Origin: Gemmatimonadota bacterium
GTDB lineage: Bacteria; Gemmatimonadota; Gemmatimonadetes; Gemmatimonadales; GWC2-71-9
Direction: 5' to 3'
NCBI GenBank assembly: GCA_046728135.1
Contig: JBKPDZ010000016.1
Span: 6,822-70,821, forward strand
Length of the DNA: 64,000 nucleotides
The notes beneath the pieces are model-generated. The model was not told the DNA's origin, made no database searches, and saw only the letters and a program-made list of their open reading frames with translations. Positions 1 through 64,000 of the stretch are shown one piece after another; within the stretch, counting starts at the first letter, position 1, and each line of letters begins with the position of its first letter. The translations under genes and the position numbers were made by a program.

Positions 1-256
1 CCTCGATCAAATTGAAGCCGCCCAGCACCTCCTTGGCCTCGCTAAACGGACCATCGGTGACTTTCGTGCGTCCGTTGCGGATCCGCACCGACTTCGCCCG
101 TTCCGCACCCTCGAGCATTTGAGACTCGATGAGCCGTCCATCCTGGTGGAGCTCGTCGGCGTGCGCGAGACAGTCCCGCATCATGCCATCCGTCTCGGTC
201 TGTGGCAGCGCGTCGTACAATTTCGGATCGTTGTAAATCACGAGTAAGAATTTCAC
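1..256 (-). CDS. YCII-related (DGPF) domain protein, partial (C-terminus runs off the window start)
   Basis: Own minus-strand translation from GTG at 256 gives VKFLLVIYNDPKLYDALPQTETDGMM...VTDGPFSEAKEVLGGFNLIE, which carries the DGPF..K..LGGF signature of the YCII family. GTGA overlap with the stop of the gnd-like gene. Absent from the ORF track because it has no stop in the window. Confidence 0.75.
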   Translation of the reverse strand, partial: MKFLLVIYNDPKLYDALPQTETDGMMRDCLAHADELHQDGRLIESQMLEGAERAKSVRIRNGRTKVTDGPFSEAKEVLGGFNLIE

Positions 257-1149
257 GCAGGCTCCTTGATCGCATGTCCACCAAACTCATGCCGCAGTGC
301 GGCGATCAATTTGGCACCGAACGACTCCTCCTGGCGCGACCTGAGTCGCGCGAGCAGCGACAACGTGATGACGGGCGCGGGCACGTCCAGACGCATCGCC
401 TCTTCGATCGTCCAACGTCCTTCGCCGGAGTCCTCGACGTACCCCCGAACCCCGGACAGCCGGCCGTCGCGCGCCAGCGCTCGCTCGGCGAGCTCGTTCA
501 GCCAGGAGCGCACGACGCTCCCGTGGTTCCAGAGCTTGGCGATCTGCCGCAGATCGAACTTGAAATCTTGCGAAGCATGCAGAATCTCATACCCCTCCGC
601 ATACGCTTGGAGCATGCCGTACTCGATCCCGTTGTGCACCATCTTCACATAATGCCCGGCTCCCGGAGGGCCGACGTGCGCGTAGCCTTCAGGCGCCGCC
701 AGCGTCCGAAAAATCGGCTCGCAATGCCGGAACGCCGCCGGCGAGGCGCCGACCATGAGACAATACCCGATCTCGAGGCCCCAGACACCGCCGCTCGTGC
801 CGACGTCGATGAACTCGATTCCTGTGGTCTGCAGCGCCTCGGCGCGGCGCAGCGAGTCGTGGAAATTCGAGTTGCCCCCGTCGATGACGATGTCGCCGCG
901 GGTGAGTTGCGGGGCGAGCTGCGCGATTGTGGCGTCAACCGGCGCGCCGGCAGGCAGCATCAGCCAGACCACGCGCCGGGGCGTTAGCTGCCGCGCGACA
1001 TCGGCTACGTCCGCTGCCTTCCGGACACCGGTCTGCCCCTTCACCGCCTCGGCGTTGTGGTCGTACACGATCAGCTCGTGGCCGCCCTGAATCAGCCGCC
1101 GTACCATGTTCCCGCCCATCCGACCCAATCCGATCATCGCCAATTGCAT
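253..1149 (-). CDS. gnd: 6-phosphogluconate dehydrogenase, decarboxylating, short (~300 aa) type
   Basis: ORF 253..1233 trimmed to the internal ATG (MQLAMIGLGRMGGNMVRRLIQGGHELIVYD), a Rossmann GxGxxG N-terminus. Also ...GHYVKMVHNGIEYGMLQAYAEG, typical of 6PGDH. Divergent from gntK. Confidence 0.85.
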   Translation of the reverse strand: MQLAMIGLGRMGGNMVRRLIQGGHELIVYDHNAEAVKGQTGVRKAADVADVARQLTPRRVVWLMLPAGAPVDATIAQLAPQLTRGDIVIDGGNSNFHDSLRRAEALQTTGIEFIDVGTSGGVWGLEIGYCLMVGASPAAFRHCEPIFRTLAAPEGYAHVGPPGAGHYVKMVHNGIEYGMLQAYAEGYEILHASQDFKFDLRQIAKLWNHGSVVRSWLNELAERALARDGRLSGVRGYVEDSGEGRWTIEEAMRLDVPAPVITLSLLARLRSRQEESFGAKLIAALRHEFGGHAIKEPA

Positions 1150-1225
1150 CGTGTTCGGTCTCCAAGAAGACGTCGCGGTAAGCGTAGCACCGAATCCATT
1201 CGCGGGATAGCATTGGGCCACGCTA

Positions 1226-1729
1226 ATGCACACAGGGCTCTACGTGATCATGGGCGTCTCGGGCTCCGGAAAAACTACGATCGGAGCGAAGCTCGCGCGC
1301 GCGCTCAATCTCGCGTTCCTCGAAGGAGACGACCTGCATCCAGCGCAAAATGTGCAGCGCATGGCGGCTGGAATCCCGCTGACCGATGACGACCGTCGCC
1401 CGTGGTTACTCGCGATCGCGGGTCAATTGCGCGATGCAAAGCGCGCGGGCATGGGTATCGTCGTCGCGTGTTCGGCGCTCAAACGCAGCTATCGTGACCT
1501 GCTGCGCGCCGTCGGGGCCGCGGACGTGCGCTTCGTCTATCTCCAGGGAACCCGCGAACTCCTCGTCGAACGCCTGGCCAACCGGCGCGACCATTTCATG
1601 CCGCCGGCCATGCTCGATAGCCAGATCACAACGCTCGAAGAGCCAACACCGGACGAGCACGCGTGGGTGTGCGATATCCGCGAGGCGCCTGACGCGATCG
1701 TCGCCGACCTGGTAAAGCGGGCGGCATGA
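1226..1729 (+). CDS. gntK: gluconokinase
   Basis: YVIMGVSGSGKTTIGAKLARALNLAFLEGDDLHP..N..KM..G.PLTDDDR.PWL is the GntK/IdnK pattern (P-loop plus gluconate-binding motif). ATGA overlap with the downstream permease. Confidence 0.9.
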   Translation: MHTGLYVIMGVSGSGKTTIGAKLARALNLAFLEGDDLHPAQNVQRMAAGIPLTDDDRRPWLLAIAGQLRDAKRAGMGIVVACSALKRSYRDLLRAVGAADVRFVYLQGTRELLVERLANRRDHFMPPAMLDSQITTLEEPTPDEHAWVCDIREAPDAIVADLVKRAA

Positions 1730-3735
1730 GACCAGACACGCTGCTGCTGCTCTACGCCTTCCTCGCGGTGATTGTGCTGATCGTCCTGATCGCGGGCTTC
1801 AAAGTCCATCCCTTCGTCGTGCTGGTCGCGGTGTCCCTTGCCCTGGGCGCGGTGGCGGGAATGCCGCTGACCGGCGCCGTGAAGGCATTCCAGGACGGCG
1901 TCGGTGGCGTGCTGGGATTTGTCGCGGTCGTGGTCGCCCTCGGCACGATGCTGGGGAAGATGATGGCGGAGTCCGGTGGCGCGACGCGCATCGCGACCAC
2001 GCTCATCGCGCTCTTCGGCCCCGCGCGAGTGCATTGGGCGATCATGGTCGTCGCGTTCATCGTCGGCATTCCCGTGTTCTTTCAAGTCGGCTTCATGCTG
2101 CTCATTCCCCTGGTATTCACGATCGCGCGCCGGACAGGACTGTCGGTGGTGAAGATTGGGATTCCGCTGGTCGCCGGGCTGTCGGTGGTCCATGGCATGG
2201 TGCCACCGCACCCGGCGGCGATGCTCGCGGTCGGTGCCTACCACGCCGACGTCGGGCGGACGATCGCCTACGCGATCCTCGTCGGGCTGCCGACCGCAGC
2301 GCTGGCCGGTCCGATCTTCGCCACATGGATCACGCCGCGGATCCAGCTTCCCGCGGAGAACCCGATGGCCACGCAGTTGTCGGGCGAAGGCACACGGGAG
2401 ATGCCGGGCTTTGCGCTCGCGCTCTTCACGGTGCTGCTCCCCGTGATCCTGATGCTCGCCGCGAGCGCCGCGGACGTTGCACTCGACACCACCAGTGCCC
2501 TCCGCGCCACAGTTGATTTCGTCGGCAGCCCGATCGTCGCACTGCTCATCGCCCTGCTCTTCTCCTTCTGGTCGCTGGGATACAAGCAGCACTTTACGCG
2601 CGATCAGATCCTCAAGTTCGCGAATGACTGCCTGGGTCCCACGGCCACAATTCTGCTGGTGATCGGCGCGGGCGGTGGCTTCAACCGTGTGCTGCTCGAG
2701 AGCGGCGTGGGCAAAGCCGTTGCGGACCTGGCCGTCGGATCGCATGCGTCGCCGCTCCTGCTCGCGTGGATCGTGGCCGCGCTGATCCGTGTGGCCACCG
2801 GCTCGGCGACCGTCGCGATGACGACGAGCGCCGGGATCGTCGCGCCGATCGCGGCCGCGTCCCCCGGCGCGAATGCCGAGCTGCTCGTGCTCGCGACGGG
2901 CGCGGGCTCGCTCGTGCTCTCGCACGTCAACGATTCGGGATTCTGGCTCATCAAGGAGTTCTTCAACATGACCGTGCCGCAGACATTGAAGACGTGGACC
3001 GTGGCCGAGACAATCATCGGCGTCGCGGGATTGGGTTTCACGCTGCTACTCAGCCTCGTGGCGGGGTGCGCGCCCCCCCGCGGACAGGATCTCACGGCTC
3101 AGGGATGGATCGACGTGACGGCGACGCTCGATCCCGCGCGCACGCCGATCTACGAGGGCGATGCGCCGCTGCGATTTGATTTTCTCAAGAACATGAAGCA
3201 GGGCGACAAGCTCACCTTGTCGGCGTACTCGCTGGGAGCGCACAGTGGGACGCACATCGACGCGCCGATGCACTTCATCGCGAATGGCGCTGCGATCGAT
3301 CAGCTGGCGCTCGCGCCGCTGATCGATGCCGCGCGCGTGATCGCAATCGCGGACAGCGTGCAGGCGATCGATGCGGCGGAGCTCAACCAGCACGAGTGGC
3401 GGGGCGCGACGCGCGTGTTGTTCCGCACCCGGAGCTCGTTGCGCGGCTGGATGGACTCGAGCTTCCACCGGAACTTCGCGTACATCGCTCCGGACGCGGC
3501 GCAGCTCCTCGCGGACGCCGGCGTCGTGCTGGTCGGCGTGGACTATATCTCCGCCGAGCAATTCGGCGCGGCGGCGCCGCGGACGCATCAGATTCTGCTG
3601 GGCCGCGGGATTCCCATCGTGGAGGGACTCGACCTGCGACCGGTGCAGGCGGGCGACTACGATCTGATCGTGTTACCGCTCAAGGTCAAAGGGCACGAGG
3701 GCGCGCCGGCGCGCGCGATCGTACGCAAGCGGTAG
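1726..3735 (+). CDS. GntP-family gluconate:H+ permease fused to a C-terminal cyclase / kynurenine-formamidase-like (PF04199-type) domain
   Basis: The first ~445 aa are polytopic and GntP-like, ending ...LKTWTVAETIIGVAGLGFTLLLSLVA. There is no stop, then ~220 aa with the HxGTHxDxPxH metal motif (GAHSGTHIDAPMHF) of the cyclase family. Single uninterrupted ORF of 669 aa. Confidence 0.8.
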   Translation: MRPDTLLLLYAFLAVIVLIVLIAGFKVHPFVVLVAVSLALGAVAGMPLTGAVKAFQDGVGGVLGFVAVVVALGTMLGKMMAESGGATRIATTLIALFGPARVHWAIMVVAFIVGIPVFFQVGFMLLIPLVFTIARRTGLSVVKIGIPLVAGLSVVHGMVPPHPAAMLAVGAYHADVGRTIAYAILVGLPTAALAGPIFATWITPRIQLPAENPMATQLSGEGTREMPGFALALFTVLLPVILMLAASAADVALDTTSALRATVDFVGSPIVALLIALLFSFWSLGYKQHFTRDQILKFANDCLGPTATILLVIGAGGGFNRVLLESGVGKAVADLAVGSHASPLLLAWIVAALIRVATGSATVAMTTSAGIVAPIAAASPGANAELLVLATGAGSLVLSHVNDSGFWLIKEFFNMTVPQTLKTWTVAETIIGVAGLGFTLLLSLVAGCAPPRGQDLTAQGWIDVTATLDPARTPIYEGDAPLRFDFLKNMKQGDKLTLSAYSLGAHSGTHIDAPMHFIANGAAIDQLALAPLIDAARVIAIADSVQAIDAAELNQHEWRGATRVLFRTRSSLRGWMDSSFHRNFAYIAPDAAQLLADAGVVLVGVDYISAEQFGAAAPRTHQILLGRGIPIVEGLDLRPVQAGDYDLIVLPLKVKGHEGAPARAIVRKR

Positions 3736-3736
3736 C

Positions 3737-3826
3737 TCCTAGCTGACCGGGGGCGCCGTGCTGAGCGCGGTGGCAACAAGGATCGCAGTGCGAATCGGCG
3801 CCGCGAGCTTCAGGCGCGTGTTAGGC
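3737..3826 (-). repeat. attC-like site 1 (terminal, most degenerate)
   Basis: Minus strand reads GCCTAAC-ACGCGCCTGAAGCTCGCGGCGCC...GGCGCCCCCGGTCA-GCTAGGA. The R''-like core contains the TAA stop of ORF 3821..4120. The R' core is degenerate (GCTAGGA vs GTTRRRY) and abuts the gntP stop. Confidence 0.4.
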
Positions 3827-4120
3827 CGCACGTTTCGGAGCCAACCCCAGCACGCACAAGATCACGGCCAAGGCCACTGCTGCGCCCGCTTGCCCAACGT
3901 ACCACAACCCTGCTTCCTGCATGATGGCCGCGCTGACATGTGGGTCAAGGAGATCACCGAGCTGCGTCCAAGCCACGATCGCGATGAGAGCCAGGGCTGG
4001 AAGGACCAGCCAGCGCCTAAACCGCACCGCCGCGTAGCCAATCAATCCTAGTGCAGCGGCTCCGCCCCAAATCATTCGGAGGCTGGGTTCCTTGTCGATC
4101 ACTGTGAGCATGAGGTGCAT
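3821..4120 (-). CDS. small hypothetical membrane protein (cassette ORF)
   Basis: 99 aa with three hydrophobic spans (WGGAAALGLIGYAAV, LVLPALALIAIVAW, AGAAVALAVILCVLGL). ATG lies 17 nt after the GTTAGAC core of attC-like site 2. No recognised family. Confidence 0.6.
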   Translation of the reverse strand: MHLMLTVIDKEPSLRMIWGGAAALGLIGYAAVRFRRWLVLPALALIAIVAWTQLGDLLDPHVSAAIMQEAGLWYVGQAGAAVALAVILCVLGLAPKRAA

Positions 4121-4137
4121 TGAAGGGTCTCGTGCAG

Positions 4138-4238
4138 TCTAACGGAGTGCGCCGAAGCCGCGGCGCATGCTTGAAGATTCCACAAATAGAAGACCACCAC
4201 AGCAACACGGCGCCGGCAGCTTCACGCGCGTGTTAGGC
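4138..4238 (-). repeat. attC-like site 2
   Basis: Minus strand reads GCCTAAC-ACGCG-CGTGAAGCTGCCGGCGCC...GCGCCGCGGCTTCGGCG-CACTCC-GTTAGAC. Both cores fit RYYYAAC/GTTRRRY and are mutually complementary apart from one position. The inner arms (GAAGCTGCCGGCGC / GCGCCGCGGCTTC) pair. Confidence 0.6.
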
Positions 4239-4244
4239 GCCGCC

Positions 4245-4736
4245 TCACTCCCACGCTACCCACCTGTAGACGTTGCCGTTCCAGATGAGCCACCCACGGT
4301 GATCCCGCCGCCATTCCGCGACGTAGAGTAGATCGGGGCTGAAGGTCGCATCGCGGAAAGGGTGTTGCGCAGGTTGGACACCCCAACTCCCACACGAGAG
4401 TTCGTCCGTACCGTTGCCCACCGGCCGACCGGCGCCCACGACGTGCACCGAGCGGTCCACCCCATGGATGATCACGAGGCCACAACGGAGGCCACCCCTG
4501 TCCTTGACCTCGATGGCCAGATCGAACAGGCCATCGCGATCGAAATCGCCAACGGCGTACACTGGGTTGAGCTCGGACGACAGCATGAATTGCTGATCGA
4601 GTCCAGCTGCGCGCAGCGCGCTGTCTACCCAAAGCGGGATGGCTCCGAACCTGCTGCGCGAAAGCTGAGCGTTGAGCGGGGCAGCGTGAAGCATCAGAAC
4701 TGCGACGAGAAAGGTTTTGGTCGTCATACCGGTCAT
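4245..4736 (-). CDS. secreted hypothetical protein with FG-GAP/VCBS-like DxDxDG motif (cassette ORF)
   Basis: ORF 4245..4790 trimmed to MTGMTTKTFLVAVLMLHAAPLNAQ (signal-peptide-like). Contains VGDFDRDGLFDLAIEV. Start could also be 4727. Confidence 0.6.
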   Translation of the reverse strand: MTGMTTKTFLVAVLMLHAAPLNAQLSRSRFGAIPLWVDSALRAAGLDQQFMLSSELNPVYAVGDFDRDGLFDLAIEVKDRGGLRCGLVIIHGVDRSVHVVGAGRPVGNGTDELSCGSWGVQPAQHPFRDATFSPDLLYVAEWRRDHRGWLIWNGNVYRWVAWE

Positions 4737-4770
4737 ACGTCCACGGGTCGTCCGTCGTGAAGCGCTCGTT

Positions 4771-5145
4771 TCAATACCTCCATCGTGCATCCTCTTCTCT
4801 TACTTGCTTCATGCGAAAGGCCGCAATCTTGCGAATCAGGGCCTTCGGGAGAGGCTCGTGATAAGGGAACTGAATCGTGTCGTTCCCGGTAGTGTACCTC
4901 TTTAGGTCCTTCCAGAACGGCTCCATCGCAGGATGCGTTACCATGAAGTTGAGATGTGACTTGAATGCCCTGTACGCAAAAAGAATGCGCTCCTCTTCAA
5001 ACACCGGCGATCCCCACTTCAGAGTCTCTGTGGCATTCGGCGCGACCTTCTTCAGAATTGCGCGAATCTCTCGCAAGGTCCGTCGGGCTTCCTTGGGAGC
5101 AGCCTTGATGTAATCGCTAACGGTTGTTGGCTTGGCTCTTAGCAT
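4771..5145 (-). CDS. DUF1801 (YdhG-like) domain protein (cassette ORF)
   Basis: MLRAKPTTVSDYIKAAPKEARRTLREIRAILKKVAPNATETLKWGSPVFE... is the typical DUF1801 N-terminus. Hand count over 4801-5040 gives 126/240 GC, clearly below its neighbours. Confidence 0.75.
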   Translation of the reverse strand: MLRAKPTTVSDYIKAAPKEARRTLREIRAILKKVAPNATETLKWGSPVFEEERILFAYRAFKSHLNFMVTHPAMEPFWKDLKRYTTGNDTIQFPYHEPLPKALIRKIAAFRMKQVREEDARWRY

Positions 5146-5174
5146 GAGGAGCTCGCTTGCAACCAGATCGCGCC

Positions 5175-5268
5175 GCCTACCGGGTCGCGCTTAAGCTGCG
5201 GCGCGCTGAGGAAAAAGGTGTCATTCAATATCCTACGGGCGCCGCCAGCTTCAACGCGCGTGTTAGAC
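5175..5268 (-). repeat. attC-like site 3
   Basis: Minus strand reads GTCTAAC-ACGCG-CGTTGAAGCTGGCGGCGCC...GCGCCGCAGCTTAAGCG-CGACCC-GGTAGGC. The R'' core is perfect. The R' core has one mismatch (GGTAGGC). The inner arms are complementary. Confidence 0.5.
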
Positions 5269-5337
5269 GGCTGATGGGGCATCGAACCATGCCTGGCGTC
5301 GCCGCGGTACCCGCCTAGTAGAACGACGGCATCGCGC

Positions 5338-6456
5338 CTATTCGTTTGGCGTCCACAACACCGCGCGGTTGATGAGCTGGAAGCTGGTGCTGACGCCGAC
5401 GATCTGCCCGGCGTTATTGATCCCAAACGCGCGGCTCCCCAAGTCGTTCGGCAAGGTGCCGAGGTCATGTATGCCGTTGTCGTCCCACAGGGCGGCGTCT
5501 ATGGTCAGGCCGCCGGCGTTGGGGGCAGTGACGATGGCGGTACTCTGGCCCACGATCTGCCCGCGTGCGTTGACGGCCGACGCGTCGCTGAACCCGTCCG
5601 GGCCGGTCAGCGTTCCAAGATCCACGATGCCGCTCTCGGCGGTCCAGCGGAACGCCCGAGGCAGGAACGCGTCGTTCTCGGCGAACCCCACCACGATGCC
5701 GTTCTCGTTCGCGGCCCTTGCGAATGCGCCGCCACACGGGTCGGCGGTGCCGAGCTCGCCAAGGTTTTGGAACCCTCCGCGCAGATCCGCAAGGAACGGA
5801 ATTGTGAAGCCGCAGAATTGGTTCGCCGGGGTGCTGAAGTTACTCCCACCCACGATCTGCTGCCGGTTGTTGATCCCGTGCGCCTGCGAGTTGTCGCCAA
5901 CGACGCTCACCAGGTCCGTGAGACCTTGCTTCGCCGTCCAGAGCAAGGCGTGGATCGATCCGTCCGGGAGATTACTTCTGCCGACCACTTGATCGAGGTC
6001 GTTGATACCCAGGGCGAGCCCGAATCCCCCGCCGAATGTCCCCAGGTCTTGCATCCCGCCCGCCGGCGTCCAGAAGAAGGGACGCTGCTCGCCCGAGGCC
6101 AGTGCGCTCACGCCGACCACATGACTGAGGCTGTTGATGCCATAGGCCCGGCTGAAGGTGCCACCGAGGGTGCCGAGGTCCTTCATGCCGTCGGTCGCTG
6201 TCCAGAGAAACGCGTGCGTCTCGCCCGAGGCCGTCGCGCTGGCTCCAACGACCTGTCCGGCGTCGTTGATCGCCCGCGCGTCCGCGGACGCACCCCCCAA
6301 GGTGCCGAGATCGGCAATGGTGTAGCTCGGCGTCGCCGCCGGTGCGACGTCGGCGCGTAGGCCAGATTCCGCCCGCGGTGACGTTGGTTCACTGCAACCA
6401 GGGGCTCCCAGCAATGCAACAAGCAAGGCCCGCGCGAGTAGCGTCTTGGTCATCAT
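5338..6456 (-). CDS. lipoprotein with HAF-family extracellular repeats (cassette ORF)
   Basis: MMTKTLLARALLVALLGAPGCSEP (lipobox), followed by ~8 repeats of the pattern HAFLWT...GM.DLGTLGG..S.A.GIN..GQVVG. Confidence 0.8.
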   Translation of the reverse strand: MMTKTLLARALLVALLGAPGCSEPTSPRAESGLRADVAPAATPSYTIADLGTLGGASADARAINDAGQVVGASATASGETHAFLWTATDGMKDLGTLGGTFSRAYGINSLSHVVGVSALASGEQRPFFWTPAGGMQDLGTFGGGFGLALGINDLDQVVGRSNLPDGSIHALLWTAKQGLTDLVSVVGDNSQAHGINNRQQIVGGSNFSTPANQFCGFTIPFLADLRGGFQNLGELGTADPCGGAFARAANENGIVVGFAENDAFLPRAFRWTAESGIVDLGTLTGPDGFSDASAVNARGQIVGQSTAIVTAPNAGGLTIDAALWDDNGIHDLGTLPNDLGSRAFGINNAGQIVGVSTSFQLINRAVLWTPNE

Positions 6457-6493
6457 GCTTCCCTCCGAAGTGAAAACATGCTTCCCCTACTAC

Positions 6494-6565
6494 ACACAAC
6501 AGGCGCTGACAGCTTCGAGCGCCACCCCAGATGACGGGCGCGGGCAGCTTCACCGCGTGTTAGGC
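6494..6565 (-). repeat. attC-like site 4
   Basis: Minus strand reads GCCTAAC-ACGCGGTGAAGCTGCCCGCGCC...GGCGCTCGAAGCTGTCAGCGCCT-GTTGTGT. It starts 7 nt after the cupin stop. The R' core has one mismatch. Confidence 0.5.
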
Positions 6566-6572
6566 AGCACGC

Positions 6573-6947
6573 TCACTTTGCGTAATGACTCGCGCCGAGA
6601 AAATGCAGCGATACGTAGGGTTCGTCGCCCACGACCCAACTGTCGTGTGGCTCGGCAGGAATATGAAACAACGCACCCGGCGTGAGCTCCCAAATTCGGC
6701 CATCATCGAAGGCCGCTACTGCCCTGCCCTGTAGCACGAGCCCCAAATGCTCGACACGACAACGCTCAGCGCGGACCGTCGGCCCGACATCGACCGACCA
6801 CTTCCAGCCCGGCTCATAGGTGGCGCGGCCAATGGTCATGCCCCCGATGGTGACAAGTTCAAAGCGCCCGCGCGTAAACGTGCGAACCTCGTCGGGCGCA
6901 TCGAAACGCTTGAGCACAACATCGACTGTCGGACCTTGAGAGATCAT
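6573..6947 (-). CDS. cupin domain protein (first cassette ORF)
   Basis: 124 aa. The stretch EHLGLVLQGRAVAAFDDGRIWELTPGALFHIPAEPHDSWVVGDEPYVSLHF matches the cupin two-motif beta-barrel pattern. Confidence 0.7.
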   Translation of the reverse strand: MISQGPTVDVVLKRFDAPDEVRTFTRGRFELVTIGGMTIGRATYEPGWKWSVDVGPTVRAERCRVEHLGLVLQGRAVAAFDDGRIWELTPGALFHIPAEPHDSWVVGDEPYVSLHFLGASHYAK

Positions 6948-6977
6948 AACGTGCTCTATTCTAGATAGGCGCTAGAC

Positions 6978-8438
6978 CTACTCGCCACCTTCTTTCACAC
7001 GTACAGTCACCCATCTCGCCGCCGCCCGCTGCATCAGCGCTTGCCCGTGCCACGCGCACAAGACCGGTACATCACCCGGCACCTGAACGGCAAGTCGCGG
7101 ATGCGCCAACAAAACCACGAGTGACGCACCGGGCACGAGTCGCGCGAGCTTCGCGACGGACTGCGCTCCAAGATCGGCGCGGCCCTTCCACGATCTCGGC
7201 TCCGCGTAGACCAGTATCACTCGGCTGACCCCGGGGCGGCGCCCTGGGGTCTCCGGGGTCAGCCGAACCCCACCCCCACTCGCGCGCAGCGCGGCATGAA
7301 ACACATCCCGTGGCGGAATCGAATACGGTCCGCCGATATCATCATCCACAATCGTCACGCTAAGTGTCTTGCCGAGCTGCGGCGCCTCGCCTCGTACGAA
7401 ATGCAGCGCCCGATCCGCCAGCCCGTCGCCAAACTTCTGATGCTCGGCCAGCATCGCTTCATCGACCCGTCCCCCGTCCCCCGTCCCCCGTCCCCACGTC
7501 TGCACCGCCGTCTCATACCGCCCGAGCGCCGCTTCGGCCCGATCTGCCGGTACGCTCTCCAATGACTGCACGACACCAGTCCAGTCCGTCGGGTAGAGCA
7601 GCATGTCGCACCCGGCGCTGATCGCCGCCGCCGCCGCCGCGCGCTCCGGTGCCGCCGCGGTCGCGCCCCCCATGATGAACGCATCCGTCACCGTGAGTCC
7701 GCGAAACCCGAGCGTGTCACGCAAATAGCCGAGGATGATGGGAGAGAACGTCGCCGCGGACCCGCTCGCGTCCCAGCGCGGATACGCGACGAACGCCGGC
7801 ATCACGCTGCCGACGCCGGCGTCCACGGCTGCCTTGAACGGCGCGACATCCGCTCGCTGCACCTCGTCGCCGAGCGCCTCGACGATCGGCAGCCCCTCGT
7901 GCGAGTCCGTCGTGGTCCGCCCATGTCCCGGGTAATGCTTGGCACACGCCAGTGCGCCATGCTCCTGGCAACCGCGAATCCAGGCGGTCGCATGCGCCGC
8001 CACCCGCTCCGGGTCAGCACCGAACGAGCGCGTCTGGACGATCGGATTCTTCGGCTCGATGTCGAGATCGCAGACCGGCGCGAATATCCAGTTGAGCCCG
8101 ACCGCACGCGCTTCGCTCGCGGTGATCGACGCCGCGGCGTACGTGGCATCGAGATCGTTGAGATATCCCAGCGCGGCGGGGGGCGGCAGCTCGGTGAGAC
8201 CTCGCACCTGCTGACCCGGCCCACGCTCGAAATCCGAGCCCAGCAGCAGCGGCCGGCCGGCGAGGTCGCGCAGCGCACTCGTGAGCGCGGTGACGGCGGC
8301 GCGGGTGCCGCCAAAGAGAATGAATCCGCCCACGCCGGCCGCCAGCGCCTGCTCGATCTTCGCGCGCTCAGATCTGAACGATCCGCGCCGCCAGCGCAGC
8401 GCCGGACAGACGAGGCGTGCCCGGGGTTCCAGCATCAT
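6978..8438 (-). CDS. nagZ: glycoside hydrolase family 3 protein, beta-N-acetylhexosaminidase (NagZ)-like with extra C-terminal region
   Basis: KHYPGHGRTTTDSHEGLPIV and VMPAFVAYP are GH3 N-terminal domain signatures. Operon context with anmK and murQ. Confidence 0.8.
   Translation of the reverse strand: MMLEPRARLVCPALRWRRGSFRSERAKIEQALAAGVGGFILFGGTRAAVTALTSALRDLAGRPLLLGSDFERGPGQQVRGLTELPPPAALGYLNDLDATYAAASITASEARAVGLNWIFAPVCDLDIEPKNPIVQTRSFGADPERVAAHATAWIRGCQEHGALACAKHYPGHGRTTTDSHEGLPIVEALGDEVQRADVAPFKAAVDAGVGSVMPAFVAYPRWDASGSAATFSPIILGYLRDTLGFRGLTVTDAFIMGGATAAAPERAAAAAAISAGCDMLLYPTDWTGVVQSLESVPADRAEAALGRYETAVQTWGRGTGDGGRVDEAMLAEHQKFGDGLADRALHFVRGEAPQLGKTLSVTIVDDDIGGPYSIPPRDVFHAALRASGGGVRLTPETPGRRPGVSRVILVYAEPRSWKGRADLGAQSVAKLARLVPGASLVVLLAHPRLAVQVPGDVPVLCAWHGQALMQRAAARWVTVRVKEGGE
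7467..7494 (-). repeat. perfect 4x tandem heptanucleotide repeat (plus CCGTCCC, minus GGGACGG) inside the nagZ-like CDS
   Basis: Read directly at 7467-7494. It encodes WGRGTGDGGR in frame. Confidence 0.9.
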
Positions 8439-8866
8439 GCGGGAGGCATCTGCCTCGCGGCGCGATTGCGGAACAGCAAGAGCGCCAGCAGTAAGGCAAT
8501 GGCAAGGATTCCGCCGCCGAGATCAGGGAGGAGATCAGCGAGGCGACAGTTGCCGGTCCGCGTTGCTCCCTCCTCGAGCTCCACCAGTACGCCCAGCGCG
8601 AGCGTCGCGACGAGCGACCAGGAAAACGTCCTCCGGTCCCGGCGATCGAATTGCCACGCCGTGAACAGAAAGAACACGCCGAACAGCACGAAGTGCGGAA
8701 TTTTGATGAGGGAAATCCGCACGTTGTCCCACGAGAGCCCCAGGTCGCAGGCGGGCACGTAGAAGCGAAAGTGGGCTTGGGTGGGAATCCGCAGGACGCC
8801 GGCGATCAGGAACAACGTGTAGCCCCAACGTCGGAAGCGCGACAACCTGGCGAAGGTCGCAATCAT
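8435..8866 (-). CDS. VanZ-family membrane protein
   Basis: ORF 8435..9142 trimmed to the ATG giving MIATFARLSRFRRWGYTLFLIAG...IPHFVLFGVFFLF...LVELEEGATRTGNCRLADLLPD (VanZ-like). ATGA overlaps with both neighbours. Confidence 0.7.
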   Translation of the reverse strand: MIATFARLSRFRRWGYTLFLIAGVLRIPTQAHFRFYVPACDLGLSWDNVRISLIKIPHFVLFGVFFLFTAWQFDRRDRRTFSWSLVATLALGVLVELEEGATRTGNCRLADLLPDLGGGILAIALLLALLLFRNRAARQMPPA

Positions 8867-9996
8867 GCGGGCGTGATGTGTCCCAACACACGCGGCCCGC
8901 GGGCCCCCGTGGCTGCCGGCAGATTGCCCGGTTTCCCGGACACGGTCTGCATCCCGAGAAACGCGAACGCGACCGCTTCTTTCGCCTCGCCGTTGAAGAA
9001 GACCTGATCGAACAGCACCACGGCGCGCGGCTGGATCTTCGCGGCCAACCGCTCGACGAGCGCGGGATTCTTGGCGCCGCCACCCGATATCACCACCTCC
9101 GCCACTTCCCGGTCCCCCGTCCCTCTTCCCCCTTCCCCCCAACGCGCGATCGCGCGGCCGATCGATTCCGCCGTGAGCGCGGTGGCGGTGGCGATCGCGT
9201 CATTGTCGGAGCCGCCGGATTTCTTCACGCGCCCCAGCACCTTGTCGGCGTATTCGATCCCGAACCGCTCGCGACCCGTGCTCTTGGGCGGCGGCTGATC
9301 GAAATAGGGATCCGCCAGCAGCTCCTCGAGGAGCTTCGCCACCGGCCGGCCGCGGCGCGCGCGCTCGCCATCGCGATCGTACGACGCGTCCGGATCCACC
9401 CGCCGCGTGATCGCATCGATGACGGCGACGCCGGGGCCCGTGTCGAACGCAAACGCGCCCTCGGCCACGCCGCGCCGCGGCACCCAGGTGACATTCGCCA
9501 TCCCACCGATATTCAGCAGCCAGCGCCCGTGCTGTTCGTGGCCGAAGAGCATCACATCCGCGAGCGGCACCAGCGGCGCGCCCTGCCCTCCCGCTGCCAC
9601 GTCGCGGGCGCGAAAGTCGCTCACCACGCGTACGCCAAGCCGCTCGGCCAGCACGGCGGGATCGCCGAGTTGGAACGTGGCGCGACCCGGCTCATGCCAG
9701 ATCGTTTGACCGTGGGATGCGACAAAGAAGAGGTCCTTCGGCGACATACGCGCCTGGGCCAGCAGGCCCAGCACCGCCGCGGCAAACCGTTCGCCAAGCG
9801 CGACATGCAGAAACGCGACGTCCTTGGGCGTGCCGCGTGCCATCGCATCGATGATGGCCCCACGCTCAGCGGCGGTGTACGGCTCCTGCCGAAAGGCGAC
9901 GAGCTCGACCGCGCCGTCACGGAGTCGTACGAGCGCGGTCGAGATCCCGTCGAGCGATGTGCCCGACATGACGCCGACCGCGAGCACGTCGCTCAT
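8863..9996 (-). CDS. anmK: anhydro-N-acetylmuramic acid kinase
   Basis: ORF trimmed to MSDVLAVGVMSGTSLDGISTALV (the AnmK N-terminal GxMSGTSxDG motif). Also ...NIGGMANVT... and ISGGGAKNP. Confidence 0.9.
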   Translation of the reverse strand: MSDVLAVGVMSGTSLDGISTALVRLRDGAVELVAFRQEPYTAAERGAIIDAMARGTPKDVAFLHVALGERFAAAVLGLLAQARMSPKDLFFVASHGQTIWHEPGRATFQLGDPAVLAERLGVRVVSDFRARDVAAGGQGAPLVPLADVMLFGHEQHGRWLLNIGGMANVTWVPRRGVAEGAFAFDTGPGVAVIDAITRRVDPDASYDRDGERARRGRPVAKLLEELLADPYFDQPPPKSTGRERFGIEYADKVLGRVKKSGGSDNDAIATATALTAESIGRAIARWGEGGRGTGDREVAEVVISGGGAKNPALVERLAAKIQPRAVVLFDQVFFNGEAKEAVAFAFLGMQTVSGKPGNLPAATGARGPRVLGHITPA

Positions 9997-10919
9997 CGCC
10001 GGACGGCCGGTGGATCGCCAACGACGGGACGGACGAAACCCCCGGCCGCCTCGAGCAACCGGCGCGCCTCGGCGGCGCTCACTTTGCGGCGCGCCATCAC
10101 GATCGCGAGCTTGACGCTGCCCTCCGCCCCCGTGATCGCCGCACGGGCCTCCTCGCGATTCACACCACAACACTCCATCACGATCCGCTCGCCGCGGTCG
10201 TGCAGCTTCGCGCTCATCGCCATGAGATCCACCATCAGATTGCCGTAGACCTTGCCGAGCCGAATCATCGCGCCGGTCGTGAGCGTGTTGAGCACGAGCT
10301 TGGTTGCCGTGCCCGCCTTGAGGCGTGTAGATCCGGTGAGCACTTCGGGGCCCGTGATGGGATTGATGATGACGTCGCACGTCTCCGCGAGGACCTGGGG
10401 TGGTGTCGAGCACGTCACCAGGACCGTCTTTGCACCGAGCGTCTGCGCGCGGGACAGGGCCATGCGAACGTACGGCGTGGTGCCGCTGGCAGCGATCCCG
10501 ACGACGACGTCGCGATTCGTGACGCTCGCGCTATCCATCGCGGCCCCTCCCGCATTGACGTCGTCCTCGGCCCCCTCGGCGCTCTTCACGAGCGCCGGGT
10601 AGCCACCGGCGATGACGCCGACCACCATGGTGGGCGGCACACCAAAGGTGGGGGGGCATTCGGTCGCGTCGAGGACGCCGAGACGGCCTGAGGTCCCTGC
10701 CCCGACATAGACCAACCGGCCGCCGGCCCGAAAGGCCGCCACGATCAGATCAATGGCGGCCGCGATGCGCTCGCGCTCACGGCGCACGACGCCCGCGACG
10801 GTCGCGTCCTCGGCGTTCATGAGGTCCACGATTTCGAGACTCGAGGCCACGTCGATGCGCTCGGTACGAGGGTTGCGCTGCTCGGTGGCCCGAGGATCCG
10901 AGAAATCGCGGTTTGTCAT
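9993..10919 (-). CDS. murQ: N-acetylmuramic acid 6-phosphate etherase
   Basis: TEQRNPRTERIDVASSLEIVDLMNAED..., GRLVYVGAGTSGRLG and a SIS domain, as typical of MurQ. Confidence 0.9.
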   Translation of the reverse strand: MTNRDFSDPRATEQRNPRTERIDVASSLEIVDLMNAEDATVAGVVRRERERIAAAIDLIVAAFRAGGRLVYVGAGTSGRLGVLDATECPPTFGVPPTMVVGVIAGGYPALVKSAEGAEDDVNAGGAAMDSASVTNRDVVVGIAASGTTPYVRMALSRAQTLGAKTVLVTCSTPPQVLAETCDVIINPITGPEVLTGSTRLKAGTATKLVLNTLTTGAMIRLGKVYGNLMVDLMAMSAKLHDRGERIVMECCGVNREEARAAITGAEGSVKLAIVMARRKVSAAEARRLLEAAGGFVRPVVGDPPAVRR

Positions 10920-10947
10920 GGAGGAGAATTAGAAGATAAGATTACGA

Positions 10948-12705
10948 ATGCGAAAGATCCTCGTCCTCTGGCTGGTGACCGGCGCCATGGCCTGCGGCGG
11001 CACGCGACCGGGGATGACTCCCATTCCGGCCCGCGCGGCCCGCGCGGGGGCGGGGGCGGTCATCCGCGGCACGCCGGTCATTCCTCCGACCTGGTCGTTG
11101 CGCGCGCGTGCGGTCACCGCGCCGCACGCGATGGTCGTCTCCGCGCATCCGCTCGCGAGCGAGGCGGGCGTCGAGATCCTGAAAAAGGGCGGCAACGCCA
11201 TGGATGCCGCCATCGCCGTCGCGTTCGCGCTCGAGGTCGTGCTGCCGGACGCAGGCAACATCGGCGGCGGCGGCTTCATCGTACAGCGCGCCGCCGACGG
11301 CGAAGTCACGGCGCTCGACTACCGCGAAGCCGCGCCCGCGCGCGCCACACGCGACATGTATCTGGATTCCGCCGGCAACGTCACGGACAACAGCCGCTAC
11401 GGTCACCTGGCGGTGGGCGTGCCCGGCAGCGTCGCCGGGCTCCACGCGGCCTGGACCCGGTACGGCTCGCTCCCGTGGGCCGACCTGATCGCGCCGGCGG
11501 TTCGCCTGGCGCAGGGTCACATCATCGACACGGCACGCAGCCGAGACATTGCGGCCGATCGCGAGCTGCTCGCGCATTTCCCAGCGAGCCGCGCGCAATT
11601 CCTCGTGCAGGACAGCGCCCCGTCGCCGGGCACGGTCTGGAAGCAGCCGGATCTCGCGCGAACGCTGCAGCTGATCAGCGACTCCGGCCCGGACGTGTTC
11701 TACCGGGGCCAGATCGCCGATCTGATCGTAGCGGAGATGCAGCGTGGCGGCGGGCTGATTACCAAGGAAGACCTGCGACGTTACCAACCCAGGTGGCGCA
11801 CACCCATCCACCTGACGTATCGCGGGCACACGATCTACTCCATGCCGCCGCCATCCTCCGGCGGCGTGACGATGGGCGAGATGCTAAACATGCTCGAGGG
11901 CTACGACACGATCCCCGCGTTCGGCACAGCGGCGTACGTGCATCTCTTGACGGAAGTGATGCGCCGGGCGTTCATCGATCGCAACCGCTGGCTGGGCGAT
12001 CCCGATTTCGTCGATATGCCGCTCGATCAGCTGCTCTCGAAATCGTACGCGGCGCGGCTGCGCGCGCAGATCGATCCGAACCGCGCCACGCCCACGCCGG
12101 TCGTCGCGTCGGGCCATGAGGCGGTACACACGACGCACTACTCGATCGTGGACGCGAAGGGGAACGCGGTGTCGGTCACGACGACCTTGAACGGCGGCTT
12201 CGGCAGCGGCGTCACGGTGACGGGGGCGGGTTTTCTGCTCAACAACGAGATGGACGACTTCACCTCGGCGCCCGGCAAGCCGAACATGTACGGGCTGATC
12301 CAAGGTGAAGCGAACGCCATCCAGCCGCGCAAGCGCATGCTCTCGGCGATGACGCCGTCCATCGTGACGAACTCCACCGGGCAGGTCGAGCTCGTCGTTG
12401 GGTCGCCGGGCGGCCCCACGATCATCACGACCGTAGCGCAGGTCATCATGAACGTGCTGGACCAGCACATGAGCCTCGCGGACGCGGTGGCGGCGCCGCG
12501 GATCCATCATCAGGCCCTCCCCGATCAGACCTTCTACGAGCGCGCGGGGTTGAGCGACTCGACGGTTCGGGCGCTGGAGGCGATGGGACACCAGCTGGAG
12601 ATGCGGCGTGGTCACAGCGGCGTGGTCGCGGCCATACAAAAAACCGCCGGTGGTTGGGTCGGGGTCTCTGACCCACGTACCGCGGGCGGGGCAATCGGTT
12701 ACTGA
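10948..12705 (+). CDS. ggt: gamma-glutamyltransferase
   Basis: Signal/lipobox-like N-terminus. THYSIVDAKGNAVSVTTTLNGGFGSG contains the catalytic Thr autoprocessing site context. Confidence 0.9.
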   Translation: MRKILVLWLVTGAMACGGTRPGMTPIPARAARAGAGAVIRGTPVIPPTWSLRARAVTAPHAMVVSAHPLASEAGVEILKKGGNAMDAAIAVAFALEVVLPDAGNIGGGGFIVQRAADGEVTALDYREAAPARATRDMYLDSAGNVTDNSRYGHLAVGVPGSVAGLHAAWTRYGSLPWADLIAPAVRLAQGHIIDTARSRDIAADRELLAHFPASRAQFLVQDSAPSPGTVWKQPDLARTLQLISDSGPDVFYRGQIADLIVAEMQRGGGLITKEDLRRYQPRWRTPIHLTYRGHTIYSMPPPSSGGVTMGEMLNMLEGYDTIPAFGTAAYVHLLTEVMRRAFIDRNRWLGDPDFVDMPLDQLLSKSYAARLRAQIDPNRATPTPVVASGHEAVHTTHYSIVDAKGNAVSVTTTLNGGFGSGVTVTGAGFLLNNEMDDFTSAPGKPNMYGLIQGEANAIQPRKRMLSAMTPSIVTNSTGQVELVVGSPGGPTIITTVAQVIMNVLDQHMSLADAVAAPRIHHQALPDQTFYERAGLSDSTVRALEAMGHQLEMRRGHSGVVAAIQKTAGGWVGVSDPRTAGGAIGY

Positions 12706-12752
12706 TCGACGGTAAGCGGCTCAATCCTTTAGCACGACTCCGGGAGAGAAGC

Positions 12753-14444
12753 ATGCGTCTCAGAACCCAAGCGTCACCCGCCGATGCCGTCGTTGTCGGC
12801 TCGGGAGCCGGTGGTGGAATGGCAGCCTACGTCCTGACCCGCGCCGGTCTCAACGTCACGGTCCTCGAGGCCGGCGCGCCGTGGGACAACACGACCGACT
12901 CCGCCATGCTCGTCTGGCCGTACGACTCACCGCGGCGGGGCGCGTCGACCAAGCTGAAACCGTTCGGCGAATTCGACGGCTGCATCGGGGGGTGGGAAAT
13001 CCCGGGCGAGCCCTACACCGTCGCGAAGGGAGACAAGTTCCGCTGGTGGCGGGCGCGCATGGTCGGCGGCCGGACCAACCACTGGGGTCGTATCTCCTTG
13101 CGGTTCGGGCCGCGCGACTTCAAAGCCAAGACGTTCGACGGCCTCGGCGACGACTGGCCGATCAGCTACGACGACGTCAAGCCGTACTATGAGAAGCTCG
13201 AGCGGCTCGTCGGCGTGTTCGGGAGCGTCGAGAACGTTCCGAACGCCCCGGACAGCATCTTCCTGCCGGCGCCCAGGCCGCGCTGCTATGAGCTGCTGGT
13301 GCAACAGGCAGCCCGGCGCCTCAACGTCACCTGCGTGCCGGCCCGGCTCTCGATTCTCACCCAGCCGCTCAACGGCCGCCCAGCGTGTCACTACTGCGCC
13401 CAGTGTAACCGCGGCTGTAAGACGAATTCCAACTTCTCTTCCACCAACGTTCTCATCGCCCCCGCCCTCCAGACCGGCAAGCTCACCCTGAAGACGAATG
13501 CCATGGCGCGGGAGATCACGTTGGACAAGAGCGGCAAGGCGAACGGCGTCATCTACATCGACACGCGGGACGGCAGCGAGCACCGCATCGATGCCCGCGT
13601 CGTGGTATTGGCAGCGAGCGCGTGCGAAACGTCGCGCCTCTTGCTCAACTCGAAATCGACGTCGTTCCCGCATGGGCTCGCGAACGGCAGCGGGACCGTT
13701 GGGAAGTATCTCACCGACACGACCGGCACCGATGCGGGGGGCTTCATTCCCAAGATGATGGACCCGGTCCCGCACAATCATGACGGCGTGGGTGGGATGC
13801 ATGTCTACATGCCCTGGTGGCTCGACAACAAGAAGCTCGATTTCCCGCGCGGCTACCATATCGAGGTGTGGGGCGGCGCCGGGCTGCCCGGAGCCGGCTT
13901 TGGGGGCGGCATCCAGGACCTCCAGGGCGGCGGCTACGGCAAGCAGCTCAAGAACGACTACCGCCGCTACTACGGCGCGCATGTTGGGTTTTCGGGCCGT
14001 GGCGAGATGATCCCCAACGAGGACAGCTACTGCGAGATCGACCCCAACGTCGTGGACAAATGGGGTATCCCGGTGCTGCGCTTCCACTGGAAATTCACCG
14101 ACCACGAGTATCTCCAGGTGAAGCACATGCAGGAGACGTTCCGCGCCCTCATCAAGGAGATGGGCGGCACGCCGTGGGGCGAGATGCCGAGCAAAGAGGA
14201 CGGCTACGGCATCGCGGCGGGCGGTGTCATCATCCACGAGCTGGGCGGAGCGCGGATGGGCGCGGATCCCAAGAGCTCAGTGGTGAACGCCAACTGCCAG
14301 ACGCATGAAGTGAAGAACCTGTTCGTCGCCGACGGCGGGCCGTTCACGTCGCAGGCCGACAAGAATCCCACCTGGACGATCATGGCGCTCTCGTGGCGCA
14401 CGTCGGAGTACATCGCGGATCAAATGAAAAAGAGGGCTCTATGA
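12753..14444 (+). CDS. GMC-family FAD oxidoreductase (gluconate 2-dehydrogenase flavoprotein-like / glycoside oxidase-like)
   Basis: DAVVVGSGAGGGMAAYVLTRAGLNVTVLEAG (FAD GxGxxG) and a C-terminal GMC pattern ...HELGGARMG...NLFVADGGPF. Confidence 0.85.
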   Translation: MRLRTQASPADAVVVGSGAGGGMAAYVLTRAGLNVTVLEAGAPWDNTTDSAMLVWPYDSPRRGASTKLKPFGEFDGCIGGWEIPGEPYTVAKGDKFRWWRARMVGGRTNHWGRISLRFGPRDFKAKTFDGLGDDWPISYDDVKPYYEKLERLVGVFGSVENVPNAPDSIFLPAPRPRCYELLVQQAARRLNVTCVPARLSILTQPLNGRPACHYCAQCNRGCKTNSNFSSTNVLIAPALQTGKLTLKTNAMAREITLDKSGKANGVIYIDTRDGSEHRIDARVVVLAASACETSRLLLNSKSTSFPHGLANGSGTVGKYLTDTTGTDAGGFIPKMMDPVPHNHDGVGGMHVYMPWWLDNKKLDFPRGYHIEVWGGAGLPGAGFGGGIQDLQGGGYGKQLKNDYRRYYGAHVGFSGRGEMIPNEDSYCEIDPNVVDKWGIPVLRFHWKFTDHEYLQVKHMQETFRALIKEMGGTPWGEMPSKEDGYGIAAGGVIIHELGGARMGADPKSSVVNANCQTHEVKNLFVADGGPFTSQADKNPTWTIMALSWRTSEYIADQMKKRAL

Positions 14445-15031
14445 AACGGCGCGAGGCAGTAGGCGCAGTGGCGATGGCCGCATTAACCGCGGCTTTCCGA
14501 TGGACGCCGGAAGACGCCGAACGGGCGGCAACATTGGCGCAACAGGCGTTGAAGGCAAGGACACCGTTCGCTCCGGCGTTCTTTACGCCGCACGAGTGGG
14601 ATACGGTGCGCGTGCTGGCCGATCTCGTCATTCCGAAGGACGAACGCTCCGGGAGTGCCACCGACGCCGGGGTCCCCGAGTACATGGACTTCATGCTGAA
14701 CGACCGGCCCGACGGCCAGACGCCGATGCGGGGCGGGCTCGCCTGGCTCGATAACGAGTGCGCCGAGCGCTTCGGGAAAACGTTCGCCGCAGCGACACCG
14801 AGCGAGCAAACCGCCGTGCTCGACGACATCGCCTGGCCCAAGAAAGCGAAGCCGGAGATGAGCCAGGGCGTTGCCTTCTTCAACATGTTCCGTGATATGA
14901 CGGCGTCGGGATTCTGGTCCAGCAAGATCGGCGTGACCGATCTCGACTATCGTGGCAACACATTCGTGCGTGAGTGGACCGGCTGCCCGCCGGAAGCGCT
15001 GCAGAAACTTGGCGTCCAGTACGGGGATTGA
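14441..15031 (+). CDS. gluconate 2-dehydrogenase subunit 3-family small subunit (Tat-signal-like)
   Basis: ORF trimmed to MKRREAVGAVAMAALTAAF. ATGA-coupled to the GMC gene. The family pairing with a GMC flavoprotein is typical. Confidence 0.7.
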   Translation: MKRREAVGAVAMAALTAAFRWTPEDAERAATLAQQALKARTPFAPAFFTPHEWDTVRVLADLVIPKDERSGSATDAGVPEYMDFMLNDRPDGQTPMRGGLAWLDNECAERFGKTFAAATPSEQTAVLDDIAWPKKAKPEMSQGVAFFNMFRDMTASGFWSSKIGVTDLDYRGNTFVREWTGCPPEALQKLGVQYGD

Positions 15032-16270
15032 ATGGCGAAACGACTTGGCATCGGGATCGTGGGGAGCGGCTTCAACGCCAAATTCCACCTGCTGGGTTTC
15101 GTGGGTGTCCGGGACGCCGACGTCCTCGGCGTCTGGAGTCCCAACCAGAAGAACGCCGCGATGACGGCCACGATCGCAAAGCAGCTGGGAGTGGGTGACG
15201 CCAAGCCGTATCCGTCCATCGCGGCGATGGTCGAGGATCCGGCCATCGACGCGATCTGGCTCTGCGGCCCCAACTACGCGCGCATCGAAAACGTGGAAGA
15301 GCTGGTGAGCGCGATCGGACGCGGGAAGGGCAAGCTCCTCGGCCTCGCCTGTGAAAAGCCGCTGGCGCGCAATGTCGCGGAAGCCAAACGCGTCGTAGAG
15401 CTCGTCAGGAAAGTCGGCCTGCCGACCGGGTACCTCGAGAACCAGGTCTTCTCGCCTCAGGTCGAGGTGGGACGGACCTTGCTCTGGGCGCGCGGCGCCA
15501 AGCTGACGGGCCGGCCCTACCTCGCGCGCGCGGCCGAAGAGCACAGCGGCCCGCATGCGCCCTGGTTCTGGCAGGGCGCGCAACAGGGAGGCGGCGTGCT
15601 GAACGACATGATGTGTCACTCGTCACTGCTGGTCCAACATCTCCTCACCGATCCGACGAAGCCGCGGAGCTCCGTCCAACCGGCGAAAATCACGGCCCAC
15701 ATCGCGAGCCTGAAGTGGTCCCGTCCCCACTACAGCAAGAAGCTCAGCGAGACGATGGGCCAGGACGTGGACTACGCCAAGACGCCGTCAGAAGATTTCG
15801 CGAGCGTCGTGATCGATTTCGCCACCGACGACGGCCATCGCGTGCTGGGTGAAGCGACGACGTCCTGGAGCTTTGTCGGCGCGGGCTTACGGCTCTCCGC
15901 CGAATTGCTGGGCCCCGAGTACTCGTTGTCGTGGAACTCGCTCGACTCGGGACTCAATCTGTTCTTCAGCCGCGAGGTGCAAGGCAAGGCGGGGGAGGAC
16001 CTGGTCGAGAAGCAGAACGCCGAAATCGGGCAGATGCCCGTCGTGGCGAACGAAGCGGCGGCGTACGGGTACGAGGCCGAAGACCGTCATTTCGTCCACG
16101 CCTTTCTCAACAAGCAGCAGCCCGCACTCACGTTCGACGACGGCTTGCAGGTCGTGAAAGTCTTGATGACCGCCTACATGAGCGCCGAGCAGGGCTGCAC
16201 ACTCGACTTCCCCGGCCCAGGCGTCGATACGTTCGTACCCGCGGTCGCGAAAGGAACATGGAAGCCATGA
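15032..16270 (+). CDS. Gfo/Idh/MocA-family oxidoreductase
   Basis: MAKRLGIGIVGSGFNAKFHL Rossmann N-terminus, ...EKPLARN... motif, 412 aa. Confidence 0.85.
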   Translation: MAKRLGIGIVGSGFNAKFHLLGFVGVRDADVLGVWSPNQKNAAMTATIAKQLGVGDAKPYPSIAAMVEDPAIDAIWLCGPNYARIENVEELVSAIGRGKGKLLGLACEKPLARNVAEAKRVVELVRKVGLPTGYLENQVFSPQVEVGRTLLWARGAKLTGRPYLARAAEEHSGPHAPWFWQGAQQGGGVLNDMMCHSSLLVQHLLTDPTKPRSSVQPAKITAHIASLKWSRPHYSKKLSETMGQDVDYAKTPSEDFASVVIDFATDDGHRVLGEATTSWSFVGAGLRLSAELLGPEYSLSWNSLDSGLNLFFSREVQGKAGEDLVEKQNAEIGQMPVVANEAAAYGYEAEDRHFVHAFLNKQQPALTFDDGLQVVKVLMTAYMSAEQGCTLDFPGPGVDTFVPAVAKGTWKP

Positions 16271-16989
16271 TCGGCACGCTAGCTTTGTTGCTGATGGCAC
16301 AGACGCCGCAGCAGTGGCCGCAGCACTCGATGGACCGCCCTCGGCCTCCCGTCGTCGATCCCGGCCCGGAGCGCCCTCCCACCCCGGCGCCGAAGGACGC
16401 GATCGTACTGTTCGACGGGACGAGCCTGTCGCAGTGGCGCGCGCAGGACAGCACGGCCGCGAAATGGACGGTGAAGGATGGTTACGTCGAGGTGAAGGCC
16501 GGAACCGGCATGCTGGTCTCCGCTCGCGGCTTCGGCGACGTGCAGCTGCACATCGAGTGGGCAACGCCGGTCGTGGTGCAGGGCGAGGGCCAGGAGCGCG
16601 GCAACAGCGGGGTCTTCTTGATGGGGATCTACGAACTGCAGGTCCTCGACTCCTATCAGAACGACACATATCCGGATGGCCAGGCCGGCGCCATCTACGG
16701 CGAGAATCCACCGCTCGTCAACGCCACGCGACCGCCCGGCCAATGGCAAGCGTACGACGTCGTCTTCCGGCGGCCGCATTTCAAGGCTGACGGCACACTC
16801 GAACGTCCCGCGCGCATGACCGTGTTTCTGAATGGCGTGTTGATCCAAGACAACTTCGAGCTTGTCGGGCCGACGGCGAATCAGGCGCGGCCACCGTACC
16901 GGGCACATCCGGATAAGTTGCCGCTGAAGCTACAGGATCACGGCAATCCGGTGCGCTACAGAAATATCTGGATCAGAGAGTTGGAGTAG
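16258..16989 (+). CDS. DUF1080 (3-keto-disaccharide hydrolase-like) domain protein, secreted
   Basis: ORF 15931..16989 trimmed to MEAMIGTLALLLMAQ. ...FDGTSLSQWR...WTVKDGYVEV...GDVQLHIEW...NSGVFL...YELQVLDS...IWIREL is the DUF1080 pattern. Confidence 0.8.
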   Translation: MEAMIGTLALLLMAQTPQQWPQHSMDRPRPPVVDPGPERPPTPAPKDAIVLFDGTSLSQWRAQDSTAAKWTVKDGYVEVKAGTGMLVSARGFGDVQLHIEWATPVVVQGEGQERGNSGVFLMGIYELQVLDSYQNDTYPDGQAGAIYGENPPLVNATRPPGQWQAYDVVFRRPHFKADGTLERPARMTVFLNGVLIQDNFELVGPTANQARPPYRAHPDKLPLKLQDHGNPVRYRNIWIRELE

Positions 16990-18202
16990 ACGCCGGCTCG
17001 CGCGCAGGGGCTTGGAAGAATGCGGCGAAGAACACAAGTACCGCGGCCGCGAACGCCGCCGGGAGCCACCAGAAACTCCGCCACTGCTCCAGCGTCAGTG
17101 CCGTCGCGCCGGACAGGAAGCGATCGTAGACGTTGCCTGCGATCTGCGCGCCGATCAGCATTCCCACGCCGTACGTGACGAGCACCAAAAAGCCTTGCGC
17201 CTGTCCGCGCACCGCCGGCGTCGACTTCTTGTCGACGTAGATCTGACCTGTCACGAAGAAGAAGTCATAGCAGGGGCCGTGGAGCGCGATGCCGAACAGG
17301 ATCATCCAGAACACGGCATCCGGCGCCGCGAGCGCGAAGAGCGCGTACCGCAGCGTCCACGCCGCCATTCCCATCATCAGCATCTTCTTCACGCCAAGCC
17401 GAATGAACAGCATCGGCATGATGAGCATGAAGAACGTCTCGGACATCTGGCCCACGGTCTGCGTGGCGGCAATGCGCTTGACGCCCGCGGCGCCGAGGAA
17501 CAGCTGGGTGAAGTTGTAGTACGCGGCCAGCGGGATGCACAGCAGCAACGACGCGATAATGAATACGTAGAACGGCCGGTCGCCAAGCTGCTTCAACGCA
17601 TCGAGTCCCGCGATGCTGCGCAATGACACAGGCTGTCCTCTGCCCGGCGGCGGCGTGTGCGGGAGCGTGAAGCAGAAGACCCCAAGCACGACGCTGGCGA
17701 TGCCCGCCGTGTAGAGCGGCCAGGGTGTCTGCTCGGCAATGCCGCCGATTGCTTTGCTCAGCACCAGGCTGACGAATAGCCCCGCCACGATCCAGCCGAT
17801 CGTCCCGAAGACGCGAATGAGCGGGAACTGCTGCTCCTGCGACTGGATGTGATGGAACGCCAGGCTGTTGGCGAGCCCGAGCGTCGGCATGTAACAGAGG
17901 TTGTAGAGGAGCAGGACCAGGATAAACGTGGTAGGCGCGGCGCTGAATGCGGGTGCCGCGCACATGAGAAAGCCACCCAGCACGTGCAGGGTGCCGAGGA
18001 CTTTCTCCGTCGCGAAGTACCGGTCTGCCACCAGGCCGAGGAAGAACGGCGCCACGATGGCCGCCACGGGGTTGACCGTGTACGGCCAGTGCGTCAGCGT
18101 CGCCATGCCGTGATTCGTCATGTACACGGCGATGGACGTGTACCACGCCCCCCAGATGAAAAACTGGAGGAACATCATCGTGGACAGCTTCGTGCGGATC
18201 AC
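16973..18202 (-). CDS. MFS transporter, nucleoside:H+ symporter (NupG/XapB)-like
   Basis: MIRTKLSTMMFLQFFIWGAWYTSIAVYM resembles the NupG-family N-terminus. 12 hydrophobic spans. Confidence 0.75.
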   Translation of the reverse strand: MIRTKLSTMMFLQFFIWGAWYTSIAVYMTNHGMATLTHWPYTVNPVAAIVAPFFLGLVADRYFATEKVLGTLHVLGGFLMCAAPAFSAAPTTFILVLLLYNLCYMPTLGLANSLAFHHIQSQEQQFPLIRVFGTIGWIVAGLFVSLVLSKAIGGIAEQTPWPLYTAGIASVVLGVFCFTLPHTPPPGRGQPVSLRSIAGLDALKQLGDRPFYVFIIASLLLCIPLAAYYNFTQLFLGAAGVKRIAATQTVGQMSETFFMLIMPMLFIRLGVKKMLMMGMAAWTLRYALFALAAPDAVFWMILFGIALHGPCYDFFFVTGQIYVDKKSTPAVRGQAQGFLVLVTYGVGMLIGAQIAGNVYDRFLSGATALTLEQWRSFWWLPAAFAAAVLVFFAAFFQAPAREPASTPTL

Positions 18203-18206
18203 CGCG

Positions 18207-18983
18207 TCAAGAAGCCGATACCGCGAGTTCCTTCGTCAGCCGAATGATGATATGCGCCCCCGCTGGCAAGACGATGTCCGAATCCTTGGTTTCGTGTGCT
18301 ACGGCGGCGCCTGCAGCACCGCCCACGATGCCGCCGATGATCGTGCCCTTCTTGTTGCCGCCCAGCACGCGACCGAGGATCGCGCCCGCAGCGGCGCCCG
18401 CTCCCACCTTGGCCGCATCACCAGACGTCACGCCGCGGCCCTTGTGGATCGTCTCGAGCGAGTCCACCGACGCCTCGATGGGATACGACTTGCCGCGTAC
18501 AGTGATGCTCGAAACGCTCAGCGTCAAGGTCCCGGGCGTGCTGGGATTGGGCGCTGGTTTCACGTCCGTGATTTTGCCGTTGACGACGGAGCCCGCCGGA
18601 ATCACGACGCGGCCGGCCGCGTTGCGGACATCCTCGACGACACGCGCGGTGAATGCATCACCGACCTTCGCGGTGCGCGAGGAAATCGTATCGGTGGCGG
18701 CGATGTCGACCTTCGTGCCCGCACCCAGGCGCGCCATCGGGGGCGGAGCTGGCGGCCGCGCGGGCGGCGGAGCCGGGGGATTGGTGCGGTTCGTCGGATT
18801 ACGCGTCGCCGGCGGCGGGGCGGTCCGCTGGTCTGCGACGTCGCGCATCTGCGCCGTCGATTCGGCGGGTGCGAGCGTGAGGTTGCGGGCGGTCGAATCG
18901 CTGGCCTGGCTGTGCTCCTGTCCCTTCTGACAGGCGCCCAGTCCCACAGCGATCGCGGCCGCGAAAATCGCTAGACGAGTCAT
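18207..18983 (-). CDS. lipoprotein with Pro-rich linker and glycine-zipper C-terminus
   Basis: MTRLAIFAAAIAVGLGACQ lipobox, PPPATRNPTNRTNPPAPPPARPPAPPP, and GAGAAAGAILGRVLGGNKKGTIIGGIVGGAAGAAVA. Confidence 0.7.
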   Translation of the reverse strand: MTRLAIFAAAIAVGLGACQKGQEHSQASDSTARNLTLAPAESTAQMRDVADQRTAPPPATRNPTNRTNPPAPPPARPPAPPPMARLGAGTKVDIAATDTISSRTAKVGDAFTARVVEDVRNAAGRVVIPAGSVVNGKITDVKPAPNPSTPGTLTLSVSSITVRGKSYPIEASVDSLETIHKGRGVTSGDAAKVGAGAAAGAILGRVLGGNKKGTIIGGIVGGAAGAAVAHETKDSDIVLPAGAHIIIRLTKELAVSAS

Positions 18984-19014
18984 AAGGTCCTCTCGGTAAA
19001 ACAGCGGTGGTAGC

Positions 19015-19725
19015 CTACAACCGGTCCCGCAAAAACTGCGGTGTCAACCCCTGTAAGTATCCGGCAAGCAGCGTAAAGCTATCGGTGACGAGCAAGATGC
19101 CCAGCACGATCAGCATCCCGCCGGCAATGCGGTCCACCCATACAATGTAGGGGCGGAACCGTTGAAACCAGACCAGGAATCGATCGAGCGCCAGCGCGGT
19201 CAACAAGAAAGGGATCGCGAGTCCGAGCGCGTAGACCGCCAGCAACCCGATCCCCGGACCCAGGCCCGCGCGCGTGGCCGCGAGCGTGAGAATGCCGCCG
19301 AGAATCGGCCCGATACAGGGCGTCCACGCGGCTCCGAACGTGAATCCAACAACGGCGGAGCCGAACAGCCCGAGCGGTTTATGGGCCAGCTGGATTCGCC
19401 ACTCGCGCATCAAGAACGCGGGCCGCAGGATCCCGAGCAAATAGATCCCGAACAGAATCAGGACCGCGCCACCGACCCGGCCCAGCCACACCTGATAGTC
19501 GCGCAGCAGCTGGCCCACGGCTGATGCCGCGGCACCGAGTAGCACGAAGACCAACGAGAACCCCGCGACGAACCACAACCCATGAAGGAGGGCCGTGCCG
19601 CGCCGTCGCTCCGCTTCCTCGACCGACATCCCCGTGAGAAAGCCGACGTAGCTGGGAATGAGCGGCAACACGCACGGAGACAGAAAGCTCAGGAGTCCGG
19701 CCGCAAACGCGACGACGGCACTCAC
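19015..19725 (-). CDS. ccdA: cytochrome c biogenesis protein CcdA (DsbD-family thiol:disulfide transporter)
   Basis: LSFLSPCVLPLIPSYVGFLTG and a second ...WTPCIGPILG motif. Confidence 0.9.
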   Translation of the reverse strand: MSAVVAFAAGLLSFLSPCVLPLIPSYVGFLTGMSVEEAERRRGTALLHGLWFVAGFSLVFVLLGAAASAVGQLLRDYQVWLGRVGGAVLILFGIYLLGILRPAFLMREWRIQLAHKPLGLFGSAVVGFTFGAAWTPCIGPILGGILTLAATRAGLGPGIGLLAVYALGLAIPFLLTALALDRFLVWFQRFRPYIVWVDRIAGGMLIVLGILLVTDSFTLLAGYLQGLTPQFLRDRL

Positions 19726-19726
19726 G

Positions 19727-20272
19727 TCAGCCGCAAAATGCGACCGCCGAGACGACGGTGGTCCAGCGCGCGTCGGATCCGCATTCCGCCGTCGACGTCA
19801 CATTCATCGTGCGCACGATTTCGCCCGAGAGCAGCCACTGCTCGCGACGCTCGTCCCACGCCTTCTCGGGGTCGAACGGCACGCCCAGCACTGTCCCCAG
19901 CATGGAGGCGGCGAGATCCTCGGCGTACTCGCCGGCGACCACTTCGTTCTGCCCGTAACTGTGGTGCTCGGAGATGTATCCGTGGTGCGAGGCGTCGGCG
20001 GGCAAGGCGAGTCCAATGGACGCAGCCACCAAGCGGCTGGGCTCGTTCGTCGCCGACTCTGCCACCACGGTGAACACGATTTGGCCGGGCTTCAACATGC
20101 TCAGCCCCTCCTCGCGATCCACCAGCTCGCAATGAGGGGGAAAAATCGAGCTCACCCGCACGAGATTGAAGTTGGCAAGATGGGCATCGCGCAGCGCCAT
20201 CTCGAAGCTGGTGAGTTTTTCCTTGTGCCGGCCGACGCCTTTGGTGAGAAAGGCCTTGGTCGGGATGAACAT
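19727..20272 (-). CDS. pdaD: pyruvoyl-dependent arginine decarboxylase
   Basis: [30 protein letters not shown]...[11 protein letters not shown] is the PvlArgDC pattern, including the SS self-cleavage site. The ORF-track start at 20287 is a TTG; the ATG at 20272 is preferred. Confidence 0.85.
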
Positions 20273-20294
20273 TCTGGCGTCAATCAACCTCGAA

Positions 20295-20693
20295 CTACCT
20301 CCCTTCGTACCAGACCGCGGGACCCAGCTCGACGGGCAGCTCCGTATCGCCGCCCCGGTCGACCGTCGCCTGCATAACCCGCGCCAACACCTCAGCGGGA
20401 CTCAGCGCAACTTCCAGCACTTCGATCTTGGTCTGCCCGCGGTCTTTGCCGCGCACGATGAGCATGTATTTCGCCGTGTAGACGCGCAACCGTCCGTCTG
20501 GAGACGCACTCTTGCGCGTGACGACGGCTGTGCCCCACTCCCGCCCCTGCCGTTTGATCGGACGAAAGATGTAGATCGTCTCGATCTCGGCCGGCGGCAT
20601 CTGCGCCTCCACCGCCGCGGCGAGCTTCGCCCATCCCGCGCCCTGGCCCGGAGACGGAGTGGTTATCGGGAAACTGGCGCCGGAGTCAGCCAT
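20295..20693 (-). CDS. hypothetical protein
   Basis: 132-aa ORF between pdaD and the upstream gene with coding-like composition and no recognised motif. The start is uncertain: the ATG at 20693 overlaps the upstream gene by 31 nt, and an alternative ATG lies at 20600. Confidence 0.5.
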
Positions 20694-21778
20694 CGCTCCA
20701 CATAGAAGCGCAGAACATGCATGAAATCCTGCGCGTTGGTGACGACGCCGTAGGCCTGGTGTGTGCCGCGATCGCGCAGCTTGGTGACCACGAACTCAGT
20801 CTGATCCACGCAGATCGTCGTCAGGGGCCGAATGTCTTCCACCGCGCCGGAGTCCACGAATGCGGGAAGCATGTTCCCCACCGCGATCGCGTGGAGCGCC
20901 GTCGCCACGAAGATCGCGAACGTCGCGGTCGCGGTATGGGTACGCATGGCGTCCTGGGCGGCAAGCGTATCGGCCAAGACGCCGGGCAATGGACCGTCGT
21001 CGCGGATCGAGCCGGCGAGCACGTAGGGAATGCGGTGCGTCACGAGCGCGTGCATGATGCCGCTCGTCACGATGCCCTGTCCGACCGCCTGTGCGATCGA
21101 GCCGGCGCGCCGGATCGCGTTGATCGCGCGCATGTGCAGCCCATGCCCGCCTTCCACGCTTTCACCGGAGCTGGACATCCCGAGCGTCGTCCCGAAGATG
21201 GCGGCCTCGAGATCGTGGACGGCGACGGCGTTGCCGCCGAGCAGCGTGTGGCAAAAGCCGTTGTCGATGAACCAGATCATGTCTTCCCGCGCCCGCGCAT
21301 GCACGAGCGCGGGTCCGATGACCCAGAGAATCTTGCCGCCGCGCTGCTTCTCTTCGCCCAACAGCTGCGCCAGCACGTCGTAATCCACCGGCCGCTCGCG
21401 CGACACCTCCGTCGCCATGAACCGGAATTCGTTGGGGCTGTGTGTGCCGCCCAAAAATCCTTCGACGTGGACGAAGATGCCCTCGCTGCCGTCTTCCGCC
21501 GCACCCACGGCGACCTTGTCGCCGCGGCGCACTCGGCGCGGCTCGGTGACGACGAGATCGTCGGCGGCGGCCTGCACGATTACGCAATCCATGCGTGGCA
21601 GCCGCGGCCGTCGCCAACCGCTCGGCAGCTTCACATACGTCGGCAGGTTCGTCGTCGAAAAAAAACCGTCGGGAAGAACCCCGTCGGCGGGTGCGGACGT
21701 GAACCGCGCGTCGGGCGCGCCGGACAGCGGAGGCGCGCCAAAGTTGGGTGGTCGATACTGAAAGCGTGGGCGACTCAC
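20663..21778 (-). CDS. conserved protein, tentatively TIGR00300 / LOR-SDH conserved-region family (archaeal-type ornithine cyclodeaminase-like)
   Basis: 371 aa with a GTG start. ...ILWVIGPALVHARAREDMIWFIDNGFCHTLLGGNAVAVHDLEAAIFGTTLGM... The family assignment is from memory of that family and is not verified. Confidence 0.35.
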   Translation of the reverse strand: MSRPRFQYRPPNFGAPPLSGAPDARFTSAPADGVLPDGFFSTTNLPTYVKLPSGWRRPRLPRMDCVIVQAAADDLVVTEPRRVRRGDKVAVGAAEDGSEGIFVHVEGFLGGTHSPNEFRFMATEVSRERPVDYDVLAQLLGEEKQRGGKILWVIGPALVHARAREDMIWFIDNGFCHTLLGGNAVAVHDLEAAIFGTTLGMSSSGESVEGGHGLHMRAINAIRRAGSIAQAVGQGIVTSGIMHALVTHRIPYVLAGSIRDDGPLPGVLADTLAAQDAMRTHTATATFAIFVATALHAIAVGNMLPAFVDSGAVEDIRPLTTICVDQTEFVVTKLRDRGTHQAYGVVTNAQDFMHVLRFYVERWLTPAPVSR

Positions 21779-21811
21779 AGGCCGGTCAAAATACCCGAAG
21801 TGAATTGGCTT

Positions 21812-24055
21812 TCACAAGAGTGACTGCGGGTCACGATCCACTGTTACCGCGCGATGCGCCTTCGTGCGCCAGGCGCGCACCACGCGCCCGAGCACACGCG
21901 GCTCCGCAGACTTCGCCAGCACGTGCCAGCGCCACTTCCCCTTCAACCGCATGATCGGGCACGGCGCTGGACCCAATACGGTGAGCATTCCCTCCAGCCG
22001 CTCCGTCGCCGCGCGCCGCAGCCACGTTGCGACTCGCTCCGCAAGGTCCGCCGTCCGAGCGTGGTCGGCGCTCGCCATGACGAAGCGCACCAGACCTGTT
22101 CGTGGGGGATATGGAGGGTGTGGAGCGGATCGCAGGGGAAGCTCCGCGGCCGCAAATTGCGCGACCGAGTGGGCCGCCGCCGCTCGGATGGCGTGGTGAT
22201 CGGGCGCGCGCGTCTGTACGAAGACACGCCCACCGCGGGGACCCCGCCCTGCTCGACCCGCCACCTGCGCGACAAGCTGAAACGTGCGCTCGCCGGCGCG
22301 AAAATCGGGGAAGTGCAGACCCGTGTCGGCGTCCACGACACCGACGACCGTGACATTGGGAAAGTCGAGGCCTTTGGCGATCATCTGCGTGCCGAGCAGG
22401 ATGTTCACGTCCCCGCTGGCCACACGCTCGAGGATGTGGTGATGCGCCCACTTGCTCGAGGTCGTGTCGAGGTCCATGCGGGCGATGCGCGCGCGCGGGT
22501 AGCGCACTCCGACGAAGTGCTCGAGCTGCTGCGTGCCCAATCCGCGCAGCCGCTGAGTCGCCGAGCCGCAGAGTGAACACGTTTCGGGGACTGGTTCCTC
22601 GTGGCCGCAGTAATGACAGCGCATCGCGGGCGGCGTCTGGTGAACCGTGAGTGCGATCGCGCACTGCGGGCATCCAGGAACGTTCCCGCACGCGGGACAT
22701 TGCACGAATGTCGCAAAGCCGCGGCGATTGAGCAGGAGAAACACCTGCTCGCCACGCTCGAGCGCGCCGGAGATCGCCTGGTCCAGCGCTTCGCTCCAGG
22801 GGATCGCTCCCGCTTCGGCGGGCGGAACGCGGGGCGCGCTGCGCAGATCGACAATCTCTACGGGCGGCAACGGCCGTGCGCCCACACGATCGGGGAGCGC
22901 AAATGTCACGACGTGTCCTTGCGCGGCCTGATCGAGCGTCTCGAGCGATGGGGTCGCGCTCCCGAGAATGAGCCGGGCGCCCTCCAGCTCCGCGCGCCGG
23001 GTCGCGGCGTCACGCGCGTGATAGCGCGGTGCCGAGCCTTGCTTGTAGCTCGGCTCGTGCTCTTCATCGACGACGATGGCGCCGAGCCGTTGCACGGGCG
23101 CGAAGATCGCCGAGCGCGGCCCGACCGCGACGAGCCGCTCGCCGCGACGGAGCGCGCGCCACGCATCCGCCCGCTCGCCATCCGACAATCCCGAATGCAG
23201 CACGGCCACCTGGTCGCCGAAGACGCCGCGCAGGCGGGCAACGGTTTGTGGCGTCAGCGCGATCTCGGGAACGAGCAGGATGGCGCCCTGTCCTCCGGCG
23301 ACCAAGCTGCGCAGCACCTCCAGGTAGACCAGGGTCTTCCCCGACCCCGTGACGCCATGCAGCAAGACGGGCTGGGGGACCGGCATGTCCAGAATCCCGC
23401 GTACGGCGGCCCGCTGGTCTTCGGTGAGCGATGGCGGCGGGGGAGACGACAGATCCGCAAACGGGTCGCGGATCTCCGGCACGCGCTCGATGCGCGCGAG
23501 CCCCTGCTCCACCAGGCCATCCAGGACGCTCGCGGAAATCTTGAGCTGCCTGACGAGATGCGAGACGGGCGCCGAGCCGCCCAGCGCTTCCACCGCCTCA
23601 TAGACCGCGCGCCGCTTGGGCGCCCGCTTGAAGCGTCGCTCCCGCTCGAGGAGGGAGTCCATGCCGTTGCCGCTGAGCACGAACAGCCGTTCGACAGCCG
23701 GGCCCGGCCCCGCCGGGCGCGCCACGCTCCACAACGGGCCAGGGAGCAGCGCCCGCACCGACAGGCCGAGCGGCGCGCCGTAATAATCGGAGAGCCAGCG
23801 CCCCAGCTCGAGCAGCGCGGGGGAGAGCGCCGGCTCATCGTCCGGGGCGGCCGTAATCGGCTTGATGTCGACGTTGCCTGACGACAGATGACCGACGGCC
23901 TCCGTCACAATCCCAATGACCTTGCGGCGCCGCAGCGGCACGACCACACGCGCGCCGGGGACCACGCGATCCGCGAGCCCCGAGGGGACTTCATAGATGT
24001 AAGAGCGGCTTACCGGAACTGGCAGGACGACCGCGACGTAGCGCGGCGCGTTCAT
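21812..24055 (-). CDS. priA: primosomal protein N' (replication restart helicase PriA)
   Basis: ORF trimmed to MNAPRYVAVVLPVPVSRSYIYEVP. Walker A LLHGVTGSGKT, DEEHE box, and the Cys4-Cys4 zinc region CPACG..CPQC...CHYCG...CSLCG. Confidence 0.95.
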   Translation of the reverse strand: MNAPRYVAVVLPVPVSRSYIYEVPSGLADRVVPGARVVVPLRRRKVIGIVTEAVGHLSSGNVDIKPITAAPDDEPALSPALLELGRWLSDYYGAPLGLSVRALLPGPLWSVARPAGPGPAVERLFVLSGNGMDSLLERERRFKRAPKRRAVYEAVEALGGSAPVSHLVRQLKISASVLDGLVEQGLARIERVPEIRDPFADLSSPPPPSLTEDQRAAVRGILDMPVPQPVLLHGVTGSGKTLVYLEVLRSLVAGGQGAILLVPEIALTPQTVARLRGVFGDQVAVLHSGLSDGERADAWRALRRGERLVAVGPRSAIFAPVQRLGAIVVDEEHEPSYKQGSAPRYHARDAATRRAELEGARLILGSATPSLETLDQAAQGHVVTFALPDRVGARPLPPVEIVDLRSAPRVPPAEAGAIPWSEALDQAISGALERGEQVFLLLNRRGFATFVQCPACGNVPGCPQCAIALTVHQTPPAMRCHYCGHEEPVPETCSLCGSATQRLRGLGTQQLEHFVGVRYPRARIARMDLDTTSSKWAHHHILERVASGDVNILLGTQMIAKGLDFPNVTVVGVVDADTGLHFPDFRAGERTFQLVAQVAGRAGRGPRGGRVFVQTRAPDHHAIRAAAAHSVAQFAAAELPLRSAPHPPYPPRTGLVRFVMASADHARTADLAERVATWLRRAATERLEGMLTVLGPAPCPIMRLKGKWRWHVLAKSAEPRVLGRVVRAWRTKAHRAVTVDRDPQSLL

Positions 24056-25080
24056 CTCTTTTTGACGCCGAGGCCGGGCTCCGAGGGGAGGCGGATCTGT
24101 CCCTGGTCGATGGTAGCCCCGGTGAACGGATCGTCCACGGTGAGGGCGGCGCCGTCGAGGTCGGCGGCATCGACGAGCGGCGTGAAATGCGCCGCCGCGG
24201 TGATGCCGAGCGACGTTTCGATCATGCACCCGACCATCACGAGCATGCCGTGCGCGCGCGCCGTGGCAATCATGCGCAGCGCTTCCCGCAGCGAGCCACA
24301 CTTGGCCAGCTTGATGTTGATCCCATCCACGCGGCCCGCGAGACGGGGAATGTCGGCGGCCACCAAACAGCTCTCGTCGACCACGATGGGGATGCCGTAC
24401 TTCGCCGCCGCGCGCCGCACCTCGCCGAGCCCCTCGAGGTCGTCCGGCACGAGCGGCTGCTCCAGGAATTCGACGCCGAATTCTTTCAGCGTCGGGAGCA
24501 TTTGCTTCGCGCGTTTGAGGTCCCAGCCGGCGTTCGCGTCCACGCGAATGGGCTTGTCGGTCGCGTCGCGAATGCTCTGGAGAATTTCTTCGTCGCGATC
24601 GGTGCCGAGTTTGATCTTGAGGATGGGGTAGCCTTGCGCCTCCCGGACTTTGGCGCGGATCCTTTCGGTCGTGTCGAGTCCGATCGTGAAGGAGGAGAGG
24701 GGCGCCTGCTTCGGATCGAGTCCCCACAGTCGCCACAGCGGCTGTCCCAGCGACTTGCCCACGAGATCATGGAGCGCCGCTGACAGCGCCGCGCGCGCCG
24801 CCCAGTTCTTCGGCAGCACCTGCGCCCAGCGGGCTTCGGCTGCCTCGAGATCGAAGGGATCACTCGGCATGTGCGGCCGGAGCGTCTCGAATGCTTTCAA
24901 GACCGTCTCGAGACTCTCCCCGTAAAACGAGGAGGGATCCGCTTCGCCCCACCCTTCCCGTCCATCTCCGTCTGTCAACCGTACCCAGGCGCGCTTGTAG
25001 CCATTCGTCGAGCCACGCGCAATGGCGAACGGGTGGCGGGTCGTAATGGATGTCTGCTCGACGATCAGCTTTAGACCCAT
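24052..25080 (-). CDS. dipeptide (L-Ala-D/L-Glu) epimerase, enolase superfamily
   Basis: ORF trimmed to [24 protein letters not shown]. ...ILKIKLG..., IRVDANAGW, FLEQPL, and VDES are MR/MLE metal- and base-residue motifs. Confidence 0.8.
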   Translation of the reverse strand: MGLKLIVEQTSITTRHPFAIARGSTNGYKRAWVRLTDGDGREGWGEADPSSFYGESLETVLKAFETLRPHMPSDPFDLEAAEARWAQVLPKNWAARAALSAALHDLVGKSLGQPLWRLWGLDPKQAPLSSFTIGLDTTERIRAKVREAQGYPILKIKLGTDRDEEILQSIRDATDKPIRVDANAGWDLKRAKQMLPTLKEFGVEFLEQPLVPDDLEGLGEVRRAAAKYGIPIVVDESCLVAADIPRLAGRVDGINIKLAKCGSLREALRMIATARAHGMLVMVGCMIETSLGITAAAHFTPLVDAADLDGAALTVDDPFTGATIDQGQIRLPSEPGLGVKKR

Positions 25081-26132
25081 CGACGTTGCTTGAGCCACCA
25101 CATGATGACGGCGGACGTCAGCGCCATCACCACGAGGGCGCCCCAAAACCCGTACGGGTTATGCGTGAAGGGCATCTCGCTGAAGTTCATGCCGAAGATC
25201 CCCGCGACGACGATCAGCGGCAGCGCGATCGTGGCCACCACTGAAAGCTGCTTCATCACCGTATTCAAGCGGTTCGAGGTCTGCGAGAGATAGGTCTCGA
25301 GCACGCCGGCCAGCAAGTCGCGGACCGTGTCCATCGATTCCACGATGCGGATCGTGTGGTCGTACACGTCGCGGTAGTACAGCTGCGTGTCTGGGCGAAT
25401 GAAGCCGCACGGCCGGTTCGTCAGAATGTTGAGCACTTCGCGCAGCGGGCCGACGTGGCGCCGCAGCGAAAACGCCGCCCGCTTCGCCTTGAAGATTTCG
25501 TGAATCAGGTCCGGGTCGAACTGCTCGAAGAGCCGCTCTTCGAGCCCGTCGACCATGACGTTGAGGTCTTCGACCATCGGGAAATACGCGTCGACCGACT
25601 GGTCGATGATGTTGTGCATCGTCATCTCGACCCCTCGCCCCAGCAGCTCGGGATTGCGCAGCAGGCGATCGCGCACCGTGGCGCAGCTCTTCGACGGGAG
25701 CGCGTGCACGGTCACCAGGAAGTTCTTCCCCAGGAAGAAATACAGGTTGGACGTGGCGAGATCGTACGGCTCGGGCGTGCCTTCGTCGAAGCGAATCACC
25801 GCCATCACGACGAATACGTAGCGAGGATATTCCTCGAACTTGACGCGGGTGCCCGGCGACAGCGTGTCTTCGACCGACAGCGGATGGAACTCGAACACTT
25901 TTTCGAGCAGCGCGTGTTGATGCATGTTCGTGCTGTCGACATCCACCCACAGCTCCCCTTCGCCACTCTGGAGGATCTCGCGTATGCGGGAGGGGGAGAT
26001 GTCCTGCTCGAGCGTCCCGTCGGGCCGCCGATACAGGCTGATCGGCCAGTTCTTCGAGGCTTGCGGCGATTGCGCCGGCGCGGTGGTGACGGTCACTTGC
26101 TCAAGATAGTGCGCGCACGTGCGCCACGACAC
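25071..26132 (-). CDS. corA: magnesium/cobalt transporter CorA
   Basis: C-terminal [13 protein letters not shown] (GMN motif) plus two TM helices. The start is ambiguous between GTG at 26132 and GTG at 26096. Confidence 0.9.
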
Positions 26133-27003
26133 CGGCGGCCAGCAGATCGAGCCGGTAGCCGCCCTCCAGCACGCCGACGACCGGTCGCTTTCCCATGCGC
26201 GCGCGCAACGCCTCCGTCCAGTGCGTGATGTCGTCCGGCTCGAGCGTGAACTCGCCGAGCGGATCGCCGGCCAGCGAGTCGAAGCCCGCTGATATCAGCA
26301 GCATGTCGGGATCCCAGTGCTCGAGCGCCGCATCCACGCCCGCGAGAAAATCGCGCACATACACCGCCCGCGGCAATCCGCCGGGCCGCGGCACATTGAA
26401 CACGTTGCCGACCCCGCGCTCGTCGGCGGCTCCGGTGCCGGGATACCACGGATACTGATGCATCGAGACGAACCGGATCGACGGATCGCGCTCCACCAGT
26501 GCCTGTGTCCCGTTGCCGTGATGCACGTCCCAATCCACGATCAGGACGCGCGCGCAGCCACGCGCCTGCGCGTGCCGGGCGGCGAGCACGACATTGTTGA
26601 GAAAGCAGAAGCCCATCGCACGGTCGGCGAGCGCGTGGTGGCCGGGGGGACGTGTGATGCCGAAGGCCGTCCCGGATTCCATGCCCCGCTCGACCGCGGC
26701 CAGCGCCACGCCGGCGGACGCCAGCACGCTTTCCCAGCTGCGCGGGCCGAGGAACGTGTCGGCATCCAGCGCGCCGCCGCCGCGCGCGTTCAGTGCTTCG
26801 AGCAGGGCGATGTACGCCGCGGGATGCACGCGCTCGATCGACTCACGAGCGGCGGGTAGTGCTTCGCACCACGTGATCACCGCGGCGAGGTCCGGCCGCC
26901 GCAGCGCCTCGAGCACGGCCTCGAAGCGTTGCGGCCGCTCCGGATGACCGGCGCCGGCGTAGTGATGCCGGCACGCCGGATTCCAGACGACCGCGGTGGA
27001 CAC
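26101..27003 (-). CDS. histone deacetylase-family (AcuC/APAH-like) deacetylase
   Basis: [16 protein letters not shown], and [11 protein letters not shown] motifs. Confidence 0.85.
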
Positions 27004-27252
27004 CTAGTGTTGGCGGCGGGTGTGCAGCAGCTCGCGCAGTGATTCCACTTCGCGCTTCATTTCCTTGCGTGCGGCCGCGAGCTCCGCCATGGCCCGGCGG
27101 TAGCGGAACCAACCGACGATCACGAGCACGGCGGCGACGCCGCAAATGATCGCCCACACGACCTGGTTGATCATCACCAGCAACACGGCGTTGAGGAGCA
27201 GAAACCCGACCGCCAGGATCGTCACGCCGCGCGTGAACGCCGAGGTCGTCAT
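27004..27252 (-). CDS. small membrane protein with C-terminal charged helix
   Basis: ORF 27004..27471 trimmed to the ATG at 27252, giving MTTSAFTRGVTILAVGFLLLNAVLLVMINQVVWAIICGVAAVLVIVGWF then RRAMAELAAARKEMKREVESLRELL. ATGA-coupled upstream. Confidence 0.6.
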   Translation of the reverse strand: MTTSAFTRGVTILAVGFLLLNAVLLVMINQVVWAIICGVAAVLVIVGWFRYRRAMAELAAARKEMKREVESLRELLHTRRQH

Positions 27253-27530
27253 CGTACGGGTTGCCGCCGGCCGGGCAGCACGATGAACGGCGCGTTGGGG
27301 CCGGCGCCGAGGGCCCGCAACGTGGTGGACTCGTCCAGGACGGTGGCGCCCCGGAACTTCACGACGAACGCCTGTTCGTCGTGCGTCGTCTTCAGCGCCG
27401 TTCTGAGCGCCTCGTGCTTCAACCGCGCCACCGTCGTAGTGTCGTCCACTTGAACGGAGACGGTTTCCCACGCGGCTGTCACCATCACACGGACCGGAAA
27501 GCGCTCAGCGACGGGTGGGGCAGTCGTCAC
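27249..27530 (-). CDS. small hypothetical protein, possible beta-grasp (ubiquitin-like) fold
   Basis: GTG at 27530 overlaps the upstream stop (GTGA). The alternation pattern VRVMVTAAWETVSVQVDDTTTVARLKHEALRTAL...FVVKFRGATVLDESTTLRALGAGPNAPFIVLPGRR resembles ubiquitin-fold proteins by eye only. Confidence 0.45.
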   Translation of the reverse strand: MTTAPPVAERFPVRVMVTAAWETVSVQVDDTTTVARLKHEALRTALKTTHDEQAFVVKFRGATVLDESTTLRALGAGPNAPFIVLPGRRQPVR

Positions 27531-27808
27531 GCGACCTCCACGGGCGACGCCAGGGGCAACGTGGAAAAAAACCGATCGAGCGCCTGATCGAAGAACAACG
27601 TCGACGCGCGGATCCGTGTCACGCTCTTGTCCGTCTCCTCCCACGCACCGATCACGAGCTCCTCGCCGCCCTGCCCGCGCAGATTGAGAAAATTCGGCCC
27701 CTGCTTTTCGACGAACGCGGAATTGGCCGGCACGCGCTCGGCGAAGAATTCCTGGGCGCGCGCCAGCACCTCGGCGGGCGGCAGCGAGACGGTCGTGGTA
27801 TGGATCAT
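27527..27808 (-). CDS. hypothetical protein
   Basis: 93-aa ORF with ATGA/GTGA coupling on both sides and no recognised motif. Confidence 0.55.
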   Translation of the reverse strand: MIHTTTVSLPPAEVLARAQEFFAERVPANSAFVEKQGPNFLNLRGQGGEELVIGAWEETDKSVTRIRASTLFFDQALDRFFSTLPLASPVEVA

Positions 27809-28881
27809 GGCGTCCGGAGAATCGTGATCCCGGTCGGCTGCCGCGGAACGGGAATCGTGGCCACGCGGGCGCGCGTTGTCAGGTCGATGACATCCACCGC
27901 GCCCGGATCGATGCCGACGCTCTCCTGCGAGATGAACGCCCAGCGCCCGTCGGGCGAGTAGGCCACGCCGTGCGGCAACGGCTTCGAAGTCGGGATCTTG
28001 GCGAATTCGGTCAGACTCTGCGCGTCCACGAGCGAGACGCTCTGCGCCTTCTTGTTGGTCGCAATCACCCAGCGGCCGTCGGCCGACGGCTCGACATTGT
28101 AGGCGCCGGTGCCGACGGGAACTTCCCGCACGAGCGCGAGTGAAGCGGCATCGATGACTTGGAGCGTGTTGCCGTGATTACACGCAACGTAGAGCCGCCG
28201 ATCGTCAGGGGACACCGAGACGAACGTCGGCATGCAGTCGTGAGCACCCGCCGCGCTATGGATGGGTGGACCGGCGGACGCGTGCTCCGGTTGCTCGGCG
28301 GTCTTGTGGCGGCGGGTGATGCGCAGGCTCTGGCGATCGATCTCGAGGATCTCGTCGGAGTTCATGCAGGAGACGTACACGAACGTCCCGGCATGATTGA
28401 CTTTCACGCCGTGCGGCATGTCGCACGCCGGAAGATTGGTGAGCGGCGTCATCGATGCCGTCCGCACGATCGAGACGAGGTTCGTGCGGGGGTGATCACC
28501 GTGAAAGTCGGAATTGGCGACGAACGCGAGGGCGCCATCGGGCGTCAGCGCGATCGTGGTCGGAAACATCTCCAAGGGCGCGCGCCCGAGCAGCGAGTCC
28601 GTGCCGGCGCTCATCTTCCAGAGCGAGCCGTACGGCGTGCCGTGCGCGATCGTCACGTACCACGCCGACCCGTCCGGGGCTGCGGTGACGTTGTGCGGGC
28701 CATCGATGTCGGCGGGCATGATGCCGACGGGAACGACTTTGGCGACCGCTAAGGCCGTGCCGTCCCACGTCAGCTCCGTGACGATATCGCCCGATTCGCT
28801 GGCCACCAGAATGCGGTACCCCGGCGATCCGTTCGAGACGGCGAAACCGGTCAGCAGGGCAACTGCGGCAATGAAACGCAT
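27805..28881 (-). CDS. secreted beta-propeller repeat protein (YVTN/YncE-like)
   Basis: Signal peptide MRFIAAVALLTGFAV. Repeated ...P.G.A.SPDG...YV.. blades (AYSPDGRWAFIS, EPSADGRWVIAT, SVSPDDRRLYVA, ALTPDGALAFVA). Confidence 0.75.
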   Translation of the reverse strand: MRFIAAVALLTGFAVSNGSPGYRILVASESGDIVTELTWDGTALAVAKVVPVGIMPADIDGPHNVTAAPDGSAWYVTIAHGTPYGSLWKMSAGTDSLLGRAPLEMFPTTIALTPDGALAFVANSDFHGDHPRTNLVSIVRTASMTPLTNLPACDMPHGVKVNHAGTFVYVSCMNSDEILEIDRQSLRITRRHKTAEQPEHASAGPPIHSAAGAHDCMPTFVSVSPDDRRLYVACNHGNTLQVIDAASLALVREVPVGTGAYNVEPSADGRWVIATNKKAQSVSLVDAQSLTEFAKIPTSKPLPHGVAYSPDGRWAFISQESVGIDPGAVDVIDLTTRARVATIPVPRQPTGITILRTP

Positions 28882-28899
28882 CGGGTCAAAGATAGCGTC

Positions 28900-29205
28900 T
28901 TACGCCAACACTTCGTAATGCGCCGAGTGCTCGTCAAACCGTGCGAGGAGCGCTCGCGCTTTGGGCGGCACAACAGCCTGCTCGTGATCGGCGCCGGCGA
29001 ATTCGCGCACCGCCGCGAGCGAATCGAACGTCATGATGGTGACGAACTCCACGGCATCCGGCAGTGAACGCCGCAGCAGTTGAATGCCCTGGAACCCCTT
29101 GATGTGGCGCTCGCGAATCCCGACGAAGATCTCTTCCTGAAGCAAGCGCTCGTACGCGTCCGCATTCGCCCGGCTGGTCCATCCATGCCAGATCCGCACG
29201 ATCAT
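28900..29205 (-). CDS. ABM/dimeric alpha-beta-barrel-like small protein
   Basis: ORF trimmed to MIVRIWHGWTSRANADAYERLLQEEIF...FVTIMTFDSLAAVREFAG. Ferredoxin-like monooxygenase-family pattern. Confidence 0.55.
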   Translation of the reverse strand: MIVRIWHGWTSRANADAYERLLQEEIFVGIRERHIKGFQGIQLLRRSLPDAVEFVTIMTFDSLAAVREFAGADHEQAVVPPKARALLARFDEHSAHYEVLA

Positions 29206-29708
29206 TGTGACGCTCCCCCATCTGGCCAGTGCTTGTCGGGGCGGGCCGGGGGCGGTTGGTCGGCGTGTAAGCGATCGGCCCGAATGTCGGCGTAGATGAA
29301 GTTCTCCGGCGCCACCGGGGAATCGGCGAGGCGCCGCAGCATCGCCAGCTGGCCGACGTGCGTCATCGTGTCGGCGAACGGTCCCTGGAGTAGTTGCTCC
29401 GTGGTGATCGAGCACGGCGCGTCACTCACCAGCAGATCACCGACCGCTTGCAGCATGCTGTGGAAGCGATCGACTTCCTCCTGGAACGAGGGCAGCGGAT
29501 CCGGTTTCGCCGGATATGTGCCGCCCTGGAAGTGGGTGCGGACGTACCCCATCAGCGACGTCATGTGACGAATGAGCTCGGCAGGCGTACGCGCACGATT
29601 GCCCGCGCTGAATGTCGGATAGTGCTCGGGCGCGTCACGCAACGCCTTCTGCGTGCGATACGCGATAGCAGCCAAGAAATGGCGGAGCAGCTGGCGGTCT
29701 CGGTCCAT
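29202..29708 (-). CDS. DinB-superfamily protein
   Basis: 168 aa. LLRHFLAAIAYRTQKAL...ELIRHMTSLM...HVGQLAMLRR shows the four-helix DinB-like His pattern. Confidence 0.55.
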   Translation of the reverse strand: MDRDRQLLRHFLAAIAYRTQKALRDAPEHYPTFSAGNRARTPAELIRHMTSLMGYVRTHFQGGTYPAKPDPLPSFQEEVDRFHSMLQAVGDLLVSDAPCSITTEQLLQGPFADTMTHVGQLAMLRRLADSPVAPENFIYADIRADRLHADQPPPARPDKHWPDGGASQ

Positions 29709-29730
29709 GGTGCTTCAGCCTAGGGAAAAT

Positions 29731-30072
29731 CTAGCGGCGGAACATAAAGAACACGGCTCCGCACAAGCACAGGCCCGCCCAGAGGTAATTCAGCCGCACC
29801 GGTTCTTTCATATAGAGAGCGGCGAACGGCACGAACACACTCAGCGTGATGACTTCCTGAAGGATCTTGAGCTGGCCGAGCTGCAGTTGTGTGTGGCCGA
29901 TGCGATTCGCCGGAACCTGCAGGAGATACTCGAACAGCGCGATCCCCCAGCTCACCAGGGCAGCGACGATCCAGGGCCGCTGGCTCAGGTGCCGCAGGTG
30001 GGCGTACCAGGCGAAGGTCATGAAGATGTTGGAGCACACGAGCAACACGACTGTCTTGGCGACCACCGGCAT
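29731..30072 (-). CDS. DMT-superfamily small membrane protein (DUF486)
   Basis: MPVVAKTVVLLVCSNIFMTFAWYAHLR...LKILQEVITLSVFVPFA is the typical DUF486 sequence. 113 aa. Confidence 0.75.
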   Translation of the reverse strand: MPVVAKTVVLLVCSNIFMTFAWYAHLRHLSQRPWIVAALVSWGIALFEYLLQVPANRIGHTQLQLGQLKILQEVITLSVFVPFAALYMKEPVRLNYLWAGLCLCGAVFFMFRR

Positions 30073-30096
30073 GCGCGAGTCCTGGGAAGAGACCCT

Positions 30097-31449
30097 CTAT
30101 TGTAGCAGGTGCAGTATCTCCCGTGCGGCGCGCCTCCCGCTCGCCAGTGCCCCCGCGACGGTCCCGATCTCCGCGCCGTTCGTCGCCTCGCCGGCGAAGA
30201 ACAGCGTGCCTTCCACCGGTCGGCCAAGGGCGCGCGGCGCGCCGATGCCATTCACTCCGATGTAACTGTACGCGCCGCGCGCGAACGGGTCGGCGCACCA
30301 ATCGTGGCTGGCCCAGGCGTCGAGATTCTCCTCCAGCTCGCGCCGCGGCACCGCCAGCACATTCGACAGCGCCACCAGGCTGCGCTCGAGACGTGATTGC
30401 GGCTCCTCAGCGAGCAGCGCCTCCGCGGCGACCCCGCCGACCCAGCCGGTGAGCAGCGGCGCCCGCACCGGCAGCGCGGTCCACCACGTCGGCACTTCCA
30501 CGCCCGGCGCGTACAGAAAATTCAAGCCGGCGCGGCCGGCAGCGCTCTTGCCGCGCCGCTCTGTGAGGAAGGTCTCGTCTTCCCAGAACGCCTCACGGAA
30601 GCGCAGGACGATCTTGAAGACCTGTCCAGTCTCGATGCCGCGCAGCGCTCGCTGTTTGGCCGCGAGGGCGGGATTGAAGCGCGGCGTTCCCGCTCGGAGC
30701 AGCGCCAGCGGGACCGTGACGAGCGCCGTCCGTGCGCGCAGCACTTCGAGCGGTGCCCCGTCTGGGCCGACGCATTCGACCGCGACGTCGCCGCGCTTCC
30801 AGCTCACGGTTTGGGCGACCGTGCTCATGCGCACCTGCGTGAGATCCGGATCCAGCCCATCCCGCAACCATCGCATGAGGGCATCGTAGCCATTCACGAT
30901 GCGAAACTGGTGGCCTTCGACACCTTCGTCGTGCTCCTCGTCTGCATCCGCCGCGACCGACTCGGCGCTCAGCCGCTCGGGATGCGCCGCGTAGAAGCCT
31001 TCCACGAAGCCCTGGAGCAACGAGCGCTTGAGCGGCGACAGCTTGGCCCTGGCCAGATACTCACTGACGGGGAAGTCGCGGCCCCGTTGCGCAACGCGCC
31101 GCGCGAGATCGCGATTCATGTTGTCCACTTCCGCCCAAAAATTCCCCGTCCTGATGAGGCGACCGGACGTGGCGATGTCGCGCGCCGCTGGCAGCTCGAC
31201 GACCGCCACACCGGCCGCGCGTGCGATGGACAGCGTCTCGGGCGCCTCGCCATGAATGAACTCGGCGCCCAATTCGAGCGGCACAGGGAAATGGGGATCG
31301 TGGCGGGTGAGGATGCGGCCGCCGATCCTCGATCGTGCTTCGATCACGGCGAGCCGGAGACCGGCCTGGGACAGATCGCGCGCGGCCGCCAGCCCTGCCG
31401 CGCCCGCGCCGAGGATCAGGACGTCAACGCGCTTGCGATCCGAGGGCAT
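30097..31449 (-). CDS. flavin-containing amine oxidase-family oxidoreductase
   Basis: VDVLILGAGAAGLAAARDLSQAGLRLAVIEARSRIGGRI (FAD dinucleotide fold) and C-terminal LFFAGEAT. Confidence 0.8.
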   Translation of the reverse strand: MPSDRKRVDVLILGAGAAGLAAARDLSQAGLRLAVIEARSRIGGRILTRHDPHFPVPLELGAEFIHGEAPETLSIARAAGVAVVELPAARDIATSGRLIRTGNFWAEVDNMNRDLARRVAQRGRDFPVSEYLARAKLSPLKRSLLQGFVEGFYAAHPERLSAESVAADADEEHDEGVEGHQFRIVNGYDALMRWLRDGLDPDLTQVRMSTVAQTVSWKRGDVAVECVGPDGAPLEVLRARTALVTVPLALLRAGTPRFNPALAAKQRALRGIETGQVFKIVLRFREAFWEDETFLTERRGKSAAGRAGLNFLYAPGVEVPTWWTALPVRAPLLTGWVGGVAAEALLAEEPQSRLERSLVALSNVLAVPRRELEENLDAWASHDWCADPFARGAYSYIGVNGIGAPRALGRPVEGTLFFAGEATNGAEIGTVAGALASGRRAAREILHLLQ

Positions 31450-31729
31450 CGCGCAACGAGCTCTCTACCTCGGAATTTGGCACCGCTCGCGCCCCCAAGT
31501 CTCGCGCGGCGCGCAGCGCCGCGGCGTCGACGTGCGATCCGAAGGCGAGCACCGGGATGCCGCGCTCGACCAGGTCTCGAATCCGAACGGGCACGGAGGC
31601 GTTCCCCAACTCGATGACCGCCAAATCGAACGGCTCGTCGCGCGTGGGTTCGGCACCGGCGGCGCGCACGACTGCCTGCAGTTTGCCGCGAAAGAAGAGA
31701 TCGCGGGATTCGATGAGAACGCGCTTCAA
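31424..31729 (-). CDS. hypothetical protein, degenerate receiver-like
   Basis: 101 aa. MKRVLIESRD...FDLAVIEL...IPVLAFGSH resembles a CheY-like fold lacking clear phospho-acceptor residues. Weak call. Confidence 0.4.
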   Translation of the reverse strand: MKRVLIESRDLFFRGKLQAVVRAAGAEPTRDEPFDLAVIELGNASVPVRIRDLVERGIPVLAFGSHVDAAALRAARDLGARAVPNSEVESSLRDALGSQAR

Positions 31730-33090
31730 CCCGCCAACTTTTGCGTCAGATACTCGACCAGCTTGCCCGTGGCGACGCGGTCCTGTTTCAGGGTGTCGCG
31801 ATCGCGCACGGTCACCGTCTGGTCCTGGGTAGACTGGCCGTCGATCGTGATGCCGAACGGCGTGCCGGCTTCATCCTGGCGCCGGTAGCGCCGGCCGATC
31901 GACCCACCGTCGTCGTAGAACACGTTGAAGTGGCGGCGCAGGTCGTCGTGAATCCGATGGGCCAGCTCGGGCATGCCGTCCTTGTTCACGAGCGGGAACA
32001 CGGCCGCCTTGAGGGGGGCGAGTGAGGGCTTGAGCTTGAGGACGACACGCTGGTCGCCGCCCTCTGCCGCCTCGTCGCCGCGCACCTCTTCCTCTCTATA
32101 GGCGTCGCATAACACCACGAGCGTGGTGCGATCCGCACCCGCGGACGTTTCGACAACGTACGGGACGAACCGCTCGTTCGTCTTCGGATCGAGATAGTCG
32201 AGCTTCTTCCCCGCATGCTTCTGATGGTTCGAGAGATCGAAGTCGGTGCGGTTGTGGATCCCCTCAAACTCCTGCCAGCCGAACGGAAACTCGTACTGGA
32301 TGTCGTAGGCGTCTCTGGCGTAGTGCGCGAGCTCGTCTTTGCCGTGCTGATGCCAGCGGAGCTTCTCGGAACGAATGCCGAGGCCTGCGACCCACTTCAT
32401 GCGCTCGTCGCGCCAAAACTGGAACCATTCGTTTTCGGTGCCCGGCTTCACGAAGAACTGCATTTCCATCTGTTCGAATTCGCGCGTGCGGAAGATGAAG
32501 TTGCCGGGCGTGATCTCGTTGCGGAACGCCTTACCGACCTGCGCGATGCCGAACGGAATTTTCTGCCGCGAGGACTGCAGCACGTTCAGATAGTTGACGT
32601 AGATGCCCTGCGCCGTCTCGGGCCGCAGGTAAATGACGGCGGCCTGCTCCTCCACCGGCCCCATGAACGTCTTGAACATCAGGTTGAACTGGCGCGGCGC
32701 GGTGAGCGTCCCCTTGCTGCCGCAGACGGGGCACTGCGCATCGGGCTGGCCCGGCGTGCCCTTGATCCTCGGGTCGTCGGCGCGAAATCGGTTCTTACAT
32801 TGCTTGCAGTCCACCAGCGGATCAGTGAACCCGGAGACATGCCCGGATGCTTCCCACACCTTGGGGTGCATCAGGATCGCGGCGTCGAGGCCCTCGATGT
32901 CGTGCCGCTCGTGGACCATCGAGCGCCACCAGCGCTCTTTGATGTTCTTCTTGAGCTCGACGCCGAGCGGTCCGTAATCCCAGACGGAGCCAAGCCCGCC
33001 ATAGATCTCGGAAGACTGAAACACGAAGCCGCGCCGCTTGGCCAGCGACACGAGCTTATCCATGGTCTTGTCAGCAGTTACGGGGGGCAT
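31726..33090 (-). CDS. glyQS: glycine--tRNA ligase (dimeric class II, GlyQS type)
   Basis: MDKLVSLAKRRGFVFQSSEIYGGLGSVWDYGPLGVELKKNI... The start is either ATG 33090 or ATG 33063. Confidence 0.95.
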   Translation of the reverse strand: MPPVTADKTMDKLVSLAKRRGFVFQSSEIYGGLGSVWDYGPLGVELKKNIKERWWRSMVHERHDIEGLDAAILMHPKVWEASGHVSGFTDPLVDCKQCKNRFRADDPRIKGTPGQPDAQCPVCGSKGTLTAPRQFNLMFKTFMGPVEEQAAVIYLRPETAQGIYVNYLNVLQSSRQKIPFGIAQVGKAFRNEITPGNFIFRTREFEQMEMQFFVKPGTENEWFQFWRDERMKWVAGLGIRSEKLRWHQHGKDELAHYARDAYDIQYEFPFGWQEFEGIHNRTDFDLSNHQKHAGKKLDYLDPKTNERFVPYVVETSAGADRTTLVVLCDAYREEEVRGDEAAEGGDQRVVLKLKPSLAPLKAAVFPLVNKDGMPELAHRIHDDLRRHFNVFYDDGGSIGRRYRRQDEAGTPFGITIDGQSTQDQTVTVRDRDTLKQDRVATGKLVEYLTQKLAG

Positions 33091-33103
33091 AGGGAGCCGG
33101 AAG

Positions 33104-34183
33104 TTACAAACGCAGCGCCTCGCGCGCGACCTGCTCGGCCATCTGGGCAACCGCGGAACTGTCTAACATCCGCCCGTCGCCCTCCCCGCCCACGATATGA
33201 AGGCCGATCACTCCTTCAACCCGTCCGGCCACCACGGCGACCTTCTTCCTGGCCGCTTGCGCGCGGCGCACGACTTCGCCCGGAGCTTTTCCCACCAGTG
33301 ATGTCTTATCGAAAACCCCCTCGGCGGTGATGACCAGGTCGGCCTTTGCCAAGGCCGCGTCGAACCCGGCGCGTTCCAGCACCCATTCCGCGCCAGCGTT
33401 CAATTCCGCTTTTGCAAAGAACACCAGCCCCGCGCCGAGTCCGCCGGCGGCCCCGCCCATCGGCATCGTCCCAAGGTCGGGCCGGCCAGCCTGCGCCCAG
33501 AGCTCCGAGAGCCGCGTGAGACCGGCGGCGAGGCGCGGGATCTCCTCGGGGCGAGCTCCCTTCTGGGGCCCAAAAACGGGTGCCGCGCCGTCTGGTCCGA
33601 GTAAGGGAGTCGCCACGTCAGCCAGCGCGACGACACGAGCGGCGAGTGACCAGCCCGATCCGAACGACGCGAGCTCCTCGAGCGACCCCCCACCGTCCGG
33701 CAGCGGTCGGCCCGCGGCGTTCTCAAACGTCCAGCCGAAGCCGCGCGCCGCGCCAGTTCCGCCGTCGACGGTCGCGGTTCCTCCGAGGCCCACGACGATC
33801 GTCTTGGCACCACGATCCGCGGCGGTCCAGATCAACTCACCCACGCCGCGCGTGGTCGTGCGCATCGGATCGCGGTCTTCGGGCTCGACCAGCGCGAGGC
33901 CGCACGCCGATGCGCTTTCGATGATGGCGGTTTCGCCGTCCATCCACCCCAGCTCCGCAGAGACGGAATCACCGATTGGGCCCGTCACCTGCAGCCGCTC
34001 GCGCAATGCGCCGGCCGGGAGGACGACATCGAGTAGCCCGTTGCCCCCGTCGGCGACTGGACACTCGAGCACCGTCGCGTCCGGGACGGCGCGGCGCACG
34101 CCTGCCGCGAGTGCTGCGGCTACCTGCCGTGGGCCGAGTGTGCCTTTGAAGGCGGCAGGAGCCACGAGGACCACGAGTGCCAT
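33104..34183 (-). CDS. glxK: glycerate kinase
   Basis: ORF trimmed to MALVVLVAPAAFKGTLGPRQVAAALAAG...CPVADGGNG. Also ...VITAEGVFDKTSLVGKAPG. Confidence 0.85.
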   Translation of the reverse strand: MALVVLVAPAAFKGTLGPRQVAAALAAGVRRAVPDATVLECPVADGGNGLLDVVLPAGALRERLQVTGPIGDSVSAELGWMDGETAIIESASACGLALVEPEDRDPMRTTTRGVGELIWTAADRGAKTIVVGLGGTATVDGGTGAARGFGWTFENAAGRPLPDGGGSLEELASFGSGWSLAARVVALADVATPLLGPDGAAPVFGPQKGARPEEIPRLAAGLTRLSELWAQAGRPDLGTMPMGGAAGGLGAGLVFFAKAELNAGAEWVLERAGFDAALAKADLVITAEGVFDKTSLVGKAPGEVVRRAQAARKKVAVVAGRVEGVIGLHIVGGEGDGRMLDSSAVAQMAEQVAREALRL

Positions 34184-34200
34184 GATGGTGGCAAGATAGT

Positions 34201-34234
34201 GAAAACGAGAAACCCCCTGAGTTTCCCCAGGGGG
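34201..34234 (-). terminator. intrinsic terminator-like hairpin 17 nt upstream of the glxK start
   Basis: Minus strand reads CCCCCTG-GGGAAACT-CAGGGGG followed by TTTCTCGTTTTC. Confidence 0.6.
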
Positions 34235-34324
34235 TGATCGCCTGCCGCACACCGTGCGCCCTAGAACCCGATGTGAGCGAAGCGAACAACTTTCTCGCTA
34301 ATCGGGCGGCGCAGCGTTCACTCT

Positions 34325-34404
34325 GGCAGCCGGGCTGTCTCGATGAGACCCCTAGCTTTGCGCCCCGCCGTCACCGGCGGTTTGCCCTTTTCGAGAGTTC
34401 TGCC
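34325..34404 (-). promoter_or_regulatory. candidate c-di-GMP-I (GEMM-I) riboswitch aptamer
   Basis: Minus strand reads GGCAGAACUCUCGAAAAGGGCAAACC-GCCG-GUGA-CGGC-GGGGCGCAAAGCUAGGGGUCUCAUCGAGACAGCCCGGCUGCC. The conserved GGGCAAACC, a GNRA-capped hairpin and the GGxCGCAAAGC block appear in the same order as in the V. cholerae Vc2 aptamer (recalled from memory). The closing helix is GGCAG/CUGCC. Confidence 0.6.
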
Positions 34405-34532
34405 GATTTTAGAAGCAAAAACGGTGCCTTGTTGTAAGCGCTGTCACAGCAACTGGGAGTCATGTGACCTAGGGAAAGTACTTAACTGTTTTCTGCACTG
34501 ATTACTGCAAGATGCGGCAAGAAAACCGTCAC

Positions 34533-34564
34533 GAGGAGACGCCGCAGACGCCACAGGCGCACAG
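34533..34564. repeat. left 32-nt inverted repeat flanking the four-helix-bundle gene
   Basis: The plus strand reads GAGGAGACGCCGCAGACGCCACAGGCGCACAG. The reverse complement of 35029-35060 reads GAGAAGACGCCCAGACGCCACAGACGCAGCAG. About 29 of 32 positions match, with two 1-nt indels. Confidence 0.85.
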
Positions 34565-34585
34565 TGGTTAACGACCCGCGAGCTG

Positions 34586-34942
34586 CTAGGCAGCAGCGTT
34601 TGAGAGCTTCCGCAGCAATCCGTAGACCGTCCGCGCACATTCGTCGTGGGCTTTGACGACTTCATCCATTTCGCCCGGTTTGAAAATGCCGAGGTGTTGG
34701 ACGAGGTCGAGAACGGCCTCGACCTCGACCAACGAACCTCGCGCGACGTCTGTGAAGCGTCGGAATTCCTTGGGACCGCGGCGGCTGACTCCTTCGGCAA
34801 GGTTCAAGACGATGCTATTACAGGCACGACGCCACTGATCCGCCAGGTCCCGTTCGGTTTCAGGAAGTCGATTGATGAGGGGACGCGACAATACGGCAAG
34901 CCGTCGCGCATGTTGGTACGCCTTCAGGTCTCTGAAAATCAT
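34586..34942 (-). CDS. four-helix-bundle protein (23S rRNA intervening-sequence protein family)
   Basis: MIFRDLKAYQHARRLAVLSRPLINRLPETERDLADQWRRACNSIVLNLAEGVSRRGPKEFRRFTDVARGSLVEVEAVLDL is the typical family pattern (F.DL..WQ.A..L......P..E...L..Q..RA..SI..NIAEG... GS..E). Confidence 0.85.
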   Translation of the reverse strand: MIFRDLKAYQHARRLAVLSRPLINRLPETERDLADQWRRACNSIVLNLAEGVSRRGPKEFRRFTDVARGSLVEVEAVLDLVQHLGIFKPGEMDEVVKAHDECARTVYGLLRKLSNAAA

Positions 34943-35028
34943 GCCTGAAGGTACTCATGAAATCAGGCGAATCATCACCAAAACCCTGCAGCTCGTGGCA
35001 TTTTCTCGCCGCGCGTCACTCGATACCA

Positions 35029-35060
35029 CTGCTGCGTCTGTGGCGTCTGGGCGTCTTCTC
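35029..35060. repeat. right 32-nt inverted repeat flanking the four-helix-bundle gene
   Basis: See 34533-34564. Built of AGACGCC-type sub-repeats. Confidence 0.85.
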
Positions 35061-35073
35061 GGAACGGTGTACT

Positions 35074-36366
35074 CTATACCTCGATGATCTGATCCCGACG
35101 CGTCCCGACACTCACATATCGAACGGGTGCACCCGCCAGATCCTGCAGCCTGTCCACATACGCCCTAGCCGCCGGCGGAAGATCCGCAAGTCTCCGCACC
35201 TCCGTAAGCGGCTTCTGCCAGCCCGTCACCTTCTCGTAGATCGGTTCGACTCGCGCGATCGTCTCAACATCGGCCGGCATGCTGTCGATCACTTCTCCGT
35301 CCAGCCGATAGCCGACTCCGACCGGTATCTCCGCAAACGTGTCCAGGACATCCAGCTTCGTGACCGCGAGGCCCGTAAGTCCATTCACCCGAACAGCATA
35401 CCTGACCACGACCGCATCGAACCAGCCGCACCGCCTGGGCCTCCCTGTGGTGGCCCCAAACTCCCCTCCGAGTTCTCGAATCCGTCCGGCGACGGCTGGC
35501 TCGGCCTCCGTCGGCAGCGGTCCATTGCCGACTCGCGTCGTGTACGCCTTCACGACGCCGAGCACGGCATCGATCGCGGTCGGTCCGATGCCGACGCCGA
35601 CCGCGGCACCGCCGGCGGTCGTGTTGGACGACGTGACATAGGGATAGGTGCCATGATCGACGTCGAGCAGTGCCCCCTGGGCCCCCTCGAGCAGCACCGA
35701 TTCGCCGCGTTGCAAGGCCTCCCAGACCACGCGGCCCGCGTCCACGGCGAGCGGCAACAGCCGTGGGGCGAGACGCTCGAGGAGATGGACGTGCTCCTCT
35801 GCACTCGCCCGCTCGCCGCCCCCTGCCCCTGCCCCCAGCATTGCTAGCATCTGGTTCGCCGCATCCACGCGTGCTCGTACGACTTCCTGCGCTCGGGTGA
35901 GGTTGCGGAGATCGCCGACGCGGACGCCGCGCCGGCCGTACTTGTCTTCGTAGGTCGGGCCGATCCCCCGCCCCGTGGTGCCGATCTGCTCGCGTTTTTC
36001 CCGCGCCCGATCCAGCAGTTTGTGATACGGCAGCGTCAAATGCGCGCGATCAGAGATGTGCAGCTTGTGCTCCGTGCGCACGCCTCGCCGCTCGAGCGCG
36101 TCGAGCTCGGCGAACATCTGCTCGGGGTCGAGCACCACGCCGTTGCCGACCACGCACACCGCGCCCTGGAGGATTCCCGATGGGATCTGGTGCAGGACGA
36201 ACGACTTCCCCTCGCCCGTGTCCACCGTGTGGCCGGCGTTGGCGCCGCCCTGGTAGCGCACCACGAGATCCGCGCGCTCGGCGAGGACGTCGACGATCTT
36301 GCCTTTGCCCTCATCGCCCCATTGGGCGCCTACCACGACAACACACTGCGTCTTGGGTCCGAACAC
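35074..36366 (-). CDS. purA: adenylosuccinate synthetase
   Basis: VVVVGAQWGDEGKGKIVDVL...YQGGANAGHTV. The start is set at in-frame GTG 36366, preceded by GGGGAGAA. The longer ORF-track N-terminus runs through an upstream terminator hairpin. Confidence 0.95.
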   Translation of the reverse strand: MFGPKTQCVVVVGAQWGDEGKGKIVDVLAERADLVVRYQGGANAGHTVDTGEGKSFVLHQIPSGILQGAVCVVGNGVVLDPEQMFAELDALERRGVRTEHKLHISDRAHLTLPYHKLLDRAREKREQIGTTGRGIGPTYEDKYGRRGVRVGDLRNLTRAQEVVRARVDAANQMLAMLGAGAGGGERASAEEHVHLLERLAPRLLPLAVDAGRVVWEALQRGESVLLEGAQGALLDVDHGTYPYVTSSNTTAGGAAVGVGIGPTAIDAVLGVVKAYTTRVGNGPLPTEAEPAVAGRIRELGGEFGATTGRPRRCGWFDAVVVRYAVRVNGLTGLAVTKLDVLDTFAEIPVGVGYRLDGEVIDSMPADVETIARVEPIYEKVTGWQKPLTEVRRLADLPPAARAYVDRLQDLAGAPVRYVSVGTRRDQIIEV

Positions 36367-36385
36367 GCGCGATTCTCCCCATGGC

Positions 36386-36412
36386 AACAAAAAAGCCCCC
36401 GCCGGTGGGGGC
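36386..36412 (-). terminator. intrinsic terminator after the M28 peptidase gene
   Basis: Minus strand reads GCCCCC-ACCGGC-GGGGGC followed by TTTTTTGTT. Confidence 0.75.
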
Positions 36413-36452
36413 CCAAGTACCGGGGCCATGCCCCGGTATCCTCTGTGGGAAG

Positions 36453-37349
36453 CTATCCAGCGCGCAGGACGCGCGCCAGCCCCGCGGCAACGTGCGCCGC
36501 GCCATCGAGCCGCAGCCGCGCCGTCGAGTCCTGGGGCCGGTGCACCACTCGCATCGTGCGCCAGTTGCCCTTCATGATCGTGACACACTCCCTGGCAACA
36601 CGGCCCAGTGCCATGCCGTCCACGATGACGGGCAACCAGCGCCAGCTCCGCGCGTTCACGGCCTGGGCGAGCGCGACACCGAGGCGCCCAGGGCGATGCA
36701 CGAACGCGGTGGCTCGACCGCTGTCGTCGAGGCTGTCGAGGTTGATGACGCTGGATTGGGCGAACAGGTCGCCCCGCTCAACGGCCAGCGCACGTGCTCC
36801 CACGAGGCCGTACTCCTCCGCATCCGGAAAAATGACGCCGACCCGCGCTCGAGCGGCCAGCTGATCGATGGCCATAAAGATCGCGACGAGGGCACTCGCG
36901 TTATCGAGCGCGCCCGGCGAGTTGTCGTTCACCCGATTGAGCAGTGCGATGCCTGTTCCTGCGGCGAGCAACGCGAGTCCGAGCAGCGGCGCAAGCAGGA
37001 CCAGCAGCAATCCGACCAGTAGGGCGGCAAATCCCAGTAGCCGCAGCGCCATCGAGATTGGCTGACCCTTGGAATCGTAGTGTGCGACCAACCAGACGGG
37101 CGGTTGGGTGGTGGGGCGGTCGGGCGGTCGGCATGCGATGAGATTGGTCCCGCTGACAACACGTGGTGCGCCGAAAAGCGCACGCGCCGGCCGGCCACTG
37201 AAGACGTGCTGCTCCACAGTGAATCCGCGCGCGATCAGCTCGCGCTGCAGGATCTCACGAACTCGTTGATGATTGGGTGTGCCCACGAGCCGCGGAATTG
37301 CCAGCTCGCGGAACAGCACGGCGTAGTCAGTCACCGCGTACGAGCGCAC
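36453..37349 (-). CDS. M28-family metallopeptidase-like membrane protein
   Basis: WLVAHYDSKG, NSPGALDNASALV, and FPDAEEYGLVGA motifs with an inserted hydrophobic segment. GTG start. Confidence 0.65.
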   Translation of the reverse strand: MRSYAVTDYAVLFRELAIPRLVGTPNHQRVREILQRELIARGFTVEQHVFSGRPARALFGAPRVVSGTNLIACRPPDRPTTQPPVWLVAHYDSKGQPISMALRLLGFAALLVGLLLVLLAPLLGLALLAAGTGIALLNRVNDNSPGALDNASALVAIFMAIDQLAARARVGVIFPDAEEYGLVGARALAVERGDLFAQSSVINLDSLDDSGRATAFVHRPGRLGVALAQAVNARSWRWLPVIVDGMALGRVARECVTIMKGNWRTMRVVHRPQDSTARLRLDGAAHVAAGLARVLRAG

Positions 37350-38217
37350 TCACGCGCTCGCGATCCTTGTCGGACACCGGCGCGAGGGGCGCGCGCACCG
37401 GACCACCGTACAATCCCACCGCATCCATGGCGGCTTTGACGCCCGCCGGACCCAGCTTGCCGACGATTTCCTTGTCGAGCGGCGTAATGCGCTCCTGCAG
37501 CGCGCCCGCAGCGGCCCGATTCCCGCGCTCGAACTCGCGCAGGAGCTGCACGCACAACCCCGGTGCATAGCACGCCACGCCCACGATCCCGCCCTGACAT
37601 CCCAGCTCCAACGCCGTGAACAGCAATGACGCGCCACCCACCACGATGGTCCATTGCGGTACCGCTGCGCGGTAGGCCGCGACATTCTTGGCATCGCCCG
37701 ATGAATCTTTGACGCCGATGATGCGCTCGTGCCCGGCGAGCTGCTGCAACAAGCCGGGCGCCAGTGTTATGTGCGTGTACTTGGGAATGTTGTAGATCAG
37801 CACGGGCACCGGGCTCGCATCCGCGACGGCGCGAAAGTGCGTGACGAGCGTCGCGGGGCTCGTGGCCGCCGAGAAGTACGACGGCGGGCGCACCAACACG
37901 GCGTCGGCACCCGCCGCGGCCGCCGCGCACGACAACGCGATCGTCTCGCGCGTCGATTCGCCGCCCGTGCCCGCGATCAACCACGCTCCGTCCGTCATGG
38001 CGTCACGCGCGAGCTCCACGAGCCGGCGCTGCTCGTCGGCATCGAGCAATGCGGCCTCCCCCGTGGAGCCGGCAACGACGATTCCACTGACTCCCGCCGC
38101 CAGGAGGCGCTCGATGTTCTGCCGGAAGGGCAGCGCGGCGATTTCGCCCGTCGCGCGGTCGAACGGAGTGGTAATCGGCGGGAAGATTCCCGCTGGCGCG
38201 TCGCTCCGCGCGCTCAT
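37327..38217 (-). CDS. dihydrodipicolinate synthase/N-acetylneuraminate lyase-family class I aldolase
   Basis: GIFPPITTPF..., GIVVAGSTGEAALL, and IYNIPKYT motifs. The exact substrate cannot be told from the sequence. Confidence 0.8.
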   Translation of the reverse strand: MSARSDAPAGIFPPITTPFDRATGEIAALPFRQNIERLLAAGVSGIVVAGSTGEAALLDADEQRRLVELARDAMTDGAWLIAGTGGESTRETIALSCAAAAAGADAVLVRPPSYFSAATSPATLVTHFRAVADASPVPVLIYNIPKYTHITLAPGLLQQLAGHERIIGVKDSSGDAKNVAAYRAAVPQWTIVVGGASLLFTALELGCQGGIVGVACYAPGLCVQLLREFERGNRAAAGALQERITPLDKEIVGKLGPAGVKAAMDAVGLYGGPVRAPLAPVSDKDRERVSALVRGD

Positions 38218-39374
38218 TTCGGCAGCATGCTCGAAAGATCGTCCGTGAATCCCGCCGGCTTCGTGTCGGGGGCTGCGGTCGGCTGGGTCGGCGGGACCAC
38301 CCGGGACCGCCGCCGTAGGGTTCGGACCTGCAGCTGGAAATCGGACGGATTGGACGACGCCGCCAGCGCGGTCTCGTAGGTCACGATGTCGTCAGCCACC
38401 AAGTCCATCAGGTGCTGATCGAAGGTCTGCATGCCGTACTGCTCGCGCGACTCTTTGAGGTAGTCGTGCAGCGACGGCGTGCGTTTCTTCTCGCGGATCA
38501 TGTCACGCGCCGTGCCGGTCGCCAGCAGCACCTCGAGCGCGGCCGCGCGGCCACGGCCATCCGCGCGCGGCAACAGCCGCTGCGAGACGACGGCATGCAG
38601 TGCCTCCGAAAAACGCAACCGTGCAATCTCCTGCTCTTCGGGCGGAAACATGGAAACGATGCGGTTCACGGTCGTGACCGCGTCGGGCGTATGGAGCGTC
38701 GACACGAGTAAATGCCCCGTCTCTGCCGCCTTCATCGCCGTGTCGATCGTCTCGGCATCCCGCATCTCACCGATCAAGATCACATCGGGATCCTGGCGCA
38801 GCGCCGCCCGCAGCCCGGTGCGGAAGTCGTCGGTGTCCACGCCGATTTCGCGCTGCGTCACGGAGCAGTTGATATCGCGGTGCAGGAACTCGATCGGGTT
38901 CTCGAGCGTGAGGATGTGACGATGCTGGTTCTGGTTGATGTGATTGATGATCGCCGCCATGGTCGAGCTCTTGCCCGAGCCGGTCACGCCTGTGACCAGG
39001 ATCATTCCCCGCTCGGCCGTGGCGACTTGCGCCAGCACTCCAGGCAGCTTGAGCGATTCGAATGTCGGGACGTCGAAGGGGATGACGCGCATCACGATCA
39101 TGAAGGACGAGCGCTGCCGCAGGATGTTCACGCGGAAGCGGCCGATGCCGGGCATGCCCCACGAGCAATCGTAATCGCGGAGCTTATCGATGCGCCCGCG
39201 ATCCTCGTCGTTGGCGATCAGACGCTGCGCGATCGCTTTGGTCTGGTCCGGCGTCAGGCGCTGCTTGGTGAGTGGGACGAGCTTCCCGTCGATGCGAGCA
39301 CGGAAGACGTCACCCGCCTTGATGTGCAGGTCGGACGCCCCGCGGTCCACCGCAGCCTTGATGATCTTTTCCAT
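38214..39374 (-). CDS. pilT: type IV pilus retraction ATPase PilT-like, with ~40-aa C-terminal tail
   Basis: ASDLHIKAG, Walker A GVTGSGKSST, ILTLENPIEF, and ALRQDPDVILIGEMRD. Confidence 0.85.
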   Translation of the reverse strand: MEKIIKAAVDRGASDLHIKAGDVFRARIDGKLVPLTKQRLTPDQTKAIAQRLIANDEDRGRIDKLRDYDCSWGMPGIGRFRVNILRQRSSFMIVMRVIPFDVPTFESLKLPGVLAQVATAERGMILVTGVTGSGKSSTMAAIINHINQNQHRHILTLENPIEFLHRDINCSVTQREIGVDTDDFRTGLRAALRQDPDVILIGEMRDAETIDTAMKAAETGHLLVSTLHTPDAVTTVNRIVSMFPPEEQEIARLRFSEALHAVVSQRLLPRADGRGRAAALEVLLATGTARDMIREKKRTPSLHDYLKESREQYGMQTFDQHLMDLVADDIVTYETALAASSNPSDFQLQVRTLRRRSRVVPPTQPTAAPDTKPAGFTDDLSSMLPK

Positions 39375-40421
39375 TCAGTACCCGGCTTCCAGGTCGACGA
39401 CGTTCGTGAGGGGAGCGCCTGCAAGATAGCGACGGATGTTCCCCACAATGAGGGCCGTTTCCCGCTCCCAGAAGCCCTCCCCCGCCGTGACCGCGCTCAC
39501 GTGCGGGCTCACGAGCACGCGCGCATGCCGCCAAAAGGGGTGCTCGGCGGGCAGGGGCTCCGTGTCGAACACGTCGAGCGCCGCCCCGCGCAGCCGGCGC
39601 AGCTCGAGCAGCTCGAGCAGCGCCGTCTCATCGAGCAGCGAGCCCCGCGAGACATTGACGACGAGCGCGTGGAGCGGGAGCCGCTCGAGCACCGAGCGGT
39701 CGACCGCTCCCGCCGTTTCCGCCGTGTGCGGCGCCGCGATGACGAACACGTCACTCCGGGCGGCCAGGCGCGGCAAGTCCGTGAGCCCCCCGACCCCGTC
39801 CACGCCCGGTGGCCCGCCGCGCTCCGGATGCCGCCGCACGCCCGCGACGGACATGCCGAGGGCAAGCGCGCGCCGGGCGACGGCAGTGCCGATCCCGCCG
39901 AGCCCGACGATCCCCACTCGCAGCTCGCGGAGCTCGCGCATCGGGATCGCGCCCTCCTCGCCCCCCCCATCGGTGAAGTCCACTTTGGCCCACCGGCCTT
40001 GTCGTTGCGCGGCGACCATGCGGTCGAGACCGCGCGCGAAATACCCGATGGCGGCGATGACCCAGTCGGCGATGGGGTCGGCGTGGATACCGGCGGAGTT
40101 CGTGAGCACCACGCCGCTACCGGCCAGGTGCGCGAGACTCGAACCGACGCCGGCGGTAGCGGTGTGCGCCCAGCGGAGTGTGCCCCGGCCGACGGCGACG
40201 ACGCCCGACGGCACGCCGTAGCCGAGATAGATCTCGGCGCCGCGCGCCGCGGCGATCGCTTCAGGGGACCCCGATCCGCCATCGCCATCCGACACGGCGG
40301 GCGCTTTGACTTCCGCGACGTCCCACCCCTGCCCCAGCGCATCGATGATTTCGACCACGCGGGCGTGTGGAATGCACCAAACGGCGCGCGGTGAGGCGAG
40401 ATCGATGACGAGGTGTCTCAC
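39375..40421 (-). CDS. D-isomer-specific 2-hydroxyacid dehydrogenase-family protein
   Basis: VGIVGLGGIGTAVARRALALGMSV NAD fold, ...NVSRGSLLDE..., ...DVFDTEPLP... Confidence 0.8.
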   Translation of the reverse strand: MRHLVIDLASPRAVWCIPHARVVEIIDALGQGWDVAEVKAPAVSDGDGGSGSPEAIAAARGAEIYLGYGVPSGVVAVGRGTLRWAHTATAGVGSSLAHLAGSGVVLTNSAGIHADPIADWVIAAIGYFARGLDRMVAAQRQGRWAKVDFTDGGGEEGAIPMRELRELRVGIVGLGGIGTAVARRALALGMSVAGVRRHPERGGPPGVDGVGGLTDLPRLAARSDVFVIAAPHTAETAGAVDRSVLERLPLHALVVNVSRGSLLDETALLELLELRRLRGAALDVFDTEPLPAEHPFWRHARVLVSPHVSAVTAGEGFWERETALIVGNIRRYLAGAPLTNVVDLEAGY

Positions 40422-41110
40422 TCTCCCGTCGACACTGTACGGACGTGGTTATGGTGCAGCAGTGTGATGACGGCCTGATCGTACAGCCGCTTCGAACCCC
40501 GGAGCTCGAACTCGATCACCAGATCCACATTCTCCTGTCGATTCGACACCGTCAGCACGTCGAGCCCGCTGCGGCGCATCAGCGTTTCCAGGTCTTCCAG
40601 CACCGTGGGCCCGGCGTGCGCGTGGACCGTGATCGTCGATCGCATCGAGTGACTCTGCACCAGCTTCTCGACCCGTCCCAAGCCGGCGAGGACGAGGATG
40701 ACGGCGAGGGTCGTGCCCACGCCTTCGAGGTAATACCCACTGCCCAGCGCGATACCGATCGCCGCGACGACCCAGATCGTGGCGGCGCTCGTCAAGCCCA
40801 CGACGGCGCCGCGCGCGTGCAGAATTGTCCCGGCGCCGATGAAACCGACACCCGTGACGATTTGCGCGGCCACGCGTGTCGTGTCCGTCCCGGCAGGAAT
40901 CACTCCCGTGCTGGCCGTCAGCATCGCAAGCGAGAGATGCGTGTACAACACGGACCCAATGCAGATCAGGATGTTGGTGCGGAGTCCTGCCGGCTTACCG
41001 CCCAGCTCGCGCTCCAGACCGATGGCGCCGCCCAGCAGCGTCGCGAGGCCGAGCTGCAGCATGAGGTCGAGACGAAAGATCTCGACCATCCGGGTGAGCG
41101 CTTCACGCAT
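40418..41110 (-). CDS. mgtC: MgtC/SapB-family membrane protein
   Basis: LGLATLLGGAIGLERELGGKPAGLRTNILICIGS. The start is ambiguous between ATG 41110 and ATG 41089. Confidence 0.8.
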   Translation of the reverse strand: MREALTRMVEIFRLDLMLQLGLATLLGGAIGLERELGGKPAGLRTNILICIGSVLYTHLSLAMLTASTGVIPAGTDTTRVAAQIVTGVGFIGAGTILHARGAVVGLTSAATIWVVAAIGIALGSGYYLEGVGTTLAVILVLAGLGRVEKLVQSHSMRSTITVHAHAGPTVLEDLETLMRRSGLDVLTVSNRQENVDLVIEFELRGSKRLYDQAVITLLHHNHVRTVSTGE

Positions 41111-42095
41111 GCAGGAATCCCATCTTGGCGCGCACCTCCCCCATCGTGCGTTGCGCGAGCTGCCGAGCTTTTTCGGCTCCGGCACGAAGCCATGCCATCA
41201 CTCTTGCCGGATTCTGCTGGAAACTTTCCGCGCGCTCACGTATCGGCGCGAGCGTCTTGATCATATTGTCGGCCAGGACGCGCTTGCAGTCGAGGCAGCC
41301 CCAACCCGCGGTACGACATTTGTGCGCGACGTCGTTCACCGTCTCCGGCGGTGAAAACCCCTGATGCAGCGTGTAAATGTTGCAGATCTCGGGCGTCCCG
41401 GGATCCTTGCGCGTCTTGCGGGCCGGATCGGTTACGGCGGGCTTGAGCTTCTCCCAGATCGATTCGGGAGACTCAAACAACCCGATGGTGTTTCCCAAGC
41501 TCTTGGACATCTTGGCTTTGCCGTCGAGTCCCAGCACGCGCTTCGTTTTCGTCAAGAGCGGCTGGGGTTCGGGGAAAAACCCATCGGCATACCGCGCGTT
41601 CCAGCGGCGCGCGATCTCGCGCATCAGCTCGAGATGCTGGACCTGATCCTCACCGACCGGAACGAGGCTAGCTTTATAGAGCAATACGTCAGCGGCCTGC
41701 AGCACGGGGTAATTGAGCAAGCCGGCTGAAACGCTCTCCTGCCGCTGCGACTTGTCCTTGAATTGGGTCTGACGCTCCAGCTCGCCGAGCGGGGCGACCC
41801 CGTTCGCGTTGAGCAGCCAGTTCAGCTCGCTGTGCTCCGCGACGTGCGACTGGACGAAGACAATGCACTGGTCCGCGTCCAGGCCGGCGGCGAATAAACT
41901 CCGCGCCATGTCGAGCGTGCGCTGCGGTAGCTCGGCCGGCTCGTAGGGCTGCGTGATGGCGTGCAGGTCGACGACGCAGAACAGACAGTCGTACTCCGTT
42001 TGCAGGCGCACCCAATTCTGCACCGCGCCGAGGTAATTGCCGATGTGGAGCTCGCCGGAGGGCTGGATGCCGCTGAATACGCGTCGGGAAGTCAC
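41103..42095 (-). CDS. trpS: tryptophan--tRNA ligase
   Basis: VFSGIQPSGELHIGNYLGA (HIGH) and KMSKSLGN (KMSKS). Confidence 0.95.
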   Translation of the reverse strand: MTSRRVFSGIQPSGELHIGNYLGAVQNWVRLQTEYDCLFCVVDLHAITQPYEPAELPQRTLDMARSLFAAGLDADQCIVFVQSHVAEHSELNWLLNANGVAPLGELERQTQFKDKSQRQESVSAGLLNYPVLQAADVLLYKASLVPVGEDQVQHLELMREIARRWNARYADGFFPEPQPLLTKTKRVLGLDGKAKMSKSLGNTIGLFESPESIWEKLKPAVTDPARKTRKDPGTPEICNIYTLHQGFSPPETVNDVAHKCRTAGWGCLDCKRVLADNMIKTLAPIRERAESFQQNPARVMAWLRAGAEKARQLAQRTMGEVRAKMGFLHA

Positions 42096-42106
42096 GGGGC
42101 AGCAAG

Positions 42107-42904
42107 GTGCGTGATTACAACGACTTAGTCAAGCTCGCCGAGCGGGCCGCGCTGCGCGCCGCCGACTATTTGCGCACGGCCGGGCGACCCGCCGTGCATA
42201 TGTGGACGGAAAAATCACAGCACGACTTTGTGACCGAGGTGGATCGGGCGGCCGAGGGATTGATTGCCGACACGATTACGCAGGAGGCTCCCGAGTCCGT
42301 CATCGTCGGGGAGGAGCTGTCGCCCAAGCGCAGCGCGCGCGGGGAGCTCGTCTGGATCGTCGACCCACTGGATGGGACGACGAACTTCCTGCACGGCTAC
42401 CCCCAGTACGCCGTGAGCATCGGCTGCGTCGCGGATGGCAAGCTGGCCGCGGGAGTCATCCATGACGTGAATCGCCACCGCACGTACCGAGCGATCCGCG
42501 GCGGCGGCGCGTTCGAAGAAGACACGCGCCTGAGCGTCTCGGCCGTGACAGAACCGCGTCGAGCGCTGATCGGCACGGGCTTCCCGTTCAAAGCGCTCAA
42601 CCAATTGCACGTGTATCTCGCGCAATTTGCCGCCGTCATGGGTGCGGCGAGTGGCATTCGGCGCGCGGGCGCCGCCGCGCTCGACCTCGCCGACGTCGCC
42701 GCCGGCCGGCTCGACGGCTTTTGGGAGCTGCAGCTCGCGTCGTGGGACATGGCCGCGGGCGTCTTGCTCATCCGCGAGGCGGGCGGCATCGTGACGCGCT
42801 TCGATGGCGCGGCGGATGTGCTGAGTAGCGAGAGCGACGGCTCTGTCGTCGCGGGCAACGCCGCGATCCATAAGTGGCTCATCGATCTTCTGAGGAGAAG
42901 CTGA
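42107..42904 (+). CDS. suhB: inositol monophosphatase-family protein
   Basis: WIVDPLDGTTNFLHG and WDMAAG motifs. GTG start. Confidence 0.85.
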   Translation: MRDYNDLVKLAERAALRAADYLRTAGRPAVHMWTEKSQHDFVTEVDRAAEGLIADTITQEAPESVIVGEELSPKRSARGELVWIVDPLDGTTNFLHGYPQYAVSIGCVADGKLAAGVIHDVNRHRTYRAIRGGGAFEEDTRLSVSAVTEPRRALIGTGFPFKALNQLHVYLAQFAAVMGAASGIRRAGAAALDLADVAAGRLDGFWELQLASWDMAAGVLLIREAGGIVTRFDGAADVLSSESDGSVVAGNAAIHKWLIDLLRRS

Positions 42905-44355
42905 TGCCGGGGCAGCTCGTCGAGTGTGTACCAAATTTCTCCGAGGGCCGCGACTCCGTAACGATCGACGCGCTCCGCGCCGCGATTACTGCCGTGCCCG
43001 GCGTGCAACTGCTCGACGTGCAGACCGACGCGTCGCATCATCGCTCCGTGTTCACGTTCGCGGCGCCGCCGGCCGCGGCCGCGGAGGCCGCGTTCGCCGC
43101 GATGCGCGTCGCGACGGAGCGGATCGATCTGACCACACACAGCGGCGAGCATCCCCGGATGGGCGCGACGGACGTGGTGCCCTTCGTGCCGATCGACGGC
43201 GTGACGATGGAGGATTGCGTCGCCCTCGCGCGGCAGCTGGGCGAGCGCGTTGGTACGGAGCTCGGGATTCCGGTCTTCCTGTACGCCCGAGCCGCTACAC
43301 GCCCCGACCGGGTCCTGCTCCCCGAGGTCCGCAAGGGCGAATTCGAAGGCATGCGAGGCCGCATGCTGGAACCCGATTTCGGACCGAACCGCGTGCACGC
43401 GACGGCAGGTGCGACAGCGATCGGCGCGCGGCCGTTTCTCGTCGCCTACAACGTCTATCTGGACACTCAGGACGTGACGGTTGCCAAGGAGATCGCGAAA
43501 CAGATCCGCACCTCGAGCGGCGGCTTGCCCGGCGTGCAGGCGAGCGGCTTTATCGTCGACGGGCTCGCCCAGGTCTCCATGAATCTCCTGGATATCGACA
43601 TCACGTCGCCTGCCGTGGTGTTCAATGCCATCAGAGCCCGGGCGGAGAAGCGGGGCGTGGGCGTGCAGAAGAGCGAAATTGTGGGTCTCATTCCGCAGCG
43701 GGCGATCATCGGCGCCGCCGAAACGGCGCTGCGATTATCGAACGCCGCCAGTCATGTCCTGGAAACGAAGCTCCGCGCCGCCGCGCCGTCCGCGGACGCA
43801 CCTCCTCCCGTCGCGACCGCTACGCCTGCGCTCGACGCATGGATCGATGAGCTGGCGGGGGCGTCTCCGACGCCCGGCGGCGGGAGCGCCGCGGCGCTCG
43901 CCGGCACGCTCGCCGCGGCGCTCGTCGCGATGGTCGCACGGCTTACGGTTGGACGGAAGGCGTATGCCGCCGTCGATGCGCAAGCCCGCGATATCCTCGA
44001 CGAAGCCGAGCGGCTGCGCGCCGAGCTGCGCCGGCTGGTGGATGAAGACGCAGCGGCCTATGAAGGTGTCAGCCGGGCATACAAGATTCCGAAGCGCGAT
44101 CCGCAGCGCGCTCAGGCGATCGATAGTGCGCTGCTGGCGGCGGCGCGTCCTCCCGCTGAAGTCGTGAAGCTCGGGCGACGCGTGCTCGCGCTCGCGCAAA
44201 CCATCGAGCACATCGGCAACAAGAACGCCGTCAGCGACGCGCGTGTGGCCGGCATGTTGGCGAGAACCGCGATCGACGGGGCTACGGAGAACGTGAACGC
44301 GAACCTGGCGGGAATGTCGGAGCAGGCCAGAGCCAAACAGGCCGGTGCCGGGTGA
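42904..44355 (+). CDS. bifunctional glutamate formimidoyltransferase / formimidoyl-THF cyclodeaminase-like protein
   Basis: ORF trimmed to MPGQLVECVPNFSEGRD (formiminotransferase N-terminus). The C-terminal part PTPGGGSAAALAGTLAAALVAMVARLTVGRK is the cyclodeaminase helical domain. Confidence 0.85.
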   Translation: MPGQLVECVPNFSEGRDSVTIDALRAAITAVPGVQLLDVQTDASHHRSVFTFAAPPAAAAEAAFAAMRVATERIDLTTHSGEHPRMGATDVVPFVPIDGVTMEDCVALARQLGERVGTELGIPVFLYARAATRPDRVLLPEVRKGEFEGMRGRMLEPDFGPNRVHATAGATAIGARPFLVAYNVYLDTQDVTVAKEIAKQIRTSSGGLPGVQASGFIVDGLAQVSMNLLDIDITSPAVVFNAIRARAEKRGVGVQKSEIVGLIPQRAIIGAAETALRLSNAASHVLETKLRAAAPSADAPPPVATATPALDAWIDELAGASPTPGGGSAAALAGTLAAALVAMVARLTVGRKAYAAVDAQARDILDEAERLRAELRRLVDEDAAAYEGVSRAYKIPKRDPQRAQAIDSALLAAARPPAEVVKLGRRVLALAQTIEHIGNKNAVSDARVAGMLARTAIDGATENVNANLAGMSEQARAKQAGAG

Positions 44356-44363
44356 GGATTGGG

Positions 44364-44391
44364 GTAGGGGCGCAGCATGCTGCGCCCCTAC
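44364..44391. repeat. 28-bp perfect palindrome GTAGGGGCGCAGCATGCTGCGCCCCTAC (copy 1), in a convergent intergenic spacer
   Basis: Read directly. It lies between the FTCD-like stop (44355) and the map stop (44398) and is plausibly a bidirectional terminator hairpin. Confidence 0.9.
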
Positions 44392-44397
44392 CCACGT

Positions 44398-45150
44398 TCA
44401 GGTCGTCGTCAGAATTCTTGGCCCGTTTTCCGTCACCGCGACCGTGTGCTCGAAATGCGCCGACAGCGAGCCATCCTGTGTCACCACGGTCCACTTATCG
44501 TCCAGCGTTCTGATCCCCGCGCCGCCGATGTTGATCATCGGCTCGATCGCGATCGTCATGCCGGACACGAGCCGCGGCCCGCGCTTGGGTTTGCCGTAGT
44601 TCGGCACCTGCGGCTCCTCGTGAAACGACGCCCCGATGCCGTGGCCGACCAACTCGCGGACCACCGAGTACCCGGCCTGTTCCGCGACCTGCTGCACCGC
44701 GTGGCCGATGTCGCCGACGTGATTGCCGGCACGGGCCTGCGCCACGCCCGCCGCCAACGCCTCCCGCGTCACCGCCAGCAGCCGCGTCACCTCCGGTTTC
44801 ACGTCCCCGACGGGGAATGTCGCGGCGGAATCGGCATGCAGCCCTTCGAGCCATACGCCAACGTCGATGCTCACGATGTCGCCGTCGTGCAGCACGCGCT
44901 TGTGCGACGGGATACCGTGCACGATCTCCTGGTTGATCGAGGTGCAGAGCGTCGCGGGAAAATCGTACAGCCCCTTGAACGACGGCTGCGCCCCGGGATG
45001 GCTGCGAATGAACGACTCGGCGAGCTGATCGAGCTCTTCGGTAGTGATGTCGGGCCGGACATTCCGCCCCACCAGCGCCAGCGTCTCGGCGACGATGCGG
45101 CCAGCGGCGGCCATCATCTCGATTTCGCGCGGCGACTTGATCGTGATCAT
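44398..45150 (-). CDS. map: type I methionine aminopeptidase
   Basis: MITIKSPREIEMMAAAGRIVAE..., SIDVGV..., HGIG..., and FEHTV metal-ligand pattern. Confidence 0.95.
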   Translation of the reverse strand: MITIKSPREIEMMAAAGRIVAETLALVGRNVRPDITTEELDQLAESFIRSHPGAQPSFKGLYDFPATLCTSINQEIVHGIPSHKRVLHDGDIVSIDVGVWLEGLHADSAATFPVGDVKPEVTRLLAVTREALAAGVAQARAGNHVGDIGHAVQQVAEQAGYSVVRELVGHGIGASFHEEPQVPNYGKPKRGPRLVSGMTIAIEPMINIGGAGIRTLDDKWTVVTQDGSLSAHFEHTVAVTENGPRILTTT

Positions 45151-45710
45151 CGCCCGATGATCCGCTGGATCTCTCCGGCGATCTGGTCGACCGTCCCGGT
45201 GCCGGGGACGCGGTGCACGATGCCGCGTTGGGCATAGTGCGCGATGAGCGGGGCGGTGTCGCGCTGGTAGATCTGGAGACGCGTCGCGATGGCGTCGGGC
45301 GTGTCATCGGGGCGCCCTTCGACGTGGGAGCGCGCGCGCATGCGACGCACCAGCTCGTCTTCGGTGACGTCGAGCAGGAGAATGTGGTTCAGCCGCTGGC
45401 CGCTCTGCGCCAGCGTCCGATCGACCAGCTCGGCCTGCGCCGCGGTGCGCGGGAACCCATCGAGGATCGCGCCGGTCTTCGCCTCCGGGCGATCCAACTG
45501 CCCCTTGATCATGCCGAGGATGATGCTGTCAGGCACCAGCTTTCCCTCGTCGTAGTACTTCTTGAACTCGAGTCCGAGCGGCGTGCCGTCCTTCATCGCC
45601 GCGCGGATGAGGTCGCCGGTGGTGATCTTGGGCAGGCCGAGGCGCTCGGCGAGGATTTTCCCTTGTGTCCCCTTCCCCGAGCCTGGCGCTCCCAGGATGA
45701 GAATGAACAC
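45147..45710 (-). CDS. adk: adenylate kinase (short lid type)
   Basis: MFILILGAPGSGKGTQGKILAERLGLPKITTGDLIR. Confidence 0.95.
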   Translation of the reverse strand: MFILILGAPGSGKGTQGKILAERLGLPKITTGDLIRAAMKDGTPLGLEFKKYYDEGKLVPDSIILGMIKGQLDRPEAKTGAILDGFPRTAAQAELVDRTLAQSGQRLNHILLLDVTEDELVRRMRARSHVEGRPDDTPDAIATRLQIYQRDTAPLIAHYAQRGIVHRVPGTGTVDQIAGEIQRIIGR

Positions 45711-45724
45711 TTACAGTGCAGGCA

Positions 45725-47041
45725 CTAGCGGCGGAAGCGAACCCGCGAGGTGCCGCCGCCCGCGCCACCGCCCTTCATGAAGCCGTCGTACTGCCGCAGC
45801 AACAGATGCTGCTGCACCTGCTGGACCGTATCGAGCGCTACGCCGACGACGATGAGCAGCGCCGTGCCGCCGAAGCCGAACGGCATGTTGAGCGTGGTCG
45901 AGATCACCATGGGCAACAGTGCCACGAACGTGAGGAAAATCGCGCCGGGCAGGGTGATGCGCGTGAGTACTTCATCGATGTAATCGGCGGTCGGCGCGCC
46001 AGGCTTCACGCCGGGGATGAACGCGCCCTGCTTCTTCAGGTTCTCCGCCAGATCGACGGGATTGAAGATGATCGAGGTGTAGAAGTAGGCGAAGAAGACG
46101 ATCAGCACGGCGCTCGCCACGATGTACCAGACCGACGTCGTGTTGAAGTATTCGGCGAAGTTCTTCAGCCACTGGACCCCGCTGAACGTCGCAACCGTGC
46201 CCGGCACGATGATCAGCGACTGCGCGAAGATGATCGGCATCACGCCCGCGCTGTTGATGCGCAGCGGGATGAACGTCTTCTGCCCCTCCCGGATGCGGCC
46301 GCGGCCCATCACCTTGCGCGGGATTTGGACCGGAATCCGCCGCGCCGCCACCGTGATGGCCACGGTGCCCGCGACGACGAGCACCATCATGAACAGCACG
46401 ATGAGCAGGACCGCGAAGCTCAGCGTGCCGGTCTTCAGGGCTTCGAACGTATTTACCGTCTCGGGGAGGATCCGCTCGATGATCGAGAAGAAGATCAGCA
46501 GGCTCATGCCGTTCCCGATGCCGCGCTCGGTGATCTGCTCGCCGAGCCACATGACGAAGATGCCGCCCGTGGTCAGCGTCAGCACCGTCGTCATTCGGAA
46601 GGCCCACCCCGGATGCGCGACCGCGTTGGGAAGCTGCTCGGTGAAGATGCCGAACCCGTATGCCTGGAAGAGGCAGAGCACCACGGTCAGATAGCGCGTC
46701 CACTGCGTGAGCGTCTTCTTGCCCTCTTCGTCGCGCTGCATCTTCTCGATGATCGGGAACACCGGGCCGGCCAGCTGGAAGACGATGCTCGCGGAGATGT
46801 ACGGCATGATGCCGAGCGCAAAGACCGTCGCGCGGCGCAGGCCGCCGCCCGAGAACAGGTCGTAGAGTCCGAACAGCGTGCCCGTGCCGCGGGTGCTCAT
46901 GAAGTCGGCGAGCGCGTCGACGTTCACGCCCGGCGTCGCGATGTGTGCCCCGATGCGGTAGATCACCAGGCACAGCAGCGTGAAGAGGAGCTTTTCCTTG
47001 AGCTCCGGAACCTTGAAGAGATTCGGAAGCGGCGCCGTCAC
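45725..47041 (-). CDS. secY: preprotein translocase subunit SecY
   Basis: LKEKLLFTLLCLVIYRIGAHIATPGVN..., ALGIMPYISASI, 10 TM spans. Confidence 0.95.
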   Translation of the reverse strand: MTAPLPNLFKVPELKEKLLFTLLCLVIYRIGAHIATPGVNVDALADFMSTRGTGTLFGLYDLFSGGGLRRATVFALGIMPYISASIVFQLAGPVFPIIEKMQRDEEGKKTLTQWTRYLTVVLCLFQAYGFGIFTEQLPNAVAHPGWAFRMTTVLTLTTGGIFVMWLGEQITERGIGNGMSLLIFFSIIERILPETVNTFEALKTGTLSFAVLLIVLFMMVLVVAGTVAITVAARRIPVQIPRKVMGRGRIREGQKTFIPLRINSAGVMPIIFAQSLIIVPGTVATFSGVQWLKNFAEYFNTTSVWYIVASAVLIVFFAYFYTSIIFNPVDLAENLKKQGAFIPGVKPGAPTADYIDEVLTRITLPGAIFLTFVALLPMVISTTLNMPFGFGGTALLIVVGVALDTVQQVQQHLLLRQYDGFMKGGGAGGGTSRVRFRR

Positions 47042-47541
47042 GCGATCGTTCCGCCCGCCTGCTCGATCTTCTGTTTCGCGCTCGCCGACACGGCCACGCC
47101 TTTCACGACGAATTTCCGCCCTGACACGTCGCCCGTTCCGAGCAGCTTGATCGGATGATCGGGACGGCGCACGAGCCCCGCGCCGAACAGCGTCTCCGGG
47201 GTGACCTCGACGCCCTCAGCCAGCAGCACGAGGTGGCGCACGTTCACAACTTGCGCCGGCTGCTTGAACGGATTGGTGAAGCCGCGCTTCGGAATGCGCC
47301 GGATGAGCGGCATCTGACCGCCCTCGAATCCGGGACGGACATGGCCTCCCTGCCGCGCGGTCTGCCCTTTCCCGCCGCGGCCGGCCGTCTTCCCGATACC
47401 CGATCCGGGGCCGCGCCCCTTCCGGATGCGCGCGCGATGCGAGCCGCGCGGCGGGCGCAGATCGTGCAGGGCGAGCCGCTGCGTCGCCGCCTCGGGCCTG
47501 GCCTTGGGTTTCCGTTTGGACTTCGTCTTCGTCGCTGGCAT
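47038..47541 (-). CDS. rplO: 50S ribosomal protein L15 (N-terminally extended)
   Basis: GRGPGSGIGKTAGRGGKGQTARQGG. 167 aa. Confidence 0.95.
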   Translation of the reverse strand: MPATKTKSKRKPKARPEAATQRLALHDLRPPRGSHRARIRKGRGPGSGIGKTAGRGGKGQTARQGGHVRPGFEGGQMPLIRRIPKRGFTNPFKQPAQVVNVRHLVLLAEGVEVTPETLFGAGLVRRPDHPIKLLGTGDVSGRKFVVKGVAVSASAKQKIEQAGGTIA

Positions 47542-47811
47542 TTACCTCTTTCCTTCTTTTTCCGGCGTCACCTCGACGAGGTGACGCACCTGTTGGAGCA
47601 TGCCGCGCAGCGCGGGGTGATCCGCGTGCACGACTTCATCCTGATGGTGCTTGAGGCCCAGCGCCTCGAGGGTCCGCCGCATCCGTTGCGCGTGACCGCT
47701 GCCCGACCGCACCTGCTTGATGCGCAGCTTCCCTTTGCCCGCAGCCGGCAAGACCCGGTCGCGGCCCGATTTCCGCTTGCGGTATTTCCGTGTCGGGGGG
47801 AGCCTACCCAC
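47542..47811 (-). CDS. rpmD: 50S ribosomal protein L30
   Basis: [27 protein letters not shown]. The start is uncertain: GTG at 47811 overlaps rpsE, and a later TTG is possible. Confidence 0.85.
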
Positions 47812-48550
47812 GGGTCACCCCGGTGGGAACGGCGGACTCCTGGCGGGCGCGATACGGAATCGCCTCGGGCTCGATCCCGCGCTCGCGCGCGACGCGCCGA
47901 GCGGTCGTGAGACGCTTCAAGCCATCCATCGTTGCCCGTACCATGTTGTGCGGGTTGGTCGAGCCGAGACTCTTCGTCAGGATGTCGCGGATGCCTGCGC
48001 ACTCGAGTACCGCGCGCACCGGACCGCCCGCGATCACGCCGGTTCCCGACGCGGCGGGCTTGAGCAGCACCCGTCCGGCACCGTGCTTTCCGATGATCTC
48101 GTGCGGAATGGTGCCGCCCGTGAGCGGGATTTCGTTCATGCGGCGGCGCGCCGCCTCGACCGCCTTGCGCACCGCTTCGCTGACTTCGTTCGCCTTGCCG
48201 GTCGCGATCCCGACCTGCCCCTTGCCGTCGCCGACGGCGACGAGCGCGTTGAAGCTGAAGCGCCGGCCGCCTTTGACGACTTTCGCCACGCGATTGATCG
48301 CGACGACGTTCTCGACCATGCCGTCGCTTTCGCGCTGGCCGCCGCGATCGCCGCCCTCGCGACGATCCCCGCCGCGACCCCTGCCGCGACCACCGCGTCC
48401 CCCCCCGCCGCCCCCGCCCCCGCCCCCCTGGCCACGAGGACCGCGCGCGGGCCGCTCGACCGGAGCAGCCTCTGCCACCGGTGCGGCAGAGGGGGCTGGG
48501 GAGGGGGGGGAGGACCCCGGAGCTTCCGTACCTTCTTTTTGCTCGTCCAT
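47804..48550 (-). CDS. rpsE: 30S ribosomal protein S5 with ~80-aa Pro/Ala then Gly/Arg-rich N-terminal extension
   Basis: Core [33 protein letters not shown] preceded by ...[36 protein letters not shown]. Confidence 0.95.
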
Positions 48551-48921
48551 TAGAACTCCAATCCGCCCTTACGCGCGCCGTCCGCGACGGCTTTCACGCG
48601 ACCGTGATACTGATAGCCGCCGCGGTCGAACACGACCTTGGCGATGCCTTTCTCTTTCGCCTTCGCGGCGATGAGCTTCCCAACGGCGAAGCTCCGCGCC
48701 ACTTTGCCCTTGCCCTCGACCTGCACGCCTTCCGACGTGTCCGCGGCGCCGGCGATCGTGACGCCACGGTGATCGTCCACCAGCTGCGCGTAGATGTGCT
48801 TGGACGAGCGGAACACGACGAGGCGCGGCCGCTCGGGCGTGCCCTCGACCTTCTTGCGGACGCGCAGGTGCCGGCGGTAGCGGCTATCCGACGCGGTTTT
48901 GATTTTCCGAATGGAGCGCAT
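48550..48921 (-). CDS. rplR: 50S ribosomal protein L18
   Basis: [34 protein letters not shown]. Confidence 0.95.
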
Positions 48922-48924
48922 GGG

Positions 48925-49473
48925 TTATTTCGCCGCCGCTTGGGCCGTCTTGCCCGCCTTGCGCCGGACCTGCTCACCGGCGTAGCGGATGCCCTTGCCC
49001 TTGTAGGGTTCGGGTGGCCGGATATTGCGCAGCTCCGCGGCCACCTGACCCACCAGTTCCTTGTCGACGCCCTCGATTTTCAGCAGGACGTTGTTCGTGA
49101 CCGTGATCTTGATGCCTTGTGGCGCATGGTAGGGGACGGGATGCGACAGTCCCACCACCAGCTGCACGCCGAACGGCTTCGGCTCGGCCTTGTAGCCGAC
49201 GCCCTGGATCTCGAGCGACTTCGCGAAGCCGTTGGTGACGCCTTCCACCATATTCGCGACGAGCGTGCGGGTGAGCCCGTGCAGCGCCCGGTGCCGCGCT
49301 TCGTCGGATGGGCGCTTCACGACCACCGTGCTGTCGTCGAGGGCCAACGTCATGTCCTCGTGCAGCGTGCGGCTGATCTCGCCCTTCGGTCCCTTGACCG
49401 TGATCTTGTGCCCGTCGATTTGCGCCGTTACGCCCTTCGGCAACGCGACAGGCTTCCTACCGATACGTGACAT
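48925..49473 (-). CDS. rplF: 50S ribosomal protein L6
   Basis: MSRIGRKPVALPKGVTAQIDGHKITVKGPKGE. Confidence 0.95.
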   Translation of the reverse strand: MSRIGRKPVALPKGVTAQIDGHKITVKGPKGEISRTLHEDMTLALDDSTVVVKRPSDEARHRALHGLTRTLVANMVEGVTNGFAKSLEIQGVGYKAEPKPFGVQLVVGLSHPVPYHAPQGIKITVTNNVLLKIEGVDKELVGQVAAELRNIRPPEPYKGKGIRYAGEQVRRKAGKTAQAAAK

Positions 49474-49500
49474 CCCTGGCTCCTGACTCCCGGCTCCTGG

Positions 49501-49896
49501 TTACCAGACCACAGCAAGCAATTCGCCGCCCACTCGGGCGGTGCGCGCTTCGCGGTCTGTCATGAGTCCTTGCGGCGTGCTGAGAATCGCCATGCCGAGT
49601 CCGTTTTTCACACGCGGGATCTCGCGCGCCTTCACATAGCGCCGCAATCCGGGCGACGACACGCGCTGCAGCTCCCGAATGACGGGGGTGTCGTTGTGGT
49701 ACTTCAGGTACAGCCGCAGCAGCCCGTGTTGCCCGTCGTCCAGCACCTTGAAGTCCTGGACGTAATGGTTGTCACGCAGAATCGTGGCGATCGCGACTTT
49801 CAGCTTCGACACCGGCATGTCGACACGACGGTGCCCCGCCAAACAGGCGTTGCGCACGCGGGTCAGCATATCGGCGACGGGATCAATAACGCTCAT
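49501..49896 (-). CDS. rpsH: 30S ribosomal protein S8
   Basis: DPVADMLTRVRNA...GLGMAILSTPQGLMTDREAR. Confidence 0.95.
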   Translation of the reverse strand: MSVIDPVADMLTRVRNACLAGHRRVDMPVSKLKVAIATILRDNHYVQDFKVLDDGQHGLLRLYLKYHNDTPVIRELQRVSSPGLRRYVKAREIPRVKNGLGMAILSTPQGLMTDREARTARVGGELLAVVW

Positions 49897-49916
49897 TCGT
49901 GTCCCCTCGGTCCCTC

Positions 49917-50102
49917 TTACCAGCTGGCCTTGCGCACGCCGGGAATCTCCCCGCGCAACGCCAGCTCACGGAAGCAGATGCGGCACAGCTTGAACTTGCG
50001 CAGCGTGCCGCGGCTCCGGCCGCAGCGCTGGCAGCGGTAGTAGCCTCGCACCTTGAACTTCGGAGTCTTCTTGACCTTCTCGATCCATGCCTTCTTCGCC
50101 AT
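49917..50102 (-). CDS. rpsN: 30S ribosomal protein S14, zinc-binding type Z
   Basis: ORF trimmed to [61 protein letters not shown] (61 aa, CxxC...CxxC). Confidence 0.95.
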
Positions 50103-50110
50103 GAGGTCTC

Positions 50111-50854
50111 CTAGGCTGCGGCGCCCGCGCCGGCCGCCGCCCCCGCGGCTTCCGCACGGAACGGCATGCCCAGCTCGCGCAACAGGGCCAGCGCGGTGTC
50201 GTCGCGTCCGGCGCTCGTTACGAACGTGATGTCCATCCCGTGAATGCGCTCGACCTTGTCGTAGTCGATCTCCGGGAAAATCATCTGCTCCTTGATGCCC
50301 AGCGTGTAATTGCCGCGTCCATCGAAACTCTTCGTGGGCAGCCCGCGGAAGTCGCGCATGCGCGGCACCGCGATCGAGATGAAGCGATCGAGGAACTCGT
50401 ACATGCGGCCGCCGCGCAGCGTCACGGCGCACCCGATCGCCTGCCCTTCCCGCAGGTTGAAGTTCGCGATCGCCTTCTTGGCGCGCGTCACGACGGGGTG
50501 CTGGCCGCTGATGGCGGCGAGCTCGGCCACCGCGGCGTCCAGCCCCTTCGGATTCTTGGACGCGTCCCCCATCCCGACATTGAGCACGATCTTCTTGAGC
50601 CGCGGAATCTGATGCGGGTTCTTGAAGGCAAACTGCTGCTGCAGCTTGCCGCGCACCTGCTGCTCGTAGAAATCCCAGAGTCGCGCGCGCGGCGCGGGCT
50701 CGACCGGCTCGGCAGGAGCAGCCTCGGCCTTGGGCTGCTGCTCCTCTTTCGGAGCGCCGCCCTTCTGTTTCTTGGCCTGCTTTTCCTGCTTCGGCTGCTT
50801 GGGCTGCTTGGGCTGCTTCTCGGGCTGCTCTTGTTTTTCTTTCTCGTCCGCCAT
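50111..50854 (-). CDS. rplE: 50S ribosomal protein L5 with K/Q/P/E-rich N-terminal extension and Ala-rich C-tail
   Basis: The core begins at [39 protein letters not shown]. The N-terminus reads [33 protein letters not shown]... Confidence 0.95.
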
Positions 50855-50856
50855 AC

Positions 50857-51240
50857 CTACCTCACGCGCGGAATCGGTTGACCCGATTTCACCGCGATCC
50901 GTTCCAGCTTGCCTTCTTTGTCATGACGCCGCCGCACGCGCGTCGGCGCGCCCGATTTCGGGTCGAGCAGCATCACGTTCGACGCGGCGATCGGCGCCGG
51001 GAACTCGATGATCCCGCTCTCCCCCTGCGGCGTCGTCGCGCGCTTGTGCTTCTTCACGATGTTCACGCCTTCCACCACGATCCGAAACTTTTTGGGATAG
51101 ACGTGGAGGATCTTGCCTTCCTTGCCGCGGTGCTCGCCGCTGATCACTCGCACGACGTCGCCCTTGGCCACGTGCAGCTTGTGCCGCTCCGGCACTGCCC
51201 CAGGCTCGCGCCGGGACTTCTTGTAAACGAGCGGCTTCAT
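50857..51240 (-). CDS. rplX: 50S ribosomal protein L24 (N-terminally extended)
   Basis: [27 protein letters not shown] (KOW motif). Confidence 0.95.
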
Positions 51241-51241
51241 A

Positions 51242-51610
51242 TCAGATCACCTCCGGCGCCAGCGACACGATCTTCATGAACTTCTTCTCGCGCAGCTCGC
51301 GCCCCACCGGGCCGAAGATGCGGGTGGCGCGCGGCTCGCCTTCGTCATTGATCAGCACCGCCGCGTTTTCGTCGAAGCGGATGTAGGAGCCGTCCTTGCG
51401 CTTGGTCTCCTTGGCCGTCCGCACGATCACCGCCTTGGCCACCTCGCCTTTTTTCACCTGGCCGGTGGGGATGGCGTCCTTGATCGTGACCACCACGACG
51501 TCCCCCAGCCCCGCGTAGCGGCGCTTGGATCCGCCGAGCACGCGGATCACGAGCGCGCGCCGCGCGCCCGAGTTGTCCGCGATCTTGACCTGCGATTCTT
51601 GCTGCACCAT
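51242..51610 (-). CDS. rplN: 50S ribosomal protein L14
   Basis: ORF trimmed to [27 protein letters not shown]. Confidence 0.95.
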
Positions 51611-51612
51611 GG

Positions 51613-51867
51613 CTATTTCGCCTTTTCGATGATCTCGACCACCCGCCAACGTTTCCGTTTCGACAGGGGCCGAGTTTCCACGATGCGCACCGTGTCGCCC
51701 AGCTTGGCGCCGGTCTCGTCGTGCGCCGCGACCGTCTTGGTCCGGGTGATCTGCTTGCCGTAAAAACCGTGGGCGAAGCGGCGCACCATCGAGACCGTGA
51801 CCGTCTTCTGCATCTTGTCGCTGACGACGGTCCCCGTGCGAACTTTCCTGCGGCCGCGCTCCGTCAT
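51613..51867 (-). CDS. rpsQ: 30S ribosomal protein S17
   Basis: [38 protein letters not shown]. Confidence 0.95.
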
Positions 51868-52073
51868 GCCGACGCCCTTTCCTTCAAAATGGTCTTGATC
51901 CGCGCGATGTCGCGGCGAATCGTCCGCAACTGCAGCGGATTGGTGAGCGATTCCGTCGCCCGCCGGAATTCGAGCCGGAACTTCTCCTCCGTCAGCACCG
52001 CGAGCTTCTGCGCCAGCTCGTCGGTCTTGAGCTCGCGCAGTCCCTCCGCCCGGTTTTCCCGTTTCGCCGGCAT
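51864..52073 (-). CDS. rpmC: 50S ribosomal protein L29
   Basis: ORF trimmed to [37 protein letters not shown]. Confidence 0.9.
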
Positions 52074-52075
52074 GG

Positions 52076-52489
52076 TTACCGCTCCTCGCGCTTCACGAAC
52101 TTGGACTTGACCGGCAACTTCGCCGACGCCAGCGCCAGCGCCGCGCGCGCCGCGGCCTCTTCGATCCCCTCGAGCTCGAACATGATCCGGCCCGGCTTCA
52201 CGACCGCCACCCACCCTTCCGGATTCCCCTTGCCCTTTCCCATCCGCGTTTCGGCGGGCTTCTTCGTGATCGGCTTGTCGGGGAACAGCCGGATCCACAC
52301 CTTGCCGCCGCGCTTCATCTCGCGCGTGAGCGCGACGCGCGCGGCCTCGATCTGCCGATTCGAGACCCAGCCGGGCTCGAGCGACATCAACCCGTAGTGG
52401 CCGAACGCGACCGTGTTGCCGCGCGTGGCCATCCCGCTGGTGCGGCCCTTGAACCGCTTGCGAAACTTGACGCGCTTCGGTGCCAGCAT
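52076..52489 (-). CDS. rplP: 50S ribosomal protein L16
   Basis: [30 protein letters not shown]. Confidence 0.95.
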
Positions 52490-52492
52490 GGC

Positions 52493-53152
52493 TTAGACGC
52501 CCGTCGAATAGGTGCGGCCGTGGAGATCCTCGGTCCGCTCGCCCTTGAAGATCCAGACCTTCACGCCAATCGTGCCGAACGTGGTCTTGGCGGTGGAGGT
52601 CGCGTAATCGATGTCCGCGCGCAGCGTGTGCAACGGCACGCGGCCCTCGTGATAACCCTCGGTGCGCGCGATTTCCGCCCCGCCCAGGCGGCCCGCCGTC
52701 TTGATCTTGATCCCCTGCGCACCCATCCGCATCGCGCTCTGCACCGCGCGCTTCATCGCGCGGCGGAACGAGATGCGCTGGGTGAGCTGATGCGCGACGC
52801 TGTCGCCCACCAGCTGCGCGTCGAGCTCGGGCCGCTTGATCTCCTCGACGTTGATGCCGACCTCTTTGCCGGTCAGCTGCGCCAGCTCATCGCGCAGCTT
52901 GTCGACTTCCGCGCCGCGCTTGCCGATCACGACGCCCGGCCGGCCGGTGTGGACCGTAACGGTCACCTTGCCCGGCTTGCGCTCGATGTGCACGTCCGCG
53001 ATGGCGGCATGGCTGAGGCGCGTCTTCAGATACTTCCGGATCAGCTCGTCTTCCTTGAGCAACTCCGGGAAGTTGCGCTTCGCGAAGTAGCGGGAGCGCC
53101 ACGGTTTGACGATGCCCAGCCGGAACCCGTAGGGATGTGTTTTCTGGCCCAC
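52493..53152 (-). CDS. rpsC: 30S ribosomal protein S3
   Basis: [24 protein letters not shown]. Confidence 0.95.
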
Positions 53153-53644
53153 TTACCTGCTCGCTTTCTTTTTCTTGGCCGGCGTCTTTTTCTTGGCCTT
53201 CGCCTTCGTCGCCGGCGCCTTGCGCGCGCGCGGCTTCTTCTCGGCTTTCGCTTCCGCCTTGGGAGCGGCCGGAGCCGGAGCCGCCGGGGCAGCCGCGTCC
53301 GCGCCGGCCACGCGAATCTCCACGTGGCTCGTGCGCTTTAGAATCGGGGTACCGCGACCCATCGCCGCCGCCGTGAAGCGCTTCAGGGTCTGCCCCTCGT
53401 TCACCACCGCATACGTGACCCGCAGGTTATCGGCGTCGAACGGCGTATTCTCCCGCTGCGCCGTCTGCTGCGCGTTGGCGACCGCCGACTTGAGCACCTT
53501 GTGGATCTGGCGCGCGGCCCGCTTCTTGGAGAAGCGCAGGATCGCGTCGGCTTCCGGGACGGCGTGGCCGCGGATCAAATCGATCACGAGGCGCATCTTG
53601 CGCGCCGACTGGCGCACGCCGCGTTGAATCGCTCGAGCTTCCAT
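53153..53644 (-). CDS. rplV: 50S ribosomal protein L22 with Ala/Lys-rich C-terminal extension
   Basis: MEARAIQRGVRQSARKMRLVIDLIRG. The tail reads ...AAPAAPAPAAPKAEAKAEKKPRARKAPATKAKAKKKTPAKKKKASR. Confidence 0.95.
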   Translation of the reverse strand: MEARAIQRGVRQSARKMRLVIDLIRGHAVPEADAILRFSKKRAARQIHKVLKSAVANAQQTAQRENTPFDADNLRVTYAVVNEGQTLKRFTAAAMGRGTPILKRTSHVEIRVAGADAAAPAAPAPAAPKAEAKAEKKPRARKAPATKAKAKKKTPAKKKKASR

Positions 53645-53647
53645 CGC

Positions 53648-53989
53648 TTACTCCTTGCCCTTCTTCTCGGCGCCGCCCTCACCGCCCGCCTCGGCGGCAG
53701 CCGCCTCGGCCTCACGCTCCGCCGCCGAGCCCTTGGCGCCGTGGCCGCGGAACAACCGCGTCGCGGCGAACTCGCCGAGCTTGTGCCCCACCATGTTTTC
53801 AGTGATGTACACGGGGATGAACTTGTTCCCGTTGTGCACCGCGAGCGTATGGCCCACGAAGTCCGGCGTGATCGTGCTGCGCCGCGACCAGGTCTTGAAC
53901 ACTTTTTTTTCGTTCCGCTCGTTAAGGGCGCGGATCTTGATCATCAGCGACTCCTCGACATACGGTCCCTTTTTTACGCTACGACCCAT
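53648..53989 (-). CDS. rpsS: 30S ribosomal protein S19 (C-terminally extended)
   Basis: ORF trimmed to [19 protein letters not shown]...[24 protein letters not shown]. Confidence 0.95.
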
Positions 53990-53998
53990 GACTCCGCT

Positions 53999-54098
53999 CC
54001 AATTCGAAATGCGAAATTCGGAATGCGAAATGTCAGGGCGAGGTCGTTCGCCACGACATGTAGGTTGAAATTCCGCATTTCGAATTCCGCATTTCGCA
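53999..54098 (-). repeat. ~100-nt GCGAAAT/GCGGAAT heptamer-periodic hairpin element (copy 1) filling the rplB-rpsS spacer
   Basis: Plus strand reads CCAATTCGAAATGCGAAATTCGGAATGCGAAATGTC...GAAATTCCGCATTTCGAATTCCGCATTTCGCA. The arms are ~21/25 complementary. AT-rich relative to the surroundings. Confidence 0.85.
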
Positions 54099-54938
54099 TT
54101 ATTGGGTTGCCTTCCCGCGTTTCCGTCCCCGCACAATGAGTTTCGTCGATGGTTTCTTCTTATGCCTGGTCTTCTTGCCCTCGACCTTGCCCCACGGGTT
54201 CGTGGGCGGCCGGCCGCCCGACGACTTGCCTTCGCCGCCGCCCAGCGGGTGATCGACGGGGTTCATCGCCACGCCGCGTACCCGCGGGCTGCGGCCCAGC
54301 CAGCGCGTCTTCCCGGCCTTGCCGATCGACAGCAGCTCGTGCTCGGCGTTGCCGACTTCGCCGATCGTGGCGAGGCACTCGCCGCGTACCATCCGCATTT
54401 CCGTCGAGCGCAGCCGCAGCGTGACGTAGTTGCCCTCTTTGGCCACGACCTGCGCGCTCGTCCCCGCGCCGCGGCACAGCTGGCCGCCGCGCGCGATCTT
54501 CAGCTCGATGTTGTGCACCGCCGTCCCCAGCGGAATCTCGAACAGCGGCATGGCGTTGCCGGTGCGAATGTCCGAACCGGGCCCCGAAACCACCGTGTCG
54601 CCGACGTTCAGCCCTTTGGGCGCGAGGATGTAGCGCTTCTCACCGTCACCGTAGTGCAGCAGCGCGATGCGGGCCGTCCGGTTGGGGTCGTACTCGATGC
54701 TCGCGACCCTCGCCGGAATGCCGAACTTGTCGCGCCGGAAGTCGATGCGCCGGTACTGCCGCTTGTGCCCGCCGCTCATATACCGGCTCGTGATGTGGCC
54801 CTTGTTGTTGCGCCCGCCCGTGCGCTTCAGCGGCTCGAGCAACGTCTTCTCGGGTTCCGTCTTCGTGACTTCGGAGAAGTCGGAGACCGAGCGAAAGCGC
54901 GTGGCCGGCGTCATCGGCCGAAACTGTCGGATGCCCAT
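54099..54938 (-). CDS. rplB: 50S ribosomal protein L2
   Basis: [23 protein letters not shown]...[18 protein letters not shown]. Confidence 0.95.
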
Positions 54939-55226
54939 TTAGCCCTCGAACACCTCGATCGCGTCGCCCTCTTTGAGGGTCACGATCGCCTTTTTCCAGG
55001 ATGGCCGGCGGCCCTGGTAGCGCCCGTGCGTGCGCCGCTTGGCCCGCATGATCATCGTGCGGACGCCGGTGACCGACACCTTGAACAGCGTTTCGATGGC
55101 CGCCTTGATCTGCGGCTTGGTCGCGTCGCTGTGGACGCGAAACGCGTACTCCTTACGCGCGCCGTAGGCCGCGGACGACTTCTCCGTGACCACCGGACGC
55201 ACGATCGTGTCGTGCAGCTCAGGCAT
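54939..55226 (-). CDS. rplW: 50S ribosomal protein L23
   Basis: ORF trimmed to MPELHDTIVRPVVTEKSSAA... Confidence 0.9.
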   Translation of the reverse strand: MPELHDTIVRPVVTEKSSAAYGARKEYAFRVHSDATKPQIKAAIETLFKVSVTGVRTMIMRAKRRTHGRYQGRRPSWKKAIVTLKEGDAIEVFEG

Positions 55227-55845
55227 GCTTCGCCTCCCCTTCATCCAGCGCGCCAATCTCCACCACGACCCTCTGGGCCCACAGGATTTCGTACGCCGTC
55301 GCATCGGCGAAGCGCATCACATGCACGCCGGGGATGTTGCGGCCCGAGAGATAGACGTTGTGCGAGTCGTTCGCGGTGAGCACGAGAACCTTTTTCCCCG
55401 TCGCCTCGAGCTTCTTCAGCAGGGCCGCGAAATCCTTCGTCTTCGGCTTCTCGTACTCGAGCGCATCCACGATGACGAGCGCACCCTCCCGCGCCCGCGC
55501 GTTGAGCGCCGACTTCTTGGCCAGCTGGCGCATCTTCTTCGGGATCGCGAGCCGATAGCTGCGCGGATGCGGGCCGTGCGCGATGCCGCCGTGCCGCCAG
55601 TGCGGCGCGCGCGTCGACCCCTGCCGCGCGCGGCCGGTCCCCTTTTGCCGCCACGGCTTCTGGTTGCCGCCCGAGACCTCGCTGCGGGTCAGCGTGTTGC
55701 TCGTGCCCTGCCGCTGGTTCGACAGGAACGTGATCACCGCGCGATGCAGCACGTCCTGATTCACCGTGCCATCGAACAACGCTTCGGGCAGCGCGACCGC
55801 CTTCTTGCTCGCGCCCGCCGCCGAATAGTGAGGAGCCTCAATCAT
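55219..55845 (-). CDS. rplD: 50S ribosomal protein L4
   Basis: GGNQKPWRQKGTGRARQGSTRAPHWRHGG. Confidence 0.95.
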   Translation of the reverse strand: MIEAPHYSAAGASKKAVALPEALFDGTVNQDVLHRAVITFLSNQRQGTSNTLTRSEVSGGNQKPWRQKGTGRARQGSTRAPHWRHGGIAHGPHPRSYRLAIPKKMRQLAKKSALNARAREGALVIVDALEYEKPKTKDFAALLKKLEATGKKVLVLTANDSHNVYLSGRNIPGVHVMRFADATAYEILWAQRVVVEIGALDEGEAKHA

Positions 55846-56458
55846 GGCGGCTCGGACCTCCCTGCTTGCGGACGGTGACCAGGCCGTTCATCGGACCGGG
55901 CACCGAGCCGCGCACGAACAAGAGATTGCGCTCGGCGTCGATCTTCACGACGCGCAGGCCGATCTCGGTGAAGTTGCGGGCGCCCATATGCCCGGGCATC
56001 CGCTTTCCTTTAATGATCCGCGACGGGTCGGTACCCGGCGCGATCGACCCCGGCTTGCGGTGCCGCGTGTTGCCGTGCGTCTCGGGGCCGCCGCCGAAAT
56101 GATGGCGGTGCACGACGCCCTGGAAGCCGCGGCCCTTCGACACGCCGCGCACCTTCACCCGATCACCCTCGGCGAAGATCGCGACCGTGACCGCAGTGCC
56201 GGCGGCCGGGGCCTCGCCGGTCACCACGAACCGACGGATCACGCGCGGTGCGACTTCGAGGCCGGCCTTCTTCACGTGCCCGGCCAGCGCTTTGGGCGTC
56301 CGCTTGGCCTTCTTCGCGCCGAAGCCCAGCTCCGCCGTGCCCTCGGCGACCGAAATCACGGGACACGGCCCCGCCTCGATGACCGTGACCGGCACGTGCG
56401 CGCCTTCGGCGTTGAACACGCGCGTCATTCCCAGTTTGCGACCAATCAGTCCGTTCAT
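55838..56458 (-). CDS. rplC: 50S ribosomal protein L3
   Basis: [19 protein letters not shown]...[20 protein letters not shown]. Confidence 0.95.
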
Positions 56459-56462
56459 GTCT

Positions 56463-56771
56463 CTACTCGACTTTGATTTCCACGTCCACGCCCGCGGGCA
56501 GATCGAGTTTCGTCAACGCGTCCACCGTCTGCGACCGCGAATCGAGAATGTCGATCAGGCGCTTGTGCGTCTTGAGCTCGAACTGCTCCCGGCTCTTCTT
56601 GTCGATGTGCGGGCTGCGGAGCACCGTCCAGAGCTGCCGCTTGGTTGGCAGTGGAATCGGGCCGGATACCTGCGCACCGGTCTTTTCGGCTGTCCGCACG
56701 ATGTCTGCGGCAGCTTGATCGATCAGCGCGTGGTCGAATGCTTTCAACCGAATCCGAATCTTACTGGCCAT
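56463..56771 (-). CDS. rpsJ: 30S ribosomal protein S10
   Basis: ORF trimmed to [25 protein letters not shown]... Confidence 0.95.
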
Positions 56772-56779
56772 TGGCTCTC

Positions 56780-56850
56780 CCAATTCGAAATGCGGAATTC
56801 GAATTGCGAAATGTCGTCGTACATTTCGCCTTTCGCCTTTCGCATTTCGC
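56780..56850 (-). repeat. GCGAAAT-family hairpin element (copy 2) filling the tuf-rpsJ spacer
   Basis: Plus strand reads CCAATTCGAAATGCGGAATTCGAATTGCGAAATGT-CGTCGT-ACATTTCGCCTTTCGCCTTTCGCATTTCGCC. It has the same 5' 15-mer as copy 1 and periodic 2-nt mismatches every 7 nt. Confidence 0.85.
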
Positions 56851-56851
56851 C

Positions 56852-58051
56852 TTATTTCAAGATCTTGGTAACGACTCCCGCTCCCACCGTTCTCCCACCC
56901 TCACGGATGGCGAACCGCAACTGCTCTTCCATCGCAATCGGCGTGATCAGCTCGATCGTCATCTTCGTGTTGTCCCCCGGCATCACCATCTCCACACCAC
57001 TCGGCAGCTCCACGTTTCCGGTTACGTCCGTGGTGCGGAAGTAGAACTGCGGCCGGTAGCCCTTGAAGAAGGGGGTGTGCCGTCCGCCTTCTTCTTTATT
57101 CAGGACGTAGACTTCGGACTCGAACTGGGTGTGCGGCTTGATCGAGCCGGGTTTCGCCAGCACCATGCCGCGCTCGACCTGATCTTTCTCGACGCCGCGC
57201 AGCAGCAGCCCGACGTTGTCGCCCGCCTGGCCGTCGTCCAGCAGCTTCCGGAACATTTCGACACCGGTGACGACAGTCTTCTTGTCGGTCCCGAAGCCGA
57301 CCATCTCGACTTCGTCGCCGACCTTCACTTTGCCCTTGTCGATGCGTCCCGTCGCGACGGTGCCGCGGCCCGTGATCGAGAACACGTCTTCGACCGGCAT
57401 CTGGAACGGCTTATCGATCTCGCGCTTCGGCACCGGGATGTTCTTGTCCAGCGCCGCCAGCAGCTCCTCGATCTTGCTTACCCACTGCTTGTCGCCTTCG
57501 ATCGCCTTCAGGGCGGACCCGCGGATCACCGGCGTGTCGTCGCCGGGGAACTGGTATTTAGACAGGAGCTCACGGACCTCGAGCTCGACGAGGTCCAGCA
57601 GCTCTGGATCATCCACCAGGTCGCACTTATTGAGGAAGACGACGATCGCGGGCACGTTCACCTGGCGCGCCAGCAGAATGTGCTCACGCGTCTGCGGCAT
57701 CGGGCCGTCCACGGCACTGACGACCAGGATCGCCCCGTCCATCTGCGCTGCGCCCGTGATCATGTTCTTCACGTAGTCGGCGTGGCCCGGGCAGTCGACG
57801 TGCGCATAGTGGCGCTCGGGCGTCGAGTACTCCACGTGGCTCGTCGCGATCGTCAAGATCTTGGTCGCATCACGCCGGCCTTGGCTCTCGCTCGCCTTCG
57901 CCACCTGATCGTAGCTCACGTAGGTCCCCAGCCCCTTGTCGGCCGAGACCTTGGTCAGCGCCGCCGTCAACGTCGTCTTCCCATGATCTACGTGCCCAAT
58001 CGTTCCGACATTTACGTGAGGCTTGGTGCGCTCGAATTTGGCCTTTGCCAT
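56852..58051 (-). CDS. tuf: elongation factor Tu
   Basis: ORF trimmed to [28 protein letters not shown]. Confidence 0.97.
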
Positions 58052-58065
58052 GAACTCTCCTGGTT

Positions 58066-58123
58066 TCAGGTGTCTGGTGTCGGGTGTCAGGGCTGCTGAC
58101 ACCAGACACCTGGCACCAGACAC

Positions 58124-58124
<1 letters not shown>
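58066..58124 (-). repeat. hairpin built of GGTGTCN heptamers in the fusA-tuf spacer
   Basis: Plus strand reads CAGGTGTCTGGTGTCGGGTGTCAG-GGCTG-CTGACACCAGACACCTGGCACCAGACACCT. Confidence 0.85.
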
Positions 58125-60220
<2,096 letters not shown>

Positions 60221-60231
60221 TTGGTCCCATG

Positions 60232-60470
60232 GTAGGGGCGCAGCATGCTGCGCCCCTACATCAAAAAAACGTTCCTGTAAAAACGTACCCATCCTGTAAA
60301 CGTCCCCATCCAGCAAAAACGCGGGGCGACCAGGACGCCCACGAGTGGGCCGGTCTCGCTCCGCTGTCATCGGGCCCCCAACGGGGGCCTCCGATGCAGG
60401 ATCCCTTAGATCAGGGTCCCGAGATTGTCTGTTTAAGGTTCAGTAGGGGCGCAGCATGCTGCGCCCGTAC
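60232..60470. repeat. 239-bp insertion-like segment between rpsG and fusA bounded by two copies of the 28-bp palindrome (60232-60259 perfect; 60443-60470 with one mismatch)
   Basis: Both copies read directly. The interior carries further hairpins (CATCGGAGGCCCCCGTTGGGGGCCCGATG, GCCCACTCGTGGGC) and three ACGTTT(n)ACAGGA-type direct repeats. Confidence 0.8.
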
Positions 60471-60477
60471 ATTCAGC

Positions 60478-60948
60478 CTACCACCGGTAATGCGCGAAAG
60501 CCCTGTTGGCTTCCGCCATCCGGTGCGTGTCTTCCTTCTTCTTTATCGTCTCGCCCTCGCCCTTCGACGCCAGGATCAGCTCGGCGGCGAGGCGCTCGGC
60601 CATCGTCTTCTCTTTGCGCTGCCGGCTGTACTGAATCAGCCAGCGCATCGCCAGCGCGGTGCGACGCTCCGGCCGCACTTCGACCGGGACTTGATACGTG
60701 GCGCCACCGACGCGGCGCGACTTCACTTCCAAGGCCGGCTTCACGTTCGACAGCGCCTGCTTGAACACGTTGACGCCGGGCTGCCCCGTGCGCTGCTCGA
60801 TCATATCCATCGCCTGATAGAAGATCCGCTCCGACAGCGACTTCTTGCCGCGCTCCATCAGGTTGTTCAAAAACTTCGACACCGTCTGGCTGTCGTACCG
60901 CGGGTCGGCGGGTACCGGACGCCGGACGGCGGTCTTGCGACGGCTCAC
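60478..60948 (-). CDS. rpsG: 30S ribosomal protein S7
   Basis: [37 protein letters not shown]. Confidence 0.95.
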
Positions 60949-61328
60949 TTCCCGGCCTCCTTGGGACGCTTCGCGCCGTACTTGGAGCGCGACTGCTTGC
61001 GCTCGTTCACGCCCGCGGCGTCCAGCGTGCCGCGGATGATGTGATAGCGGACGCCCGGCAGATCCTTCACGCGGCCGCCGCGAATCATCACGATCGAGTG
61101 CTCCTGCAGGTTATGCCCTTCACCGGGGATGTATGCCGTCACTTCGAAACCATTCGTCAGTCGTACGCGCGCCACCTTACGCAATGCCGAGTTCGGCTTT
61201 TTCGGCGTGGTCGTGTAGACGCGTGTGCAGACGCCCCGCTTTTGCGGGTTGCCACGCAGGTGCGGCGCTTTTTCTTTCTTCTCCACGTCGCGGCGGCCGC
61301 GCCGGACGAGCTGATTGATGGTCGGCAA
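60945..61328 (-). CDS. rpsL: 30S ribosomal protein S12
   Basis: [56 protein letters not shown]. The only in-frame start adjacent to PTINQL is TTG at 61328, preceded by GAGGGG. Confidence 0.95.
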
Positions 61329-61372
61329 ATACCCCTCGCAAAGGAATCCAAAAACCTGCTCCGAAGCCCGCG

Positions 61373-61402
61373 AAACTAAACGCATTGTTTGAGTTAGGTC
61401 AA
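61373..61402 (-). promoter_or_regulatory. possible sigma70-type promoter of the str operon
   Basis: Minus strand reads TTGACC-N18-TAGTTT about 45 nt upstream of the rpsL start. The -10 is weak; by eye only. Confidence 0.3.
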
Positions 61403-61467
61403 CCCCCAGATTCTGACCGATCCCCTTCTTCCCGGGCCCGGGCCGGTTCGGTAGGATTGTCGGAACG

Positions 61468-62871
61468 ATGCGCCGTCTCGATCCCCGACACCTGGTTCTC
61501 TGCGCTGGGCTGAGCTTCGGAATAGCCGCTCCCGCTGCCGCTCAGGGCTCAGGTGTGCTGCGCGGCGTGGTCTTCGACAGCCTGATCACGTCGGCGCCAC
61601 TCGAAGGCGCTGAAATCTGGATCGAAAGCACCAATCTCATGGCTCGCAGCGATGCCGCGGGACACTTCGCGCTGACCGCGCTGGCTCCCGGCCGCTACGT
61701 GCTGACGCTCTATCATCCGATGCTCGACTCGGCGGGCCTGTCGGTGCCGCCGGTCGTCGTGGATGTCGTCGCTGGCGACAGCAACACGGTCGCCCTCGCG
61801 ACGCCGAGTCCTGCGCAAGCCCACCATCTGCTGTGCCCGCAGGACCCCTTGCGCCGCACGGGAAGTGTCGTCGGTGTCGTCCACAATGCCGCCGATGGCA
61901 AGCCGATGGTCGCCGCGACGATCAGCGCGCACTGGACGACGTACGACATCGGCGTCGGTGCGACTGGGGTCCGCAGCGCCCCCCGCGCCGTCGAAGCCAA
62001 GTCCGATGCGTCCGGTCATGTGCTCTTGTGCGGTGTTCCCACCGACGTGGCCATCGTGCTGCGTGGCCAGGCCGACGGTGGATCCGTAGGGCTGCTGGTC
62101 GTCGATCTGTCCGGGCGTCCATTCGCGCGCGCCAATATGGAGTTGGCCGTCGCGCCGATTACGGGATCGATCAAAGGAGTCGTGCGCAACAGAAACGGCT
62201 CGCTGGTGCCCGGAGCGACGATTGTCGTCCTCGGCACTGCTGCATCGGTCCAGGCCGATCAGTTCGGTCGCTTCTCACTCGACAGTGTCACCGTCGGCTC
62301 GCGGATCCTCGAGGCGCGCGCGGTCGGGTATCAGACGGGTCGGGCACAGACCAATGTCCGGCAAGCCGGCGGACAGCCAGTCGACATCGTCGTGGGTGAC
62401 TCCGTGACGGTGCTCGAGCCGGTGACCGTCGAGGGGGAGTACGAGCCGTACCTGAAGCACGTCGGGTTCACGCAGCGAAGCCATACCGCGCAGGGGCATT
62501 TCCTCGACACGCTGGCCATCGCGAAGAGCGGCGCGCTCCGATTCGAGGAGCTGTTCCGGATGGTCCCGGGCGTCCAGTTGCGCCCGAACGGCACAGGGAT
62601 GCTCGTCGAGCTGCAACGCGGCCAGGGCGAAATCAACAACCGGGACCTCGGCAACTATTGTCCGCCGATGTACTTCATCGACGGGGTCTACTACCCGCTC
62701 CCCCCCCTCCAGACGCAGTCGGTGCCCGTCGTGCCCAGTGAGATCCTCGGCATCGAGGTCTACTCGAACCTGTTCAGCGCCCCGCCGCAGTTCCAGCGCC
62801 GGGGCTCGGGTTGCGGCGTGATTCTGATTTGGACGAAGCGTGGCACGCCCAGACGGAGGGCGTCGCAATGA
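61468..62871 (+). CDS. secreted carboxypeptidase-regulatory-like domain protein with TonB-plug-like C-terminal region
   Basis: Signal peptide ...[21 protein letters not shown]...[19 protein letters not shown] (CarboxypepD_reg pattern, seen twice). The C-terminus reads ...MVPGVQL....YFIDGV. Confidence 0.65.
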
Positions 62872-62976
62872 AAAACCGCAGTAGTTGTGGGGTCTCTGCA
62901 ACGCCTTCATATTTCCGCGCGGCAGAGCGTAACCGGCAGCATCCATCCAAGAAAGGCAGGCAAGGCATGCGCAGAA

Positions 62977-64000
62977 CGTTCGTGTTCGTCCCCGCGCTTC
63001 TGGCTTTGTGCCTGATCCCACGGGCGGCCCCCGCGCAAGCGACGGCCCGTCAGGTGACGGGCAAAGTCACGCGCACGTTAGGCGAGACGCCCGTGCTCGG
63101 CGCGACGATCGTCGAGATGGGCGGCAAGGGCGTCGCACAGTCGGGCGCCGACGGCAACTTCACCATCAACGTCGGCACCGGCGACGTCCGGCTCATGGTT
63201 CGCGCGATCGGGTACCAGCGCAAAGAAGTGGCGGTGCCCGCGTCGCAGTCCAGCGTGACGGTCGCCCTCGACGAAGATCCCTTCAAGCTCGAAGCGGTCG
63301 TCGTCACCGGACAGGCGACGACGATCGAGCGCCGCAACGCGACGACGTCGCCGACGCAGGTTGGCAACGCCGAGCTCAACAACGCGCCGGCATCGGCGCT
63401 CGAACAGGCGCTGCAGGGTAAGGTTCCGGGCGCGATCATCTCGATGAACAGCGGCGCGCCAGGCGGCGGCGGACAAATCCAGATCCGCGGCATCACGTCG
63501 ATTCTCGGTGCCGGCCAGCCGCTCTTCGTCGTCGACGGGGTGATCATCTCCAACGATGCGGTCTCCGACGGGGCCAACTCCATCACGGCGGCCGGTAACC
63601 GGACGACCGCGGGAGGCATCGGCAGCAATCAGGACGCCCTGGTGAACCGGCTCGCCGATTTGAACATGCAGGAGATCGCGTCGGTCGAAGTGCTCAAGTC
63701 CGCCGCGGCGACCGCGATGTACGGCTCGCGCGCGACGAACGGTGTAGTTGTGATCCGGACGAAGCGCGGCGCCGGCACGGGTGGTGCGCCGCAGTTCAAC
63801 CTGACGAGTCGCGTGGGCCGGAGCGTCGCGTATCGTCTGCTGGGAACACGGCAGTTCACGAACAGCAGCCAGGTGTTCTCATTGCCGTACGGGAACGGCA
63901 ACTCGCCCCAGGATACCGCGATCATGAAGGCGTTGTATCCGAGCGGGACCATTCCCTTCACGCACGACTATCAGTCGGAGCTCTACAACAGCGGCAAGCC
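62977..64000 (+). CDS. SusC/RagA-type TonB-dependent outer-membrane receptor, partial (continues past the window end)
   Basis: Own translation from ATG 62977 gives MRRTFVFVPALLALCLIPRAAPAQATARQVTGKVT...GADGNFTINV...LEAVVVTGQATTIERRNATTSPTQV...LQGKVPGAIISMNSGAPGGGGQIQIRGITSILGAGQPLFVVDGVII. No stop before 64000, so it is absent from the ORF track. Confidence 0.85.

Follow-up and report, generated by a model that had tools for sequence, protein, structure and literature searches.

A short array of gene cassettes and attC recombination sites is located on the minus strand of the 64-kb stretch of DNA analysed here (hereafter the window), between a nagZ-like GH3 gene and a gene for a GntP-cyclase fusion. 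Based on comparison with related loci, we consider it probable (about 80%) that this islet is a CALIN, left over from the decay of a sedentary chromosomal integron, and that the integrase gene (intI) would have been deleted from an ancestral integron anchored at nagZ. The host is a Gemmatimonadales-type soil bacterium, and the islet is a well-supported but ordinary case of an element kind that is already known. The nagZ-like gene forms the upstream anchor of the array, is on the same strand as the cassettes and has its stop 30 nt ahead of the first cassette ORF. The flanking genes and sites are:

6978..8438, minus strand: nagZ-like GH3 gene (Pfam Glyco_hydro_3, E 2.6e-65)
6494..6565, minus strand: site 1, shortened attC (5'-half profile nhmmer E 1.7e-3; full covariance model 14.8 bits, E 0.14)
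5175..5268, minus strand: site 2, full-length attC (94 nt, 90-nt class; 66 bits with covariance model R1, E 4e-15)
4137..4238, minus strand: site 3, complete attC (102-nt class; 82 bits with covariance model R1, E 2.3e-19, aligned over the full length, 1-102)
3798..3826, minus strand: site 4, shortened attC, 5' half only (5'-half profile nhmmer E 4.8e-6; full model 11.1 bits, E 1.4)
1726..3735, plus strand: GntP permease-cyclase fusion gene, distal flank, convergent to the array (Pfam GntP_permease E 2.7e-161 and Cyclase E 5.6e-21)

Four copies of a block of about 30 nt (GYCTAAC-ACGCG..GAAGCT....GCGCC) were found on the minus strand with starts at 6565, 5268, 4238 and 3826, and their sequences read as quoted in the first-pass annotation of this DNA. 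The block makes up the R''-L'' (5') half of sites in an attC family common in Gemmatimonadales MAGs, and a 5'-half profile of this family (nhmmer) matched the four copies with E values of 1.7e-3, 1.4e-5, 6.3e-8 and 4.8e-6, respectively. Each block begins 0-70 nt past an ORF of the same strand, a spacing noted earlier and confirmed from the stop positions: three blocks come after their ORF stops (6573, 5338 and 4245), and the stop at 3821-3823 is inside the R'' box of site 4. The next ORF begins 17-38 nt downstream of each of sites 1-3, also as previously annotated.

Assignment of the sites to attC was by a family-specific covariance model (R1) that was built in this analysis from 63 independent family members and trained without the window. 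By this approach, sites 3 and 2 scored 82 and 66 bits, nothing outside the array exceeded 18.6 bits, and no further attC was detected when the window was scanned with the model. Both sites have the complementary 3' half and align to the family hairpin model over their full length. In site 3, the R'' (GCCTAAC) and R' (GTTAGAC) boxes are complementary with intact AAC and GTT triplets, and L'' has a bulged G. In site 2, which folds into a long imperfect hairpin on both strands, R'' is GTCTAAC and R' is GGTAGGC, such that a mutation has turned the GTT crossover triplet into GGT. By contrast, sites 1 and 4 have R'' only, and their full-model scores are within the window background. Site 1 consists of an R''-L'' half (6565-6543) and a weak second partial copy (6522-6502, nhmmer E 0.27) with the L'-R' half absent; site 4 borders on the convergent gntP-cyclase gene at its stop (3733-3735). 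Complementary 3' halves had been proposed for all four sites, and this part of the first-pass annotation was upheld for sites 2 and 3 (94 and 102 nt) and not for sites 1 and 4 (14.8 and 11.1 bits), whose suggested 3' cores GTTGTGT and GCTAGGA lack support, as the sites reach full-model E values of only 0.14 and 1.4. By minimum-free-energy folding, sites 3 and 4 were not better than shuffles in this GC-rich background. Site 4 is identical at 30 of 30 positions to the terminal half-site of a related locus (L052), and the variant common to these two was found nowhere else among 348 half-sites.

The attC family itself is physically linked to integron integrases. A motif scan returned 90 stretches, nearly all from Gemmatimonadales MAGs and often with same-strand arrays at 0.4-1 kb spacing; the scanned loci hold about 320 complete sites. 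Homologues of intI were found beside arrays in four loci (L037, L036, L007 and L002), and the L037 integrase scored 449.7 bits on TIGR02249 (cutoff 265). When ten genome loci were searched with the model, including those with intI, sites scored about 33-108 bits at E<=0.01. The MAG MFD02809.bin.1.217 has arrays spread over several contigs, one of which carries them in both orientations.

The family has the hairpin architecture of attC. Besides R and L boxes, it has two bulged bases on the '' arm (alignment columns 16 and 23), and their spacing of 6 bp is that seen in the attC of aadA1. The 26-bp consensus is 95% paired over 63 diverse sites with covariation at several pairs, values matched by none of 500 shuffles, and pairing drops to 23-41% in shifted registers; the AAC and GTT columns are invariant (63/63). 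Site lengths are of 90-141 nt classes, and the long central region is itself conserved. Position 2 of R'' was independent of the R' of its own site (odds ratio 1.0) and strongly linked to the R' of the preceding site (odds ratio 36, p 1e-11). Covariation in cassette phase is the pairing that a crossover at G|TT predicts, as the final six R' bases would then go with the following cassette, and it suggests that members of the family recombine at this point. Within the window, only two such pairs are informative: R' of site 2 with R'' of site 3 is consistent with cassette phase, and R' of site 3 with R'' of site 4 is inconsistent.

These findings bear on whether the blocks may be ordinary intergenic repeats, such as REP-like elements or terminator hairpins, with no tie to integrons. 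The blocks are GC-rich, partly palindromic and just past ORFs, and two of them have no attC 3' half, all of which would suit such repeats. However, no T-tract follows the blocks, a terminator scan was at background, and Rfam had no family matching them. The same sequence is instead the 5' half of the approximately 320 complete sites in arrays beside TIGR02249 integrases, and the family displays cassette-phase R-box covariation. The string YCTAACACGCG occurs exactly four times in the 64 kb, always on the minus strand and inside the islet; four copies on one strand in 2.8 kb, with none in the other 60 kb, contradict a genome-wide REP or terminator element, and an origin as ordinary repeats is scarcely credible.

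No IntI-like recombinase was detected in the 64-kb window by tblastn, even at E<=10, with IntI1 (sequence approximate) and the TIGR02249-verified L037 IntI as queries, in agreement with the earlier statement that a tyrosine recombinase is lacking. No trace of intI or attI was found between nagZ and the cupin ORF. An intI and attI beside the array, as in a complete or sedentary integron, are absent from the window and present at the orthologous locus of relatives. We propose that a deletion removed intI and attI and thereby brought nagZ directly next to the first cassette.

Metagenomic relatives carry intI at exactly the position of the window array. In L049, L052 and L091-L170, the nagZ orthologue (69-85% identity) has intI and/or attC arrays behind it, and GntP-cyclase orthologues (85-98% identity) lie 1.1-6.4 kb from nagZ. 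A complete, co-oriented intI is located right after nagZ in four relatives (L096, L114, L134 and L126; TIGR02249 scores of 440-446 bits against a cutoff of 265), and intI remnants or pseudogenes follow nagZ in four others (L162, L120, L095 and L109). In L037, L007, L036, L096, L114, L134 and L126, intI is upstream of the array on the same strand, and an attI-type core (GTTAGGC) comes after its stop. In three relatives (L049, L122 and L091), a lone 3' attC half just past nagZ is a deletion scar. Among 80 NagZ loci, every covariance-model match was downstream of nagZ, and all were on its strand except for the weak reverse-complement echoes of three of the matches. Pairwise identity of IntI (76-88%) tracks that of NagZ (74-85%).

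Occupancy of the locus is patchy. Of 56 relatives whose sequence extends at least 1 kb past nagZ, 14 have intI or a full attC, and 36 show no integron signal there. Between nagZ and gntP, relatives have different cassettes, intI or an unrelated propeller gene, and it is the propeller gene that takes the place of the integron in the closest relatives that keep both flanks. For these reasons, the integron may, but need not, be ancestral at this position in the lineage of the window. The proposed loss of intI is drawn from relatives at 69-85% NagZ identity, the window itself having no scar. The array had been described as wedged in between core genes; it now appears rather as what remained after intI loss, as relatives still carry an integron at this junction.

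Two other histories were weighed against these data. The array may never have been beside an integrase, an IntI from elsewhere in the genome having placed cassettes at a secondary GTT-type site where exchange would still be active. CALINs are known to arise by secondary-site insertion and by trans-mobilisation (PMC4889954; PMC8618304), the window has no visible intI or attI remnant, a GTT is just ahead of the cupin start codon, one site is fully canonical, and cassette content varies among relatives. Yet at the same junction in relatives, intI or what is left of it separates nagZ from the array, which makes an independent insertion at the very same gene end unparsimonious, and the GTTATGA before the cupin ORF is a poor R' box without an attC-like flank. 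Ongoing exchange is likewise at odds with two of four sites being shortened and one having a mutated GTT. We regard this history as distinctly unlikely. Rated as very improbable is a rearrangement that split a complete integron, with the integrase and proximal cassettes now elsewhere in the genome and the array as the detached distal part. Rearrangement is a recognised origin of CALINs (PMC4889954), and the dispersed arrays of MFD02809.bin.1.217 would fit it, but the window array is still joined to nagZ, the side that holds intI in relatives, and the scan of the window with the family model gave no further attC. Since such a split would remove only intI and attI, it amounts to the deletion favored above.

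The cassette ORFs of the array, for which the earlier calls of a cupin, a HAF-repeat protein and a DUF1801 protein held in domain searches, are:

6573..6947, minus strand: cassette 1 ORF, 124-aa cupin-like protein (weak Cupin_2 match, E 3e-5, below the Pfam cutoff)
5338..6456, minus strand: cassette 2 ORF, 372-aa HAF-repeat protein with lipoprotein-like N-terminus (NCBIfam TIGR02913 HAF_rpt, E 5.9e-56)
4771..5145, minus strand: cassette 3 first ORF, 124-aa DUF1801 protein (Pfam DUF1801, E 3e-13)
4245..4790, minus strand: cassette 3 second ORF, secreted protein (at most 181 aa; homologues in L020, 66%, and L062, 54%)
3821..4120, minus strand: cassette 4 ORF, 99-aa membrane protein (homologues in L018 and L092; stop codon inside the R'' box of site 4)

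The cupin-like ORF, followed 7 nt later by the half-attC of site 1, was absent downstream of nagZ from all relatives compared. The HAF-repeat ORF has internal 132-nt repeats, and the DUF1801 ORF is in a low-GC patch (GC 0.55 versus about 0.66 around it). The 181-aa ORF probably has its true start near 4736. Two of the five ORFs have homologues that are single cassettes of other arrays: those of the 181-aa protein are each a lone ORF followed directly by attC, and those of the 99-aa protein are 67-68% identical, the L018 copy having an attC behind it at 7421-7320. The cassettes are small ORFs that look promoterless and mostly have no assigned function, with no resistance gene and no known adaptive role among the cargo. 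No relative has the same five ORFs in the same order, so conserved core synteny does not explain the islet. The first-pass call of an integrase-less, CALIN-like array has therefore withstood all three of the tests named beforehand as able to refute it (attC model, motif distribution and gene order).

In the history that we propose, the ancestral order would have been an anmK-nagZ operon, intI, attI and cassettes on one strand (the 'inverted integrase' layout). A deletion in the lineage of the window would then have taken out intI and attI and left four cassette units: the cupin, the HAF lipoprotein, the DUF1801 with the secreted 181-aa protein, and the 99-aa membrane protein. The third unit may have been fused by loss of the attC between its two ORFs, where the 5'-half profile scan detected no attC or half-site. 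The cassettes would now be transcribed by read-through from the nagZ operon; a promoter and terminator scan, with the terminator score at background, was uninformative on this point. The array is likely to be largely frozen, as at most one site could still serve an IntI in trans.

CALINs are defined by two or more attC on the same strand within 4 kb (Cury 2016, IntegronFinder, PMC4889954). The window array agrees with them in its two model-supported attCs, about 1 kb apart on the minus strand and accompanied by two half-sites, in having no integrase nearby (here within 64 kb), and in its small, mostly unassigned, promoterless-looking cassettes free of resistance genes. It differs in that half of its sites are shortened and one has a mutated GTT, and in that its origin is traceable, with intI or its pseudogene kept at orthologous loci; recognizable intI pseudogenes are near only 15 of 279 CALINs (Cury et al., PMC4889954). 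The same junction in relatives, with complete integrase, fragments, arrays only or lone half-sites, documents the birth of a CALIN and gives direct support to the usually invisible route through loss of intI. It also provides an attC model and an anchor gene for Gemmatimonadales, which are abundant in soil, and the model could help to assign soil cassette metagenomes to hosts.

Compared with the class 1 reference, the attC of aadA1 (verified in plasmid NZ_CP041112.1), the family shares R'' RYYYAAC and R' GTTRRRY, L'' xTT-N-AAGC and L' GCTTAAx, a '' arm with two bulged bases at a spacing of 6 bp, and a start just past the ORF stop. It differs in its long central region (90-141 nt classes), conserved within the family, and in its bulged L'' base, which is an ORF-sense-strand G (bottom-strand C) where aadA1 has a sense-strand C (bottom-strand G). 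An undescribed chromosomal integron lineage of soil Gemmatimonadales, with an anmK-nagZ 3' anchor, co-oriented intI, unusually homogeneous 90-141 nt attC and a bulged bottom-strand C in place of G, might work differently from the Vibrio and class 1 systems. It would do so if the bulge change altered how IntI reads the folded site or selects the strand, or if the place behind nagZ coupled cassette expression to cell-wall turnover, and the one canonical site in the window could then still exchange cassettes with an IntI in trans. We hold such a lineage to be unlikely. The window array reveals no new mechanism, and integrons are already reported in Gemmatimonadota (PMC8618304), contrary to the earlier impression that arrays were undescribed for such genomes; in the literature searched they are listed only at phylum level. 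By layout alone, with intI upstream on the same strand in the seven loci with an attI-type core, the family resembles the inverted integrase group, in which intI is co-oriented with attC and which, as Cury 2016 summarises Boucher 2007, is paraphyletic and described for Treponema and a few other taxa; with intI gone, this layout is not visible in the window.

The nearest parallels to the nagZ locus are sedentary integrons. The Xanthomonas integron beside ilvD is a sedentary chromosomal integron with a decaying integrase and a fixed position. Chromosomal integrons of Treponema (PMC3607928) are likewise sedentary, with decaying integrases and a fixed chromosomal position. Unlike these, the present locus has a Gemmatimonadales host, nagZ as anchor, patchy occupancy (14/56) and, in the window, a copy without intI. 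Like them, it has a fixed place beside a core gene across a clade, homogeneous attC, species-variable cassettes, an intI that is repeatedly pseudogenized or lost, and an IntI divergence that tracks the neighbouring core gene.

The four repeat blocks quoted in the first-pass annotation were found exactly as given, reading on the minus strand from positions 6565, 5268, 4238 and 3826 (sites 1 to 4), and share the pattern GYCTAAC-ACGCG-(2-4 nt)-GAAGCT-NNNN-GCGCC. Four copies of the 11-mer YCTAACACGCG are present in the 64-kb window, every one of them on the minus strand and within a 2.8-kb stretch of the islet between nagZ and the GntP-cyclase ORF. Each block is preceded by an ORF of the same strand, and a fifth ORF, encoding a DUF1801 protein, has no block of its own and coincides with a low-GC patch (0.55 vs about 0.66).

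Genes of the islet and its flanks in the window
1726-3735, plus strand (convergent): GntP-cyclase ORF, distal flank
3821-4120, minus strand: 99-aa membrane protein ORF, ahead of the site 4 block
4245-4790, minus strand: secreted 181-aa protein ORF, ahead of the site 3 block
4771-5145, minus strand: DUF1801 ORF, without a block
5338-6456, minus strand: HAF-repeat protein ORF, ahead of the site 2 block
6573-6947, minus strand: cupin-like ORF, ahead of the site 1 block
6978-8438, minus strand (as the cassettes): GH3/NagZ gene, preceded by anmK

The distal flank (1726-3735, plus strand) is a single ORF of 666-669 aa that joins a GntP-family permease to a putative cyclase domain (PF04199, kynurenine-formamidase-like); this fusion is kept in relatives at 90-98% identity (L097 4286-6286; L105 9526-11532). 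Within the nagZ coding region, positions 7221-7266 hold a perfect 14-nt inverted repeat (TCGGCTGACCCCGG / CCGGGGTCAGCCGA) with an 18-nt loop, at which the window NagZ has a few residues more than the NagZ of the L052 MAG. No protein on record was an exact match to the NagZ, DUF1801 or cupin protein of the window.

The repeat was placed in a family by scanning one genome per species with the pattern CTAACACGCG-N(2-4)-GAAGCT-NNNN-GCGCC. By this approach 90 stretches (L001-L090) were recovered, almost all from Gemmatimonadales MAGs, and many are same-strand arrays with a spacing of 0.4-1 kb and up to 6 exact matches per 8 kb. There the block makes up the 5' half of a complete site, arranged as an integron recombination site (attC): R'' GCCTAAC and L'' CTT-G-AAGC with a short spacer between them, the stem halves CGGCGCC and GGCGCCG on either side of a conserved central region, L' GCTTAAG(CGC), a 5-nt spacer and R' GTTAGGC. 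Complete sites number about 320 and fall into length classes of 90, 102, 131 and 141 nt. An alignment of 63 diverse sites, from which the window was excluded, revealed a 26-bp structure that is 95% paired, with two bulged bases on the 5' arm. Several pairs have changed in a compensatory way, columns 14/111 with 25 double changes and columns 30/94 with 19. These pairing and covariation values were reached by none of 500 shuffles, and pairing dropped to 23-41% in shifted registers. The family also occurs in a few MAGs labelled Haliangiales, Polyangiaceae, Acidobacteria, Verrucomicrobia, Nitrospirales and Eisenbacteria (L002, L011, L029, L057, L061, L069, L070, L077, L083, L086), which could be due to horizontal transfer or mis-binning. 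In the long-read MAG MFD02809.bin.1.217, very long family arrays were observed at the ends of three contigs (CAWHMT010000007.1 1-24000, comprising L072, L066 and L020; L043 and L019; L007; L032); one array fills about the first 18 kb of its contig, with an array of opposite orientation at the far end, suggesting that assembly is interrupted by an integron that is very large or in several parts.

Homologues of the integron integrase gene (intI) were detected by tblastn next to arrays in L037, L036, L007 and L002. The L037 IntI scored 449.7 bits on TIGR02249 'integron integrase' (cutoff 265), and on the same strand its gene is followed by a GTTAGGC core about 200 nt past the stop and then by the first cassette and its attC. 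In L002, intI and the array are divergently oriented. Crossover by IntI at G|TT has left its footprint in the family. The C or T at position 2 of R'' shows no association with position 6 of the R' in its own site (odds ratio 1.0) but tight coupling to the R' one site earlier (odds ratio 36, p 1e-11), which is the pattern expected when the last six bases of each R' are part of the cassette that follows. That the blocks might be a REP or terminator repeat, as raised in the first-pass annotation, is contradicted by their strand bias and local confinement, by the linkage of the family to integrases and by the cassette-phase covariation. Rfam, which contains no attC family, offered no alternative, as the sole match in 3400-7400 was a sub-threshold chance snoRNA.

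A covariance model built from the 63-site alignment was used to search the whole window with filters off.

Scores of the four window sites with the family covariance model
3741-3826, minus strand: site 4, 11.1 bits, E 1.4
4137-4238, minus strand: site 3, 82 bits, E 2e-19
5175-5268, minus strand: site 2, 66 bits, E 4e-15
6494-6565, minus strand: site 1, 14.8 bits, E 0.14

Scores outside the array were at most 18.6 bits in the window, and ten genome loci, intI carriers included, gave about 33-108 bits at E<=0.01. When the half-sites were profiled separately, all four 5' halves were detected in the window; the 3'-half profile was positive only for sites 2 and 3 and detected none for sites 1 and 4. 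Site 2 has the R' sequence GGTAGGC in place of the invariable family GTTAGRC, and thus its conserved crossover triplet is mutated. Of the four attCs in the array, one is canonical, one is full-length but crippled, and two are truncated. Neither profile search nor alignment to homologous cassettes found a remnant of a lost attC between the DUF1801 and 181-aa ORFs. Folding of each site as DNA produced the expected hairpin in full for site 2 alone and in part for site 1, with z-scores so weak in the GC-rich background that comparative analysis was used instead.

The terminal half-site of the window (3798-3826, minus strand) and that of L052 (3856-3884, minus strand) are identical over 30 of 30 nt and share the variant GAAGCTCGCGGCGCC, present nowhere else among 348 family 5' halves. 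Derivation of both from one ancestral remnant was considered on account of this variant, yet the sequences on either side are unrelated in the two genomes.

The cargo of the window is mobile. Homologues of the 181-aa ORF (66% and 54% identity) are single cassettes with their own attC behind them in L020 and L062, and homologues of the 99-aa ORF (67-68% identity) were found in L018, with an attC behind, and in the metagenome locus L092.

In two MAGs, nagZ orthologues are also followed by family sites but with different ORFs, namely three full attCs in L049 and one small ORF with the terminal 5' half-site in L052; homology among the window, L049 and L052 ends with the final codons of nagZ. When metagenomes were scanned with NagZ, 80 loci were obtained (69-85% identity), in which all covariance model matches lie downstream of nagZ; they are also on its strand, save for weak reverse-complement echoes of three strong matches. 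A complete, co-oriented intI lies directly behind nagZ in L096, L114, L134 and L126 (tblastn with the L037 IntI; 440-446 bits on TIGR02249). Remnants or pseudogenes of intI were found in L162, L120, L109 and L095, the last retaining only residues 12-72 ahead of three attCs, and in L101 and L119 pieces of intI run off the contig ends. Pairwise identity of IntI (76-88%) tracks that of NagZ (74-85%), a pattern consistent with a chromosomal integron that has been inherited vertically at this position. In L049, L122 and L091, a lone 3' attC half comes first, just past nagZ, and looks like a deletion scar.

Among the 56 NagZ loci whose sequence extends 1 kb or more past nagZ, 14 had intI and/or full attCs, 6 half-sites only and 36 neither. 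The closest relatives with both flanks (GntP 90-98% identical) have in the interval a PQQ-like propeller gene instead, and no attC was detected in the nagZ|gntP intervals of these loci (L105 and L097). This gene (L105 8409-9524; L097 2670-3803) is co-oriented with nagZ and encodes roughly 370 aa whose sequence resembles a PQQ/beta-propeller protein. The interval is 1.1, 1.4, 1.9 or 6.4 kb long in relatives and 3.2 kb in the window; it is variable in general and not just as an integron site, and such differing content rules against the five ORFs being fixed core synteny.

In the window no similarity to IntI was detected at E<=10, and between nagZ and the cupin ORF only a poor GTTATGA resembles an R' or attI core. 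Taken together, the islet is best explained as a cluster of attCs without an integrase (CALIN) derived from an ancestral nagZ-anchored chromosomal integron, from which intI and attI would have been lost first, with decay of the attCs thereafter. Insertion of cassettes at a secondary site by an IntI acting in trans, or a split integron, may instead have left the attCs apart from an integrase; relatives carry intI at the very same junction, and thus both are less parsimonious than integrase loss. Cassette expression would be by read-through from the anmK-nagZ operon, since the cassettes share its orientation, the first cassette ORF lies just 30 nt past nagZ, and a consensus scan for promoters and terminators gave nothing above shuffles. 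Excision of any cassette is unlikely from an array that has a single canonical site, a GGT site and two half-sites; if an IntI were supplied in trans, site 3 could at most serve it as a target or partner.

CALINs are an established kind of element, as are the routes by which they may arise (PMC4889954), and Gemmatimonadota are listed as integron carriers (PMC8618304); the literature searched held no description of the Gemmatimonadales attC family or of a nagZ anchor. The main value of this locus is as a traceable case of integrase loss, along with an attC model that can be used for a phylum abundant in soil. Co-oriented integrases are already known, and the L037 layout is of the 'inverted integrase' type described from other phyla (PMC4889954). 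The attC of aadA1, checked in a plasmid record where it begins directly after the aadA1 stop, has the same 6-bp spacing between its bulged bases as the Gemmatimonadales family. The two differ in the L'' bulged base, which in the family (alignment column 16; sites in L001-L090) is invariably G on the ORF-sense strand and C on the bottom strand, at positions 4223 and 5252 in the window, whereas the aadA1 attC has C on the sense and G on the bottom strand.

Follow-up and report, generated by a model that had tools for sequence, protein, structure and literature searches.

The Vc2-type c-di-GMP riboswitches of family RF01051 reside in mRNA 5' UTRs, and their expression platform and aptamer share sequence. 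Small RNAs such as Qrr and GlmY/GlmZ depend on sigma54 and are short terminated transcripts, preceded by a -24/-12 promoter and upstream activator sites; we know of no riboswitch aptamer on any of them. In the non-coding RNAs Rli55 and EutX of Listeria and Enterococcus, an aptamer is found 5' of a functional element, and the AdoCbl (B12) riboswitch terminates Rli55 before this element (PMC5449094). Aptamers also belong to stable small RNAs, either the Vc2-associated RNAs of V. cholerae, in which ligand binding by Vc2 stabilises adjacent small RNAs (bioRxiv 10.1101/617340), or SreA and SreB of Listeria, which are by-products of mRNA leaders (PMC5449094).

The locus described here belongs to a stretch of 64,000 nucleotides of a Gemmatimonadota genome, the whole of which is referred to as the window. 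Positions 34520-34202 of its minus strand appear to form an autonomous small-RNA gene of soil Gemmatimonadales, with predicted expression. It is one copy of a ~200-nt cassette of the Gemmatimonadales comprising a sigma54-type promoter, a c-di-GMP-I aptamer, a linker, a hairpin termed SL3, and a terminator. We consider it somewhat better than an even bet that the cassette encodes a sigma54-driven small RNA, endowed with a promoter and a terminator of its own, and that c-di-GMP switches off the core of this RNA.

Its aptamer shares with the Vc2 type the three-helix junction, the GNRA-capped P2, and the equivalents of G20, A47, C92 and of the C44:G83 pair, and the covariance-model scores of its orthologues lie well above gathering. 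In contrast to RF01051 riboswitches, it would be the 5' domain of a predicted terminated RNA of ~200 nt rather than a segment of an mRNA 5' UTR, it is preceded by a sigma54-type promoter of its own, and the hairpin that follows it also occurs without an aptamer. The resemblance to Rli55 and EutX resides in a 5' aptamer on a predicted non-coding RNA, a downstream functional element, and a promoter and terminator that appear from their sequences to be independent of the flanking genes. Ligand-induced termination before the element, as in Rli55 (PMC5449094), is predicted for relatives that we term class B (9-11 of them in the models) and not for the window. Other differences from Rli55 and EutX are the ligand, here c-di-GMP, the sigma54-type promoter, an SL3 that is not an ANTAR-like dual hexaloop, the coexistence of aptamer-less versions in related species, and, in the window type, the lack of an internal terminator, the hairpin seemingly being masked intramolecularly. 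As in the Vc2-associated RNAs and SreA/SreB, the aptamer would be part of a stable small RNA; however, the Vc2 aptamer is 3'-terminal and acts on stability, whereas here it lies 5' of a dedicated core which, unlike SreA and SreB, has its own terminator. Finally, a predicted -24/-12-type promoter with upstream sites stands ahead of a short terminated RNA as in Qrr and GlmY/GlmZ, with which the cassette has no sequence or Rfam similarity.

An ordinary class-I c-di-GMP aptamer

A gathering-threshold scan of the whole 64 kb returned a single Rfam match, RF03167 (c-di-GMP-I-GGC), at 34395-34321 on the minus strand (68.8 bits, E 3.5e-14; gathering = 59), and a second family of the same clan reaches at least its own gathering score at the same aptamer. 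The sequence-only reading had recognised a GEMM-I aptamer in a quoted minus-strand sequence, which is present exactly as given; the aptamer is real, but its best model is RF03167 and not RF01051. RF03167 is the top-scoring Rfam model for the window and 24 of the 39 scanned orthologues, with scores of 59.4-68.5 bits among the latter, the others being below its cut-off. Those are called RF01051 at 48.8-61.8 bits, above the gathering value of 35 bits, and they have the same core. The Rfam match, an alignment of the relative L020 to RF01051, and the pairing in relatives together place the aptamer at 34321-34397 of the minus strand.

Its helices are P1 (CUCU/AGAG), followed by P2 with a GUGA cap, and then P3. 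The conserved form of P1 is CUCU(G)/(C)AGAG, formed by 34397-34394 with 34324-34321, and the P2 loop is GUGA or GCGA (GNRA) across relatives. In 96 distinct relatives, 97% of the P1/P2/P3 cells are paired, as compared with 33-48% when the partners are slid. All three helices exhibit compensatory changes, albeit with little excess over shuffles in so narrow a clade. The closing helix GGCAG/CUGCC proposed from the sequence was rejected as not conserved: 26-27 of 44 orthologues disrupt its outer two pairs, and the helix shows no excess over shuffled controls. A local hairpin GGCG...CGCC directly after P1 is found in some orthologues and was rejected, being missing from the window and other orthologues.

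The nucleotides G20, A47, and C92 (Vc2 numbering) contact the ligand (PMC4744006, PMC11218506). Their equivalents in the window are the G in AGGGCAAACC, the A in CGCAAAGC, and the C in GCUGCC, and all three are canonical in the window as well as in 96 of 96 distinct relatives; it is therefore an ordinary c-di-GMP-I aptamer, for which ligand binding is predicted. The C44:G83 equivalents are also present, as the C in GGGGCGC and the G in GACAGCC. In the 3'3'-cGAMP riboswitches (GEMM-Ib), position 20 is an A instead of a G. The comparison with this class, suggested along with the original observation, speaks against membership in it, the G in AGGGCAAACC being invariant across all relatives.

The name c-di-GMP-I-GGC might suggest a variant binding site, "GGC" being presumably the identities at positions 20, 47, and 92. 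The junction consensus reads ACGCGAAgC in RF03167 and ACGCAAAgC in RF01051, and at model position 37, the A47 equivalent, RF03167 has a G. At this position the canonical A is found in the window and in each of the 96 distinct relatives, where the sequence is CGCAAAGC, and a GGC variant site was rejected. As judged from these identities, the high RF03167 score is due to overall sequence similarity, not to a variant binding site. RF03167 and related models match the same RNAs (PMC9943018). An RF03167 call above gathering is insufficient alone to indicate a variant site.

SL3, linker, and terminator

The aptamer is separated by a linker of ~30 nt from SL3 (34237-34286, minus strand), a near-invariant imperfect hairpin of 21 bp with the apex GGGUUCUAGGGCGC, identified by conservation, RNAalifold prediction, and covariation. 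Among 44 species retrieved via glxK it shows little or no variation. The intrinsic terminator (34202-34235, minus strand) comprises a GC-rich stem of 10 bp, a GNRA loop (GAAA), and the interrupted U-tract UUUCUCGUUUU. It had been noticed in the first inspection, and a terminator scan returned the same 10-bp stem at 34235-34212, followed by UUUCUCGUUUUC; it begins 85 nt past the aptamer, and the tail stops 17 nt short of the glxK ATG (34183). Taken together, SL3 and terminator positions are 99.4% paired, with compensatory changes at 10 of 26 pairs against 2.8 +/- 1.3 after shuffling, a count that none of 500 shuffles attained; within the terminator stem, 4 of 8 pairs show such a change. Changes from C-G to U-G, compatible with the sense strand only, are frequent. 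Searching Rfam with SL3 returned noise only (E>2), and the sites complementary to its apex in the window, 15 for 9.4 expected, represent no enrichment and include no convincing one.

The 5' flank of SL3, CGAGAAA (34291-34297, minus strand), pairs with the terminator tail UUUCUCG (34211-34205) in the MFE fold. Flank and tail covary across units, as CGAGAA/UUCUCG, AGAGA/UCUCU, AGCA/UGCU, and GGCAC/GUGCU, and flanks pair with their own tails at a mean of -7.15 kcal, versus -5.71 +/- 0.19 kcal for permuted partners (0/300). Within the otherwise variable linker, the putative switching sequence GCGCCGCCCGA (34302-34312, minus strand) is conserved. It is complementary to both the aptamer core (GGGC, GGGGCGC) and the 5' half and apex of SL3 (UCGGG...GGGCGC).

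Could this region encode a small protein, placed under riboswitch control between the aptamer and the terminator? An AAGGAG motif precedes SL3 in most orthologues, and c-di-GMP riboswitch-regulated small proteins are reported in C. difficile (bioRxiv 10.64898/2026.06.10.731418). However, most orthologues possess no ATG, GTG, or TTG at a usable distance past AAGGAG, and it is only in the window that the GTG, at 34252, shares the glxK reading frame. Moreover, all three codon positions are conserved and the changes are compensatory for RNA pairing. A small ORF in the linker or SL3 was rejected, no start codon being conserved, and we find a small-protein output hardly credible.

A candidate sigma54 promoter

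Upstream of the aptamer, the sequence GGCACCGTTTTTGC (34415-34428, minus strand; GG-N10-GC) is the sole match to a sigma54-type promoter in the 64-kb window and is conserved in relatives. The segment 34428-34415 agrees with the sigma54 consensus TGGCAC-N5-TTGC and stands at a fixed distance from the predicted transcript, which would start at ~34403, about 6 nt before the aptamer. All but two of 138 distinct complete units (136) contain the pattern GGCA[CT]-N5-TTG[CT] (consensus gGGCACcGTTCTTGC), 26-31 nt before GGGCAAACC or, in aptamer-less units, 32-44 nt before the hairpin core. Further upstream, dyad-like TGCA/GCA repeats, TTGCCGCATCTTGCAGTAATCAGTGCAGAAAACAG (34485-34520, minus strand), form a candidate enhancer (UAS) for a sigma54 activator. 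Repeats containing TGCA are kept at this position in both orientation classes, and distant relatives show them as clear dyads, GCATAATGCA-N9-TGCATAATGCA. The promoter is probably sigma54-dependent, and the repeats may function as a UAS, both on the grounds of motif conservation. The ORFs of the 64-kb window returned no match for a sigma54 activator (GAFTGA), an RpoN-box, or GGDEF, and an EAL motif gave loose, non-specific pattern matches only.

Distribution and orientation of the cassette

Relatives of the locus amount to 144 distinct cassette copies, of which 131 have a known orientation relative to glxK: 58 are co-oriented with it and 73 divergent (30 and 13, respectively, among 43 species representatives). 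In the sub-clade of the window, the cassette shares the strand of glxK and precedes this gene by 17-60 nt. In divergent units, the terminator abuts the 3' end of purA or of an IVS gene, 2-60 nt from the stop codon of this convergent gene. Inversion of the whole block, from promoter through terminator, can be read directly in the loci L001 and L025, and a neighbour-joining tree calls for 2-3 changes of orientation. Synteny with glxK and purA is strict in every unit, in either orientation. That the cassette always stands beside glxK, whichever way it points, could mean a local, cis-linked role and not one in trans.

A phase-variable element, inverted by a site-specific recombinase, would account for the variable orientation among close relatives, with its 2-3 switches on the tree, and for the precise block boundaries. 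Yet no consistent inverted repeats flank the block in the four loci examined. The sole locus with two facing aptamer copies, L182, was rejected as a fold-back assembly chimera, and a single orientation in each assembly is what rare inversions in the course of evolution would give. We hold such a switch to be very improbable.

Twenty-two units have the same promoter, SL3, and terminator, are devoid of an aptamer, and have no Rfam match; one of them, L190, nests among close relatives. Because they occur with the same promoter and without the aptamer, SL3 and the terminator represent the ancestral functional core. By this comparison the aptamer is a 5' add-on to it, and SL3 is presumably the functional core of the small RNA. 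Nine class-B units possess an additional terminator, T1, between the aptamer and SL3. The linker of the window, on the other hand, forms no hairpin with a U-tract, i.e., there is no terminator between its aptamer and SL3.

Folding models and the relationship to glxK

The "free" and "downstream-only" MFE folds gave inconsistent comparisons because the two alternative folds are nearly isoenergetic, and partition-function estimates were used instead. In the free fold of the window RNA, the linker pairs with the aptamer core and SL3 is kept; in the aptamer-locked fold, the linker pairs with SL3 and the hairpin is lost. Over 43 orthologues, the probability of SL3 is 0.39 free and 0.15 locked, in models that leave out aptamer tertiary structure and kinetics, and it follows that of linker:aptamer pairing sequence by sequence. 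The effect is heterogeneous: in 18 of the 43 the linker pairs with SL3 in both states, and in 4 the direction is opposite. In class B, T1 has a probability of 0.86-1.0 locked versus 0-0.46 free in 9 of 11 sequences. The terminator hairpin itself has a probability of ~0.98 in both aptamer states across the 43 orthologues.

These results bear on the first interpretation of the locus, that of a cis-acting transcriptional riboswitch in which c-di-GMP decides whether RNA polymerase reads through the terminator (34235-34202) to transcribe glxK, glyQS, and the genes beyond. The glxK gene (33104-34183, minus strand) encodes a glycerate kinase (Pfam PF02595 Gly_kinase, 1.4e-101; an exact-sequence lookup of GlxK found no record), and it is a neighbour rather than a demonstrated target. 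The window and 58 distinct units have the cassette co-oriented with glxK, with the terminator 17-60 nt before the start codon, and some read-through is likely because the U-tract is interrupted. Against this, 73 units of 131 face away from glxK and have no downstream gene, a configuration at odds with an mRNA leader whose platform overlaps the aptamer. The same hairpin and terminator are found in aptamer-less units. In the models, the terminator is insensitive to aptamer state and no antiterminator pairs with its arms. The 60 nt that precede it are far more conserved than usual expression platforms. The AGGGG/CCCCU antiterminator once suggested appears in no folding model, MFE or ensemble, and no consistent covariation is visible by eye. 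Furthermore, co-oriented and divergent loci alike have a TA(T/A)NTT-like motif 6-10 nt ahead of the start of glxK, TATCTT in the window (34193-34198, minus strand, outside the cassette). This possible -10 element is a hint from motif comparison, and it suggests that glxK has its own, possibly leaderless, promoter. As glxK starts 17 nt past the terminator in the sub-clade of the window, some read-through or polar effect of the cassette on glxK may be expected there. Nevertheless, the glxK and glycyl-tRNA synthetase genes are probably not switched by the aptamer and terminator, and we regard control of this kind as quite unlikely. A role of the terminator as an expression platform gating glxK and glyQS finds no support, in view of the inversions, the aptamer-less units, the promoter that the block itself carries, and the constancy of the terminator in the models; of the sequence-only reading, the observation is confirmed in part and the interpretation supported in part.

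A related possibility is a portable c-di-GMP promoter-attenuator, whose read-through output would be sense to glxK or antisense to purA or the IVS-protein gene. Among riboswitch families, c-di-GMP riboswitches have the strongest tendency to lie antisense to a neighbour (PMC9943018), and the terminators of divergent loci end close to the convergent stop codon. However, the insensitivity of the terminator in the models again speaks against it, the near-invariance of SL3 and the aptamer-less promoter/SL3/terminator copies would be left unexplained, and such strong conservation sits ill with sister species having two outputs unrelated to each other. We hold an attenuator of this type to be distinctly improbable.

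Proposed mechanism

In the favoured reading, that of an autonomous small RNA, the sigma54-type promoter and its upstream dyads would initiate transcription ~6 nt before the aptamer, which would make the SL3 core responsive to c-di-GMP. In class-B relatives, ligand binding would lead T1 to form between the aptamer and SL3, and the core would be left untranscribed. In the window type, the linker segment GCGCC-GCCCGA would have two alternative pairing partners, the aptamer core and the 5' half and apex of SL3; c-di-GMP would lock the aptamer and free the linker, by which SL3 would be masked and unfolded. Both designs would therefore turn the small RNA off at high c-di-GMP, a direction and a mechanism that we infer from the folding models. 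The terminator adjoining glxK would merely end the small RNA and not be the ligand-controlled element. The RNA itself presumably acts in trans.

It is at this output step only that another explanation departs from ours, and no result is contrary to it. The aptamer would be a genuine c-di-GMP sensor, and SL3 would serve locally, in protein binding or in stability and processing, or else the ligand would control RNA stability as in Vc2. Besides this precedent (bioRxiv 10.1101/617340), the strict synteny of all units with glxK and purA is in its favour, as is the pairing of the 5' flank with the 3' tail, which buries the U-tail, unlike in typical Hfq-dependent small RNAs. We consider a local role unlikely, though deserving of some weight.

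Returning to the small-RNA reading, three natural designs would exist in related species: the small RNA by itself, an aptamer followed by an internal terminator, and an aptamer whose linker masks the SL3 apex within one molecule. The last one, found in the window, would control neither transcription termination nor mRNA translation, but the refolding of the functional domain of a trans-acting RNA. That an uncatalogued family of sigma54-dependent small RNAs of the Gemmatimonadales acquired a c-di-GMP-I aptamer as its 5' regulatory domain, and that the window design refolds the trans-acting RNA, is a tentative proposal, possible but rather doubtful as a whole.

Biological significance

The usual practice of taking c-di-GMP riboswitches for leaders of the next gene would assign to this one the control of glycerate kinase and of an essential tRNA synthetase, an assignment that finds no support in the comparison of relatives. 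The locus thus illustrates how annotating riboswitches by their neighbours can lead astray. Should the cassette indeed encode a small RNA, it would join two layers of control, a sigma54 activator and c-di-GMP, in one RNA, and would be the first c-di-GMP-gated small RNA to our knowledge. Sister lineages without the aptamer and lineages with the terminator-type gate provide natural controls. Should the refolding design also hold true, the level of the second messenger would be coupled directly to small-RNA activity.

Identity of the aptamer

A scan of the entire 64-kb window with Rfam 15 at gathering thresholds reports a single match, RF03167 (c-di-GMP-I-GGC; 34395-34321 on the minus strand, 68.8 bits for a gathering score of 59, E 3.5e-14), which spans the full length of the model; another family of that clan, with a lower score, likewise attained its own gathering score at this site. 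The sequence quoted in the sequence-only reading is exactly the minus strand 34404-34325, and its observation of an aptamer and a terminator is real and far beyond chance. The closing helix proposed there (GGCAG/CUGCC) is not conserved among relatives, and P1 is formed by CUCU(G)/(C)AGAG. Species-representative genomes were scanned with GlxK, which assigns the source of the window to soil Gemmatimonadales and returned 44 orthologous loci (GlxK 67-93% identical). The element is present in 43 of them, with 81-96% nucleotide identity from aptamer through terminator.

Position 37 of the RF03167 consensus, corresponding to the junction nucleotide A47 of Vc2, is a G (ACGCGAAgC); the window has an A (CGCAAAGC), as does the RF01051 consensus (ACGCAAAgC). 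In Vc2 numbering, A47, G20, and C92 contact the ligand (PMC4744006, PMC11218506). Their equivalents, as well as the interhelical C and G pair and the GNRA loop on P2, are present in the window and in every relative (44 species; 96 distinct sequences). The A at the A47 equivalent in all of them rules out the GGC variant, while GEMM-Ib is ruled out by the G at position 20, the nucleotide that we take to separate GEMM-Ib from c-di-GMP-I. Among the 39 orthologues with an aptamer match, the family call alternates between RF03167 (24 loci, 59.4-68.5 bits) and RF01051 (15 loci, 48.8-61.8 bits for a gathering score of 35). Together with the canonical contact nucleotides, this alternation indicates that the high RF03167 score reflects overall similarity and not a variant binding site, as likewise reported for c-di-GMP-I and variant Rfam models (PMC9943018). 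On its sequence, we file the window aptamer as a putative canonical c-di-GMP-I aptamer; the class first proposed stands with this correction, the top Rfam model being the GGC variant. In a model-guided alignment of the 96 distinct relatives, 97% of the aptamer cells are paired versus 33-48% with slid partners, and compensatory changes affect seven pairs, barely more than in shuffled alignments, owing to a narrow clade and a strongly conserved aptamer.

Predicted promoter and conserved core

Upstream of the aptamer, a putative sigma54-type promoter (GGCACCGTTTTTGC, 34428-34415, minus strand) exhibits a textbook -24/-12 motif (GG-N10-GC) and is the sole such match in the window; its position predicts a transcription start near 34403, ~6 nt before P1. 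Of the 138 distinct complete units, 136 contain the pattern GGCA[CT]-N5-TTG[CT] (consensus gGGCACcGTTCTTGC), located 26-31 nt ahead of GGGCAAACC. Farther upstream, conserved TGCA/GCA repeats, which distant relatives show as well-defined dyads, could serve an enhancer-binding activator, no gene for which was found within the window. At distant loci with the unit on the strand opposite to glxK (divergent; L089, L113, L123, L142, and others), dyads GCATAATGCA-N9-TGCATAATGCA extend to the predicted glxK start in the 45 nt viewed upstream of the called start, the start codons being uncertain at these loci. Activator sites of the small-RNA promoter could also influence glxK there.

The linker following the aptamer is variable, with GCGCC, GCCCGA, and GCGAGAAGGAG conserved inside, and the ensuing ~50-nt stretch is invariant or nearly so in 44/44 species. 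In RNAalifold it forms an imperfect hairpin of 21 bp, SL3 (34286-34237, minus strand), with the apex GGGUUCUAGGGCGC, and SL3 returns no match among Rfam families. The intrinsic terminator noticed earlier is recovered by a consensus terminator scan (34235-34212, minus strand; 10-bp stem with seven G-C pairs, tail UUUCUCGUUUU). Across 49 diverse cores, 99.4% of the SL3 and terminator cells are paired versus 36-52% with slid partners, and compensatory changes occur in 10 of 26 pairs versus 2.8 +/- 1.3 after shuffling (0/500 as high). Many of these changes are C-G to U-G and fit only the strand given by the promoter and the terminator. A closing helix joins the SL3 5' flank to the interrupted U-tail, and its two sides covary (CGAGAA/UUCUCG, AGAGA/UCUCU, AGCA/UGCU, GGCAC/GUGCU), own pairs averaging -7.15 kcal versus -5.71 +/- 0.19 when permuted. 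That a small ORF between aptamer and terminator accounts for this conservation is scarcely credible, as a conserved start codon is absent, conservation is independent of codon position, and the changes are compensatory.

The SL3 apex UUCUA (34262-34269) is T-loop-like, with a U...A reverse-Hoogsteen spacing, and nearly every unit caps its terminator stem with a GNRA tetraloop, GAAA or GCAA (34223-34226 in the window); either loop could engage in tertiary contacts or bind a protein. A further segment, CCCTAGGTCAC (34464-34475, minus strand), situated downstream of the repeats and upstream of the sigma54 motif, is conserved solely in the clade with unit and glxK on the same strand (co-oriented); it is partly complementary to the apex (CUAGGG) and may be an IHF-type bending site. 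A search for SL3-apex complementarity within the window found no target of the small RNA. Less probably, SL3 would act locally or on stability rather than through trans pairing (compare Vc2, bioRxiv 10.1101/617340).

Orientation and composition of the units

All neighbouring genes are on the minus strand, as is the element: purA (35074-36588) upstream, the 23S-rRNA-intervening-sequence (IVS) protein gene (34586-34942) between the two, then glxK (34183-33104; Gly_kinase, 1.4e-101), a class-II GlyRS gene (33150-31726), and an amine oxidase gene. In 13 of the 43 element-bearing loci, aptamer and glxK occupy opposite strands. Direct reading of two loci, L001 and L025, reveals that the inversion takes in the whole block (~110 nt upstream of the aptamer, aptamer, linker, conserved hairpin, and terminator) and leaves its flanking genes unchanged, the terminator adjoining the purA stop codon in L025. 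The order purA-(IVS gene)-block-glxK-glyS is otherwise retained, the IVS gene being found in only about a third of the orthologous loci. A neighbour-joining tree of glxK and glyS, without support values, places the divergent loci at the base and in a clade nested among the co-oriented ones, suggesting two or three orientation switches; the co-oriented arrangement is limited to a sub-clade with GlxK at least 82% identical to that of the window. Active phase-variable inversion of the cassette is very improbable, since no consistent inverted repeats were found flanking the block in four loci. The contig L182 (1-1000) displays two facing aptamers (5-89, plus; 914-998, minus) across a truncated glxK 5' end; its arms differ in sequence, so that it is a fold-back chimera of two strains and was rejected as a biological inversion. 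Arrays of 9-nt tandem repeats (GTGGCGTCT x3.2 and GGCGTCTGGGCGTC; 34537-34564, minus, and 35042-35055, plus) flank the IVS-protein gene on both sides in opposite orientations, and resembling GGCGTCT arrays sit between cassette and glxK in many relatives; the 9-nt arrays may be insertion or recombination scars.

Scanning metagenomes with the 16-mer GGGTTCTAGGGCGCAC, invariant by construction in this set but not in the 44 glxK-derived loci, returned 120 loci, eight being chance matches and nearly all others adjoining glxK. Genome and metagenome loci together comprise 144 distinct units. An aptamer without internal terminator is present in 106 (58 co-oriented, 42 divergent, 6 of unknown orientation). 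Nine, all divergent, possess an aptamer and a U5-6 hairpin, T1 (CCCCACGC...GCGCGGGGUUUUUU), between aptamer and SL3. Another 22, again all divergent, are devoid of the aptamer, the sigma54 motif being just 32-44 nt before the core; three of these (L089, L091, L095) return no Rfam match. One aptamer-less unit, that of L190 (glxK 80% identical; promoter, GGCGCCCUGGAGAGAAAAG, SL3), lies among fairly close relatives that otherwise carry the aptamer; the aptamer has thus been gained or lost as a module, and L190 shows a recent such event. Upstream of glxK in L152, the unit is without sigma54 motif and aptamer 5' half, and the P3 3' half, linker, SL3, and terminator directly follow the purA stop; this could reflect a deletion or else a misassembly. 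GlxK identity is lowest (67%) at L039, where neither BLAST nor the covariance model detects a cassette. Opposite to the glxK strand there (2750-2900), a sigma54-like GGCACTCAGCTTGC precedes an SL3-like hairpin that has diverged (CUGACAUCGAUGCUGGGCGCGCGAUGG); the small-RNA family may thus extend further.

Predicted switching

Partition-function models of the nascent RNA of 11 sequences with T1, taking a closed-off aptamer as a proxy for the ligand-bound state, report a T1 probability of 0.86-1.0 with the aptamer closed off and, in 9 of the 11, of 0-0.46 with the aptamer free, because the P1 5' strand and J1/2 (CUCUGUUCAGGGC) then pair with the T1 5' arm. These units are, in the models, a classic OFF design, and would share their logic with Rli55, which a B12 riboswitch halts before its functional element (PMC5449094): a ligand-dependent stop ahead of the functional element.

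In the free window RNA (34403-34203, MFE -91.6 kcal/mol), the linker GCGCCGCCC is paired to the aptamer core GGGC and GGGGCGC, leaving SL3 and terminator intact. When the aptamer is enforced (-86.5 kcal/mol), the linker shifts to SL3 UCGGG...GGGCGC and the hairpin is lost, with the terminator still formed. The cost of ~5 kcal is well within GEMM-I ligand-binding energies. Over 43 orthologues, P(SL3) is 0.39 free versus 0.15 locked and P(linker:SL3) 0.59 versus 0.82, and the terminator keeps a probability of ~0.98 in either state; nearly sequence for sequence, P(SL3) matches P(linker:aptamer core). The effect on SL3 goes in the expected direction in 21 sequences and against it in 4, and is missing in 18, where SL3 is already masked, in models where both folds are nearly isoenergetic and which ignore kinetics and tertiary structure. 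At two loci (L031, L032), SL3 reads UUGGG instead of UCGGG; a G-to-A change in the SL3 3' strand matches it and, on by-eye alignment, so does the linker (CCCGA to CCCA), fitting two alternative partners. We infer that c-di-GMP would switch the small-RNA core off in both designs, by premature termination before the core in T1 units and, in the window, by having the linker mask and unfold SL3 within the same molecule.

Relation to glxK and glyQS

The sequence-only reading had the aptamer gate glxK and glyQS through the terminator. This target is probably wrong: the terminator is kept with or without aptamer and in either orientation, and the folding models do not predict it to respond to ligand. 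Moreover, a TA(T/A)NTT-like motif precedes the glxK start by 6-10 nt in both orientation classes (45 nt upstream, ~130 loci; TATCTT at 34198-34193, minus strand, in the window), a hint of a -10 box of a separate promoter yielding a leaderless or short-leader mRNA. Second-messenger control of glycerate kinase and GlyRS thus finds no support, and the terminator belongs to the small RNA itself. Ligand-gated read-through into glxK/glyQS is thus unlikely, and an antisense-read-through module (compare PMC9943018) somewhat more so; either would leave SL3 and the aptamer-less copies unexplained. Some polar read-through into glxK may occur in the sub-clade of the window. The conserved glxK start is the ATG at 34183. 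The mechanical ORF list holds a 382-aa GTG-initiated ORF (34252 to 33104), which is glxK stretched back across terminator and SL3; gene callers adopting the GTG at 34252 would conceal the RNA element.

The description that fits the locus best is that of a small-RNA gene with a sigma54-type promoter and putative gating by c-di-GMP. Such a gene adds a new variant to the theme of riboswitch-gated small RNAs, its core being a small-RNA family absent from Rfam.
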